Assembly (NCBI GenBank): GCA_964575225.1
Contig: CAZNQW010000004.1
Location: 1-50,462 of the forward strand
Reading direction: 5' to 3'
Source of the DNA: an uncultured Anaerolineaceae bacterium
GTDB taxonomy: Bacteria > Chloroflexota > Anaerolineae > JAAYZQ01
DNA length: 50,462 nucleotides
Numbering within the stretch: the first letter of the stretch is position 1; each line of letters opens with the position of its first letter. The notes under the pieces were generated by a model that worked only from the letters and a program-made list of their open reading frames with translations, ran no database searches and was not told where the DNA came from. The position numbers and the translations under genes were made by a program. Positions 1-50,462 of the stretch are shown here, in pieces.

Positions 1-569
1 GCCAGGAAAAAGCGGCGGGGAATGGCCGTATAGTACAGCTTTTTGGTCGCGTGCGCTGATAGCCCGGCCCGGATCTGCTCGGGATAGCGGGGGGGATCAG
101 CAGCAGCGGCAAAGGCCTCCTTGGCCATGTGATGAATTGCCACGTGATCCGGGTGCCCATATCCGCCATTTTCGTCAAAGGTCACCAGCACATCCGGTCG
201 CTCGCGGCGGATGTGGGCAACGATCTGGCCCACCCCTTCCTCAAAATCGGCCATGGTCAGAGCTTGAGGGTGCTGGTTCTCCGGCGTCCCGGCCATTCCC
301 GAGTCCCGATACCCCAAAAAGTGGATCTCGTCGATCCCCAGCGCTTTTCCCGCGCACCAGAGTTCGGCCTCGCGCGCCTCGCCCAGGCGCTCAGGTATGG
401 CGAGGCCGGGATCGCTGATCTCGCCAGCCTCGCCCCTCGTCGCACACAACAGCACCACGCGGATGTCGGGCTCTGCGCCATAGCGGGCAAGCGTCCCCCC
501 AATGCCAAAAGACTCGTCATCGGGGTGGGCAAACACCGCCATCAACGTACGTTTATCGGATGTGCTCAT
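1..569 (-). CDS. PIG-L/LmbE-family de-N-acetylase (C-terminus runs off the window start)
   Basis: My own minus-strand translation from ATG at 569 gives MSTSDKRTLMAVFAHPDDESFGIGGTLARYG...DENGGYGHPDHVAIHH. It carries the AHPDDE and HPDH metal-site motifs of the PIG-L family. It is absent from the ORF track because it is open at the window edge. An alternative start at 542 avoids overlap with the upstream gene. Confidence 0.8.
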   Translation of the reverse strand, partial: MSTSDKRTLMAVFAHPDDESFGIGGTLARYGAEPDIRVVLLCATRGEAGEISDPGLAIPERLGEAREAELWCAGKALGIDEIHFLGYRDSGMAGTPENQHPQALTMADFEEGVGQIVAHIRRERPDVLVTFDENGGYGHPDHVAIHHMAKEAFAAAADPPRYPEQIRAGLSAHATKKLYYTAIPRRFFL

Positions 570-918
570 AAATCTGCAGGACGTTGCCGTTTAGATCTTC
601 AAAAGCAGCCAATTTCACGGCGCCGTAATCAAACACGCCGCTGATAAACTTGACGCCCCGGGTCTCCAACTCCTTGGCAGCCGCATCCAAGTCGTCGACC
701 TCAAAGACCAGTGTGGCCCCTTCGCCCACGCCCAACTCGGGTCGCCCCTTGGGGCCAGACCCAAAGCGGCGCAGGGCAATCGTGACGTTGCCACCATCCA
801 GCTCGACCCAGTCGTCCGATTGATACTTGACGGCCAGTCCCAGCTTGTCCCGGTAAAAGCTCACCGCGGCTTCCATATCGTCCACGTTAAAAAATACGTC
901 ATCCACTCTCTTGAACAT
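553..918 (-). CDS. VOC/glyoxalase-bleomycin resistance family protein
   Basis: 121 aa. The pattern FFNVDDMEAAVSFYRDKLGL...LVFEVDDLDAAAKELETRGVKF...FEDLNGNVLQI is the typical paired beta-alpha-beta-beta-beta VOC pattern. Confidence 0.75.
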   Translation of the reverse strand: MFKRVDDVFFNVDDMEAAVSFYRDKLGLAVKYQSDDWVELDGGNVTIALRRFGSGPKGRPELGVGEGATLVFEVDDLDAAAKELETRGVKFISGVFDYGAVKLAAFEDLNGNVLQIYEHIR

Positions 919-990
919 AGTGGCCCCTCCTGGTGAAAAAGATTTATATCATTATTATACAGGAAAACAGCAGAAGAAAAGTAGGACGCA

Positions 991-1944
991 TTACTTTTCC
1001 GTGCCCATCTCGCCCAGTTTCTGCCGAAAGCGAGCATCACGCTCCACGGTTAACTTCAACCCTTGATCCAGGCTGGTCTTGGGCTGCCAGTCCAAAAGTT
1101 CCAGGGCCAAGCTCACGTCGGCTACCAGGCGCGACACACCGCCGGGGCTGCCCAGATTGTGCAGGAGATTGGCCCGGCTGGTTGTAATGCGGAGAACCTT
1201 GGCCGCCAAATCGTTGATGCTGATTTCGGCACCGGAGCCGATGTTGATCACGGATCGATTTACACCGGTCGCCGTGGCGGCTGCGATCAAAGCGTCCACC
1301 ACATCGTCGATGTACACAAAATCGCGGGTCTGATCGCCATTCCCAAAAATGACCACCGAACCACCAGTTTGGGCCTGTTTCAGCAATTGGGGGATGACGG
1401 GCGGATAGCTGGGTGGCAACTCCTGGCCGGGGCCATAGGCATTGAATATCCGTAGAGAGACCGTCTCGATGCCATACAAGCCACCCAACGTCGAGACATA
1501 GTGTTCGGCGGCGAGTTTGCTCACCCCATAGGGTGAATCGGGACGGGCGGGTTGCTCCTCCCGGATGGGCTGCCGGGCCTGCTCGCCATACAGAGCCGCC
1601 GACGAGGCAAACACCACCCGACTGACTCCGGTATCGCGCACAGCTTCCATTAGCGCCACGGTACCGCCCACATTGACCAGGTTATAGTCACTGGGATAAT
1701 GGACCGACTCGGGAACTCGAACGCGGGCCGCGAGATGATAGACGCAATCCACACCCTGGAGCAGCGTCCAGAGTTTGGGAACGTCCCGCACATCCCCCCG
1801 ATTGAAAAGAACCTGGGGATCCAGTTGGCGGGGGTCGCCCCCTGTCAGATCGTCGAGGACCAGAACCGTGCGACCCTCAGCCACCAGGCGGTTGGCCAGG
1901 GCAGCGCCCAAAAATCCAGCTCCTCCTGTAATGAGAATGCGCAT
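991..1944 (-). CDS. NAD-dependent epimerase/dehydratase (extended SDR, UDP-sugar 4-epimerase-like)
   Basis: N-terminal Rossmann motif ILITGGAGFLGAAL and catalytic YxxxK (SPYGVSKLAAE). 317 aa. Confidence 0.85.
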   Translation of the reverse strand: MRILITGGAGFLGAALANRLVAEGRTVLVLDDLTGGDPRQLDPQVLFNRGDVRDVPKLWTLLQGVDCVYHLAARVRVPESVHYPSDYNLVNVGGTVALMEAVRDTGVSRVVFASSAALYGEQARQPIREEQPARPDSPYGVSKLAAEHYVSTLGGLYGIETVSLRIFNAYGPGQELPPSYPPVIPQLLKQAQTGGSVVIFGNGDQTRDFVYIDDVVDALIAAATATGVNRSVINIGSGAEISINDLAAKVLRITTSRANLLHNLGSPGGVSRLVADVSLALELLDWQPKTSLDQGLKLTVERDARFRQKLGEMGTEK

Positions 1945-1953
1945 AATACCATC

Positions 1954-2859
1954 CTATAAATCGGAAGGAGAATCAGGCCAGACGGGGACGTACATCTGCC
2001 ACTGCCCGGACCAGCGGCGGATGACCGGCTCGAGCCGATCCAGCAAAATCCGCATATTCACCCGTACCTCTTCGTCTCGGTCGCCTGTCCGCACCATTTC
2101 CAGGGGAGGGTCAATCGTCATCTGATACTCGCCCGCCTCGGGCGACCAGACACAATAGGCCTGCACGATCACAGCCCCCGTTTTGAGCGCCAACCGGATC
2201 GGCCCCGACGGCAGGCGGGCTGGACGGCCAAAGAACATCACCGGCTCGTCCAGATCGCTCACGGGCCGATCTACCGCAGTGGAGACGGTACCCCCTCTAC
2301 GCAACAACTGAATGGCCTGGCGCAGAGCCGCTGGACTGAGAGGCGTAACCATAACCCCAGAGGCCTCGCGTATTTCGTTCGTCAGTTGAAACCCCGGTGG
2401 TGGCTCGGGCAGCGAAAGCACCTGCGTTTCTGGCAGTAGAGGAGCGAGCGCCTGCCCCGCCAGGTCAAAATTGCCCAGATGGGGCATGACCAAAAGGCTG
2501 CCTTCCTCCCGATGCCACAGCGAGCGCAGGATCTCTAACCCGCTCTCCGAAAAGTGGATCAGGCCGGCCATCTGATCCCGCGGCAGTCTCAACGCACGAA
2601 AGAGATCATAGTAACCACGGATGGTCGTCGAAAACGCCTGCCGCACGATCTGATCGAGATCTTGTGCGTCGACCTCTGCACCGACAACCTGACGCAAGTT
2701 GGCCCGAACGACCCGAAAGACGCGGGGCCGCAACCGCACGAGCAGACCCGCGGCCTGCCACGATGCCCAATAGGTCATAGCCGGCGGAAAGATTCGACTG
2801 GCGACCATGCCCAGGCGGATCGCAGCGGCGCTGCCCGCCAGATCCTTGAAATCCTTCAT
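1954..2859 (-). CDS. Lysophospholipid/lipid A-type acyltransferase (LpxL/HtrB/PatA-like)
   Basis: 301 aa with the HX4D motif (MPHLGNFDLAG). It has a 4-nt overlap with the upstream CDP-alcohol phosphatidyltransferase gene. Confidence 0.7.
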   Translation of the reverse strand: MKDFKDLAGSAAAIRLGMVASRIFPPAMTYWASWQAAGLLVRLRPRVFRVVRANLRQVVGAEVDAQDLDQIVRQAFSTTIRGYYDLFRALRLPRDQMAGLIHFSESGLEILRSLWHREEGSLLVMPHLGNFDLAGQALAPLLPETQVLSLPEPPPGFQLTNEIREASGVMVTPLSPAALRQAIQLLRRGGTVSTAVDRPVSDLDEPVMFFGRPARLPSGPIRLALKTGAVIVQAYCVWSPEAGEYQMTIDPPLEMVRTGDRDEEVRVNMRILLDRLEPVIRRWSGQWQMYVPVWPDSPSDL

Positions 2860-3497
2860 TCCGCGTTATGCTGGGCGACCTTGGCATCGAGATCCTTGAG
2901 CAGCGTCCGGGCCTCGATCAACACCGGTGCTCCGCGGATCAAACACAGCGCAGCGGCGATCCAACTCAAGACCACCGCAATTCTCAGGATCGCCTCGGCC
3001 CACCCTTCTCTGGGCGTGTTGGCCCACAGTCCGCGCAGTCCCAGCGCTGCCGCCAGCATGCAAAAAGCTGCGGCTTTGGCCAGACCGTATAGCGAGCGCA
3101 TAAAGTTCGAGGCTACCAGCCGCCGCCCCCACTTGGTCTGCATCATGCCAAAGGAGGTCTCGCCCCAAATGAGGCTAAAGCCCCGAATGGTGTCTACCAA
3201 CCCGCCCCGGATGAGCACGATGATCGGGATGGCCACCGAGATCAGTCCCAGATTGGAATAGACCACCCACATGACATACTCGACAATCCGGTCTACGGCA
3301 ATGTCGAGCTTGCTGCCCAGCATGCCCACTTCGTGCCTGCGCCGGGCCACAATACCATCCAGGCTGTCCATTAGGATCAGAATCAACACCAGGATGGCTG
3401 TGCCTGCCTGAACCACCGGGCTGCCCAAATAGAGCAACAGAGTCACTACGATGAGTAACGGGAGTCGTGCTAGAGTAATCGCGTTCGCCATTGTCAC
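2856..3497 (-). CDS. CDP-alcohol phosphatidyltransferase (PgsA/PIP-synthase-like)
   Basis: 213 aa polytopic protein. The signature DSLDGIVARRRHEVGMLGSKLDIAVDR matches D-x2-DG-x2-AR-x8-G-x3-D-x3-D. Confidence 0.85.
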   Translation of the reverse strand: MTMANAITLARLPLLIVVTLLLYLGSPVVQAGTAILVLILILMDSLDGIVARRRHEVGMLGSKLDIAVDRIVEYVMWVVYSNLGLISVAIPIIVLIRGGLVDTIRGFSLIWGETSFGMMQTKWGRRLVASNFMRSLYGLAKAAAFCMLAAALGLRGLWANTPREGWAEAILRIAVVLSWIAAALCLIRGAPVLIEARTLLKDLDAKVAQHNAE

Positions 3498-3583
3498 TTC
3501 TCGAATTTCGTTCTGGGGTCTAGTATAGCATCGCTGCTCATTTTTGCCAAACTGCGGCCCAATAGCTGTGATCCAACTATCGA

Positions 3584-4306
3584 TTACGCCTTTTTGCGAT
3601 GGGCCAGCCGCTCAATCCAGTCCAGTACCGCCTCTTGCCAGGGCGTTCCCCACCGCCAGAGAATCACCCCCAAAAGAGCGAGGCCGACCAAGAGGGAGAC
3701 CCACACGACGGGGCTCAGCCGTGCCGCATGGGCCCCCACCCACACCGATACCAACACACCGGGCCAGCGGCCCGCCAACATCAGGAAAAAGAACCGACGG
3801 GGCCTCATGGCCGTCAGGCCGGCCGCCACACAAGCCAGATCGTCGGGCACAAAGGGCAGGAGCCAGATCAGGAAAAAGAACAGCGTCCCTCCCCGACGCA
3901 CCAGATCGTCCAGGCGCTCGGCCGAGGGCGCACCCAGCCATCGGACCACCAGCGGCCGTCCGTACCGACGGGCCAGCAAGAAAGAGATCCACGAGCCAAG
4001 GGCAACGCCGATCAGAGCATAGAGCGTGCCCAGTGGGACCCCATAGAGATAGCCGCTGACAGCCCCAATGGCCTGACCGGGGATGGGCGCCAGCAAGGAT
4101 TGAGCCGCTTCCAACAGGACAATCGCCAGCGGGCCCGCGGCCCCGAAGTCGGCCACCCAGTCCCGAATCCGATCGGGAGCGGCCACAAACTCGTAGAGGG
4201 GGCGCCACTCCACGACCAAGACAACCAGGGCTACGACCAGGAGCAACCCAACGGCCACCCAGCCCCAAGCGTGAGGCGGTTTGGTCCGATCAGACAAGAT
4301 CCGCAC
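3584..4306 (-). CDS. TVP38/TMEM64 (DedA-related, VTT domain) membrane protein
   Basis: 240 aa with multiple TM segments. The pattern LLAPIPGQAIGAVSGYLYG...LLARRYGRPLV...LLPFVPDDLACVAAGLT is typical of the family. Confidence 0.75.
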   Translation of the reverse strand: MRILSDRTKPPHAWGWVAVGLLLVVALVVLVVEWRPLYEFVAAPDRIRDWVADFGAAGPLAIVLLEAAQSLLAPIPGQAIGAVSGYLYGVPLGTLYALIGVALGSWISFLLARRYGRPLVVRWLGAPSAERLDDLVRRGGTLFFFLIWLLPFVPDDLACVAAGLTAMRPRRFFFLMLAGRWPGVLVSVWVGAHAARLSPVVWVSLLVGLALLGVILWRWGTPWQEAVLDWIERLAHRKKA

Positions 4307-5237
4307 CTTGTGGCCGGCTTGGGCACACAGGATCCGGCTTGGGCAACGGCAGCTCGGCCGTCAATTGATAGTAGCTTCCGAGCGATCGATACCCCGTACA
4401 CAACAGCTCTGTCCGCAGGCGCCCGTTGCTGTGGGGCACCATGGCCCCGATCTCATCGGCTCCCCTTTGTTGGGCATGGCGCGTGACCTCTTGCACCAGC
4501 GCCTGGCGCACTAGACGATCCGAGGCGGTCAGCTCCTCGATCCAAAAACCGCGATACAACAACGTCTCTACCCCTACCAACTCGGCATAGCCGACCGGCC
4601 GGCCATCCCGCTCTGCCAGGAATACAGTGGGGAATGTAGGGCCGCCGGGCAGTGCGATGGATCCCTGGGTCCCTCGCGGCTGTCCATCCCCCTCGCTCTG
4701 AACGTCTAGTCGCCCGCCCAGCCAAAGGGCTAGATCCTCGCCTCCGGTCGCTATCCGAATCAAAATGTCTGCAGCCGGCCGGAATGAGGGTGCCTGATCC
4801 TCTGTGCGAAAGATGAGCAACTCGAACAGCTCCGGCGCCTGGTGAAATCCGGCCCGGCAAAAGGCCCGAGCCGAGGCAGTGTTGTCGTCAGCAGCAAAGG
4901 CCCTGGTCCAACGCGCCTGGGTCGCGCCGGTCTCAGCCGCGGCCTGGATCATCCTCGTGGCCAGTCTCCGGCCCCGCCAGGCAGGCAGTACAGCCAAGAG
5001 GTCGATTTCCCACCAAGGGCGGTGCAGCCCTTCGGTGAGAAACGAGATCACAAACCCGACCACCCTCTGGCTGTCCACTGCCAACCAGGCGTGCTGACGC
5101 CCGTTGGCCAGCAGCGCTTGTACCTGGCCGGCATCGTAGGGAGATTCGGCAAAGGTGGCCATCTCCACAGCCAGAATGCCTTCCGCATCGGCCCGGGTGT
5201 TTCGAAAAGGTCGGATGCGGACGTTTTCTTTGTCCAT
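4290..5237 (-). CDS. Two-domain GNAT N-acetyltransferase
   Basis: 315 aa. The first GNAT core is VVGFVISF...LAVLPAWRGRRLATRMIQ. The second GNAT-like half is RPVGYAELV...ALVQEVTRHAQQRGADEI. Confidence 0.65.
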   Translation of the reverse strand: MDKENVRIRPFRNTRADAEGILAVEMATFAESPYDAGQVQALLANGRQHAWLAVDSQRVVGFVISFLTEGLHRPWWEIDLLAVLPAWRGRRLATRMIQAAAETGATQARWTRAFAADDNTASARAFCRAGFHQAPELFELLIFRTEDQAPSFRPAADILIRIATGGEDLALWLGGRLDVQSEGDGQPRGTQGSIALPGGPTFPTVFLAERDGRPVGYAELVGVETLLYRGFWIEELTASDRLVRQALVQEVTRHAQQRGADEIGAMVPHSNGRLRTELLCTGYRSLGSYYQLTAELPLPKPDPVCPSRPQGADLV

Positions 5238-5397
5238 GATGGAGCCTCCATCCTGAAGCCACTATACCAGCAAAATGTCGCAGCGTCAAGGACGTTTGCC
5301 AGCTATCCCTGAAGATGGTACAATGGGCCAATCTGCTCGCCGGACAGGTTCATCCACTGGGCCACGTGCCAAGGCCCAGAGTCCTGATCCATTTGGA

Positions 5398-6960
5398 ATG
5401 GAGAAAATCGTGAAAGCCAAACACATCTTGCTGCTCATCATGGTCTTTGTGGGGGGCATGTCCACCATGGGCGTCGAAATGGCGGCCTCACGCTTGCTCG
5501 ATCCCTTTTTCGGAAATTCTCTCATCATCTGGGCCGTACTCATCGGCATGGTGCTGCTCTATCTGACAGTGGGCTATTACCTGGGCGGCAAGTGGGCCGA
5601 CCGCCAGCCCTACTACCGGGTGCTGTACCAGATCACGGCCTGGGCGGCTTTTCTCATCGGTCTGGTGCCCATCATCTCGCGACCCGTCTTGTTGTGGTCA
5701 GTCCAAGGCTTTGCCCAATACAGCGCCGGCATCCTGGCGGGCTCGCTTCTGGGAGTGGTTGCCCTGTTCAGCATCCCGATCACCCTGCTGGGGTTCGTCT
5801 CGCCCTTTGCCATTCGCCTGTCGATGCAGGGCGAACAGGTCGAAAAATCGGGTAAAATTGCCGGCAGCCTGTATGCACTGTCGACCGTGGGCAGCCTTCT
5901 GGGCACCTTTCTGCCGGTGCTGCTGCTGATCCCCAACATTGGCACCCGCAACACCTTCTTTACTTTCTCCTTTGTGCTGCTGGCGGTGTCGTTGGTGGGC
6001 CTGTGGTGGGAACTCAAGGCGCGCGCGTTGCCCTATCTGCTGATGCCCATCGTGCTCGTCATCCTGATGATTGCCATGCCCAGCGGTGTCATCAAACCCA
6101 TCACCTATGGCACTCTGCTCCACGAGACCGAATCGGCTCACAACTATATCCAGGTGGTAGAGTACAACGGGGAGATTTGGCTAAAACTCAACGAGGGTGA
6201 GGGAATCCATTCGATCTACGACCCCGATTCTGTCCTGGTGGGCGGCATCTGGGATTATTTCCTCATCGCGCCCTTTTTCAACAACCCGCCCTTTACCGCC
6301 GACCAGGTCGGCAGCCTGGCCCTGATCGGTTCGGCAGCCGGCACGGTGGCCAAGCAGTATACAGAGGTGTATGGCCCCATCCCCATCGACGGCGCTGAAC
6401 TCGACGCCGAAATATTGCAGGTGGGTCGCGACTATTTCGACATGACCGAGCCCAACTTTAACGCCGTCGCCCAGGATGGCCGCTACTTTTTGACCAATAG
6501 CCCCAAGACCTACGATGTAGTGGCCATCGACGCCTACCGCCCACCCTACATTCCCTTTCACCTGACCACCCGCGAGTTCTTTGCCAACGTCCGCGCCCAC
6601 CTGACCGACCACGGCGTGGTTGCCATCAACGTCGGCCGCACCGAGACCGACTGGAGTCTGGTCGAGGTTTTGGCCAGCACCCTCAAAGCCGAATTCCCCA
6701 ACGTCTACCTGGTCGACCTGGCCCATCCGGGCCAGGACCTCAGCAATGTGCTCGTCGTAGCGACCAAACAGCCCACCCAAGCCGAAAACCTGGAACTCAA
6801 CGCCGCCCAATTGACCCATCCCCTGTTGCAGCAAGTAGCCGGCGCCTCCGTCCCCCGCATGACCGAATTCACCGAGCCGACCATGGTCTTTACCGACGAC
6901 AAGGCCCCGGTAGAGCAGGTGGTCCACGGCCTGATTCTGAGTTTTGTGACCGGTCAATAG
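5398..6960 (+). CDS. Membrane-anchored spermidine synthase-like protein (fused polytopic N-domain plus class I methyltransferase-fold aminopropyltransferase domain)
   Basis: The maximal ORF is 5275-6960. About 7 TM helices are followed by LALIGSAAGTVAKQY...VVAIDAYRPPYIPFHLTTREFF, which is spermidine synthase-like. The start at MEKIV (5398) is my best guess; 5323 is also possible. Confidence 0.7.
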   Translation: MEKIVKAKHILLLIMVFVGGMSTMGVEMAASRLLDPFFGNSLIIWAVLIGMVLLYLTVGYYLGGKWADRQPYYRVLYQITAWAAFLIGLVPIISRPVLLWSVQGFAQYSAGILAGSLLGVVALFSIPITLLGFVSPFAIRLSMQGEQVEKSGKIAGSLYALSTVGSLLGTFLPVLLLIPNIGTRNTFFTFSFVLLAVSLVGLWWELKARALPYLLMPIVLVILMIAMPSGVIKPITYGTLLHETESAHNYIQVVEYNGEIWLKLNEGEGIHSIYDPDSVLVGGIWDYFLIAPFFNNPPFTADQVGSLALIGSAAGTVAKQYTEVYGPIPIDGAELDAEILQVGRDYFDMTEPNFNAVAQDGRYFLTNSPKTYDVVAIDAYRPPYIPFHLTTREFFANVRAHLTDHGVVAINVGRTETDWSLVEVLASTLKAEFPNVYLVDLAHPGQDLSNVLVVATKQPTQAENLELNAAQLTHPLLQQVAGASVPRMTEFTEPTMVFTDDKAPVEQVVHGLILSFVTGQ

Positions 6961-7062
6961 AAAAACCTGCCCGATCCCGTGGGACCGGACAGGTCATACT
7001 CTGCCCCTATTTTAAAAGCCCGATTCGGCGCCGATTCCCTGGCGATGGCTCAGAGGCGTCCT

Positions 7063-9297
7063 CTAGTCCAAGGCCGGTGACCGGCCCGACAGAAAGGCGA
7101 TCCGGGTGTGCCAGCGGGCCGTTTGTCCGGCGAGTTGTCGCTCGTACAGCGCCCGAATCTGGGCCAGTTCCTCTTCCGAGATGCACCGGCGCAGGTACTG
7201 CCCATACGAGGGCCGCGCCCGCCCGTCCTCCTGGCCGAACCAGCGCTGCAGCGTATCCGCCGTGATCAGCACCTCCGCCTCTTGCACCTGCACCCCGCAC
7301 CGGGCCTCCTCAAAACCGACCCCCTCCAGCGCCCGTTGGAGGTCGTCTGCGGTCCAGTTGACCAGGGGATCGTCGGCAGCTGCATAGATCGCCTCCTCGG
7401 CCTCGACCACTCGCCGGCCGAGATCCGACTCCAATGCCGAAAGGTCCACCAACTGGTGCAGGCGCTGAGCGTGTTGAAGCACCGTTTCTGCCAGGCTCAG
7501 GCGCCCATTGGGCCGAAGCCAGCCTCGAATCTGCTGCAACAGCGCCCCCTTGTCGGGATGGGGGGCCAGAGCATTACGGCCCACCACGGCATCAAAGACC
7601 ATGCCCCCTTCGCCACGCAAGGCCAGCAGTTCCGGCAGCTCGGCAGGATCTCCCACCAACACCACGGGTCTTTCCAACTCGGGCAGGCGCTCGGCCTGTT
7701 GCCGCAGGCCCTCGCCATCCTGCCGATCTTGCGCCAGAACCCAGACGCCACCCTCGGGAACGCGCCGGAGGATCTCCCAGGTGAGCAACCCACTGCCGGC
7801 ATTGAGATCGAGCACGACATGGTGCCGTTGCAGGGAAGCAGCATCGAGCACCCGGTCGCGGACCTTGCCCAGTCGCTCGCCCGCATTGCCAATGGTTCGC
7901 TGCAACCAACGTTCTTGGGCCCGCTCGCCGGGCGTATAGGTCAGGATCTCACCCTGGCTTGTCCCCTCGACCATCGCCGCCAGTTGAGCCTCGCGGCGGC
8001 GGGCCACCTGCTCGCCGATATCCCGCTCGTAGCCCTGGTCGCTGGGCTCGTAAAAAGCGCGTCCCTGCAACCCCTCGGGCAGGTACTGCTGGGCCACCCA
8101 GTGGTCGCGGTAGGCGTGGGGATAGAGATAGCCCTGGCCGTGGCCAAAGCCTTCGCTGTCTCGGTTGGCGTCGCGCAGATGGGTGGGTACCTCCCCCTCT
8201 CGTTCCTTTTCGACCAGAGAGAGGGCATCGAAAAAGGCCAACGTCGAGTTGGATTTGGGCGCCGTCGCCAGATAGAGGGTGGCCTCCGCCAGGTGAAAGC
8301 GGCCTTCAGGCAAGCCCACCCGATCAAAGGTATCGGCGCAGGCCGCCACCACCCGAATCGCGTTGGGATCGGCCAGGCCCACGTCCTCGCCGGCAAAGAT
8401 CAACATGCGGCGAAAGAGAAAGCGGGGATCCTCGCCGGCGTACACCATCTTGGCCAACCAATAGAGGGCGGCATCGGGATCGGAGCCACGCAGCGATTTG
8501 ATGAACGCGCTGATGGTGTCATAGTGATAGTCGCCATCCTTGTCGTACAGGACGGCCCGGCGCTGAATGCTCTCCTCAGCCACTCCCATATCCACGGTGA
8601 TGATCCCCTGCTCGCCGGGAGGGGTGGTCTCCACCGCCAGTTCCAGGGCGTTCAGCACCCCCCGGGCGTCGCCATTGGCCACATCTACCAGGTGCTCCAG
8701 CGCATCCTGATGCAGATCGACCTTGAGCTTGCCATACCCCCGTTCCAGATCGGCCAGGGCGTGGCGGGCCACCGCATACAGGTCTTGGGCTTCCAGCGAG
8801 CGGAACTGAAAGATGCGGCTACGGCTGACCAGAGGCCGGTTCACGCTAAAGTAGGGGTTCTCGGTGGTGGCTCCGATCAGGATCACCGTCCCATTTTCCA
8901 CCCAGGGCAAGAGCGCGTCCTGCTGCGCTTTGTTCCAGCGGTGGACTTCGTCCACAAAGAGGATGGTCCGCTGGTTGTGCAAGGCCCGGCGCTCCTGGGC
9001 CTCGTGGGTCACACGGCGGATATCGGCCACGCCGGCCAGCACGGCATTGAGCGTCTCGAAATGGCTGCGAGTCGTGTTGGCGATGACGGCTGCCAGCGTG
9101 GTCTTGCCTGTGCCGGGCGGCCCGTAAAAGATGACGGACGAGAGCTGATCGGCCTGGATGGCCCGGCGCAGCAACCGCCCCGGCCCGACGATATGCTCCT
9201 GGCCGACAAACTCGTCCAGCGTCCGCGGGCGCATGCGGGCCGCCAACGGCGCCTCGCGTTCGATCTGCTCTTTCCGGGCGTGGTCAAAAAGGTCCAT
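7063..9297 (-). CDS. rarA: Replication-associated recombination protein A (RarA/MgsA AAA+ ATPase) with a ~300-aa C-terminal SAM-methyltransferase-like extension
   Basis: The protein starts MDLFDH...RMRPRTLDEFVGQEHIVGPG. Walker A is GPPGTGKTT and Walker B is ILFVDEVHR. The MgsA C-terminal region ends around YLPEGLQGRAFYEPSDQGYE. The extension carries VVLDLNAGSGLL (motif I). The ORF-track start at 9378 lies inside the MITE and is rejected. Confidence 0.85.
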   Translation of the reverse strand: MDLFDHARKEQIEREAPLAARMRPRTLDEFVGQEHIVGPGRLLRRAIQADQLSSVIFYGPPGTGKTTLAAVIANTTRSHFETLNAVLAGVADIRRVTHEAQERRALHNQRTILFVDEVHRWNKAQQDALLPWVENGTVILIGATTENPYFSVNRPLVSRSRIFQFRSLEAQDLYAVARHALADLERGYGKLKVDLHQDALEHLVDVANGDARGVLNALELAVETTPPGEQGIITVDMGVAEESIQRRAVLYDKDGDYHYDTISAFIKSLRGSDPDAALYWLAKMVYAGEDPRFLFRRMLIFAGEDVGLADPNAIRVVAACADTFDRVGLPEGRFHLAEATLYLATAPKSNSTLAFFDALSLVEKEREGEVPTHLRDANRDSEGFGHGQGYLYPHAYRDHWVAQQYLPEGLQGRAFYEPSDQGYERDIGEQVARRREAQLAAMVEGTSQGEILTYTPGERAQERWLQRTIGNAGERLGKVRDRVLDAASLQRHHVVLDLNAGSGLLTWEILRRVPEGGVWVLAQDRQDGEGLRQQAERLPELERPVVLVGDPAELPELLALRGEGGMVFDAVVGRNALAPHPDKGALLQQIRGWLRPNGRLSLAETVLQHAQRLHQLVDLSALESDLGRRVVEAEEAIYAAADDPLVNWTADDLQRALEGVGFEEARCGVQVQEAEVLITADTLQRWFGQEDGRARPSYGQYLRRCISEEELAQIRALYERQLAGQTARWHTRIAFLSGRSPALD

Positions 9298-9350
9298 AGA
9301 GCTATTGTACCGAAAATGAGCCAGAATACAAGTCCATAGCCGCGTCGATC

Positions 9351-9504
9351 TAGGGCTGTTGCAAAGTCGGCCAGTCAATCTAGTTTGGAGCTCGCCGCCC
9401 CCGTCTCGGGGGCGGCCTGCACACCTGGCAGACCACCGCGCCCCGAGGACGGGGCGCGGAGCCCAACCAAATCACATCGGTCAAGAGACAATGCAACAGC
9501 CCTG
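9351..9504. mobile_element. 154-bp MITE-like element, copy 1 (10-bp TSD cgcgtcgatc at 9341-9350 and 9505-9514)
   Basis: It is 153/154 identical to the reverse complement of 32415-32568. The terminal inverted repeats are tagggctgttgca and tgcaacagccctg. Internal GC hairpins lie at 9394-9416 and 9436-9459. The flanking 10-bp direct repeat is perfect. Confidence 0.85.
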
Positions 9505-9778
9505 CGCGTCGATCTAGGGCGTGCCAGGTTGGACATTCAATCCGATCGGGCCAAGGCTCAATCAGGGGCAGGCCGGCCCGTCTCGAATAGGCCGTCAACA
9601 TGAGCACCGGTACATCGGACTACTTGCGGAGCGGGGACAGCATCTCCCAACCGTTCATACCCGGCGGCAATCGGGCGCCCAGGTTGACGCCCTTGGCATG
9701 GGAAACAACCCCTTGACACTCGCCGCCCCCGTCCTCCGGGACACTCCCCACCCCTTACAGCCAGACCCAGGATCCAAT

Positions 9779-9807
9779 TTGGCGTTGGAGGGCACCTGTG
9801 ATATAAT
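9779..9807 (+). promoter_or_regulatory. Sigma-70-type promoter of rplS (TTGGCG-17-TATAAT)
   Basis: -35 at 9779-9784 and -10 at 9802-9807, preceded by tgtga. It lies about 33 nt upstream of the ATG at 9840. Confidence 0.5.
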
Positions 9808-9839
9808 ACGCGCTCGTGAATTGGAATGAGGATGGGGAC

Positions 9840-10223
9840 ATGAGCAGCGACCTATTACGATCAGTAGAAGAACAGCAACAAAAAGACGACATCGGACTGG
9901 CCTCCGATCTGCCCAACTTGCGGGTGGGCGACGATGTAGAGGTTCACTTTCGCATCATCGAAGGGGACCGAGAGCGTATTCAGTTGGTGCGCGGCACCAT
10001 CATGCGCATCCGCAAGGGAGCCGGAGCGAACGCCAACTTTACCGTGCGGCGCATCGCTGCCCACGGCGTGGGGGTAGAGCGCACCTTCCCCCTCCACTCG
10101 CCGCGCATCGAAAAGATCGAAGTACGACGCCATGCCCACGTGCGCCGATCCAAGCTCTATTTCCTGCGCGGGCGGCAGGGCAAAGCGACCCGCCTGACAG
10201 AAAAGCGCTACCGGCAAAGCTAG
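9840..10223 (+). CDS. rplS: 50S ribosomal protein L19
   Basis: The sequence [69 protein letters not shown] matches L19. A GAGGA Shine-Dalgarno sits 7 nt before the ATG at 9840. The ORF-track GTG at 9816 is less likely. Confidence 0.9.
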
Positions 10224-10250
10224 CTCGCCGGGTGTACTGCCGAACCGAGG

Positions 10251-10297
10251 GGCGTGGGATAGAAAGAGAGATCTCTATCCCACGGCCCTTTTTGTGT
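10251..10297 (+). terminator. Rho-independent terminator after rplS
   Basis: An 11-bp stem pairs cgtgggataga with tctatcccacg (10253-10263 and 10274-10284). It is followed by gccctttttgtgttt. Confidence 0.7.
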
Positions 10298-10371
10298 TTG
10301 CGAATCGCCGGCCCCATCCCATCTCCTCCATCGGCAGAAAAAGGTCGCCGAAAACCCAGACCTGAGGCGCA

Positions 10372-11025
10372 ATGAAGGACAAGAATCCCACCCCTAGCCT
10401 GGAGCACGAAACACGCCTGTGGGCCACAGGCTATCGCTCCGTGGCAGGCCTCGATGAGGCCGGCCGAGGTGCCTGGGCCGGGCCGGTCGTTGCCGCTGCT
10501 GTGATCCTTCCCCCTGATGTGCCCGATCTGCTTCAACTCCTGTCCGGCGTCCGCGATTCCAAGATACTCAGCCCCAGGCAACGGCGAGTGCTGCTGGACG
10601 TAATCCGTCGACATGCCGTAGCCATGGGCGTGGGCGCCGTATCGTCTGCCGAAATCGACCGAATTGGCATCGTGCCCGCCACCCGCGCCGCCATGGCCCT
10701 GGCCTTGCAACACCTCAGTTGTCCGGCCGATTATCTCCTGATCGATCACCTTCCTCTTACCAACATAGGCCTTCCTCAACACAGCCTGCCCAAAGGCGAC
10801 GCCATCGTCCTTTCGATTGCCTGCGCCTCGATCGTCGCCAAGGTCACACGCGACCAAATGATGATCGACTTCGAGACCCACTTTCCCGGCTACGGATTCG
10901 CCCGGCACAAGGGCTATGGCACGGCCCAACACCGAGCGGCGTTGGAAACTCTGGGACCGTGCCCCATCCACCGGATGTCCTTCTCCCCCCTACGCCAACC
11001 GCCCGATGCCCGCGATCAGGGCTGA
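10372..11025 (+). CDS. rnhB: Ribonuclease HII
   Basis: GLDEAGRGAWAGPVVAAAV (the DEAGRG motif) plus SIVAKVTRD and HRKGYG-like HKGYGT. Confidence 0.9.
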   Translation: MKDKNPTPSLEHETRLWATGYRSVAGLDEAGRGAWAGPVVAAAVILPPDVPDLLQLLSGVRDSKILSPRQRRVLLDVIRRHAVAMGVGAVSSAEIDRIGIVPATRAAMALALQHLSCPADYLLIDHLPLTNIGLPQHSLPKGDAIVLSIACASIVAKVTRDQMMIDFETHFPGYGFARHKGYGTAQHRAALETLGPCPIHRMSFSPLRQPPDARDQG

Positions 11026-11076
11026 GCCACACGGCGGAGTATCGTGCGCACGGAGGGCAAACGGGCGCGCGGATCG

Positions 11077-11976
11077 CTAATTGGAAAACCGCGTGCGGGC
11101 AAACTGCAAGAACCGGGCCACCACCGGATCGGCAATCCGCTCCGGGAGATAGACCAGATGGAGATCTCGGGACAGATTCACCCCCTGCAAGTGGACACAG
11201 CCCAACCTCCCCACTTCCTGCATGGGGGCTGCCGCCATGGCCGAAACAAAACCCAGGCCCAAGCCCTGAGAAACCGCCTGCAGAAGGGACTGGGTGCTGC
11301 CCAAAACCAGCACCACCTGCTCGCGCGGGAGCTGAAACCCGGCAGTGTGCAGCGCAGCCTCTACGCTGCGTTGCGTGCCCGAACCCTCTTCGCGCAGGAT
11401 CAGGGGTTGCCCCTGCACCTCGTCCCAAGTCACTGATTCCCGTCCGACGAAAAGATGATCGGGTGGAACGGCCAGTACCACTTCGTCGCGGAGAAGGCGC
11501 TCCAGGCGCAAGCCCGGCCGGCGTTCCGCAGATCCAATCACGCCCACATCCGCCTCATCGGCCAGCAACCGGCTGACCACATCGGCGCTATCCGAGATCG
11601 ACAGTTCCAACTCTACCTGAGGATATTCGGTCCGGAACGCAGCCAACAACCTGGGCAACACATACTCACCCGGGATCGTACTGGCTGCCAGGTACAGGGT
11701 CCCCTGATTGATCATTTTAAGCGCCGCCAGATCTTGCTCCAATGCCTCAAGTTGCTCGAGCATCTCTCGGGCAAAAGCCGTCACCTTTTGCCCTGCCGGC
11801 GTCATCTCCACCTCATGCTTGGGCCTCCGCACAAGCAGGGCGAGCCCCAGATCCGACTCCATACGTTGAATCTGCTTGGTGACAGCCGGCTGACTGATGC
11901 GCCGGGCCCGCGCCGCCGCCGAGAGACTTCCATGCTCGACCACACTCACCAACGTACGCAAATGCTCCAAATTCAT
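11077..11976 (-). CDS. LysR-family transcriptional regulator
   Basis: N-terminal wHTH LRTLVSVVEHGSLSAAARARRISQPAVTKQIQRME followed by a LysR substrate-binding domain. It is divergent from the cupin/activase pair. Confidence 0.9.
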   Translation of the reverse strand: MNLEHLRTLVSVVEHGSLSAAARARRISQPAVTKQIQRMESDLGLALLVRRPKHEVEMTPAGQKVTAFAREMLEQLEALEQDLAALKMINQGTLYLAASTIPGEYVLPRLLAAFRTEYPQVELELSISDSADVVSRLLADEADVGVIGSAERRPGLRLERLLRDEVVLAVPPDHLFVGRESVTWDEVQGQPLILREEGSGTQRSVEAALHTAGFQLPREQVVLVLGSTQSLLQAVSQGLGLGFVSAMAAAPMQEVGRLGCVHLQGVNLSRDLHLVYLPERIADPVVARFLQFARTRFSN

Positions 11977-12203
11977 CGGCCGGTCCTCGACTTTCGAATT
12001 GCCATGAAATTATACCATTCATAATCTTTGATTATTCATGAGCCATTATACACAAGGGACTATGCCGCGTCAAATTCCTGGGTCGCAAACGAAAGCCAGG
12101 GGACAAATCGATGCCCCAACAGAGGGCGGCCCCCGCGGCCCGTAACAACGTACCCGGGTCCCGATCCTTAAGGCGATGATCCTGATACCGAACTCGACCG
12201 GGC

Positions 12204-12231
12204 TTGCCCCGGATCGTTTTTCAAGTATAAT
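12204..12231 (+). promoter_or_regulatory. Candidate promoter of the cupin-activase unit (TTGCCC-16-TATAAT)
   Basis: -35 at 12204-12209 and -10 at 12226-12231. It lies downstream of the first ATG of the ORF-track ORF (12176), which argues for a later start codon. Confidence 0.4.
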
Positions 12232-12310
12232 AGGGGATAACCAGAACATGGACACCCGGGCGGCAGCAAGGGAGGCACATCTACTGGCCAATCAAGCAAG
12301 GGAGGAACGC

Positions 12311-12661
12311 ATGCGACTCAAGATCGAAGACGTCGAACGCCTCAAAAAGGCGGTCCGCAAAATGGCCGCAGGGCGTGTTCTATCGGGCGATGCCGCCGAC
12401 CCGTTCCTCGAACTGGCTCAAATGGACGGGTGCCAGGTTCGGATCGCGGCGGGATATGGCTCAAATTCCGAATCTGCGCCCCTGGCCCGCGAACGACTGA
12501 TTTGGATTCTGGACGGCTCGGTCGATATTCAAGACCCCTCTGGGCAGACCCTCACCGTCAGCCAGGGCCAGAGCACGCTCCTCCCCGCCGGTGTGCCGTT
12601 CCGGCTGGCGTTCCCCCACCTGACCCTCTATTTGACGGTGGAAGCCAAAGGAGACCACTGA
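12311..12661 (+). CDS. Small cupin-fold protein
   Basis: The C-terminal beta-rich pattern is IWILDGSVDIQDPSGQTLTVSQGQSTLLPAGVPFRLAF. A strong SD (aagggagga) sits 5 nt before the ATG at 12311. The maximal ORF starts at 12176, with an alternative at 12248. The stop TGA overlaps the next ATG (tgATG). Confidence 0.55.
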   Translation: MRLKIEDVERLKKAVRKMAAGRVLSGDAADPFLELAQMDGCQVRIAAGYGSNSESAPLARERLIWILDGSVDIQDPSGQTLTVSQGQSTLLPAGVPFRLAFPHLTLYLTVEAKGDH

Positions 12662-13425
12662 TGCTCGTCGCCGGTCTGGACATTGGCTCGCGGACCATTG
12701 CCCTGGTGGAATGGGATGGGCAAACCATCGTACGTTCTCAGATCGTCGATACCGGTACCAATCCCCTGCTGAACGCCCAGACGCTCATCCAGGATCGCCG
12801 GTACGATCGACTGATCTCTACAGGCTATGGTCGGCACCTGGCTGTCGAACGCGAAATTGCCGACCAGGTCATCTCCGAGATCAAGGCGTATGCATTGGGC
12901 GCTTACCACCTCTACCCCGATGTACGCACCGTGCTCGACATTGGGGGGCAGGATAGCAAAGCCATTGCCATCGGCCCGGGTGGGCGCGTGCTCCAATTTG
13001 AAATGAACGACCGTTGTGCGGCGGGAACAGGTCGCTTCTTGGAAAACATGGCCCATACCCTGGGCCTGACCGTGGATCAATTTGGGCCTCATGCACTGGC
13101 AGCCAAGGGCTTGCCGGTGCGAATCTCGAGCATGTGCACTGTGTTTGCCGAATCCGAGGTCGTATCCCTCATTGCTCGGGGCGAAGACAGCCACCGCGTC
13201 GCCATGGGGTTGCACCAGGCCATCGTTGACCGGGTGGGAGGCATGGTGCGCCGCGTGGGCGTGCAACCCCGGTTGGTCTTTGCCGGGGGCGTGGCTCAGA
13301 ACCCCTGCCTTCAAAAGCTGTTTGCCGAGGCGATGGGGGTCGCCCCCACCATACCCGATGAACCCCAGTTGGTGGGCGCCCTGGGCGCAGCCCTCGTGGC
13401 CTGGACTACTTTCCAGACTAGGTGA
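12661..13425 (+). CDS. BadF/BadG/BcrA/BcrD-type ATPase (acyl-CoA dehydratase / benzoyl-CoA reductase activase, HgdC-like)
   Basis: The protein starts MLVAGLDIGSRTIALV (ASKHA phosphate-1 motif). Cluster-ligand cysteines occur in NDRCAAGTGRF and SMCTVFAESEVVS. The C-terminal motif is FAGGVAQNPCL...GALGAAL. The 12430 start in the ORF track is an out-of-context extension. Confidence 0.85.
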   Translation: MLVAGLDIGSRTIALVEWDGQTIVRSQIVDTGTNPLLNAQTLIQDRRYDRLISTGYGRHLAVEREIADQVISEIKAYALGAYHLYPDVRTVLDIGGQDSKAIAIGPGGRVLQFEMNDRCAAGTGRFLENMAHTLGLTVDQFGPHALAAKGLPVRISSMCTVFAESEVVSLIARGEDSHRVAMGLHQAIVDRVGGMVRRVGVQPRLVFAGGVAQNPCLQKLFAEAMGVAPTIPDEPQLVGALGAALVAWTTFQTR

Positions 13426-13478
13426 CGGCGCCGCCTGCGGGTACGCTCCCATGTGCACCGGCCTAGGAGATCGAGCCT

Positions 13479-15200
13479 GTGAGTCAATTTCATGCCGCAA
13501 TGGACTTTCACAAAGCGCGCCGGCGCGCTTCCCGAGAGAGACTCCTGGCCCGCCTGACGGGCAAGTCGGCTCAACTTCTCGCCTTCGAAGAGGTTCGCCA
13601 GATGCTCAAGGCCAGGATTGGCCGCGATGTGGGCCTATGCGACATCCCCCTGGATGCCATTGTCGGCAGCGTCGGGCGTTACTCTGACTTTTCCCGAAGC
13701 TTTTTGCCGTTGCAGACCCAGAGCGAGGAACGCTGGGCCCGCGTCATGACCCGCGTCACCGAGATGGGTGGCCTGCCGCCGATCCAGGTCTACCAGATCG
13801 GAGAGGTCTATTTCGTGCTCGACGGCAACCACCGGGTATCGGTCGCTCGCCAACTGGAAGCATCCCACATCCAGGCCTATGTCACCCAAATCGAGAGTAA
13901 GGTCCCACTATCACCCACCATCCAGCCCGACGAATTGATCCTCAAGGCCGAGTACGCCGAGTTCCTGGAAAAGACCCGCCTGGACGCCATCTGTCCCAAC
14001 GCCGATTTGAGCGTGACCGCTCCCGGCCAATACCCCAAGTTCATGGAACATATCGAGGTGCACCGTTATTTCATGGGATTGGATCAACAGCAGTCGATTC
14101 CCTGGAATGAAGCAGCAAAACATTGGTACGAAACCGTCTATCTTCCGGTGATTCGCGTCATCCGCGAGCAAGACTTGCTGCACGACTTTCCGAGCCGAAC
14201 CGAGGCGGATTTGTACCTGTGGGCATCGGAACACCGCGCCGCTTTGGAGGCCTCGCTGGGATGGCACGTCGAAACCCCGGTCGCTGCGGCCGATCTAGCC
14301 GAAGAACGCAGCCCCACCCTCCGCCATCGAGTGGCCCGGCTGCTAAACAAGATCCATGACACACTGACGCCCGACGAACTGGACGGCGGGCCGCCACCCG
14401 GCGCCTGGCGCCGGGTGCGCCTGCCACTACACAATGGCGATCGCCTGTTCTCCGACATCCTGGTGTCTATCAGCGGCGAGGAGCATGCCTGGTCGGCCCT
14501 GGATCAGGCCCTGGAACTGGCCCACCGCGAGGGCGCTCGGGTCCTCGGATTGCATGTGGCGTCCTCAAAAGAGGCAAACGAACAGGCCACCCAGGCCATC
14601 GAGGCCTGCTTTCATGAACGGTGTCGGGCCCGGCAGGTGGCCGGCGAGTTCGCAGTCGCCGCAGGGCCCATCGCCCGCCGGATCTGTGAACGGGCCCGTT
14701 GGGCCGATCTGGTCGTCATCAGCCTGGCCCACCCACCCCAGCCCAGCCCCATCGCCAAGCTCAGTTCGGGGCTCCGCACCCTGATCCGGCGCTGCGAGAC
14801 GCCGATTTTGACGGTTCCGGGGAATGCATCTCCGATAGAGCGCCTGCTGCTCGCTTACGACGGCAGCCCCAAGGCCAAGGAGGCCCTGTACATCACCACC
14901 TACCTTGCTGCTCAAAGGGGGATACCGGTAGCGGTTGTGAGCGTGATGGACAGCGAGGAAGAGGCTCTCGCGCGCCTGGATGAGGCGCGCGCCTACTTGG
15001 CTGCCCACGATGTGGAGGTCACCACTCAGCGGGGAGACCCGCCGGCTGCCCAAGCCATACTCCAGGCCGCCCAAGCCACTGAGAGTGACCTAATACTCAT
15101 GGGCGGGTACGGCTACAGTCCGGTCCTTGAGGTCATTCTGGGCAGCGCCGTAGACAGAATACTGCGCGAGGGAACACAGCCGGTCCTCTTTTGCCGCTAG
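13479..15200 (+). CDS. Fusion protein: ParB/Srx-like N-terminal domain plus tandem universal stress protein (USP) domains
   Basis: The N-terminal region has IQVYQIGEVYFVLDGNHRVSVARQL, a DGxHR motif as in ParB/sulfiredoxin folds. The C-terminal half has two USP-like modules (ILVSISGEEHAW..VLGLHV and RLLLAYDGSPKAKEAL...LILMGGYGYSPVLEVILGSAVDRILRE). Confidence 0.6.
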   Translation: MSQFHAAMDFHKARRRASRERLLARLTGKSAQLLAFEEVRQMLKARIGRDVGLCDIPLDAIVGSVGRYSDFSRSFLPLQTQSEERWARVMTRVTEMGGLPPIQVYQIGEVYFVLDGNHRVSVARQLEASHIQAYVTQIESKVPLSPTIQPDELILKAEYAEFLEKTRLDAICPNADLSVTAPGQYPKFMEHIEVHRYFMGLDQQQSIPWNEAAKHWYETVYLPVIRVIREQDLLHDFPSRTEADLYLWASEHRAALEASLGWHVETPVAAADLAEERSPTLRHRVARLLNKIHDTLTPDELDGGPPPGAWRRVRLPLHNGDRLFSDILVSISGEEHAWSALDQALELAHREGARVLGLHVASSKEANEQATQAIEACFHERCRARQVAGEFAVAAGPIARRICERARWADLVVISLAHPPQPSPIAKLSSGLRTLIRRCETPILTVPGNASPIERLLLAYDGSPKAKEALYITTYLAAQRGIPVAVVSVMDSEEEALARLDEARAYLAAHDVEVTTQRGDPPAAQAILQAAQATESDLILMGGYGYSPVLEVILGSAVDRILREGTQPVLFCR

Positions 15201-15284
15201 AGCCTGTCGTCCACCGAACCTTCGGGAAGGTCACAACAGGCTCTAGCGCTCGCAGAGGTCAAGCATTTTTCGACGACAGATTAT

Positions 15285-16139
15285 CTAGCCCCGTGCCGGT
15301 CCGTTGAAAACCTCGATGTCGACACTGATCTCAGTGTCCCGGCGCAGTCGCCGGGCCAGCGTCGCCTTGATGCTCCAAGTCGTCGTGCTGTGCCCGGTGC
15401 TCCGCGTCGGCTGGCCCTCTGTGGGTATCGGCAGGACAAAGGGGTACTCGGCTGGATGAGCGGGCCAAAAGTCGACCTTTTCGGCCAGTTTCTCCTTGCC
15501 TTCGTGGCGAATGTGGGTATTGCCGTTTGCCCGGGGGACATCCTCGGTGAGAAGCAACTCCACGCGCACCTCGCTGGCGCTGAAGGTGGCCAGTGGCTGC
15601 ACTAGCACCTTGCCTTCCAGTTTCTCACCCTCGATCCATTCGAGCCTGGGCAGCCACAGCCGCAAGTCAACCTCTTCGGATTGCTCCTGACCATACTCGC
15701 CCGGTTCAGTTTTCTGGCCCGGTGGAGGAACGATCAGAGGAACCTCGATCTCTGCCTCGGGATCGAGCGCCTTAGGAGAGTCGAATGTAGCCTTGACCAG
15801 CAGACGATTCTTGGTGATTTTTCCGGCAAAGGGCGCGACGATGTTATCTGGGATCTGAAAAGTAGCCGGATAGCGGTGTGACCCCACCGGGAGGGTGCCT
15901 TCCTTCTCCAGGTTCACCGTGTCCAAGACCGACTCTTCCGTCTCCTTGTGGGTGTAGGTATGTCCCTTGGCTCCGGTGCGTTTGTACTCGTACTCTTCCT
16001 GAAGGATCAGGTAGGCGCTTGCCCCGCGCACCGGCAGCTCCTTCTCTGCCTGCAAGGTAATGGTGGCTTGAACGGTATCGCCGGCATAGTAAGGGCCTGT
16101 CGGCCGGCCCAACTCGATCTGGACGTTTGTTTTTGCCAT
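15285..16139 (-). CDS. Arrestin-fold / Spo0M-like two-lobed beta-sandwich protein
   Basis: 284 aa with two similar halves. Each starts with a stretch like YYAGDTVQATITLQAEKELPVRG or WIEGEKLEGKVLVQPLATFSASEVRVEL. There is no signal peptide or TM segment. Confidence 0.45.
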   Translation of the reverse strand: MAKTNVQIELGRPTGPYYAGDTVQATITLQAEKELPVRGASAYLILQEEYEYKRTGAKGHTYTHKETEESVLDTVNLEKEGTLPVGSHRYPATFQIPDNIVAPFAGKITKNRLLVKATFDSPKALDPEAEIEVPLIVPPPGQKTEPGEYGQEQSEEVDLRLWLPRLEWIEGEKLEGKVLVQPLATFSASEVRVELLLTEDVPRANGNTHIRHEGKEKLAEKVDFWPAHPAEYPFVLPIPTEGQPTRSTGHSTTTWSIKATLARRLRRDTEISVDIEVFNGPARG

Positions 16140-16232
16140 AGATCCTCCTCTTCAGCACTCGAAAGGGTTCAAAGTTTGATCCATTCTTTCGTAGAAAATG
16201 GCTATTGGGGGAGCCCAAATCGATTCAAGTCG

Positions 16233-17000
16233 TTACTCGCCCTCCAGGAAGCAGACGATTCCCCGGGCCACACCCAGCGCCACGTCGTAGCTTCGCTCCG
16301 TAAGGAGATCCCGGTCGGCCCCCATAAAGCCCAGTTCGACGATCGCCGCCGGTGTCTGCGGATCGATCTCGTTAAAGGCATGGTAGGCCGTCATATCGTA
16401 GGTAATGCTGTTGCGATGGTATGGCAATCCCGTGGTCTGGGCATACTGATCGATCAGGCAGGCCACCAGGCGATCCTCTTCTTCTGGAATCGCGCTGCCC
16501 AACACCCGAGCCACCTTGAATCCCGAAGCATCGGGTACGTTGCAGGCATCGGTGTGGATCGAGACAAAAGCCGCCGCCTGGTAACCCGCCAATCGGTCGG
16601 AAAACTCGGGCAACAGCTCGGCGGCATACCCCTCATACTGCAGGATCGCCACCACTCGCGCCGCAATATCCAAATTGATCGTGACCTCTTGCAGACCGTC
16701 GTCGCAGACGGCGCCCGAATCGCTCTGCCAATGCCCCGCTACGACCCCGACCTTGATCTGTGGCAATGCAGGATCGGCTTCCAAAACCGAAGCAGGCGTT
16801 GCAGTCTCGGTTGGGTTGACAGTCGCCGGCACCACCTGGGCAGCCGTCGGTTCCCAACGGGTAAGCGTCGGCACAGGGGCCGTCACCTGCCCGCCGGGGG
16901 CGCCGCGCGCCAACCAAACGGCATACAGAATGCCGGCCATCACGACCATTGCCATCACGCCCAGCCCGCATCCGGGGCTGCGTCGTACGCGCTGTTCCAA
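16233..17000 (-). CDS. N-acetylmuramoyl-L-alanine amidase (Amidase_3) with N-terminal membrane anchor
   Basis: The TM anchor is GVMAMVVMAGILYAVWLA. The catalytic pattern is VVAGHWQSDSGA...EVTINLDIA...FVSIHTDA...AIVELGFM. Confidence 0.8.
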   Translation of the reverse strand: MEQRVRRSPGCGLGVMAMVVMAGILYAVWLARGAPGGQVTAPVPTLTRWEPTAAQVVPATVNPTETATPASVLEADPALPQIKVGVVAGHWQSDSGAVCDDGLQEVTINLDIAARVVAILQYEGYAAELLPEFSDRLAGYQAAAFVSIHTDACNVPDASGFKVARVLGSAIPEEEDRLVACLIDQYAQTTGLPYHRNSITYDMTAYHAFNEIDPQTPAAIVELGFMGADRDLLTERSYDVALGVARGIVCFLEGE

Positions 17001-17084
17001 CGGCTCCTCGTTCCACCCAATTTCAAAGCGATCATACCCCCAAGTGCCAATTTAGTCAAACTTGTGCGGATACGCAATGGCCAA

Positions 17085-17113
17085 TTGCCTGCCGACCTTG
17101 GCTGTGTTATAAT
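17085..17113 (+). promoter_or_regulatory. Candidate promoter (TTGCCT-17-TGtTATAAT) for the 17214 gene and holA
   Basis: -35 at 17085-17090 and an extended -10 at 17105-17113. Confidence 0.45.
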
Positions 17114-17213
17114 GCCACAAGCATCATCGGTCTCATCCTACACAGGGCACCGGAAAAACAGGTTCCCATACGCTGCACCACATCGGCGCACGGGACCATG
17201 TAAAGGACACACC

Positions 17214-17708
17214 ATGAACCTTGCGAATCTAGCCCGTAACTTGCGGCAGAACCATGCACTGGAACACGCTACAATCCATATCCTGGGCCGACAATTCCCT
17301 CACGCCCAATTAATGGGTCGCAGCACCGTCTCAGGATTCTACATCTATGGCCATCTGGCTACCCAACCACTCGCCGCCGCGGTAAGTGAGGCCCTCATCC
17401 GGCTGCAACACGGGGAAGCGCACCTCGCCGTCCATCCCCGTTGCGGCACCAATCTGGCGGTCACGGGCATTTTGGCCGGCACGGCCGCCTTTGGCACCAC
17501 CTTGGGAAAGCCCCACTCCAAACTCGAACGCCTGCCCTTGGCCATCACCGCTGCCACGCTGGCAGCCATCGTGGCCCAACCCCTGGCCCTCAGGGTCCAG
17601 GAGCAGATCACCACCACACCCGACGTGGACGACGTCCAGATCTCCACCATCGAGCGCCAGGAGCGGGGGGGCGTCACAATTCACCACGTAGTGTTGGGAC
17701 GGGGGTAG
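17214..17708 (+). CDS. Conserved hypothetical protein (His/Cys motifs ALEHATIH ... HPRCGTN, C-terminal hydrophobic segments)
   Basis: 164 aa. Only this C-terminal part of the 586-aa ORF-track ORF (15948-17708) looks coding. Its stop TAG directly abuts the GTG start of holA. Confidence 0.6.
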   Translation: MNLANLARNLRQNHALEHATIHILGRQFPHAQLMGRSTVSGFYIYGHLATQPLAAAVSEALIRLQHGEAHLAVHPRCGTNLAVTGILAGTAAFGTTLGKPHSKLERLPLAITAATLAAIVAQPLALRVQEQITTTPDVDDVQISTIERQERGGVTIHHVVLGRG

Positions 17709-18761
17709 GTGGTGATCACGATTCTGCACGGCAATGACGAATTCGGCCGCTCTGAGGCTCTCCAGGCGATCCAATCCTACCATCGTCAGGGGGATCCGGC
17801 CATGGCCGATCTGAACACCACCGTCCTCGACGGAAGCCGCATCACTCTGGGGGAACTGCGCCATCACTGCGATTCCATCCCCTTCATGAGCGCCACTCGT
17901 TTAGTGATCGTCCACGGACTCTTGAACCGCCTCTTTCCCGATCCGGGCGCCAGGGGCGCCAAAGGCGACTCGGCACCCACGAGAAAGGCGCTGGTGAGCG
18001 ACCTGTTGGAGTATCTTCCCAAGCTGCCGCCCACGACTCATCTGGTGCTTTCCGACAACAAACCCCTCCCTCCGACGAATCCGATCCTCAAATGGGCCGC
18101 CGCGCAGCCCTCACCACCCAAGGGAGCGACGGCCGCCGGCACAGTCAGCCTGTTTTCGGTACCAAGAGACGCCGATCTGCCCAACTGGATTGCCAAACGA
18201 GCCAAGGAAAAAGAGGGGACGATAGACCGGGACGCTGCCAACCTAATGGCGGCCCTCATCGGCGCCGATCTGAGGTTGATCGACCAGGAGATCGAGAAAC
18301 TCCTCCTGTACACCGATGGCGCCAGCATCGCCACTCAGGACGTCCAACTACTCGTGAGCCGGGCACGCGAAGCCGGGATCTTTGACCTGGTGGATAGCGT
18401 GGGGCTGCGCCAAACAGCCCGGGCCCTCAAGCTCCTACATTCCATGCTGGCCGACCTGGCCGAACCCCTCTACCTCCTGTCCATGCTGGCTCGGCAGATC
18501 CGCATCCTCGTACAAGTCAAAGAGCTGGACGACCAAGGCCTATCCAAGCAGCAAATGGCCTCCCAGCTCAAGCTTCATCCGTATGTGGTGGAAAAGGGGA
18601 TGAACCAGGCCCGACGTTTCACCATGAGCCAACTCGAGTCGGCCCACGATCACCTGGTGAGAACTGACTGGCAGATAAAAACCGGCAAAGTCGACGACAT
18701 CCTCGCCCTGGATACCCTCATCGTCCACCTCACCCAAGAGGAACCCGCGTCTGCCCGCTGA
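17709..18761 (+). CDS. holA: DNA polymerase III delta subunit
   Basis: 350 aa. The layout ILHGNDEF...LVIVHGL...DRDAANLMAALIGADLRLIDQEIEKLLLY...V..LV is typical of HolA. Confidence 0.7.
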   Translation: MVITILHGNDEFGRSEALQAIQSYHRQGDPAMADLNTTVLDGSRITLGELRHHCDSIPFMSATRLVIVHGLLNRLFPDPGARGAKGDSAPTRKALVSDLLEYLPKLPPTTHLVLSDNKPLPPTNPILKWAAAQPSPPKGATAAGTVSLFSVPRDADLPNWIAKRAKEKEGTIDRDAANLMAALIGADLRLIDQEIEKLLLYTDGASIATQDVQLLVSRAREAGIFDLVDSVGLRQTARALKLLHSMLADLAEPLYLLSMLARQIRILVQVKELDDQGLSKQQMASQLKLHPYVVEKGMNQARRFTMSQLESAHDHLVRTDWQIKTGKVDDILALDTLIVHLTQEEPASAR

Positions 18762-18776
18762 TTGCGCCCTGCCTTG

Positions 18777-19070
18777 CTAGGCCAGGCCCCAGTCTCCCGC
18801 CTGGCGCTGCCCACTCACTGTCTCGCCTGTCCATTCGCCCAGCCATAAATGATGCAGGAGAACATTCGTCGCCGAAACGACCCGGATCGTTGAGGAGCCC
18901 TCTCTGCCATCCATCACTACCTCTGTCGCCTTGTCCAAAGCCGTCGGGTGAACGTAGCAGAGGTTCGGCCATCGCCCGTAGCGCTCCCGGTAGCGCCGAA
19001 CCGCCTGTCCTATCTTGTCTTCGAGTGCCCGGTGCGGATCGTTGTCGTACCACAAAAGACCGACATCCAT
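18777..19070 (-). CDS. Hypothetical protein (gene 6 of the operator-gated operon)
   Basis: 97 aa with balanced composition (MDVGLLWYDNDPHRALEDKIGQAVRRYRERYGRWPNLCYVHP...). A GGAGGTG SD sits 5 nt upstream of the ATG. Confidence 0.55.
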   Translation of the reverse strand: MDVGLLWYDNDPHRALEDKIGQAVRRYRERYGRWPNLCYVHPTALDKATEVVMDGREGSSTIRVVSATNVLLHHLWLGEWTGETVSGQRQAGDWGLA

Positions 19071-19100
19071 CGCTTCACCTCCACCGAACCCACGCGCCGA

Positions 19101-19397
19101 TTAACGCCAGGCAACGGCGGCCTGACGAGCCGCCACCCTCGGTACATCCAACTTGGCGCGCCGTAGTTGCCACAACCCCGTATCTGCGTCCTGGAACAGC
19201 TCAAAGGTGCCTCCGCCCGCACGCACTTGGAAAAAGTGGCCCCGGACAAATCTTCGCCAACTGCGGCGCGATACCGTCCAACACCGTTCCACCGCCTCCA
19301 CCTGAAATCGCTGGCCCCGCCACCGAAACAGGTGCGGAAAATAGCGGTGGCGGCGCTCCACCATGTCCACCGACTCGTCAAAGATCTTCCAGCCCAT
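19101..19397 (-). CDS. Hypothetical R/W-rich small protein (gene 5)
   Basis: MGWKIFDES...FRWRGQRFQVEAVERCW...FFQVRAGGGTFELFQDADTGLWQL. A GGGAGGGAG SD sits 7 nt upstream of the ATG at 19397. The maximal ORF starts at 19442, directly abutting the stop of gene 4. Confidence 0.5.
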   Translation of the reverse strand: MGWKIFDESVDMVERRHRYFPHLFRWRGQRFQVEAVERCWTVSRRSWRRFVRGHFFQVRAGGGTFELFQDADTGLWQLRRAKLDVPRVAARQAAVAWR

Positions 19398-19442
19398 CGC
19401 GCTACTCCCTCCCGATGACCGGACCTCCCGGGCCCCAATCAC

Positions 19443-19844
19443 CTAACTCTGCCAGAAATCGCCCCGTTCGACCAATAGCTCGTCACCACCCACCACGTGG
19501 AAGTGTCGTTCGGCTGATGGGCTCGGCATAGGCGACGGCCAATACCCCCCCTGCAACATCGGCGGAAAGGCCTGGGGCGCTCCACCCTGCACTACCACGA
19601 CGGGCGGGTAGGCAGACTGGGCCGCCTGGCGCCTTACGACCTCCGCCTTGGAATCACGCCGATTCATCGCCACCAACACCAGCACCGAGGTCGGAATCCC
19701 CGACAACACACCGCACACAATCCCGATCACCACGGCCATCGCCTCCGTGCTCATCTGCCGGGCGACCACGACGGCCAGAACGATGACGAAACTGAGCGAC
19801 AGCAAAATGACTGCCTGTTTAAAGGTCACTTGCCCTACCTCCAT
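19443..19844 (-). CDS. Hypothetical membrane protein with two TM helices (gene 4)
   Basis: 133 aa. TM1 is AVILLSLSFVIVLAVVVA and TM2 is AMAVVIGIVCGVLSGIPTSVLVLVAM, followed by a soluble Pro-rich tail. Confidence 0.55.
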   Translation of the reverse strand: MEVGQVTFKQAVILLSLSFVIVLAVVVARQMSTEAMAVVIGIVCGVLSGIPTSVLVLVAMNRRDSKAEVVRRQAAQSAYPPVVVVQGGAPQAFPPMLQGGYWPSPMPSPSAERHFHVVGGDELLVERGDFWQS

Positions 19845-20110
19845 CCCGATCCATTAGTTCCGGCACTCGTGTCTTTGGATGCCGCCCTCTCGACTGTCGA
19901 AGGACTCGTCGCCGGCGATCGGGCCGCCCCCGGCGGACGAACGCCAAAGGCCACCGCCACGGCCAACAACGCGTCAAAGAAACCGCGCTGATAACTGGCC
20001 GCTGCATCCACATCGAGCGGCGCCACCGACCGCGCCGAATTCCTCATTACCTCCAGAGTCGATGCCAGAATGCGCGTCACATCCTCGCGAAACCACATGT
20101 CCAGGCCCAT
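19835..20110 (-). CDS. Hypothetical protein (gene 3)
   Basis: 91 aa with a helical N-terminal half (MWFREDVTRILASTLEVMRNSARSV...) and a low-complexity tail. It overlaps gene 4 by 10 nt. Confidence 0.45.
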   Translation of the reverse strand: MGLDMWFREDVTRILASTLEVMRNSARSVAPLDVDAAASYQRGFFDALLAVAVAFGVRPPGAARSPATSPSTVERAASKDTSAGTNGSGWR

Positions 20111-20152
20111 ACCGATTGAATCCTTTCCAGTGAACAGGTTTCCGTCCCTTCC

Positions 20153-21310
20153 TCATCGCACAAGTTGCAGCTTGGCCCGCAGCCGTTCGACTAATGGTGT
20201 TTCACTCGAGACCTTTCCATCCCCCTGAGGAGCCTCCAGTCTCAAGGCATCCCTTCCCTGCGACCGGTTCACGCGATCGACCAGGGCCTCGGCTGCCTGC
20301 GCCGACAGGTAGGCCGCCTGCATGCGCGTCGTCGACCCTTGGGCCACCACCAAGAAATCGCCCTGCCCCAATAACCGCTCGGCACCCGTTTGGGCAAGCC
20401 CAGTAGCCACCTTGGCGTCCTCCGGGCTCGTAACGGCGCCCACCAAACGGATCGGGAAATTGCTCTTGACCAGGCCGCCGATGACGGCAGCGGTCGGCTT
20501 TTGCGTACAAGCCACGATGTGGATGCCCGCCTCGCGCCCGCGCTGGGTCAGGCGCGTGAGGGCCAATTCCATCTCTTTCCCGCCCACCTGCACCAGGTCC
20601 GCCAACTCGTCGAGCACTACCACCAGGCGTGGTTCGGAGCGGCCTTCCCGATCCCTGCACTCCATCTCATCGACCAGTCGCTGCAACATCGCGAGAGCCT
20701 CATCGCAGCGGTTGATCACCGGCGCTAACAGGTGTCCCAACCCAGCAAAGGGAGAAAAACCCCTTCCCTTTGGATCGATCAAAACCAGTTGCAGCGCCCG
20801 GCGCCTGTTGAACATCACCAACGAGGCAATGATGCTACGGGCCAGCGCCGTCTTTCCGGAACCGGTCGTGCCCACGATCAACACATGGGCCACGTTGGGG
20901 CTGGGAAGCGGCAGAAGCAAAGGCGCGCCCTGTTGGTCGACCCCCAGGACCGCCGTAAAAGGGGGCACGGCCCGCATTGCCTTCGCACCTCGCGCCGCGG
21001 CATTGGATGCTGCATGTGCGACCAGAGTCCGGCACACCCGCTCCAAAGGCACCACCTGGCCGTCAGGGCGCGGTACTTCTACCTCCATTCGGCCCTCCTC
21101 CCGAAACACCCGACAGGAACTTGCCCCCAGGCTGAGGGCGATCTCTTCGGCCAGATTGGCCACCTGCCGCACCTTGACACCCAGGGGAGTCAAGAGGTGA
21201 AAGCGGATCAGGCGCGGCGCAACGTCCGCCCCGGTCACACGCGACGGCACCTTGTGGCTGGCGAGCACCTGCTCGATCCGGTCGGCCTGGAATTGCCACA
21301 CCTGTCTCAC
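20153..21310 (-). CDS. Soluble FtsK/SpoIIIE-family ATPase (alpha-like plus single motor domain, no TM and no gamma domain) (gene 2)
   Basis: Walker A is VLIVGTTGSGKTA and Walker B is RLVVVLDELADL. Further family patterns are GIHIVACTQKP and IRLVGAVTSPEDAKVATG...GAERLLGQGDFL. The N-terminal 130 aa resemble the FtsK alpha domain (PRLIRFHLLTPLGVKVRQVANLAEEIALSLG). Confidence 0.85.
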   Translation of the reverse strand: MRQVWQFQADRIEQVLASHKVPSRVTGADVAPRLIRFHLLTPLGVKVRQVANLAEEIALSLGASSCRVFREEGRMEVEVPRPDGQVVPLERVCRTLVAHAASNAAARGAKAMRAVPPFTAVLGVDQQGAPLLLPLPSPNVAHVLIVGTTGSGKTALARSIIASLVMFNRRRALQLVLIDPKGRGFSPFAGLGHLLAPVINRCDEALAMLQRLVDEMECRDREGRSEPRLVVVLDELADLVQVGGKEMELALTRLTQRGREAGIHIVACTQKPTAAVIGGLVKSNFPIRLVGAVTSPEDAKVATGLAQTGAERLLGQGDFLVVAQGSTTRMQAAYLSAQAAEALVDRVNRSQGRDALRLEAPQGDGKVSSETPLVERLRAKLQLVR

Positions 21311-21324
21311 GGCCCGACGGCTCC

Positions 21325-21807
21325 CTAGCCCGCCAACCCCACCAGATCAGGGCTGGGGAAAGGAACCACCCGTCCACCAACACCGGCGCGAGGCGCCCTC
21401 CGCTGAGGCAACGAGGGCATCGAATCCAGGGGACGCGCCACCCCCTCGAGAGGTTGCCTCAATGGGCAACCGGCACACTGCTTGGGTTGGGTAATGGGCA
21501 CAATCCGGGCTGCGCATGCCGCCTGCTCGAAACTGAGGGTCGGCGCCTCATCATCCCACACCTCCGTGCGCCCATTAAAGCGCACGATAAGGGAGGTCGC
21601 CGCTTTCTGCCGCAGCGAAAACCGCAGGTGAGCGCAGTTCACGGCCTTGTAGGGACACGCGCGACAGGTGTTGGGCGTCACGCGATTTTCGCCCTCCGTG
21701 ATTTTGGCGCACACAATCTGCCCATTCTTGGACACACTGCGGTGCTCGCAGGGACTCAACCCCTGCACCTGCTCGCGGAATCTTGCCAGCGATATCTCGG
21801 GACCCAT
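21325..21807 (-). CDS. Cys-rich hypothetical protein (gene 1)
   Basis: 160 aa with 8 Cys, including NTCRACP and KQCAGCP. A GGAAGGAGGG SD sits 5 nt upstream of the ATG at 21807. Confidence 0.6.
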   Translation of the reverse strand: MGPEISLARFREQVQGLSPCEHRSVSKNGQIVCAKITEGENRVTPNTCRACPYKAVNCAHLRFSLRQKAATSLIVRFNGRTEVWDDEAPTLSFEQAACAARIVPITQPKQCAGCPLRQPLEGVARPLDSMPSLPQRRAPRAGVGGRVVPFPSPDLVGLAG

Positions 21808-21831
21808 GTCGCCCTCCTTCCAGGCGCGTTT

Positions 21832-21868
21832 AGAACAACTGTTCTGATTATATCAGAACAATTGTTCT
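21832..21868 (-). promoter_or_regulatory. Two tandem GAAC-N4-GTTC palindromes (candidate Gram-positive-type LexA/SOS boxes)
   Basis: agaacaactgttct lies at 21832-21845 and agaacaattgttct at 21855-21868. Each is a 14-bp near-perfect palindrome. The centres are 23 bp apart. Confidence 0.6.
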
Positions 21869-21875
21869 AAGTCAA
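21847..21875 (-). promoter_or_regulatory. Near-consensus sigma-70 promoter (TTGACT-17-TATAAT) of the six-gene operon
   Basis: On the minus strand, -35 TTGACT is at 21870-21875 and -10 TATAAT at 21847-21852. One palindrome fills the spacer. The other covers the expected transcription start. Confidence 0.7.
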
Positions 21876-21911
21876 GAGGCAAAAGGGGCCCGACGGGAAA
21901 TTTAACCTTGC

Positions 21912-22496
21912 TTACGTCGAATGTTTTTCGTGGGGACGCCGAAGCCGGAGTTCATCCAACTCGGCCCGAAAGGGGAGCCAATCCCGCACAGGCAGGGCCA
22001 GGCCGGTGGCATCGGGACAGATCATGTAGCGGCTGACCCACAGTCGCATCTGAATGGTGGAAAGGGGCAGCCGCTCCATCTCGATGACCACCATGGTGGC
22101 CTGGGATATCGGTGCCAAAAAGTGTCCTTGACCAAAGGGCCATTGGGGGGGCGGAAACATACGCACCAGCTCGGTGGGCCGGGTCTGAAGGATCTCCGAA
22201 TAGGGGATTACAAAGCCTTTGAGGGGGAATTGCAGTAGCAGCCCCTCAGGGCGGCAACGTGCATACGCCCGCAATCGAAAAACGGACGTCAGAATGAGAA
22301 TCCCCGCGGTTCCCAAAAGAATGAGGGACAGCGACCCGCGATTTGTGGTCAATTCAGGCGGGTTCCAAGCCAGCAGCCCGCCGCACAGCACGAGCAACAG
22401 GATGCAGGGCCAAAAGGTCATCTCCTGCACTCTCTGCTGGAGCAGAAAGGGATGCCGTTTTCCTGCCTTGAAAGGTGTCGATCCGGGTGATGACAT
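21912..22496 (-). CDS. Membrane protein with bacterial PH-like (DUF304/YdbS-type) architecture
   Basis: Two TM helices (FWPCILLLVLCGGLLAW and LSLILLGTAGILILTSVF) are followed by a beta-rich domain. The upstream part of the 348-aa ORF-track ORF overlaps nth and is P/R/G-rich, so it is rejected. An alternative start is at 22421. Confidence 0.5.
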   Translation of the reverse strand: MSSPGSTPFKAGKRHPFLLQQRVQEMTFWPCILLLVLCGGLLAWNPPELTTNRGSLSLILLGTAGILILTSVFRLRAYARCRPEGLLLQFPLKGFVIPYSEILQTRPTELVRMFPPPQWPFGQGHFLAPISQATMVVIEMERLPLSTIQMRLWVSRYMICPDATGLALPVRDWLPFRAELDELRLRRPHEKHST

Positions 22497-22621
22497 ACGT
22501 ACACTCTCCCTCCGTTGCTTAGAAGGCGGCTTGGGTTCTCGCTGCCTGCCAACCGGTCCAGGGCCAGACCGAGGGCGGTTGGGCTTGGCCAGCCACGGGG
22601 CACAACGACGGCTGTGGGCCG

Positions 22622-23287
22622 TTACGCCAATCGCTGTTGATAGTCGTCGCAAAGGTCCGTCAGACTGCACCTTTCGCAGCGGGGGTTGCGGCTGGCGCAC
22701 ACCTCGCGCCCGTGTCGGATCAGGTTCAGGTGCAGCGCATAATACTGCTCGGGGTTTATCAGTTCTTCCAGTTCGTCGTGGGCCTTTTCGCGCGAGACTT
22801 TGGGACCGATGAGGCCGAGGCGGCGCGTCACCCGATGGACATGGGTATCCACGGGAAAGGCCGGCAGGCCCAGCGCAAAGAGCAGGACGATGGCTGCCGT
22901 CTTGGGTCCCACGCCGTGGATGGCCGACAGCCAGGCTTTGGCCCGGTCGATGGGCCAATCCGCCAGAAAGTCAAGGGTGAGTTCGCCCCGCTCCTCGCCC
23001 ACAATGCGCAGGGCCTCTTGAATGCGCGGACCCTTTTGATTGGCCAAGCCGGCAGGACGAATGGCCTCGACGACCTCCTCCACCGGGGCGTCGCACACCT
23101 CTTCCCAGGTGGGCAGGCGCTCGCGGAGCCGGTTGTAGGCCACATCGCGGTTGACATCGTTGGTGTTCTGGCTCAGGATGGTGCTCACCAGCTCCGACAC
23201 AGGGTCCAGATGGGGTCGCCACTCAGGTTCCCCGTAGGTGTCCAGGAGACGATGATGGACTTCTTGTGCCTTGGCCTGTACATCCAC
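22622..23287 (-). CDS. nth: Endonuclease III (HhH-GPD DNA glycosylase with C-terminal 4Fe-4S cluster loop)
   Basis: The HhH motif is LSAIHGVGPKTAAIVLLF, followed by PVDTHVHRV. The Cys ligands are CASRNPRCERCSLTDLC. Confidence 0.9.
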   Translation of the reverse strand: MDVQAKAQEVHHRLLDTYGEPEWRPHLDPVSELVSTILSQNTNDVNRDVAYNRLRERLPTWEEVCDAPVEEVVEAIRPAGLANQKGPRIQEALRIVGEERGELTLDFLADWPIDRAKAWLSAIHGVGPKTAAIVLLFALGLPAFPVDTHVHRVTRRLGLIGPKVSREKAHDELEELINPEQYYALHLNLIRHGREVCASRNPRCERCSLTDLCDDYQQRLA

Positions 23288-23288
23288 G

Positions 23289-23498
23289 TTAGGCTTCCTC
23301 GTCTGTGCCGTCTTCCCAGCCGATGATCCACACGCACAACCCGGCCAAAAGGACCGTCGCGACGATCAGTGCCAACCACTGCCCGCCCAGAAGCCCGACG
23401 TGGCGCGCCGAAAAGACCAAGATGACCACCATGCCCACGGCCAAGACCGCCCACGCGGCCAACCGGGGATGCCGGCTGACCCAATCCTTGATCGGCAT
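23289..23498 (-). CDS. Small two-TM membrane protein
   Basis: 69 aa: MPIKDWVSRHPRLAAWAVLAVGMVVILVF...LALIVATVLLAGLCVWIIGW. Only this C-terminal part of ORF 23289-23939 looks coding. Confidence 0.45.
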   Translation of the reverse strand: MPIKDWVSRHPRLAAWAVLAVGMVVILVFSARHVGLLGGQWLALIVATVLLAGLCVWIIGWEDGTDEEA

Positions 23499-23560
23499 TG
23501 TCGAATACCTCCCTATTACCCGCGCCCACCGCCCTATCAAGGGCGGCAGCGGGTTTCCCA

Positions 23561-24052
23561 TTACAGCGGCGCCATCACCATCCGGTCCCGCAGGCGTTTG
23601 ACCCACACATCCCGTTGTTCGGGTGTGAATTCTCCCAGAACCTCGCGCCAGATCCGGTGCAGATCGGCAAAGGGTTGCCGTTCGTACCCCTGCCCGGCCA
23701 AGATCTCGGCCACGCCCGAGGTTCCGTCCTCCAGCGCCACCAGGTGGGCCTCGCACATCAGGCCCTGCGCCTCGGCCTCCACCCGCTCCAGTAAAGCGCG
23801 CCCTGCGCCGGCAGATCTGGCATGGGCCGAGATCGCAAACAGGTCCGTGACGGCCAACAGGTTCTCTGCCTGCCAACCGAGGACGCCCAGGAGAGCATCG
23901 CCTTCCGCAGCCACAAGCAGCCCTTTGCCATACAGCCATTCCAGAGCGTCGCTCTCGTCAATCTCGATGTCTTCCAGCGAAGCAGCTCGCACCAAGGCGA
24001 CCATGGGAGCCAGGTCCTGCCGCCCGGCGCGCCGTACCTCAAGCTCTACCAT
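23561..24052 (-). CDS. GNAT-family acetyltransferase-like protein
   Basis: 163 aa. The pattern LLGVLGWQAENLLAVTDLFAISAHARSAGAGRALLERVEAEA matches the GNAT core A motif region. Confidence 0.55.
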   Translation of the reverse strand: MVELEVRRAGRQDLAPMVALVRAASLEDIEIDESDALEWLYGKGLLVAAEGDALLGVLGWQAENLLAVTDLFAISAHARSAGAGRALLERVEAEAQGLMCEAHLVALEDGTSGVAEILAGQGYERQPFADLHRIWREVLGEFTPEQRDVWVKRLRDRMVMAPL

Positions 24053-24067
24053 CGAGAATCACCGCCT

Positions 24068-24718
24068 TCAAATGTACGCTCCCCGGCAAGGCATCCCATC
24101 TAGCGGTGGCCCGGCCCAGAGCTGTGCCCATGCCTCATCCACCTGGGCCTGCAAGTCCGTCAAGTCACCGTCATTGACGATGACCCGATCCGCCCGCGCC
24201 GCTTTTTCCTCTTGGGGCGGCTGGGCGTCGACGCGCAGTGCTGCCTCCTCCTCCGTAAAGCCACGAGACTGCACCAAGCGCTCGATTTGCACCGGGCGCG
24301 ACGCCGTCACCACCCACAGGGCATCGTAGCGGCGGTGCATGCCGGCCTCGATCAGCTTGATGGCCTCCACCACAATCGCCGACTCGGTCGCCCCGGCAAT
24401 CTGCCGGTCTACCTCGGCGATCACCGCCGGATGCACAATCGCCTCCAGGCGCTGCAAGGCATCCTCATCGGCAAAGACGATGGCCCCCAGCCGCCTGCGG
24501 TCGATGGCGCCCTCGGGAGCAAGGATCCCAGGGCCAAAGTCCTCCACCACATGCCGGTAGGCAGGGCCGCCCGGCTCCATCACCCGGTGGGCCACCTTGT
24601 CGGCATCGATGAACAGCGCCCCCTTTTCCGCCAGGATTTGGGCGACGGCACTCTTGCCTGTGGCAATGTTGCCCGTAAGCCCGATAATCACCGGCCTACG
24701 TTGCCTCTCGTCCGTCAT
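24068..24718 (-). CDS. coaE: Dephospho-CoA kinase
   Basis: The P-loop is IIGLTGNIATGKS. Further matches are DADKVAH and IVHPAV. The ATG at 24718 overlaps the ABC-F stop as ATGA, indicating translational coupling. Confidence 0.85.
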   Translation of the reverse strand: MTDERQRRPVIIGLTGNIATGKSAVAQILAEKGALFIDADKVAHRVMEPGGPAYRHVVEDFGPGILAPEGAIDRRRLGAIVFADEDALQRLEAIVHPAVIAEVDRQIAGATESAIVVEAIKLIEAGMHRRYDALWVVTASRPVQIERLVQSRGFTEEEAALRVDAQPPQEEKAARADRVIVNDGDLTDLQAQVDEAWAQLWAGPPLDGMPCRGAYI

Positions 24719-26616
24719 ACCGCCAACTCGGCCCATTGCTCCAGATACTCGTGAAGCTGACCTTCCAGCTCGCCATACAGGGTGCTCAGCTCCACCAGGC
24801 GCATGCTCTGCCCCTTTTTCCCAGCCGCCGCAATCTCTTCTTGCAGAGCCTTGAGTTCCCCTTCCAGGCGATGGATCTCGGCCTCCATGTCGGCCACCCG
24901 CTGCTGCCGGGCTTCTTCTTCCCGCCGGGTGCGCTGTTCATTGCGGCGCGCCTGGCGCTGCTCCTGGGACCACTTTTCCTTACTCTGGCGGACCTCAGAC
25001 ACCTGCTCCTGTCGGGACCGCTCCTCCTGGTAGGCGGCCCAACTGCCTTGGAAAACCTCCAGATGCTGCTCCCCCGGATGGAGGACCCACAGTTGAGTGG
25101 CCAACCGGTCCACCAGGTAGCGATCGTGGGTGACCAGTAAGATGGTACCGGCAAAATCGCTCAACACCTCTTCCAGCACTTCCTGACTGGCGATGTCCAG
25201 ATGGTTGGTCGGCTCGTCGAGGAGGAGGAAATTGGCCCGCTGCAGCACGAGCTTGGCCAATGCCACCCGACTACGCTCCCCACCCGAGAGTTCGGCGTTC
25301 AACTTGAACACATCATCGCCGGTGAACAGGAACCGCGCCAGGAAATTGCGGGCGTCGCTCAGGTCCAAGTTCTTGACGGCCAGGATCTCGTCGAGAACGC
25401 TGCGGTCGGCCTGAAGATCGGTCCGCGCCTGGGCGTAATAACCCAACATCAAGCTCGCGCCCAATCTCACATAGCCGTCCAGGGGCGGCAGATCTCCCAA
25501 GATCGTCCGCAAGAAGGTGGTCTTGCCCGAGCCATTGGGACCCAAAAGGGCCACGCACTCTCCCCGCCGCAGGTCCAAGTCGGGGCTAAAAAACAGGGGA
25601 GATTCCCGATCATAGCCCACAATTAGGTCCTGGCTCCAGATCACTTTTTCCCCGCTGCGGAGCGGCTGGTCGAACCTCAGCTTGATGGTATGCTCTTCCA
25701 GGGGACGGTCGACCGCCTCGTCCCGTTTGAATCGCTCCAGGCGCTTGAGCCGGCCTTGCGCCTGGCGGGTGCGCTGCCCGGCCATGTACCGCCGGATATA
25801 GTCCTCTTCTTTGGCAATCAGCTCCTGCTGGGCGCGGTACTCCTTGAGCCGGCGTTCATAGCGTTCTTCCCGCTGTTGCAGGTAGTGGCTATAGTTTCCC
25901 GAATAGACTTCCAGGCGGCCAAAGGCCAGCTCCCACACCTTGTGCACCACCCGGTCCATAAAGTAGCGATCGTGGGCCACCAGGACCACCGTCCCTTCCC
26001 ATTTGTTCAGGTAACCTTCCAGCCATTCGATGGCCTGCAGGTCCAGGTGGTTCGTTGGCTCGTCCAAAAAGAGCATGTCGGGCGATTCCAACAGCAAGCG
26101 GGCCAGCACGGCTCGGGTCTGTTGTCCGCCGCTCAGATAGCTCAACGGGAGCTGGTGCTCGGAGGGATCGAACCCCAACCCCATGAGCACGTGCTTGGTT
26201 CGATCTTCGTAGGTATAGCCGCCGAGCAGATCGAACCGATCGCGCAGAGCGGCATAGGCCTCCATCGCCGTATCGGCGCGAGCGGGATCGGCCAATGCGG
26301 CCTCCAACTCTGCCAGGCGGCCTTCCATGGCCCGCAAGTCTTGAAAGGCCGTCATCATCTCTTGCCACAGCGTCCGCTCGCCCCCCAGCTTGGCCTCTTG
26401 CGCCAGAAAGCCGATGCGCAATCCTTTGGCGTGGTGGACGTGACCCGCAGAGGGCTCTTCCAGGCCCGCCAGGATATTCAACAGGGTCGTTTTGCCCGTG
26501 CCGTTGCGGCCCACCAGGGCGATACGGTCCCCGCGCGCCACACTGCACGAGACGTCCCAAAAGACATCCTGAGGATCGAACGATTTGGCCAGTTGTTCTG
26601 CAACAAGAATCGACAT
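24715..26616 (-). CDS. ABC-F family ATPase (two ABC cassettes, no TM domain, R/E-rich coiled-coil tail)
   Basis: The Walker A motifs are GRNGTGKTT and GPNGSGKTT. The signature motifs are LSGGQQTR and LSGGERSR. The start at 26616 was chosen because the candidate -10 box overlaps the upstream ATG at 26643. Confidence 0.9.
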   Translation of the reverse strand: MSILVAEQLAKSFDPQDVFWDVSCSVARGDRIALVGRNGTGKTTLLNILAGLEEPSAGHVHHAKGLRIGFLAQEAKLGGERTLWQEMMTAFQDLRAMEGRLAELEAALADPARADTAMEAYAALRDRFDLLGGYTYEDRTKHVLMGLGFDPSEHQLPLSYLSGGQQTRAVLARLLLESPDMLFLDEPTNHLDLQAIEWLEGYLNKWEGTVVLVAHDRYFMDRVVHKVWELAFGRLEVYSGNYSHYLQQREERYERRLKEYRAQQELIAKEEDYIRRYMAGQRTRQAQGRLKRLERFKRDEAVDRPLEEHTIKLRFDQPLRSGEKVIWSQDLIVGYDRESPLFFSPDLDLRRGECVALLGPNGSGKTTFLRTILGDLPPLDGYVRLGASLMLGYYAQARTDLQADRSVLDEILAVKNLDLSDARNFLARFLFTGDDVFKLNAELSGGERSRVALAKLVLQRANFLLLDEPTNHLDIASQEVLEEVLSDFAGTILLVTHDRYLVDRLATQLWVLHPGEQHLEVFQGSWAAYQEERSRQEQVSEVRQSKEKWSQEQRQARRNEQRTRREEEARQQRVADMEAEIHRLEGELKALQEEIAAAGKKGQSMRLVELSTLYGELEGQLHEYLEQWAELAV

Positions 26617-26641
26617 GGAAACCCACTCTCCAAACAGGGCC

Positions 26642-26671
26642 ATTATACCACATCGGTTTTTTTCGGACCAA
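26642..26671 (-). promoter_or_regulatory. Candidate promoter of the ABC-F/coaE unit (TTGGTC-18-TGgTATAAT)
   Basis: On the minus strand, -35 is at 26666-26671 and the extended -10 at 26642-26650. Confidence 0.4.
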
Positions 26672-26795
26672 CTCTGTCGGCACCGAAATCAGAACTTGCT
26701 CCCCCGACCAGAACGGGATATACTGATTGCGCGGCATGTCCCCGGTCTGGAATCGTCGTCCGCCTGCCGCCTTATCCCACCGCAAGGAGGCGTCC

Positions 26796-27629
26796 ATGAA
26801 CCACTCAGAAGGAACGTTTCAAGGACAGCAAGGCACCGAGCTGTACTACCAAGGGTGGCGCCCTGAGGGAGCACCCAAAGCGACCCTGGCCATTGTCCAC
26901 GGCTTTGGCGAACACAGCGGCCGCTATGGCAACGTCGTCGACTGGTACGTGCCCCGTGGATTCGGCGTCTATGCCTTTGATCTGCGCGGGCACGGTCGCT
27001 CGCCGGGCAAGCGGGGATACGTCGACAGCTTTGCCCAGGTGCGCGACGACGTCAGCGCCTTTCTGGATCGAGTGCGCCAGGCCGAGCCCGACTGCCCCCT
27101 CTTTCTGGTCGGCCACAGCATGGGCGGGCTGATTGTGCTCAATTATGTGCTACACCGTCCGGCCGACCTGGCAGGCGTTATCGCCTCAGGCCCTTTGCTC
27201 TGCCCGCCCGAGGTGCCCCCTCTTCTGTGGAGCATCTCCAGACTCCTCTCCGCCCTTGTGCCCAGCATGGTGGTCCGCGACGGCCTGGATGCCACCGCCA
27301 TTTCCCGCGATCAGGCCGTGGTCGATGCCTATGTCCACGATCCTCTCGTCCACGGCAAAGCCACGGCGCGGCTGGGGACCGAAATCGCTGCGGCCATCGA
27401 CTGGACCCAGGCCCATGCTCCAGAGCTGAACCTGCCCCTGTTGATTGTGCACGGCACCGCCGATAGGCTATGCCCGGCCCACGCCAGCAAGACCTTTTTC
27501 GACCACGTCGGGTATGCGGACAAGGAGCGGATCGAATACCCCGGCTACTTTCACGAGGTCTTTAACGAGCCGGGCAAGGAACAGGTCTTTCAAGACATGG
27601 AGCACTGGATCGAACAGCACACGCGATAG
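26796..27629 (+). CDS. Alpha/beta hydrolase (monoacylglycerol lipase / lysophospholipase-like)
   Basis: HGFGEHSGRY and the nucleophile elbow GHSMGG, plus IVHGTADRL. An AAGGAGG SD sits 5 nt before the ATG at 26796. Confidence 0.85.
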   Translation: MNHSEGTFQGQQGTELYYQGWRPEGAPKATLAIVHGFGEHSGRYGNVVDWYVPRGFGVYAFDLRGHGRSPGKRGYVDSFAQVRDDVSAFLDRVRQAEPDCPLFLVGHSMGGLIVLNYVLHRPADLAGVIASGPLLCPPEVPPLLWSISRLLSALVPSMVVRDGLDATAISRDQAVVDAYVHDPLVHGKATARLGTEIAAAIDWTQAHAPELNLPLLIVHGTADRLCPAHASKTFFDHVGYADKERIEYPGYFHEVFNEPGKEQVFQDMEHWIEQHTR

Positions 27630-27659
27630 CCGGAGCACATTCCACAGGATAGGAGAGTC

Positions 27660-28751
27660 ATGAAAATACTGGCCATTGACATCGGTACCGGCACCCAGGA
27701 CATTCTACTGTACGACACCGATAAAGAACCCGAGAACGCCCTGAAAATGGTCATGCCGTCGCCGACGGCCTGGCTGTCGCAACAGATCCGCCAGGCCACT
27801 CAATCCGGTGAGCCCCTGCTCCTGACCGGGGTGACCATGGGGGGCGGCCCCTGTGGTTGGGCCGCCCGCGATCACCTCAAAGCCGGGCATGCCCTGTACG
27901 CAACGCCCGATGCGGCCCGCACTTTTAATGACGACCTCGATGAGGTGGCAGCCATGGGGGTCCACATCGTCAGCGACGAGGAAACCGCAAGCCTGCGCGG
28001 TGTTCGCCGGCTGACCATGCGAGACCTGGACTATGCGGCCCTGGCACGCGCCTTTGAGGCCTTTGGCGTCGACCTGAACGACGCCGACGTCCTCGCGCTG
28101 GCGGTCTTTGACCACGGCGCCGCGCCGCCCGGCGTCAGCGACCGGCAGTTCCGCTTCGAGTACCTGGCCCAGCGCATTCACGCCGGCGCCGGACTGGCCG
28201 GCTTTGCCTTTGCCCGGGATCAAATCCCACCCAGCATGACGCGCATGCAAGCCGTCGCCTTGAGCGCGCCCAAGGACCGACTCGTCCTGGCCATGGACAC
28301 GGCGCCGGCCGCCGTCCTGGGCGCGCTGGAAGACCCTCGCGTCCGCCAGCAGGCTCACGCCATCGTGGCCAACGTGGGTAACCTTCACACCCTGGCCTTT
28401 CACCTAAAAAACGGCGCGATTGCCGGCCTGTTCGAACATCACACCGGCCTGCTGAACCAGGCCAAACTGGAGGGATTGCTGGCCCAACTGGCGGCCGGTA
28501 CCCTGTCCCACAAAGAACTCTTTGCCGACCGCGGCCACGGCGCCCTGATCCTCGATCCGGCCCCCTCTCCTCTCGAGTTCGTATCCGTCACCGGGCCGCG
28601 GCGGAGCCTGATGGTCGGGTCGGCCCTGCGCCCCTATCTGGCCGTACCCCACGGCGATATGATGATGGCCGGCTGCTGGGGACTGGTGCGCGCCTGTGCT
28701 CAGGTATTCCCCTGGACGGCCCCGACCATCCAGCAGGCCCTGGGCGCCTGA
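27660..28751 (+). CDS. ASKHA/actin-like ATPase-fold protein of unknown function (DUF1786-like, from memory)
   Basis: The N-terminal MKILAIDIGTGTQDILLYD is a phosphate-1 motif. 363 aa with no TM segment. Confidence 0.5.
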   Translation: MKILAIDIGTGTQDILLYDTDKEPENALKMVMPSPTAWLSQQIRQATQSGEPLLLTGVTMGGGPCGWAARDHLKAGHALYATPDAARTFNDDLDEVAAMGVHIVSDEETASLRGVRRLTMRDLDYAALARAFEAFGVDLNDADVLALAVFDHGAAPPGVSDRQFRFEYLAQRIHAGAGLAGFAFARDQIPPSMTRMQAVALSAPKDRLVLAMDTAPAAVLGALEDPRVRQQAHAIVANVGNLHTLAFHLKNGAIAGLFEHHTGLLNQAKLEGLLAQLAAGTLSHKELFADRGHGALILDPAPSPLEFVSVTGPRRSLMVGSALRPYLAVPHGDMMMAGCWGLVRACAQVFPWTAPTIQQALGA

Positions 28752-28951
28752 ACCGCTTCAAACAGGGTTGGGCCATCAACCTCCCGTCAACCGATTGGTT
28801 CGGTCCATATCAATAGTTATTGTAAGGCAAAAGAAGAAACGTTTTCTACACATTGTGCATTCTGGTTTACTATGGCATACACGACATCACGTCGCCTGCC
28901 GGGGCGGCTACTGTGGGGAAACTTGCCACAGACGCATAGAGAGGATATTGC

Positions 28952-29815
28952 ATGAACCGAAAATGGTACATATTGCTGGTTCTGTTGCTCTTTTTGCCGG
29001 TCCTGGCTTGTGGAGGGGACGACGCCACCCCCACACCCATCGTCATCATCGTCACACCGCCCCCGGGCCAACCCGAGTCGCCGACCGAAGCCGCCCCGCC
29101 ACCTGCACCGGCTGGCGCGATCGAGATCCTGGAGGCAAACTTTGCCCACGGACTGAGTGAAGAGATGCAGGCCGTCGACCCCGGCTCCGAGTTTCAGCCC
29201 GATGAAACTGTCTACCTGTCCCTGACGATCAAGGGCAGGCCCAAAGAGGGCGCCGTGACCGCCCGGTTCTATTGGGACGAGGTCTATATCGCCGAGGCCA
29301 GCATCGACCTGGCCGATGTCAACAGCGGATTGCTGTTCTCCATCGGCGAAAACACCTATGCGGGCTATACCCTGACCCACGAGCAACCCTTTCCCGTCGG
29401 AGACGGCTACCGCGCCGACCTGTTTTACAACGACCAGGCCCTGGGTTCCTATCCCTTCCGCGTCGTTCCCCCCGCAGATGCGATCGCCACCGTCATCAAT
29501 TCGGTTACCCTGGCCCGCGGCGCCGACGAGGACTATAACCCCATCGAGCCCACCACCCAGTTCGGGGCCGCCGACACCGTCTACCTCGTGGGGAAGGGAG
29601 ATCTGGGCCTGGCCACCTTGCTCCAGGCCGACTGGTTTGTCAGCGGCCAGCTCGATGAAGCGGGGACTCGAAGACTCACCCTGGATAAAAATATCGAGGA
29701 TGCGGGTTTTGCCTTCTCCTTCGTACCAGAGGGGGGATGGCCGACCGGAGCACATTTGGTGGTATTGACCGTCAACAACCAGGAAATCGGGCGGTATTCT
29801 TTCACCACCCAATAG
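28952..29815 (+). CDS. Secreted lipoprotein with two tandem beta-sandwich-like repeats
   Basis: The signal peptide plus lipobox is LLLFLPVLAC-GG. A Pro-rich linker follows. The two ~110-aa repeats share P..F.PD(E/D)TVYL ... G.Y.F patterns. Confidence 0.65.
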   Translation: MNRKWYILLVLLLFLPVLACGGDDATPTPIVIIVTPPPGQPESPTEAAPPPAPAGAIEILEANFAHGLSEEMQAVDPGSEFQPDETVYLSLTIKGRPKEGAVTARFYWDEVYIAEASIDLADVNSGLLFSIGENTYAGYTLTHEQPFPVGDGYRADLFYNDQALGSYPFRVVPPADAIATVINSVTLARGADEDYNPIEPTTQFGAADTVYLVGKGDLGLATLLQADWFVSGQLDEAGTRRLTLDKNIEDAGFAFSFVPEGGWPTGAHLVVLTVNNQEIGRYSFTTQ

Positions 29816-29895
29816 GGCATTGCCCACTCCCTGCCGTTCCGATCCACAACCTGGCTTCCCGCGGACCTACTCTGCGGGAAGCTCTGGTTTGCCGT

Positions 29896-30729
29896 TTACT
29901 CTACTCCTGTTTCACGACCCGAGTTTCGCCGCTGGCGCAGGATTTCAAAGACCATCGCGGCGGTCGCTGCCGAAACGTTGAGGGACGTGGCTCGCCCCCC
30001 CATCGGCAACCGAACGGTCACGTCGGCCTCGGCGCGGAGTTGGGGCGGCAGACCTCTCTGCTCGTTGCCGATCAACAGGGCCAACGGCCCATCATAGTCG
30101 ACGTCATAATAGACCTGCTCGCCGTGGGCCGATGAGGCCACCACCCGAACGGGCAAGCCGGCCGATCGCAGGCTCGCGACCCAGGGCGCTAACATCGCCT
30201 CCTCCATTATCCGCACAATGGGCAGTGCATAAAGGGAACCCATGGTCGCCCGCACCGTCAACGGGCCATAGAGGTCCGCCGACGGTTCGACAATAACCAC
30301 AGCCGTGGCCAGGGCCGCGTCGGCGGTCCGGATGACGGAACCCAGGTTCCCAGGGTCGCGCAATTGAACGGCGACCAAGACCAACAGGTCGGGCGAAAGG
30401 GGGAGTTCCTGCAGGGTCGGTTCTTGGATCCGCATCACAGCGGCGATGCCCTGGGGTTGATCGCGGTCCGAAAGGGTGGCAAAGACCTCGGCAGCCAACA
30501 CCAGCCGTCGCGCCGGCTCCACGCGTTCGACAAGCGCCTGAGCCCGCTCGCTCACCAGGAGGTCAGGCGCATAGACCAACGTCTCCAGAGGGGCGCCCAG
30601 GTCCAGCGCCTCGTTGACGATGCGAATGCCCTCGATGAGGTACTGGCCCTCTCGCGTCCGGTGCTTGCGCTGTCGCAGCGCGCGCAGGGCTTTGACCCTT
30701 GGATTTTGAGTACTGGTGATCCGATCCAT
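29896..30729 (-). CDS. TrmH/SpoU-family RNA 2'-O-methyltransferase
   Basis: The N-terminal region is NPRVKALRALRQRKHR..EGQYLIEG. The SpoU motifs are LLIGNEQRGL and LPMGGRATSLNVSAATAAMVFE. The start at MDRIT (30729) avoids overlap with the upstream gene. Confidence 0.85.
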   Translation of the reverse strand: MDRITSTQNPRVKALRALRQRKHRTREGQYLIEGIRIVNEALDLGAPLETLVYAPDLLVSERAQALVERVEPARRLVLAAEVFATLSDRDQPQGIAAVMRIQEPTLQELPLSPDLLVLVAVQLRDPGNLGSVIRTADAALATAVVIVEPSADLYGPLTVRATMGSLYALPIVRIMEEAMLAPWVASLRSAGLPVRVVASSAHGEQVYYDVDYDGPLALLIGNEQRGLPPQLRAEADVTVRLPMGGRATSLNVSAATAAMVFEILRQRRNSGRETGVE

Positions 30730-30740
30730 CCCCTGTGTGC

Positions 30741-32291
30741 CTAACGGATCGGAATGCCGTTGAAATCGTCCCGCTCGCGGCACTCACAGGCCGTTCGTTG
30801 CTCGTCGCCGCGCGAGGCCGTCCCCTCGTAGCTCTCGCCGCTAGAGTGGAACTGCCAGCCGGACAGGACCAGCGGCAGCGGCCCATCGGCAGCAATCCAT
30901 TCGCCGTTGAATTTGCGGGCTATATGCAAGTGAGTCGCTTCGGTATACCCACCCTCGCACGAAGGATAGCCGATGGGATCCCCTTCTTTGACCCGGGTAT
31001 CGACGGCCACCCTCCCCTCCGAGGCGATGTGCAGGTAAAAGATCACCCAGCCTGTCTGCTCGTACCCGTCTCCGTCCAGATCGAGCATCACTTCGCCATC
31101 CCGGCTGTACGTGATCAGGCCGGGAGCCACAGCCCGGGCCGGGTTCGAGGCCCGTTGGCAGCCCAGGTATCCCTCGTTGGGGTCAAAATCGATCGCCGAC
31201 CAGGCGCCGCCATCGCCCCACCCACCGTGAGGGCCGCCCGAATAGAGCCAGAGCTGCCCCTTGGCATAAGGCAGGCTCATCTCTGGGACCACCGTATTGG
31301 CCGGCACCAGGGGCTCGATGGCATATTGGCCTGGGTCGCCGAACAGCCGGCGATAGGTTTCGTAAAAGCTCCCCGGGCCGTTGCCAATATCGGCATCCCA
31401 TTGGGTTTTGGTGGCATCCAGGGCAAAAAAGTATTGGAGCCCGGCCGTAGCCGCGTTCAACGTGGGCGCATACCGGGTAGCGGTGCCATCGCTCCACACC
31501 TTGAGACCCATCCCCCGTCCTCGCCAGTCATAATATCCCTGATTCAACCGATCGCTGGCCCAGGTGAGCTGGAGGTTTAGCGACTCCCAACCACCGCCCA
31601 TGTAGCCCATCGGATAGGCCAGCGCGTTGCCAGCGGGGCTGGGGTTGGTCACCCAGCCGCTCCGCATCTCGAGGACGGTCAACAGCAGGCGCGGGCCGAC
31701 GCTGTAATGATGCGCTGCCAGGATCACGATCTCGGCGCCGGTCAAAAGCTCGCCCCCGACGTTTTCCTGGTACACCGACAAATAGCCCCCTTGCCGGGCC
31801 ACGTAGGCCGCCACATCAAAGTTCACATAGGCCGGGCCATACACAAACTCGCTGTTGGGCAAAAGAATGAGATCGGGGCCGACGTCAACCTGGGTTGACG
31901 GGATCTGCAATTCCTGGCCCACCTGCAAGGCATTGGGGTTGGCAATCTGGTTGTTTTTGACCAGTGCGTCGACGGTGGTGCCAAAGCGAGCCGCTATGGC
32001 GCTCAAGGTATCGCCGCTAGCCACCGTGTAGCTCTGCGACTCTGTGCCAGAGCCAGAAGCCGTCGAGCCCACGTCCGGGATATCCCTCAATTCCACCGTC
32101 GGCGAAGGAGAGCCTTGATCCGCAGCCGTCTTGGCAGAACCGGCACCTTCGGGCATAAGAGGATCGGGGGTGGGATCTCGCTCGCGAGAACAGGCAGAAG
32201 GCACGATCGCGAGCAGAAACAGGAGAAGAACAATGTAAGAAATCTCTCTGTTTTTCACCATAATCCTATCCTTAGCTCTGGTTCTCATCAT
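30741..32291 (-). CDS. LysM-domain M23 metallopeptidase (lipoprotein-type signal)
   Basis: The signal and lipobox are LLFLLAIVPSAC. The LysM domain is YTVASGDTLSAIAARFGTTVDALVKNNQIANPNALQVGQELQIP. The M23 HxH region is ATHLHIA. Confidence 0.8.
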   Translation of the reverse strand: MMRTRAKDRIMVKNREISYIVLLLFLLAIVPSACSRERDPTPDPLMPEGAGSAKTAADQGSPSPTVELRDIPDVGSTASGSGTESQSYTVASGDTLSAIAARFGTTVDALVKNNQIANPNALQVGQELQIPSTQVDVGPDLILLPNSEFVYGPAYVNFDVAAYVARQGGYLSVYQENVGGELLTGAEIVILAAHHYSVGPRLLLTVLEMRSGWVTNPSPAGNALAYPMGYMGGGWESLNLQLTWASDRLNQGYYDWRGRGMGLKVWSDGTATRYAPTLNAATAGLQYFFALDATKTQWDADIGNGPGSFYETYRRLFGDPGQYAIEPLVPANTVVPEMSLPYAKGQLWLYSGGPHGGWGDGGAWSAIDFDPNEGYLGCQRASNPARAVAPGLITYSRDGEVMLDLDGDGYEQTGWVIFYLHIASEGRVAVDTRVKEGDPIGYPSCEGGYTEATHLHIARKFNGEWIAADGPLPLVLSGWQFHSSGESYEGTASRGDEQRTACECRERDDFNGIPIR

Positions 32292-32414
32292 TTGACAATT
32301 CTATTATACCACACTTTTGTTTATTTGGACAAATCGGAACCCCACTTTCCGAAAAAATCCTGGCCCACAGGGCGCCTGCCGTTGTGGATTCCAAAGATGA
32401 CGCCCTCGAGATTG

Positions 32415-32568
32415 CAGGGCTGTTGCATTGTCTCTTGACCGATGTGATTTGGTTGGGCTCCGCGCCCCGTCCTCGGGGCGCGGTGGTCTGCCAGGTGTGC
32501 AGGCCGCCCCCGAGACGGGGGCGGCGAGCTCCAAACTAGATTGACTGGCCGACTATGCAACAGCCCTA
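32415..32568. mobile_element. 154-bp MITE-like element, copy 2 (inverted relative to copy 1; 10-bp TSD ctcgagattg at 32405-32414 and 32569-32578)
   Basis: It differs from copy 1 by one mismatch in 154 bp (copy 1 position 9364). Its flanking direct repeat is perfect and differs from that of copy 1. Confidence 0.85.
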
Positions 32569-32589
32569 CTCGAGATTGAAATCGTTCTC

Positions 32590-32618
32590 TTGACATTCAT
32601 GACGCAGTGTGTTATACT
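32590..32618 (+). promoter_or_regulatory. Promoter of the phasin-like gene (TTGACA-17-TATACT)
   Basis: -35 at 32590-32595 and -10 at 32613-32618. It starts 12 bp from the MITE target-site duplication. Confidence 0.55.
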
Positions 32619-32683
32619 CATTTTATGATGCAATGCGTCATTTCTCAACAAGCCTGAACGCAAAACAAATGGGAGGTGCAACG

Positions 32684-33052
32684 ATGGGCAAGGAGGTCAA
32701 AGTGGTCGTAGAAGAGCCAACCGAACAGACCGAAAGCAATCCGCTCATGGGGATGATCCGTCGGCTGATGTTGGCCGGCATGGGCGCCATGGCGCTCACC
32801 CAGGACGAAGTGGAAAAGCTCGTCAACCGGTTGATCGATCGTGGCGAAATTGCCGAACAGGACGGCAAAAAGCTGGTACGTGAGGTCATGGAAAAGCGCA
32901 GGAGCGAAAGCATCCGGGTCGAGGACCAACTCGACAAACGAATTGAGGAACTGCTGGCCCGCATGAACGTGCCCACCAAGAGCGACCTTGACGCCCTCAG
33001 CGCCAAGATCACGGCGCTTGGCAAAAAGCTCGACGAACTCAAGAACCCGTAG
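32684..33052 (+). CDS. Phasin-like / PHA granule-associated coiled-coil protein
   Basis: The sequence LAGMGAMALTQDEVEKLVNRLIDRGEIAEQDGKKLVREVMEK...VPTKSDLDALSAKITALGKKLDEL is phasin-like. A GGGAGGTG SD precedes the ATG at 32684. Confidence 0.55.
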   Translation: MGKEVKVVVEEPTEQTESNPLMGMIRRLMLAGMGAMALTQDEVEKLVNRLIDRGEIAEQDGKKLVREVMEKRRSESIRVEDQLDKRIEELLARMNVPTKSDLDALSAKITALGKKLDELKNP

Positions 33053-33138
33053 CGCCCAACCCTGGGGGGGAGGCGAAGGTTCTCGACGCCTCCCCCACTG
33101 CTCTGCCAGCCTGCTGCCGCCGCACGGAGAGCCCGCCC

Positions 33139-33714
33139 ATGCCGGTCATCAAACGCTATCCCAATCGCAAACTGTACGACACACAGGAAAAGCGGTACAT
33201 CACCCTGGAGGGCATCGCCGACCTGATCCGCCTGGGCCACACAGTCCAGGTCCTGGATCATGCAACCGGCGAGGATCTGACTGCCGTCACCCTGACCCAG
33301 ATCATTTTTGAGCAGGAAAAAAAGCGCAGGGGGTTTGTACCCCAAAGCATCTTGGCCGGCCTCATCCAGTCGGGAGGACAGACCATGGGCGCGCTGCGGC
33401 GCACCCTGGCTTCACCCTTGGAACTGGCGCGCCACGTCGACGACGAGATCGAGCGGCGCGTTCAATCCCTCATTGTCCGGGGCGAAATGGCTGCGGAAGA
33501 AGGAATTCGTCTCATGGACGGTCTGCTGAGCCAGCATGCCGGGGACCGGGACGCGTGGAACGCGCCCGGCGACGCTGCGCTGCAAGAGGCGCTGGAGGGA
33601 GCCCTGCAAGAACATGGAGTGCCCACACGCCACGACCTCGAGCCGCTCTTTGATCAAATCGACGCTCTGGCGCAAAAGCTGGATGAGATGGCCGATTCTC
33701 TGCAGGGAGACTGA
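33139..33714 (+). CDS. phaR: PhaR-type polyhydroxyalkanoate synthesis repressor
   Basis: The N-terminal signature is MPVIKRYPNRKLYDTQEKRYITLEGIADLIR...VTLTQIIFEQEKK. Confidence 0.8.
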   Translation: MPVIKRYPNRKLYDTQEKRYITLEGIADLIRLGHTVQVLDHATGEDLTAVTLTQIIFEQEKKRRGFVPQSILAGLIQSGGQTMGALRRTLASPLELARHVDDEIERRVQSLIVRGEMAAEEGIRLMDGLLSQHAGDRDAWNAPGDAALQEALEGALQEHGVPTRHDLEPLFDQIDALAQKLDEMADSLQGD

Positions 33715-33730
33715 GGGCCCGTCAGGGGGT

Positions 33731-36040
33731 CTACTCGCTTCCCCTCCATCGCCGCCAAAGCGCCAGCCCCCCCATGACGAGTAGAACCAGCACCGTGACC
33801 AGGGTGATCCCCAGGCCCACAGACCAGGAGGTTGGGCGATACACCATCTCCACGCGGTGCGTTCCCGGCCCCACTTGCACGGCACGGAAGGCATAGTTGG
33901 CGCGCACGATGGGCGCCTTTTCCCCATCCACCGTGGCCTGCCAGCCGGGATAGTGGGGATCGCTGAGCACCACATAGCCTTCGGCCGGGCTCTCTACCTC
34001 GAGTACCAATCGATCCGATTCATAATCTACCACTTGTACCACGCCCTGTCCGGCGTCCGACCCGGCGAGGGACCGGCCCCCTTCCAGGACGACCGTCTTA
34101 GCCGGGTCAAAATCGGCCTCGTGGATGCGCGCCCAGGCCTCCTCGTGGTTATCGGCCTGTACCGTGCGGAATACCACAAAGGCCCGCGGCAGGGCCGCTC
34201 TATTCTGATAGACGTTCACCTCCGGGTCCTGATCAAAGGCCAGGGTGAACTTGGCTTCATCCAGGACGACGTCCTTGCTGCCCAGCACATAGCGCACACC
34301 CAGAAAATCGTAGAGCGCCGACGAGCGGCCGCCTAGGCCTTCATAGTAGCGGGCCACATCGGCCACCATCAGCGGGTTGTCCACTCCGCTCACGTCGTAC
34401 AACCCGGCCAGCAGGGCCAGGTTCGGCTGCCAGTTTCCCCACACGTCAGTGCGCGAGTCAATGCGAAATTGGTCCGGGTCGGAGGCCAGGAACTCGACGA
34501 TGCGGGAATGGTCAAAACCGGCCGTGGGCGCCTCTCGACCGATGTCGGTGTGGGCGCCCAGCGAGGCCAGATCGACGAACACCAACCCCACCGCCAGCCA
34601 GGCCAGCGTGGCTCGCGGCAAACGCCCGGTGCGCCGGGCGCTAAGCCAGGCCAGCGCCGCAGCCAACATCAGCAGGCAAAAGACCAGACCGCTCCCTGCC
34701 ATCGACACCCGCCAAAAGAGGGTCGGGTCCCGGTCCTGAGCCTGGTAGATCATGGTATAGGCCCACAGCCCGCCCAAGAGTATCGCGCCGCTGCCAAACC
34801 AGAGCAGCCACCGCCATGCCCCGTCCAGCGCCTTTCGGTCGCGCCGGTCCAACGGGCCGAGCAGGCGATCCAGCCCCAAGGCCGCCAGCGCTGCCAACCC
34901 AAAATCGACCAGGAGGATCAGGCGCGCCGGGGCGCGAAGGTGGCCAAAGCCCGGCAGCAGCCGGTAGGCCCACCCGTGAAAGACCGACTCCCCACCCAAC
35001 GCCAGCAGAAAGGCCACCCCGGCCAATACCACAAAGGGCCGAACCTTGGGTCCGCGGCGCAGCAAGAGCGCCAGGCCCGCCAGCACCAGGGTCAGGATGC
35101 CCACATAGCCCACCGCCACCCGGTCCCAGACCCCCCAGTACAGCGACGGCTCTCGACTGCCGAACAGCGCCGGCACAAACATCTCGCCCAACAACCCCGG
35201 AACCAGCGAATAGCGGGCGGCGTCCCAATAACTCAGCCCGGCGCGCGGGCTCAGGCGCGCATACTCAAAGGCAGGCAGCAGCACCAACGCCGACAACCCC
35301 ACCGCCACCGCGGCCGTAACGGCCAGCGCCAGGAGCGACCAGGCTCGATCTCGCCCTTCTCGGCGGCCTGACGCATCCACCGCCGTCAATACGGCCAACG
35401 CCAGCCCAATGTACAGCGTGATCTGCAGGTGGCCTTCCAGCGTGGCGATGCCCAGGGCCACGCCCGCCCCCACCGCCAACCCCAGACGGCGAGTTCGAAC
35501 CGCCCGCCAAAAGAAAAGAACGATCAGGGGCAGCCAGGCCGCCACGGCGACCAGGTTCAGGTTGCCAAAGTGGACGATGAACAGGTCGGAGAACATATAG
35601 GCCACGGCGCCCAGCATCGCAGCCGGAACGCGCAGGCGATGGCCCGGTTCGAAATATCGCAGGCAGAGGTACATGAACAACCCGGCCAAAAAGACATGGA
35701 ACACCACCATCCACTCCATCGCCTTGTAGCCGAAATCCGGTACCAGCAGGAACAGGATCAGATTGAGAGGGTAAAAAAGGCCGGTCTGCATGTCGGCCAG
35801 AAAGGGAGCCCCGCCATACAGATGGGGGTTCCACAGGGGCAGGTCTCCGGCCCGCAATTGGGCGGCAGCGAAACGATAGACAGGGTACAGAAAAGAGACC
35901 AAGTCACCGCCGCCGGCCGGCTTCCAGGCATCGGAGGTGAACAAGATCCGCCCAAAAAAGCCCAGTACGGCCGCCAGCAAAAGAGCCAAAGCGCCGATCT
36001 CGTCTGCAATCGCTCGAGTTCTCGTCCTCATCGCTCGCAT
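33731..36040 (-). CDS. YfhO-family polytopic membrane protein (GT-C-like glycosyl carrier-dependent transferase)
   Basis: 769 aa with more than 12 TM segments. The motif is LWNPHLYGGAPFLADMQTGLFYPLNLILFLL. A large C-terminal extracytoplasmic domain is followed by a final TM segment. Confidence 0.75.
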   Translation of the reverse strand: MRAMRTRTRAIADEIGALALLLAAVLGFFGRILFTSDAWKPAGGGDLVSFLYPVYRFAAAQLRAGDLPLWNPHLYGGAPFLADMQTGLFYPLNLILFLLVPDFGYKAMEWMVVFHVFLAGLFMYLCLRYFEPGHRLRVPAAMLGAVAYMFSDLFIVHFGNLNLVAVAAWLPLIVLFFWRAVRTRRLGLAVGAGVALGIATLEGHLQITLYIGLALAVLTAVDASGRREGRDRAWSLLALAVTAAVAVGLSALVLLPAFEYARLSPRAGLSYWDAARYSLVPGLLGEMFVPALFGSREPSLYWGVWDRVAVGYVGILTLVLAGLALLLRRGPKVRPFVVLAGVAFLLALGGESVFHGWAYRLLPGFGHLRAPARLILLVDFGLAALAALGLDRLLGPLDRRDRKALDGAWRWLLWFGSGAILLGGLWAYTMIYQAQDRDPTLFWRVSMAGSGLVFCLLMLAAALAWLSARRTGRLPRATLAWLAVGLVFVDLASLGAHTDIGREAPTAGFDHSRIVEFLASDPDQFRIDSRTDVWGNWQPNLALLAGLYDVSGVDNPLMVADVARYYEGLGGRSSALYDFLGVRYVLGSKDVVLDEAKFTLAFDQDPEVNVYQNRAALPRAFVVFRTVQADNHEEAWARIHEADFDPAKTVVLEGGRSLAGSDAGQGVVQVVDYESDRLVLEVESPAEGYVVLSDPHYPGWQATVDGEKAPIVRANYAFRAVQVGPGTHRVEMVYRPTSWSVGLGITLVTVLVLLVMGGLALWRRWRGSE

Positions 36041-36061
36041 CCCTCTTCCCGCCCTCTTGCG

Positions 36062-38071
36062 CTACCGGCCCACAACGACGACCGAGCCCAAAAGAACCCG
36101 ATCGTCGGGCAGCCGCTGCCCCAACGCATCATAAGCGGGCACACGGGTCATGGTCGCCAGATCGTAAAGCCCGGCCTCCAACTCGTATTCCCCCGGAGGG
36201 GCATCGGCGGGAATGGCCAGCGGGTGCACGTCGAGGATTACCTCGCCAGGCTGCCACACCGTCGTGGGGTAATGCCCTTGCAGGGGCGGGCTGTCGTGTC
36301 CGGCCCACATCGGTCCCTGAGTAGCCGGATTGTGGCCGCCCAACAGGTGGCTGAAAACGGTATAGTCGGTGTCCATGGGGGCCAGAGCCTCCCAATAGAC
36401 CGTCAGGCGCACCGTGTCGCCGGGCGAAACCCTCTCGGCATCGACCTCATAGCCGAGCAGCCGAACACTGTCGCCTACAATGGCCTCCATCCGGTGCTCC
36501 GGTTCAAGCGCAGGGGTCTCACGGGCCGGCAGTTGGTAGGCGGCCGCATAGGGCCGATCGTAGCCGTCGTTCAGTGACCAACCCACCTGCCCATCAGGGC
36601 GCAGGCGTTGAAGGAGCGGCAGCGTCTCGGTGTCCTCCCGCAGCAGCACCACCATCGTCGCAGCGCGTCCGGGCGGAGGGACCACCAACCCGGCCCGTCC
36701 ATCGAACGTGGCAAAAGGCCGCCCGACCAGGAATTGCAGGGTGAAATGTTCCCGGTCCGTAGGAGTCAGGTACACGTGCTCTGCCCCTGGCACCGAGTTG
36801 ATCCGGCGGGCGCTCTCGGCCAGCCCTACGTCGTACGCATAGAACAGATCCGGACTGCGCCCCCAGGTCTGAAAATAGTCATGGACCGTGGAAACCGCAG
36901 AAAGGAGCAACCCTCCGCCCAGGAATAGGGCAACCGCTACCGTGACCCAGCGCCGCCTCAGATGCAACGCCCCTTCCCCCAGCGTCCAGGCGCCCAGGGC
37001 GCACAGCAGGGCCAGGGCCGGGGTGGCGCCAATCGCCCGGCCAAAGTGGGGCGCGTGCTCGGTGATCAGGGTGGGCGTCACCATCACGCCCAGCCACAAC
37101 AAGGGCAGCCCCGTCAAAGGTCGCCGCAACCCGATCAGCGACCGGGAGCACCCCACCAGGAACAGCAGGGCCAGGAAGGGGTCCAGGGCTGGGCGGCCCG
37201 GCAGATTGCTGCGCGGGTTGGCATCGCCGCGCACAAAGAACATGCCCAAGACCCGGCTCAGGTTCTGCCCCCAGGCCTGAAGAGCCCCCAGGGGAACCCC
37301 TTCTTCGCCCCCCAGAGCGACGCTCGTTGGGCGCTGGAGGAAATGGGCCGGATGGGTGGCAAAGTACACACCGATGGGCGCTGCCACGATCAACGCCACC
37401 AGGCCCAGGAGGAGCAGTCCGCGGCGATGGCGCTGCCAAAAACCCCGCTCCACGATCAGGCCGTACAAAAGGAACAATCCGGCTAACACAGGCACGAAAT
37501 AGCCGGCCTTATAGGTGTAGAGGCTGCCCCCCAGGGCCACCCCGGCCAGGGCAAAAGCCCCCGGCCGGCCGCTGTTCAACCCCCAGACCAGAGAGGCAAA
37601 GGCCCCTGTGGCGAAAAAGGGCACCAGGATCGGCTCCATCCCAATGCGGCTAAAGCTCAGGTGCCAATACAGCACAGCCAGGACCAGCGCCGTCCCCAGT
37701 CCTGCGACCTGTCCCCGCAGTTTTCGCCCCTTGCCGAACACCTCACGGCCCAGCCACCAGGCCAACGGCACCGTCAGCGTCCCCACCACAGCCGACGGCA
37801 GCCGGATGGCCCAGGGCTCCGGCCCGACCACCGCCAGCGCCGCCGCCACCAAATACATGGCAATCGGTTCCTCCCCCATATCGCTCTCAAAGAACAATCG
37901 GGGCGGATCGCCGGCCAGCAGCCCCCGGGCGGTGACGCCTTTGAACCCCTCATCGAAATGCAGGCCCGGGGGAAGCTCGGTCAGGTAGGAAAACCGAAGG
38001 GTCCCCGCCAGCAGCGTGATCAGCACGACCAACAACGCTTCCCACCGTAGGGACAGTATACGTTGCCTCAT
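36062..38071 (-). CDS. GT39/ArnT-PMT-like glycosyltransferase (GT-C fold), paralogue 1
   Basis: 669 aa and polytopic. The first-loop acidic motif is LHFDEGFKG. The C-terminal beta-domain (VRLTVYWEALAPMDTDYTVFSHLL) is shared with the neighbouring paralogue. Confidence 0.75.
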   Translation of the reverse strand: MRQRILSLRWEALLVVLITLLAGTLRFSYLTELPPGLHFDEGFKGVTARGLLAGDPPRLFFESDMGEEPIAMYLVAAALAVVGPEPWAIRLPSAVVGTLTVPLAWWLGREVFGKGRKLRGQVAGLGTALVLAVLYWHLSFSRIGMEPILVPFFATGAFASLVWGLNSGRPGAFALAGVALGGSLYTYKAGYFVPVLAGLFLLYGLIVERGFWQRHRRGLLLLGLVALIVAAPIGVYFATHPAHFLQRPTSVALGGEEGVPLGALQAWGQNLSRVLGMFFVRGDANPRSNLPGRPALDPFLALLFLVGCSRSLIGLRRPLTGLPLLWLGVMVTPTLITEHAPHFGRAIGATPALALLCALGAWTLGEGALHLRRRWVTVAVALFLGGGLLLSAVSTVHDYFQTWGRSPDLFYAYDVGLAESARRINSVPGAEHVYLTPTDREHFTLQFLVGRPFATFDGRAGLVVPPPGRAATMVVLLREDTETLPLLQRLRPDGQVGWSLNDGYDRPYAAAYQLPARETPALEPEHRMEAIVGDSVRLLGYEVDAERVSPGDTVRLTVYWEALAPMDTDYTVFSHLLGGHNPATQGPMWAGHDSPPLQGHYPTTVWQPGEVILDVHPLAIPADAPPGEYELEAGLYDLATMTRVPAYDALGQRLPDDRVLLGSVVVVGR

Positions 38072-39999
38072 GGCGCCACGACCTCAACCGCACCCAACAA
38101 CACCCGGTCGCCCAGATAGGCGCCATCGTCCGGATCGGTGACCGGCAGCCGCTCAAAGGTCTCGAGCAGGTACATTCCCACTTCCAGCCAGTAGGTGCCG
38201 GGCTGAGCGCCCTCGTCCACTTTGAGGGCATAGTTATCCTCGACGACCTGCCCGACCGTCCAGCGGTTGGTCGGCAGGCCGCCGCCCTGGGGCTCGCTGT
38301 CCACCTGGGCCCAAATCTGGTCGTCCCAATCCAAAAGGTGGGTAAAGACGGTGTAGCCCTTGTCCATCGGCGCCAGGGCCTGCCAATACAACGTCAGCAG
38401 CAGCGGTTCGCCGGGGACCACCGAATCTCCGCTCAGAACATAGCCCGCCAATCGCACCCCATCGCCCAGGTTCACCCCCACCGGAACCTGCGCCACCTCG
38501 CTCCCGGTCGGGCGCATCACGTACAGCGCCAGGTCCGCGTCGACCCAGCCGTCAAAGTAGGCCTTGCTGCCCCGTGTGGCCAACCACCGCGGCAGGAAAT
38601 CGGTGGGATCGAACTCGGCGGGATTTCCGAAACGGACCAGCCACAGGCGCGGATGCCGCACAGCGATCTCTTCCAGATCGCGCGCCGTCTCCGAATCCTC
38701 CAGGGCCACATCGTAGCGCGGGAAAAAGTAGGCCGCCAGACCCTCCGGCTGATAATAGTCGAACAGGGGCCGCTGAAGGGGATTGACCAGGATCAACCCA
38801 TCCCCAGGGTCAGCCTGCTCCTCCACGTAGGCCATCATCTGCCCGTATCGGCCCCGGACAAACTCCTGGTCCGTGTAGTAGGCTCCCAGGCCATAACTGC
38901 TGATGCCGAGCAACAAAAGAGCTCCCACCAGTCCCAGAGGGCGCCCCAGATGGCCCAGCATCGCCACGCCCCAAGCAGCCAACAGGCAATAGGCCGGCGC
39001 CACCAACAACAGGTAGCGGGGGTAGAAAAAGGGCATGATGGGGTTGACGGCCCAGGCCAGCAGAAGGGGAACACCCAGCCAGGCGATCACCATCCCCAGT
39101 TCGAACCGGGCGCTGCGGGCCGCGAAGGCCACACCCACCAGGACCGCGCCCAGGTAGGCTGCCGCAAGCCACGCGCCCACTGGAGCCGGTACCGACGGAC
39201 CCGCCCCAAAGGCGAGAGCTGTATCACCCGCGATGCGCAGCGCGGTGTCGAGGTTCCATTCGGCAAAACGGCCGCTGGCTTTGCCACCCAGGAAATCGCT
39301 CTGCACCACCACCCAAGGCACATAGGCCAGAGCCATTGTCGCCTGCGCCCCCAACCACCGGCCCAGATCCGCCCAACGACGATGACGCAACAGCAGAAGG
39401 CCCGCCACCAGATTCTGGGCTACGACGACGAAAAAAGCATAATAGTGGGTATAGACGGCGCCGAGGGTGACGACCACATAGGCCCACCATCGCCCGGGCG
39501 AGCGCGGATCCTGCAACAGGCGCAGCGCCCAATACATCGAGGCGGCTGCCAGCAGGGTCACCAGCCCATACATGCGCGTTTCCTGGGCATAAAAGACCAA
39601 AACCGGCGATAAAGCCGTCAACGCCGCGGCCAGCATGCTGGCCCCCTGGGTCCATCGGTGGTTACCCTCGCGAGAAAGGGACGCAAGCGCTCGGCAGCTC
39701 AGCGCATAGACCACCGGAACCGTCAACGTGCCAATCAGAGCCGAAAGCGACCGCACAGCCAGGGGTGTGAGGCCCGTCAGTCGAATCCACACATAGAGCA
39801 AAAAGGGATAGAGGGGAGGGTGAGTGTCGGCACCGCCGGCTACCACCTCGGGCAGGGGCTGGCGGCTGAGCCAAATGCTGAATGCCTCGTCCCCCCAGAT
39901 GTCCTGGCGATCGATGGCATAAAGCCGGAGACCAAAAGCCAGTACGACGAGAATCAGGACCCCCCAGCGAAATCCTTGGGCGCGCGGCGTTCCAGTCAT
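38068..39999 (-). CDS. GT39/ArnT-PMT-like glycosyltransferase (GT-C fold), paralogue 2
   Basis: 643 aa. The first-loop motif is IWGDEAFS. The C-terminal domain is LLLTLYWQALAPMDKGYTVFTHLL. It has a 4-nt overlap with paralogue 1. Confidence 0.75.
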   Translation of the reverse strand: MTGTPRAQGFRWGVLILVVLAFGLRLYAIDRQDIWGDEAFSIWLSRQPLPEVVAGGADTHPPLYPFLLYVWIRLTGLTPLAVRSLSALIGTLTVPVVYALSCRALASLSREGNHRWTQGASMLAAALTALSPVLVFYAQETRMYGLVTLLAAASMYWALRLLQDPRSPGRWWAYVVVTLGAVYTHYYAFFVVVAQNLVAGLLLLRHRRWADLGRWLGAQATMALAYVPWVVVQSDFLGGKASGRFAEWNLDTALRIAGDTALAFGAGPSVPAPVGAWLAAAYLGAVLVGVAFAARSARFELGMVIAWLGVPLLLAWAVNPIMPFFYPRYLLLVAPAYCLLAAWGVAMLGHLGRPLGLVGALLLLGISSYGLGAYYTDQEFVRGRYGQMMAYVEEQADPGDGLILVNPLQRPLFDYYQPEGLAAYFFPRYDVALEDSETARDLEEIAVRHPRLWLVRFGNPAEFDPTDFLPRWLATRGSKAYFDGWVDADLALYVMRPTGSEVAQVPVGVNLGDGVRLAGYVLSGDSVVPGEPLLLTLYWQALAPMDKGYTVFTHLLDWDDQIWAQVDSEPQGGGLPTNRWTVGQVVEDNYALKVDEGAQPGTYWLEVGMYLLETFERLPVTDPDDGAYLGDRVLLGAVEVVAP

Positions 40000-40005
40000 G
40001 CGATC

Positions 40006-40034
40006 AGTGTAGCATAACCCCCAGGTTTTGGCAA
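40006..40034 (-). promoter_or_regulatory. Candidate promoter of the GT39-GT39-YfhO operon (TTGCCA-17-TACACT), implying a leaderless or near-leaderless mRNA
   Basis: On the minus strand, -35 is at 40029-40034 and -10 at 40006-40011. Only 6 nt separate the -10 box from the ATG at 39999, and there is no SD. Confidence 0.45.
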
Positions 40035-40046
40035 CTGCCCTGTCAA

Positions 40047-40078
40047 GAAAAAAGCCCCTGCCGCATCGGCCAGGGGCT
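40047..40078 (-). terminator. Rho-independent terminator after the 209-aa gene
   Basis: On the minus strand, agcccctg-N10-caggggct forms an 8-bp stem followed by tttttt. Confidence 0.7.
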
Positions 40079-40093
40079 CGGCAGGCTCTCCGT

Positions 40094-40723
40094 TCAGTGC
40101 CCGACCCGCTTCTCCAATAGATCGATGATCCGATCCAGCTTTTCCAGGACCAATTTCCACTTTTCCGCCGTCAGCTCCGAAATGGGCTGGGAAGGGGTTC
40201 CCGATTCTTCGGGCGGCTCGGAGGGCTGGACGGCCGCCGCCGATTGCAGGCTGAAATAGACATCCAGATGGCGGTGGGCCGTGCCGCCCACCATGCCCAG
40301 TCCGCTGATCAGGTCCGAAGGGCCCCGCTCATCGGCAATCCACAGGGAACTCACTCCCCCGTTGGTTATGGAATAGTAATCCCCTTGCCCCATGCCAAAG
40401 CCGATGCTGCCGTTGACATTCGTCTCGCCAAAGACGCCCTTGGCATGCCACCGGCTTACCGGCGAGGGCCACTCGGGCAGGGCCGGTGCATCGGGCCATT
40501 GGCGCACAACCCGCACCCCCTGCAAGGGTTTGCTCGCGGCATCCGACACGCCCACCACCTGAACCGCGGGGCCTTCCCGTTCCAATAGGCCGACGAGACG
40601 AAAGACCTTTTTGACGCCGGCGGGCACCTCAGTCCGCTCAATCCGCACAGGCCCGAAGGTGGCCTGTAACCAGGTCCAATCCCGCTCCTTGCCCTGTTTG
40701 TCAAAGATTCGCACACCTTCCAC
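40094..40723 (-). CDS. Hypothetical protein (beta-rich N-domain, Pro-rich linker, C-terminal amphipathic helix)
   Basis: 209 aa with no signal peptide. The tail is ...QPSEPPEESGTPSQPISELTAEKWKLVLEKLDRIIDLLEKRVGH. Confidence 0.55.
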   Translation of the reverse strand: MEGVRIFDKQGKERDWTWLQATFGPVRIERTEVPAGVKKVFRLVGLLEREGPAVQVVGVSDAASKPLQGVRVVRQWPDAPALPEWPSPVSRWHAKGVFGETNVNGSIGFGMGQGDYYSITNGGVSSLWIADERGPSDLISGLGMVGGTAHRHLDVYFSLQSAAAVQPSEPPEESGTPSQPISELTAEKWKLVLEKLDRIIDLLEKRVGH

Positions 40724-40754
40724 GGAGGGTCTCCTTTCTATCCTGCCCGCACGC

Positions 40755-42164
40755 TCACAGACGCTGCTGCAGGGTTTCTAGCACGCGCTCCAATCGTTCG
40801 AGAAGCTGGTCGAGAAAAGCATCATCCGGCAAAGGTTCGGCGGGCGAGGGCATCTCGGGCTGGGTCGCCGGTGGCGGGGGCTCTGCCCCAGGCAGCGGTT
40901 CGGCGGCAGGCGGTTGAGTCGGTTGCGATGGCACCTCCCCCGGTTCTGTATCGGCCTGGTAAAAGGTCACAAGGGTGACCCCATCCTGGGTGTGGACGGG
41001 AAAGCCCCCACCGTCAAAGGAGACGATGTAGGTACCCACGTTTGGTGCCAGCACCTCAAAGCCCCCCTCGCCGTACTCGGGTTTGGAGCCGCTGACCACC
41101 CGACTCTCGTTACCCCACAGATCCCGAACGACGATGGGGACGCCCGCCCTGGGAAGTGACCCGGCGATGATCCGTGCCCCGGCGCGGTACTCCACCTGCA
41201 TCCGCCAATCCCGGACCTCTGGGGCCACGGGTTGGCTGGGTTGATTCGGTCGGGCAGGTTGGCTCGGCTGAGAACCCCCACCTTTTTTCAACCGATAGAG
41301 GGGGTTGGCCTTGGCCGCCAACTCCTGGGCAAGCTCGGGCCAAATATCGTACGAACTCCAGCTGCTGTGGCCGGTACCGCAACAGAAAATCGCAGCCCCG
41401 GCCACGTAAGGATCCCCCTTGAGAGCGGCGTCGTACCAGGCCAGTTGCTCCAGATAATGGGGTTGTTTGTGTCCGTACAGCGCCCGCCATCCACGGGGCG
41501 GATGGCCGCGCTCGATCAATCCATCCAGACCGCACTCGGTGATCAGCAACGGCAGGTCCCGCAACTGCTTGGGAAATCCACCCCAGTTGTGCTCCTTTTC
41601 CCCCTCGTACACCTTGCGGTGGCGGAGCAGGTACCATTTCCATTCCGTATCCAGCGTGGGCCAGGCATATTCGTGCAGAGCCAGCGCCCCCTGATACTGG
41701 CGTGCTGCCTCGAGGGCCGGGAGAAAGTAGGTCCAATACGGCAGCTTGGGGTTCCCCACCGAAAAGCTCCCGACGACGACTCGAAAGCCCTGCTCGCCCA
41801 GGATGCGCGTTCGCTCCGCGTCAAACTCGCCGTAGCGCTTCATGGCCTCGGGGGAATCCAGCACCGGCTCGTTCACCCCCTGCCAATAATCATAAGCCCC
41901 CTGCATCCGCTCAGCCCAGGGCATCACCTTGGCGCAGTGTTCTCGCGCGGCCTTGCGCACATCGAGATAGCCATCGTTAAAGTCGTATTCCGATTCGAGG
42001 ACCAGACGGCCCACAAACAGCGTGTCGGGCGTCTCTTTTTTCACATCAAGCCAGACGCTGCTATGATCCAACAGGACGACCAGCGGAGGTTTCCAGCGAG
42101 CGATCAACTCGGGGATACCGCTTGCCGTATAGCTGACGTGAGCGCCCAGCAGGCTGTAGGCCAT
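40755..42164 (-). CDS. Glycoside hydrolase-like (beta/alpha)8 protein (clan GH-A pattern) with beta-sandwich domain, Pro-rich linker and C-terminal amphipathic helix
   Basis: The candidate acid/base is in WQGVNEPV. The candidate nucleophile is in LLITECGLDG, preceded by ALHEYAW. There is no signal peptide. The tail is ...PLPDDAFLDQLLERLERVLETLQQRL. Confidence 0.6.
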   Translation of the reverse strand: MAYSLLGAHVSYTASGIPELIARWKPPLVVLLDHSSVWLDVKKETPDTLFVGRLVLESEYDFNDGYLDVRKAAREHCAKVMPWAERMQGAYDYWQGVNEPVLDSPEAMKRYGEFDAERTRILGEQGFRVVVGSFSVGNPKLPYWTYFLPALEAARQYQGALALHEYAWPTLDTEWKWYLLRHRKVYEGEKEHNWGGFPKQLRDLPLLITECGLDGLIERGHPPRGWRALYGHKQPHYLEQLAWYDAALKGDPYVAGAAIFCCGTGHSSWSSYDIWPELAQELAAKANPLYRLKKGGGSQPSQPARPNQPSQPVAPEVRDWRMQVEYRAGARIIAGSLPRAGVPIVVRDLWGNESRVVSGSKPEYGEGGFEVLAPNVGTYIVSFDGGGFPVHTQDGVTLVTFYQADTEPGEVPSQPTQPPAAEPLPGAEPPPPATQPEMPSPAEPLPDDAFLDQLLERLERVLETLQQRL

Positions 42165-42225
42165 ATCCGTTGCCCTTCCTTTCGGTTAACACAGTCAACT
42201 GCGTGTTCTTGCTAACAGTACATTG

Positions 42226-42254
42226 ATTATACCTGAAAACGGTGTTTTTGTAAA
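42226..42254 (-). promoter_or_regulatory. Candidate promoter of the GH-like gene pair (TTTACA-17-TATAAT)
   Basis: On the minus strand, -35 is at 42249-42254 and -10 at 42226-42231. Confidence 0.5.
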
Positions 42255-42447
42255 GCATTCAGTTGGTCTGATCAGGATTGTGGCCAAGTTGGCCATTCAA
42301 TCTGATTTCATGCCCCAAGGCCGCGGGCACGGGACGCCGTGCGGACCCAAGGGGCAGAGCCTGCCATATGCGTTCTGTCGATCGACCATGCAGAGGCCAT
42401 GAAGCCTGCTCTTTCGGCATCCTCTGGCTTGGGCAGTGGACAACACA

Positions 42448-42476
42448 GCGCCCCACCCCCATGAGGGGCAGGGCGC
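42448..42476 (-). terminator. Candidate terminator after apgM
   Basis: A GC-rich interrupted hairpin forms between gcgccccacccc and ggggcagggcgc. On the minus strand a U/G-rich tract (tgtgttgtcc) follows. Confidence 0.45.
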
Positions 42477-42503
42477 CGGTTGTGATTAAATCGAGCAGTC
42501 CGT

Positions 42504-43721
42504 TCAGGCGCCGTATTTGATCAGGCGGAGGGCATAACCCAGCGCCAAGGGCAGTTCGTCGGTAGCCGGGAATACCCCCAGGCTGCCCCGAGCGCAGGCG
42601 CGCTCGCCATACGAGGTCGCGCCGTCGGGCAAGCAGGTTCGGCTCCACAGCATCGTCGGCACGGGGTGCCAGGAATGGCTTTTCAGCACCGCCGGCGTCG
42701 AGTGGTCGCCGGTGACGATCAGCACATCGGGATTCAGGTCCAGGATGGCCGGGATCACAGCCTCGTCCACGTGTTCGATGACAGCGACTTTGCGATCAAA
42801 GTCGCCATCCTCCCCCGCCGAATCGGTCTTTTTGACGTGAAAGAAGAAATAGTCATAGTCCGACCAATGGGCGCGAAGGGTTTCTACCTCGGCCTCCACA
42901 TCCTCACCTTGCACGGGCAGCACATCCATGCCGACCAACTTGGCCACGCCTCGGTACATAGGGTAGGTGGCAATGGCCCCGGCCCTGAGCCCAAACACAT
43001 CCTGGAATTGGGGCAAGCCGGGATCCTTGGCAATGCCCCGCAGGTTTACCGAATTGGCGGGGGCGTGGCTTTTGAGTATTTCGCGGGCAGCCGCGATCCA
43101 GGCATTGATGAGGGCAGACGTGGGTTCCGATTCTTCATCCAGGGCGAGGGCAGGAAGGGATGGGACGCCCGTCTTTTGGGGATCGGTGTCCTGGATGTTG
43201 GCATGCAGGGTCTGTCCTGCGGTTGGCCGAATCACGAGGACAAAGCGGTATTCCTTTTCAGAGAAGACAAAGACTTCGACCTCTGGAAACTGGATGTCGC
43301 GAAGTAGGGTCACCAGTTGCTGTCCGACCTCGGTGGAGATGCGCCCCGCTCGCCGGTCGGTGATAAGGCCCTGGTCATCCACCGTGCAAAAGTTACCCCG
43401 CGCTGCCACGTCGCCCGGCTGCAGATCAAAGCCGATGCCCAAAGCCGAAAGCACGCCTCGCCCCACTTGATACTTTATCGGGTCGTAGCCGAACAGGGCC
43501 AGGTGGGCAGGACCGCTGCCTGGGGTGACGCCAGGTGCGATGGGAACGGCCAAACCCAACTGGGCCTCGCTCGCCAAGGCATCCAGGTGAGGGGTGTGGG
43601 CCGTTTCCAGCTCGGTCTTGCCGCCTGGCTCGCGCGGCAGCCCGCCCAGGCCATCCATGACCAGGTGGACGATCTTGGTCTCTGCCGCCATATGCAGGCT
43701 TTGTAGTTGTTTAAAATTCAT
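42504..43721 (-). CDS. apgM: Cofactor-independent phosphoglycerate mutase, archaeal type (ApgM family)
   Basis: Matches are KIVHLVMDGLGG, TPHLDALA, FFFHVKKTDSAGEDGD and LIVTGDHSTP. An alternative start is at 43691. Confidence 0.8.
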   Translation of the reverse strand: MNFKQLQSLHMAAETKIVHLVMDGLGGLPREPGGKTELETAHTPHLDALASEAQLGLAVPIAPGVTPGSGPAHLALFGYDPIKYQVGRGVLSALGIGFDLQPGDVAARGNFCTVDDQGLITDRRAGRISTEVGQQLVTLLRDIQFPEVEVFVFSEKEYRFVLVIRPTAGQTLHANIQDTDPQKTGVPSLPALALDEESEPTSALINAWIAAAREILKSHAPANSVNLRGIAKDPGLPQFQDVFGLRAGAIATYPMYRGVAKLVGMDVLPVQGEDVEAEVETLRAHWSDYDYFFFHVKKTDSAGEDGDFDRKVAVIEHVDEAVIPAILDLNPDVLIVTGDHSTPAVLKSHSWHPVPTMLWSRTCLPDGATSYGERACARGSLGVFPATDELPLALGYALRLIKYGA

Positions 43722-43808
43722 CGAGTCTCCTTGTATGCTCGATAAACACCACTCTCAGTCACCGAAGCAAATGAGAGTGATGAAGGACATCGTATGGCCA
43801 GACGAGAA

Positions 43809-44909
43809 TTAGCGGATGGCCTGTTCGGTCTCCCGATCAAAGAGATGGGTGTTGTCCATGTTGACGACGACGTCCATCTCCTTCCCGATCCGCGCCGAAG
43901 TCCGTGGGTCAAAACGGGCGATAAACTGCTTCTGGCCCGACAGCAGATAGACATTGATTTCGTTGCCCATCAGCTCTGTGACGTCGACTGTGGCAGTCAG
44001 GGGTTCGGCCCGGATGCCGGGAGGAGTGAACTCGCGGTCGTGAAAGTCCTCGGGGCGGACGCCAAAGATGACCTGCTTGCCCAGGTAGGGACGAGCGGCC
44101 TGGGCTTTTTCGGGTGACAGCTTGAGGCGGAAGGTGCCGCTGTCGGCGTAGGCATCGCCATCCTGTTCCACCAACGTGGCGTCAAACAAGTTCATAGCGG
44201 GGCTGCCGATAAAGCCCGCCACAAAGACGTTTTCGGGCTTGTCGTACAGATTTTGGGGCGTATCGATCTGCATCATCAGGCCGTCCTTGAGAACGCAGAT
44301 GCGAGAGCCCATCGTCATGGCTTCGGTCTGGTCGTGGGTCACGTAAATAAAGGTGGTTTCGAGGCGTTGATGCAGTTTCGAGATCTCGGCTCGGGTCTGA
44401 ACCCGGAGTTTGGCGTCGAGGTTGGATAGGGGCTCGTCCATGAGAAACACCGCGGGTTCGCGGACGATGGCCCGGCCCAGTGCGACGCGCTGGCGCTGAC
44501 CACCGGAAAGTTGCTTGGGTTTGCGGTCCAGCAGGGTTTCAATGCCCAGAATGCCGGCGGCTTCCTTCACCCGGCGATCGATCTCGGTCTTGGGTGTCTT
44601 GCGCAGTTTGAGGCCAAAGGCCATGTTGTCATAGACCGACATGTGGGGATAGAGGGCATAGCTTTGGAAAACCATCGCGATGTTCCGGTCTTTGGGCGGC
44701 ACATCGTTGACGACGCGGTCGCCAATGGAGATGGTGCCCTCGCTAATCTCTTCCAACCCGGCCAACATGCGCAGGCTCGTGGATTTTCCGCAGCCGGAAG
44801 GACCCACGAATACCAGGAACTCTTTGTCTTCGATAAAGATGTCGAGGTCCTGCACAGCAACCACATCGCCAAATCGTTTCCAGACATGGTCGTAGGTAAT
44901 GCTTGCCAT
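43809..44909 (-). CDS. Sugar ABC transporter ATP-binding protein (MalK/MsmX/UgpC-like), stand-alone
   Basis: Walker A is GPSGCGKST, the signature motif is LSGGQRQRVALGRA and Walker B is FLMDEPLSNLD. A C-terminal regulatory beta-domain is present. The start is at MASITY (44909). Confidence 0.9.
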   Translation of the reverse strand: MASITYDHVWKRFGDVVAVQDLDIFIEDKEFLVFVGPSGCGKSTSLRMLAGLEEISEGTISIGDRVVNDVPPKDRNIAMVFQSYALYPHMSVYDNMAFGLKLRKTPKTEIDRRVKEAAGILGIETLLDRKPKQLSGGQRQRVALGRAIVREPAVFLMDEPLSNLDAKLRVQTRAEISKLHQRLETTFIYVTHDQTEAMTMGSRICVLKDGLMMQIDTPQNLYDKPENVFVAGFIGSPAMNLFDATLVEQDGDAYADSGTFRLKLSPEKAQAARPYLGKQVIFGVRPEDFHDREFTPPGIRAEPLTATVDVTELMGNEINVYLLSGQKQFIARFDPRTSARIGKEMDVVVNMDNTHLFDRETEQAIR

Positions 44910-45435
44910 TATTCGATTCTCCTTGTGCGAATTCATTCGAGACGACAGAGACAGAACTGTTCGGTCGCACCCCCATGGGGTGCGGGCTCATTGCCAAAAC
45001 CGCTCTCTACCATCTCAGGGAATGGTTACATGCTTGGGTGTTGCAGGACGCGGGCTGCAAGAGGGGGCAGTCTCAAGGCTGCATCCGCTGCAGCGAGTGG
45101 TCCCACTCGAATGGTTGGTTCGGTTTTCACCTCCTTGGCGCCGGCCCGGAAAGGCGAAAAGCACACCTTTTCCCCTTTGACCTTCCTCCGGCAATGGCGA
45201 AAAAGGGGAAGAACTGGGCTTATTATACCCCATTTTCCCCTAGATGGCAAACTGGCTGAATGAATGCCTGGCATCGCGCGCCCTGATACCGCAACCCACA
45301 CTTGTCGGACTGGGGCTTTTGGAGTATAATCTGTCCGATCCGGCGGAGAAAGAATGTCAGGGCCTGTACTTGGCAAGCCGGATTTTGCGTGGGGTGAGCC
45401 ACGTCATTCATACGATCATACGGAGGAGAAGGCCC

Positions 45436-46590
45436 ATGGCATCAGTTGGTGTCCGCGTCGTTCCGGTGACTACTAAGGAGGAGCGACTGGCGTTTGCCAA
45501 GTTCCCCTGGCGTCTCTACAAAGACGATCCCTACTGGGTTCCCCCCATTTTCAACGACCGATTGGCCCTGCTCGATCCAGGCAAGCATCCCTTCCACGAG
45601 CATGCCGACGTACAGCTTTTTCTGGCCTTGAGAGGTGAGGAGGTGGTGGGCACCATCAGCGCTCACATCAATCACCGGCATAATGAGATCTATGGCGACA
45701 AGGTGGGCTTTTTCGGCTTTTTTGAGGTCGTCAAGGACTATGCTGTGGCGGAGGCCCTCTTGGAGGCGGCTGCGACCTGGCTCCGCCAGAAAGGGATGGA
45801 AGCCATACGAGGCCCCGAGAGCTTTTCTCAGAATGAAGAGTGTGGCCTTCTCATCGATGGGTACGACGGAACCCCGGTGGTGATGATGACCTATAACCCC
45901 CCGTATTACCAAGAGTTTCTCGAACAGACCGGCCTGGCCAAAGCCCAAGATCTCTACGCCTGGTTGATCCGGACCTCGATTTTTGACTATGATGTACAGC
46001 GCATGCCCCGCAAGTTTGTGAACGTGGCCGACCAAGTTCGCCAACGCAAGGATCTGGTGCTGCGCAAGATCGACATGAAGCAGTTTGACCAGGAGGTCGA
46101 ACGGGCCAAGCATGTGTACAATCTGGCCTGGGAAAAGAATTGGGGCTTTGTGTCGATGACGGATCGCGAGATGGAACATCTGGGTCAGGAACTCAAAATG
46201 GTGCTGGACCCGGATCTGGTGTATTTTGCCGAAATGCACGGCGAGACAGTTGGAGTATCCATTGGTGTGCCCGACATCAATCAGGCACTGCACAAGGCCA
46301 GGCCGCAACCCAACACCTGGAGTCTGCCCCTCACCTTGCTTAAATTCCTGTGGTACCGACGCAAGGTCGACACCTTCCGCTTGATGATCATGGGGGTCGT
46401 TCCCGATTACCGGGCCCTGGGCATCGACTCACTGTTCTATGTGGAGACGGCCCGAGCGGCTTTTGCCAAAGGGTACGAGTTCTGCGAGATGTCCTGGATC
46501 CTGGAATCCAACGACATGATGAACCGGATCATTGAACGGCTGGGGGGCCGAGTCTACAGGACCTATCGTATTTACGAGAAACCCTTGTAA
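45436..46590 (+). CDS. GNAT-fold-like protein of an uncharacterised family
   Basis: 384 aa: FAKFPWRLYKDDPYWVPPIFNDRLALLDP...GFFGFFEV. A GGAGGAG SD sits 7 nt before the ATG at 45436. The part of the ORF-track ORF upstream of this ATG precedes the candidate promoter. Confidence 0.5.
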   Translation: MASVGVRVVPVTTKEERLAFAKFPWRLYKDDPYWVPPIFNDRLALLDPGKHPFHEHADVQLFLALRGEEVVGTISAHINHRHNEIYGDKVGFFGFFEVVKDYAVAEALLEAAATWLRQKGMEAIRGPESFSQNEECGLLIDGYDGTPVVMMTYNPPYYQEFLEQTGLAKAQDLYAWLIRTSIFDYDVQRMPRKFVNVADQVRQRKDLVLRKIDMKQFDQEVERAKHVYNLAWEKNWGFVSMTDREMEHLGQELKMVLDPDLVYFAEMHGETVGVSIGVPDINQALHKARPQPNTWSLPLTLLKFLWYRRKVDTFRLMIMGVVPDYRALGIDSLFYVETARAAFAKGYEFCEMSWILESNDMMNRIIERLGGRVYRTYRIYEKPL

Positions 46591-46739
46591 TCAATGGCCG
46601 TAGATCCTGCCGTGTCTGTGTAAGGGAGTCATCCGTTTGGGCCTCGTCAGAAATTGGCCCGCTGCTCGGAATCTGGTATACTGATCCGTGCCCGTTATCG
46701 GGTTTTCGGACTATTTTTTGCGGGAGCGATTGGCAGACT

Positions 46740-49568
46740 ATGGAGCTAGAGAAACGTGCCTGGTACAGCCTTAGCGCGGATGAGGCGGTTGCTGCAATCA
46801 ACAGCCATTTCGAGCGAGGATTGACCGAAAAAGAGGTCACCAAGCGACAGGAAAAATTCGGACCCAACCAATTGCGCGAGGCGCCGGGACGGAGCTTTTG
46901 GAAGATGCTCCTGGACCAGTTCAACCAGTTTCTGGTCCTAATCCTCATTGTCGCCGCCATTGTTTCGGCCCTCATCGGCTGGAGTCAGTACAGTCGCACG
47001 GGCGAGACGACCGAGTTCATCGACGCCATTGCCATTATGGCCATCGTGATCCTCAATGCCATCCTGGGGGTGGTACAAGAAGGGCGTGCCGAACAGGCGC
47101 TGGCGGCCCTGAAAAAGATGTCGGCGCCCAACGCCCAGGTAATCAGGGATGGGCATACAGTGACCGTGCCGTCGAACGAGCTGGTTCCGGGCGATATTGT
47201 CATCCTGGAGACCGGGAACTATGTGCCGGCGGATGTGCGGTTGGTCGAGAGCGTGAATTTACGCATCGACGAGGCCTCGTTGACCGGGGAATCGGTGCCT
47301 GTGGGCAAGGACGCTCGCGAGGTGTTGGGCGAGGCGACCTCGATTGGTGACCGTCACAACATGGCGTTTATGAGCAGCCTGATCACCTATGGGCGCGGGC
47401 GTGGCCTGGTGGTGGGCACCGGTATGGATACCGAGATCGGCAAGATCGCCGAGATGATCCAATCGTACGAGGAAGAGCCGACACCCCTCCAGATCAAGCT
47501 GGATCAGCTTGGTCGGACCCTGGGAGTGATCACCCTCGTGGTCTGTGGGCTCGTGGGGTTGATCGGCATTGTGCGCGACACGTCCATCGGAATTCTCTTT
47601 AGCCAGGGCGTTGGCGCCTATTTTGGCATTGAAGAGACCGTTCCCACCCTGATCGAGATGTTCATGGTTGCCGTGAGTTTGGCAATCGCGGCTGTGCCCG
47701 AGGGGTTGGCGGCCGTAGTGACCATTGCACTGGCGTTGGGAATGCAAGAGATGGTCCGGCGCCACGCCTTGATCCGCAAGCTCCCGGCGGTGGAGACGCT
47801 GGGTTCGGCGACCGCCATCTGTTCCGACAAGACGGGCACCCTGACCCAAAACGAGATGACGGCCGTGCAGATGTATGTGGACCGGAGCCTGCTGAGCATT
47901 ACCGGCGAAGGCTATCGCCCGAACGGCGAATTCCAGGACAGCGGGCAACCGGCGGGACTGGGTGGCTATCCAGGCATGCGCTTGTTGCTGCGGGCGGGCC
48001 TTTTATGCAACGACGCTCGCCTGGAAGAGATCGAGGATGACGGGAGCTCGACCTGGCGCATTGCCGGTGATCCGACCGAAGGCGCCTTTGTGGTGGCGGC
48101 GGCCAAGGCCGGTTACTGGCGCGATGAATTGAGCAAAGAGTATCCCCGGTTGGCCGAAATCCCCTTTGACTCGGAGCGGAAGCGCATGACCACCTTCCAC
48201 CCCGATCCGCGTTACGGGGGCTATGTGGCCTATATGAAGGGGGCGCCGGATATCGTGCTGGGGTTGTGCCATCAGGTGCTGGAGGATGGCACGATGCGAT
48301 CGTTGACCGAAGAGCGGCGCGCGAATATTTTGCACGAGAACGAATCGCTGGCTGCCAACGCACTGCGCGTTTTGGGGGTTGCCTTTCGTCCCCTGGATGC
48401 CGTGCCGGACAATCCACGACCCGAGACGGAGGAGCAGGGCTTTACGTTCGTGGGCTTGTTGGGGATGATCGATCCGGCCCGCCCCGAAGTCGCACCGGCG
48501 ATCGCGACGGCGCGGCAGGCGGGTATCGAGACGGTGATGATCACTGGCGATTACCTGAACACAGCGGTCGCCATTGGCAAGGAAATCGGCTTGTTGACAG
48601 AGGGCGACAAGTCGCTCACAGGCGCCCAAGTGGACAGCATGGACGAGGATGAGTTTACCTCGTTGGTTGAAGATGTGCGGGTCTATGCTCGGGTTTCGCC
48701 GCAGCACAAGGTCAAGATCGTTGAAGCCCTCAAGACCAGGGGACACGTGGTCGCCATGACAGGCGATGGGGTAAACGATGCGCCAGCGCTCAAGCGGTCA
48801 AATATCGGCGTGGCGATGGGCATCACCGGCACGGACGTCTCGAAAGAGACGGCCGACATGGTGCTCACCGACGACAACTATGCTAGCATCGTTTCGGCCA
48901 TCGAGCAGGGACGGATCATCTATTCGAACATTCGCAAGTTCGTGTACTATCTCCTCTCGTGCAATATGGCCGAGGTGACGATCCTGTTCTTTTCGATGTT
49001 GGTGGGTTGGCCCCTGCCTTTGATACCGATCCAACTGCTGGTGTTAAACCTGCTGACCGATGGCGCGCCGGCCCTGGCGTTGGGAATGGAAAAGGGCGAT
49101 CCAGACATCATGCAGCAAAGACCGCGGGCCGTCCACGAGCCGATTATCAACCGGGAAATGGTGATTGGCATTGTCGTGCAGACTCTGGCCATTTCGATAG
49201 CCGTTCTTACGGCTTTCCAAATCGGCATGAACTCCGGCATGGAACATGGCCGCACGATGGCCTTTGCCACCTTGTCGATCTCGGAGCTGCTCCGGGCCTA
49301 TACCTCGCGCTCTGAACGATATGCGGTGTGGGATATCGGCATCTTTTCCAACAAATGGATGCAGTGGGCGGTGTTGGCGTCGCTGGTGATCTTGCTGGCG
49401 ATCATCTATGTGCCGTTCCTGGATCCGATCTTTGGCACCACCTTCCTGACGGTTCAGGATTGGCTGATCATGCTGCCGTTGATCCTGATTCCCTCCATTG
49501 CCGCCGAGGTGAACAAGTGGGTGCTACGAAAGATCAGTGAACGAGATCTGGTCACGCGCATGAGCTAG
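46740..49568 (+). CDS. P-type cation-transporting ATPase (P2, Ca2+/SERCA-PMCA-like)
   Basis: Matches are LTGES, AAVPEGL, the phosphorylation site [18 protein letters not shown] and the hinge [13 protein letters not shown]. About 10 TM helices. Confidence 0.9.
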
Positions 49569-49613
49569 CGGCTCAGGGGCTACATGGGAGCCTGTGCGGT
49601 GCAAAGAAGGGGA

Positions 49614-50066
49614 CTAGCTGCGCCCAGCATCCTCCGTTGCCTTTAGGCGACCCACCGCGCGGGCGATGATCTGGTCATGATCAAACGCCAGGGGGGGGAG
49701 ATCGTCCAGGTCGAACCATCTTGCATCTGCAGCATCACTGGCGGCTCTGGGCCGCCAGTTTTGTTTGTCATCGGCAGCTGGCCAGGCCAGATAGGCCACG
49801 CTGATCGTCCACCCACGAGGGTCTCGACCGGGATCGCCAAAGGTGTACAACTGCTCCATGTGGGCAGGCCGTGCTCCGGTCTCTTCCCACAACTCGCGGC
49901 GGGCGGCTGATTCGAGGGGTTCGTGAGGTTCAACAAAGCCGCCGGGCAAAGCCCAAAACCCCTCGAAAGGTGGATGGGCGCGTCGGATGAGCAGAACCTG
50001 GTTCTGCGGCGAAACCAGGATAACATCTACAGTGACCGAAGGGCGCTCGTATCGTGTGTCGGGCAT
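49614..50066 (-). CDS. NUDIX hydrolase
   Basis: The Nudix box is GGFVEPHEPLESAARRELWEETG. Confidence 0.85.
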   Translation of the reverse strand: MPDTRYERPSVTVDVILVSPQNQVLLIRRAHPPFEGFWALPGGFVEPHEPLESAARRELWEETGARPAHMEQLYTFGDPGRDPRGWTISVAYLAWPAADDKQNWRPRAASDAADARWFDLDDLPPLAFDHDQIIARAVGRLKATEDAGRS

Positions 50067-50175
50067 GGGTTATCGACTCCTTTGGCACGACTATAGCCCA
50101 ACGGGCCGGGTTTGTCAAATGGGCCAAGCCCGAGCCAATCGCAGAGGATTTTTGCGCATGGCGGGCAGGAACGGT

Positions 50176-50204
50176 TTGACTTCTCACACCTTTTGATGTA
50201 CACT
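50176..50204 (+). promoter_or_regulatory. Candidate recA promoter (TTGACT-17-TACACT)
   Basis: -35 at 50176-50181 and -10 at 50199-50204. The leader contains gcacag-N9-ctgtgc but no GAAC-N4-GTTC. Confidence 0.5.
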
Positions 50205-50248
50205 AGAAAATGAGCACAGTATCAAAACCTGTGCATTGGAGAGAATGA

Positions 50249-50462
50249 ATGGCAGAAACTGGCAAGACCAAAGCCCTGGAAACAACTCTGGCGACGATCC
50301 AGAAGCGCTACGGGGAAGGTTCCATCATGCGGCTAGGGCAAGCGTCGCATTTAAAGATCGAAGCCATTCCCACGGGGTCGTTGTCGTTGGACCTGGCCCT
50401 GGGAGTGGGCGGGGTGCCGCGGGGGCGCGTGACCGAGATCTATGGGCCGGAGGGCTCGGGCA
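50249..50462 (+). CDS. recA: Recombinase RecA (N-terminal 71 codons; runs off the window end)
   Basis: My own translation gives [31 protein letters not shown]...[32 protein letters not shown]. This is the RecA N-terminus up to the start of Walker A. Confidence 0.9.

Follow-up and report, generated by a model that had tools for sequence, protein, structure and literature searches.

In the window analysed here (the whole stretch of 50,462 nucleotides from an uncultured Anaerolineaceae bacterium), six co-directional minus-strand open reading frames spanning 18777-21807 follow one promoter, and the reading that we favour, and hold with about even confidence, is that they form a LexA-repressed (SOS) operon of Anaerolineae for a split FtsK-type DNA pump, a septal DNA mover of mobile-element origin. 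The six-gene operon and the palindromes in its promoter had been pointed out in an earlier note; as an observation both are confirmed, the interpretation given there is supported, and the layout it described, from a 10-nt overlap to gaps of about 45 nt, was verified in its coordinates and spacing (14, 42, -10, 45 and 30 nt along g1 to g6; Table 1). No description of such an operon was found in the searchable literature.

Table 1. Positions of the promoter elements, operon genes and flanking genes in the window
Feature	Position	Strand	Basis or remark
holA	17709-18761	+	flank; assigned via synteny with annotated relatives
g6, 97 aa, orphan alpha/beta protein	18777..19070	-	AF2 model and alignment
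g5, 98 aa from ATG, R/W-rich	19101..19397	-	mechanical ORF extends to 19442
g4, 133 aa, 2-TM hairpin	19443..19844	-	hydropathy and alignment; proposed membrane tether for g2
g3, 91 aa	19835..20110	-	conserved N-terminal MGLDLWFREDV..IL, variable tail
g2, 385 aa, GTG start	20153..21310	-	FtsK-family motor, alpha and beta/RecA-like ATPase
g1, 160 aa, orphan	21325..21807	-	8 Cys; C-terminal GKVVPFPxR tail conserved
Shine-Dalgarno GGAGG of g1	21813..21817	-	read from sequence
LexA (SOS) box 2, AGAACAACTGTTCT on + strand	21832..21845	.	directly 3' of -10, over likely transcription start
-10 hexamer TATAAT with TG extended -10	21847..21852	-	promoter scan; tGgTATAAT kept in relatives
LexA (SOS) box 1, AGAACAATTGTTCT	21855..21868	.	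fills -35/-10 spacer; position kept in 80+ loci
-35 hexamer TTGACT	21870..21875	-	promoter scan; TTGACA-like hexamer equally distant from first box in nearly all homologous loci
Conserved membrane-protein gene, ~190 aa	about 21912-22500		between nth and promoter
nth	22622-23287	-	flank; assigned via synteny with annotated relatives

Control of the operon by LexA and the SOS response is well supported, albeit by sequence alone, without data on expression, binding or localisation, so that induction is inferred. The promoter (TTGACT-17-TATAAT, 21875..21847 on the minus strand) matches 11 of 12 consensus positions, a match that by itself is at chance level (1 found against 1.1 expected); the single near-consensus promoter proposed earlier stands on that match together with an architecture that recurs in nearly all homologous loci, where the geometry TTGACA-nn-box-tg-gTATAAT is fixed. 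The palindromes are GAAC-N4-GTTC boxes, the LexA motif of Gram-positive bacteria (PMC3323433), and in the 50 kb window the form AGAAC-N4-GTTCT occurs at these two sites only, even when one mismatch is allowed. Across 84 Chloroflexota (Anaerolineae) loci totalling 1.1 Mb, 169 of 173 GAAC-N4-GTTC boxes fall within the 3.1 kb preceding g2, which account for 21% of the sequence scanned, and have either the homologous operon or a neighbouring lexA gene just downstream; paired boxes at a spacing of 22-36 bp recur in relatives. Immediately upstream of the operon, about 45 of the 84 loci carry lexA, a LexA paralogue or both, and because 58 of the 62 lexA-like genes in homologous loci bear a box at their own start, the classical signature of autoregulation, the motif can be identified as a LexA box. 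The suggestion of DNA-damage-responsive control is thus strengthened by the motif itself, by the conserved position of the box and by the linkage to lexA. In undamaged cells, LexA dimers would occupy both boxes, in the spacer and over the transcription start, and block the promoter, and DNA damage would, through RecA-stimulated self-cleavage of LexA, release transcription of the six genes. In its organisational logic the operon resembles the lexA2-imuA-imuB-dnaE2 cassette, which reportedly stands behind LexA boxes, is often led by a LexA paralogue and has spread clade-wide; here too a LexA paralogue is the first operon gene in many loci, whereas the gene content is entirely different, with no Y-family or DnaE2 polymerase.

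The second gene encodes the motor. Its Pfam matches (FtsK_alpha, 3e-11; FtsK_SpoIIIE, 4e-34), the alignment of residues 9-346 to the FtsK alpha/beta motor structures 2ius and 2iuu (E=1.5e-41) and its hydropathy agree with the description of g2 as an FtsK/SpoIIIE ATPase with an alpha domain and without anchor or gamma domain, as domain searches and hydropathy revealed neither a gamma domain nor a transmembrane (TM) segment. Walker A (GTTGSGKT) and Walker B (DELAD) show no variation, the short C-terminal tail (L..RLR.RL.LVK) is conserved, and more than 2400 homologues exist, the best 120 of which span 311-418 aa. From its family, g2 may be expected to assemble into hexameric rings and to translocate double-stranded DNA; without a gamma domain, it should be unable to read KOPS-type polarity signals or to activate XerD. 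The chromosome-clearing translocases FtsK, SpoIIIE and SftA normally need that domain for directionality, so its absence weakens a chromosome-clearing reading, and a gamma-less motor would suit DNA transfer or a function of phage origin just as well.

Among known systems, Escherichia coli FtsK shares with g2 the FtsK-family alpha/beta double-stranded DNA motor and LexA control (predicted for g2), since ftsK is SOS-induced from the dinH promoter and its LexA-controlled transcription rises after DNA damage (PMC4080785). E. coli FtsK, however, is a single essential divisome protein of 1329 aa that combines an N-domain of 4 TM segments with a long linker and a KOPS-reading, XerD-activating gamma domain, whereas the operon encodes the soluble gamma-less motor (385 aa) and the 2-TM protein separately, along with four orphan proteins. 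Bacillus subtilis SftA is said to be a soluble, TM-less FtsK-family motor that clears DNA from the division septum and whose mutants are damage-sensitive; both SftA and g2 are soluble motors of this family without transmembrane segments, but SftA keeps its gamma domain, has an N-terminal septum-targeting region and is monocistronic, and we know of no report that it belongs to the LexA regulon.

The conserved core of the operon is g2 plus g4. The latter follows g2 in 78 of the 84 loci (in most of the remaining six, the contig stops about 1-2 kb past g2), was never seen in these loci without the motor gene and is under purifying selection (dN/dS 0.11). Two hydrophobic segments in the hydropathy profile bear out the two TM helices noted earlier, and TM2 is followed by an RRR patch, the motif YPPVVVV, a linker rich in P, Q and G, the motif RxFxVVGxD and an acidic tail, with the conserved soluble part predicted to be cytoplasmic. 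Most likely, g4 would replace the N-domain and linker of FtsK, anchoring the motor at the membrane or septum, its cytoplasmic Pro/Gln-rich tail carrying two short conserved strand-like motifs; this is inferred, without interaction data. It is also conceivable, if very improbable, that g4 is an SOS cell-division inhibitor analogous to YneA, ChiZ, DivS or SidA, with the FtsK-like ATPase and the other products modulating or reversing the block. In genomes, Gram-positive SOS division inhibitors typically show up as small membrane proteins that LexA controls and whose genes neighbour lexA. This description fits g4 (LexA control being predicted, and its gene often lying beside lexA), and the operon of one relative closely follows an mreCD-pbp2-minCDE-rodA cluster. 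Yet g4 has no LysM or other periplasmic domain and its conserved soluble part is predicted to lie in the cytoplasm, it never occurs without the motor and the pair is also found in phage-like contigs, while division inhibitors of this kind are not known to be accompanied by a translocase; the obligate pairing and the cytoplasmic tail suit a membrane tether no less than an inhibitor of the YneA/SidA type.

A tethered motor might also work between cells, and an SOS-induced cell-to-cell transfer, in which it pumps double-stranded chromosomal DNA between adjoining filament cells as templates for recombinational repair, is unlikely though by no means negligible. Such transfer would be like the TraB/Spd spreading of Streptomyces and might be functionally analogous to UV-induced archaeal Ced import, and it would suit a motor that lacks the polarity-reading domain used by chromosome-segregation translocases, that is paired with a small membrane protein, and whose closest non-chromosomal relatives sit on Chloroflexota mobile elements, alongside genes for ParM-like proteins, ParB, integrase and methylase. 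Anaerolineae are described as filamentous and multicellular, which also counts for transfer. In Streptomyces, the small membrane protein SmeA reportedly targets the FtsK-like SffA to septa, and TraB/Spd are said to act in plasmid transfer; both pair a hexameric pump of FtsK type with small membrane proteins, in a host that grows as multicellular filaments, and can be likened to g2 and g4. Nevertheless, TraB and SffA have TM segments of their own, TraB reads clt repeats through a C-terminal wHTH and is plasmid- or AICE-borne, neither is known to be SOS-regulated, unlike the operon with its predicted LexA control, and g2, which has neither TM segments nor the wHTH, reaches only 34.9 bits against the NCBIfam TraB model (cut-off 800). 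In Sulfolobales, damage-induced DNA exchange for repair is reported to rely on an FtsK/HerA-superfamily ATPase and small membrane proteins (CedA, CedA1, CedA2, CedB), a precedent for the proposed transfer (10.1101/2024.09.27.615246; PMC11823120). But Ced is archaeal and conjugation-related, DNA import has not been shown for the operon, and the likeness of CedB to g2 is at superfamily level only (21.8 bits, cut-off 700). No channel-forming, peptidoglycan-remodelling or clt-like recognition component could be identified, and experimental evidence for DNA exchange in Anaerolineae is absent.

The remaining genes, g1, g3, g5 and g6, are lineage-variable accessories, so the co-occurrence of all six genes raised in the earlier note holds for g2 and g4 only. 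The small reading frames are nevertheless real genes rather than unconserved ones, since all are found in relatives and all six genes of the operon are under purifying selection (dN/dS 0.08-0.18). The eight Cys of g1 with their two CxxC pairs were verified (C48-x2-C51 and C111-x2-C114), and all eight are invariant or nearly so in relatives; g1 is probably metal-binding, which is inferred and not shown. It occurs in 33 of the 84 loci (dN/dS 0.17), has no Pfam, PDB or PHROG match and a poor AF2 model (pLDDT 44.5), and none of its 323 homologues has a Pfam family or name. That genes 3-6 match nothing nameable remains true of g3, detected in 24 of 84 loci (dN/dS 0.13), which had no family match in profile searches and whose N-terminal region looks helical by eye, no predictor having been used. 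It does not hold for g5 (20 of 84 loci; dN/dS 0.08), whose own match to DUF6504 (PF20114) is weak (E=1e-4; 22.7 bits, below the cut-off of 24.2) and which, with 47 of its 58 homologues matching PF20114, is a predicted divergent DUF6504 protein. In g6 (34 of 84 loci), K19 is invariant and D9, D11, C38, H73 and H74 are invariant or nearly so; its AF2 model is confident (pLDDT 80.8, pTM 0.71), with no significant structural neighbour in PDB or BFVD and no Pfam match. These four might serve to recognise DNA or damage, or to regulate the motor. In the distal half of the operon, two near-identical genomes carry diverged, recombined alleles.

Furthermore, the chromosomal copies adjoin core genes (mreCD, pbp2, minCDE, rodA, nth, holA, lexA, glnA, uvrC), with no integrase or phage genes near them, and fall into a single clade whose members are 51-90% identical throughout the class. 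Here, GC stays at 0.60-0.63 throughout the region, without the compositional break whose absence had been noted before, and searches for a tRNA around the operon, for direct repeats bracketing it and in Rfam were all empty. The flanks holA and nth hold by synteny, except that a membrane-protein gene separates nth from the promoter. An ICE/AICE or prophage, for which the earlier note saw no support, remains unsupported as the setting, as homologues lie among chromosomal core genes and are not confined to integrative elements. The option of a domesticated DNA-transfer module, also raised in that note, gains support from phage-like IMG/VR contigs, where motor genes 42-54% identical to g2, several of which have a g4-like gene next in line but none of which has a LexA box nearby, lie in early or replication regions beside Sak4-like, DUF5131 and methylase genes. 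Could the operon then be a phage or plasmid module, domesticated or residual, with an SOS-triggered product directed at foreign or replicating DNA and with possible roles in defence, superinfection exclusion or the handling of element DNA, and not in maintenance of the host chromosome? This seems improbable. The viral contigs just described and the basal position of the viral motor copies speak for it, as do domain-level matches of the FtsK-like domain to the defence proteins SspH and mad8 and the divergence of the distal half of the operon, a frequent pattern in conflict systems; but the PADLOC matches span the generic ATPase domain only, no recognisable nuclease or effector domain is present, mobile-element genes are absent near the chromosomal copies, and these copies form a single clade with fixed linkage to lexA or to nth/holA and strong purifying selection. 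Because the tree is a neighbour-joining one rooted on a viral sequence, the direction, phage to host or host to phage, is unsettled.

Returning to the septal DNA pump, the module would probably have been recruited from a motor and 2-TM pair of Chloroflexota phage- or plasmid-like elements. Its most likely job, which is inferred, would be the movement, at filament septa during the SOS response, of chromosomal DNA that is damaged, unsegregated or trapped, and the pump may thus provide these bacteria, whose content of canonical FtsK is not established, with an auxiliary inducible counterpart of the SOS-induced FtsK of E. coli.

The six minus-strand open reading frames span 18777-21807 of the window and are numbered g1 to g6 from promoter-proximal to distal, with intergenic spacings in that order of 14, 42, -10, 45 and 30 nt and a GGAGG-like ribosome-binding site before most of them. 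They lie behind a single promoter, TTGACT-17-TATAAT with a TG extended -10, so the co-directional unit proposed in the earlier note stands. Its description of the flanks as the core genes holA and nth also stands, with the correction that nth and the promoter are separated by a further gene, for a membrane protein without a Pfam family; this gene is syntenic in relatives (194 aa in homologous locus L002, 196 aa in L128) and falls outside the unit under putative LexA control. No tRNA, Rfam match or direct repeats bracketing the operon were found in the window, and GC is flat across the operon region with no break, as had been claimed. Elsewhere in the window, one 7-kb stretch has an unusually high AT skew, 0.15-0.45 per kb in six of seven 1-kb bins and 0.11 in the remaining bin, and covers three long minus-strand ORFs (769, 669 and 643 aa).

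Features of the operon and its surroundings in the window, with gene presence from a jackhmmer search of the ORFs in 84 homologous loci
Feature	Position	Strand	Length	Loci with the gene
g1	21325-21807	-	160 aa	33/84
g2 (FtsK-type motor)	20153-21310	-	385 aa	
g3	19835-20110	-	91 aa	24/84
g4 (2-TM protein)	19443-19844	-	133 aa	78/84, always after g2
g5	19101-19397 (from its ATG)	-	98 aa	20/84
g6	18777-19070	-	97 aa	34/84
First promoter box	21855-21868			
Second promoter box	21832-21845			
Third GAAC-N4-GTTC site	30338-30349			
holA	17709-18761	+		
nth	22622-23287	-		
Membrane-protein gene	~21912-22500	-	~190 aa	
Stretch diverged from L005	18844-20330			
High-AT-skew stretch	33000-40000			

Two 14-nt palindromes are observed at the promoter, one (AGAACAATTGTTCT) filling the -35/-10 spacer and the other (AGAACAACTGTTCT) following the -10, and AGAAC-N4-GTTCT occurs nowhere else in the 50-kb window, even allowing one mismatch. 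In Bacillus subtilis, mycobacteria and Gram-positive bacteria generally, LexA binds GAAC-N4-GTTC (PMC3323433). The comparison set consists of 84 loci encoding g2 relatives, drawn from 80 species-representative genomes, all of them Chloroflexota of the Anaerolineae, Caldilineae and Ardenticatenia lineages (among them Ca. Amarolinea and the cultured Litorilinea aerophila, with loci L057 and L066), and from 4 metagenome contigs. Across these 1.1 Mb, 169 of the 173 GAAC-N4-GTTC sites lie within 3.1 kb upstream of a g2 homologue, a zone making up 21% of the sequence, and at least one upstream box is present in 81 of the 84 loci, the remaining three being truncated just upstream of the g2 homologue. 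The geometry is near-invariant, cTTGACA-nn-GAACnnnnGTTC-tg-gTATAAT, often with a second box 22-36 bp downstream of the first, and this conservation, which the earlier note had named as a check, rules out chance palindromes. In ~45 loci the gene immediately upstream, in the same orientation, is lexA (or encodes a LexA paralogue). The box also marks the start of 58 out of 62 lexA-like genes in the related loci; this is the standard signature of autoregulation and therefore shows the motif to be what LexA recognises in these organisms. The motif has reportedly been found in Dehalococcoides, also a member of the Chloroflexota. Control of the operon by DNA damage through LexA, earlier thought probable, is strongly supported by this comparative evidence, with no binding or induction data. 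One further GAAC-N4-GTTC site, the third and last, occurs in the window (GAACCCAGGTTC); it is probably due to chance, since neither the flanking A/T nor the R-N-R-Y core of the family motif is present.

In many loci the first operon gene is itself a LexA paralogue, 30-58% (mostly 42-58%) identical to reference LexA. These paralogues sit upstream of g1/g2 (loci L007, L009, L013, L017, L019, L022, L025-L030, L034-L040, L054, L058, L067, L070, L072 and L076), and most retain the Ala-Gly cleavage site and the Ser/Lys dyad; degenerate forms occur in L013, where GDSM has become GDFM, and in L067, which is without the AAG cleavage site, and in L015 and L016 the paralogue is reduced to a 90-aa winged-helix domain. 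Seven MAGs carry two paralogous operon copies on different contigs (L008/L010, L013/L015, L016/L017, L019/L020, L012/L021, L011/L014 and L031/L032), often with one copy adjoining lexA and the other adjoining nth/holA.

The motor gene g2 matches FtsK_alpha (PF17854, 2.9e-11) and FtsK_SpoIIIE (PF01580, 4.3e-34), its residues 9-346 align to the crystallised FtsK motor (2ius, 2iuu), and its Walker A (GTTGSGKT) and Walker B (DELAD) motifs are invariant among relatives. Judged by its sequence, g2 is a member of the FtsK/SpoIIIE DNA translocase family, meeting the criterion of an alpha plus a RecA-like beta ATPase domain; it has more than 2400 homologues, the best 120 of which are 311-418 aa long. 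In this family the gamma winged-helix domain serves KOPS/SRS reading and XerD activation. No FtsK_gamma match (Pfam) is observed in g2, the FtsK alignment stops at residue 346, and the last 39 residues are a variable linker and a short conserved tail, L..RLR.RL.LVK; nor is there any hydrophobic or TM segment in g2, the 2-TM protein g4 being encoded separately, so that the earlier picture of a soluble mini-FtsK with neither membrane anchor nor gamma domain holds. A type VII secretion identity, which the earlier note had considered unsupported, was rejected because g2 has a single ATPase domain and scores only 44-63 bits with EccC/EssC models against cut-offs of 347-778; no WXG100 match was found for g3, g5 or g6. 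PADLOC matches of g2 to SspH and mad8 were also rejected as signs of a defence identity, their coverage being limited to the generic FtsK-like ATPase domain.

The earlier note had asked whether the six genes occur together across relatives, and they do so only in part: g4 is observed after g2 in almost every locus, most of the six loci without it ending ~1-2 kb past g2, whereas g1, g3, g5 and g6 are each found in only 20-34, so that g2 and g4 together make up the obligate core. The g4 protein runs from a basic N-terminus through two TM helices, an RRR patch, YPPVVVV, a Pro/Gln/Gly-rich linker and RxFxVVGxD to an acidic tail, and its charge distribution puts both termini on the cytoplasmic side. 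This layout mirrors the N-domain and Pro/Gln-rich linker of canonical FtsK, a resemblance from which g4 is inferred to be the membrane tether of the motor. It could also be asked whether g4 is an SOS division inhibitor like YneA, ChiZ, DivS or SidA, for which its size class, LexA control and frequent place next to lexA are fitting, but it has no LysM domain and no sequence match (Pfam, PHROGs, NCBIfam, PADLOC), and I consider this very unlikely.

For the accessory proteins g1, g3 and g6, no match was found in Pfam, PHROGs, NCBIfam or PADLOC. All 323 homologues of g1 are unnamed; their shared features are eight Cys, all invariant or nearly so, and a C-terminal tail, GKVVPFPxR, that is conserved, and the AF2 model is poor (pLDDT 44.5, 41 sequences). 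The g3 protein has a conserved, helical-looking N-terminal region (no predictor was used) and a variable tail. The AF2 model of g6 is confident (beta-alpha-beta4, pLDDT 80.8) but has no Foldseek match with E<=1e-3 in PDB or BFVD, and profile searches with g1 and g6 against PDB sequences returned nothing. The statement that genes 3-6 could not be named consequently survives for g3 and g6 and needs qualifying for g5, which weakly matches DUF6504 (PF20114) at 22.7 bits, below the Pfam gathering threshold of 24.2; the same model is matched by 47 of 58 sampled phmmer homologues of g5 (best 1.9e-9). The g5 family is small, with 147 representatives among 1.84 billion proteins. DUF6504 has no known function and is not mentioned in any paper found by literature search, and a single-protein scan for its context outside Anaerolineae, with the distant member P0424, found nothing.

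Purifying selection is observed on the whole operon: between the window and a 90%-identical relative (L005), dN/dS is 0.08-0.18 for all six genes (0.11 for g4), so all are real protein-coding genes, and the doubt about a coding signal in the small ORFs is removed. The two sequences are collinear and 90-97% identical over ~11 kb, and identity falls to 72-77% exactly over the 3' end of g2 and g3-g6, returning to 87% in holA. The dS values are 0.32 for g1 and g2 and 1.1-1.35 for g3-g6, with dN/dS low throughout, and on these grounds the distal half of the operon has the look of an allele that diverged long ago and arrived by recombination, perhaps varying together with the motor's C-terminal tail.

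Housekeeping genes surround the chromosomal copies, either nth and holA as in the window, or mreCD-pbp2-minCDE-rodA-nth, or glnA-lexA upstream with uvrC downstream, and no integrase or phage genes were found near these copies; the possibility that homologous clusters are confined to mobile elements is thereby answered in the negative. An ICE/AICE or prophage identity of the operon itself was likewise rejected, given the housekeeping neighbours in syntenic loci, the flat GC and the absence of tRNA and bracketing repeats. At two loci, one of g1 type and one of lexA type, an Hsp20 gene pair lies convergently just downstream of the operon (L128, 11692-12674; L130, 12128-13087), followed in L130 by uvrC. 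More distant relatives do occur in phage-like DNA: a scan of IMG/VR returned 13 such contigs with g2 relatives of 430-480 aa and 42-54% identity, 7 of them with a g4-like gene after the motor and none with a LexA box near it. Their cargo includes integrases, N6/N4 methylases, ParM-like actins, ParB, DUF5131, a tail protein and terminase, and on one contig (L086) the motor gene is part of a co-directional block that lies shortly downstream of genes for Sak4-like and DUF5131 proteins. The viral motors (L085-L096, L104) keep a conserved, W..G...G-rich C-terminal extension of ~60 residues, possibly DNA-binding, that is missing from all chromosomal SOS-linked copies. Cultured phages and plasmids gave only generic FtsK-domain matches, at most ~36% identical. 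A neighbour-joining tree puts the viral copies in a basal grade and unites the chromosomal LexA-linked copies in one derived clade, which fits a mobile-element module recruited into the host SOS regulon, although the rooting is weak and the opposite direction is not excluded. A phage-derived role in defence or exclusion is highly doubtful.

From what is known of these families, LexA would repress the operon, RecA-stimulated cleavage of LexA would induce it, and g2 would form a hexameric dsDNA pump; from the anatomy of the proteins, g4 would tether this pump to the membrane or septum, and the pump, being without gamma, could neither sense chromosome polarity nor activate XerD. The most economical function, for which I see about an even chance, is that of an inducible auxiliary translocase moving damaged or unsegregated DNA at the septa of these filamentous bacteria. 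Bacillus subtilis SftA is a soluble FtsK-like protein needed for damage tolerance, and it and the SOS-induced ftsK of Escherichia coli are two precedents supporting this function. The E. coli gene is SOS-induced from dinH (PMC4080785). The main rival, in which damage induces the transfer of DNA from cell to cell within a filament, is credible because g2 lacks the gamma domain and has motor relatives in mobile elements, but it remains unlikely; it would resemble Streptomyces TraB/Spd spreading or the archaeal Ced system, which is UV-induced (10.1101/2024.09.27.615246, PMC11823120). That the operon is a bacterial counterpart of Ced, an SOS-induced chromosomal machine derived from a phage/plasmid DNA-spreading module and pumping dsDNA between neighbouring filament cells for recombinational repair, is conceivable but distinctly improbable.

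Both SOS control of an FtsK-family motor and soluble FtsK-like proteins are already known. Literature searches (DUF6504; LexA + FtsK + Chloroflexi; Anaerolineae + LexA) found no description of this operon. No account came to light of a class-wide cassette with viral relatives in which a conserved double LexA operator precedes a gamma-less, split FtsK motor, its own 2-TM partner protein and as many as four orphans, and which either is linked to lexA or has a LexA paralogue as its leading gene. While its regulation is well supported, its function is inferred only. In wastewater, sediments and soils Anaerolineae are abundant, yet their DNA-damage biology is essentially unstudied. For the SOS field, the operon would add a conserved, class-wide regulon member, a dedicated, lexA-linked DNA-pump cassette that is in some cases headed by a LexA paralogue of its own and has a parallel in the mutagenesis cassette imuA-imuB-dnaE2. 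To translocase biology it offers a natural 'split FtsK', with motor and putative membrane anchor as separate proteins and the polarity reader absent, and hence a simple system for the targeting of FtsK-type motors and their action without KOPS reading, while for annotation it ties three families of unknown function (the 8-Cys g1, g6 and DUF6504) to a testable DNA-damage context. Finally, the phage-borne relatives suggest that a mobile-element DNA motor may have been recruited into a host stress regulon.
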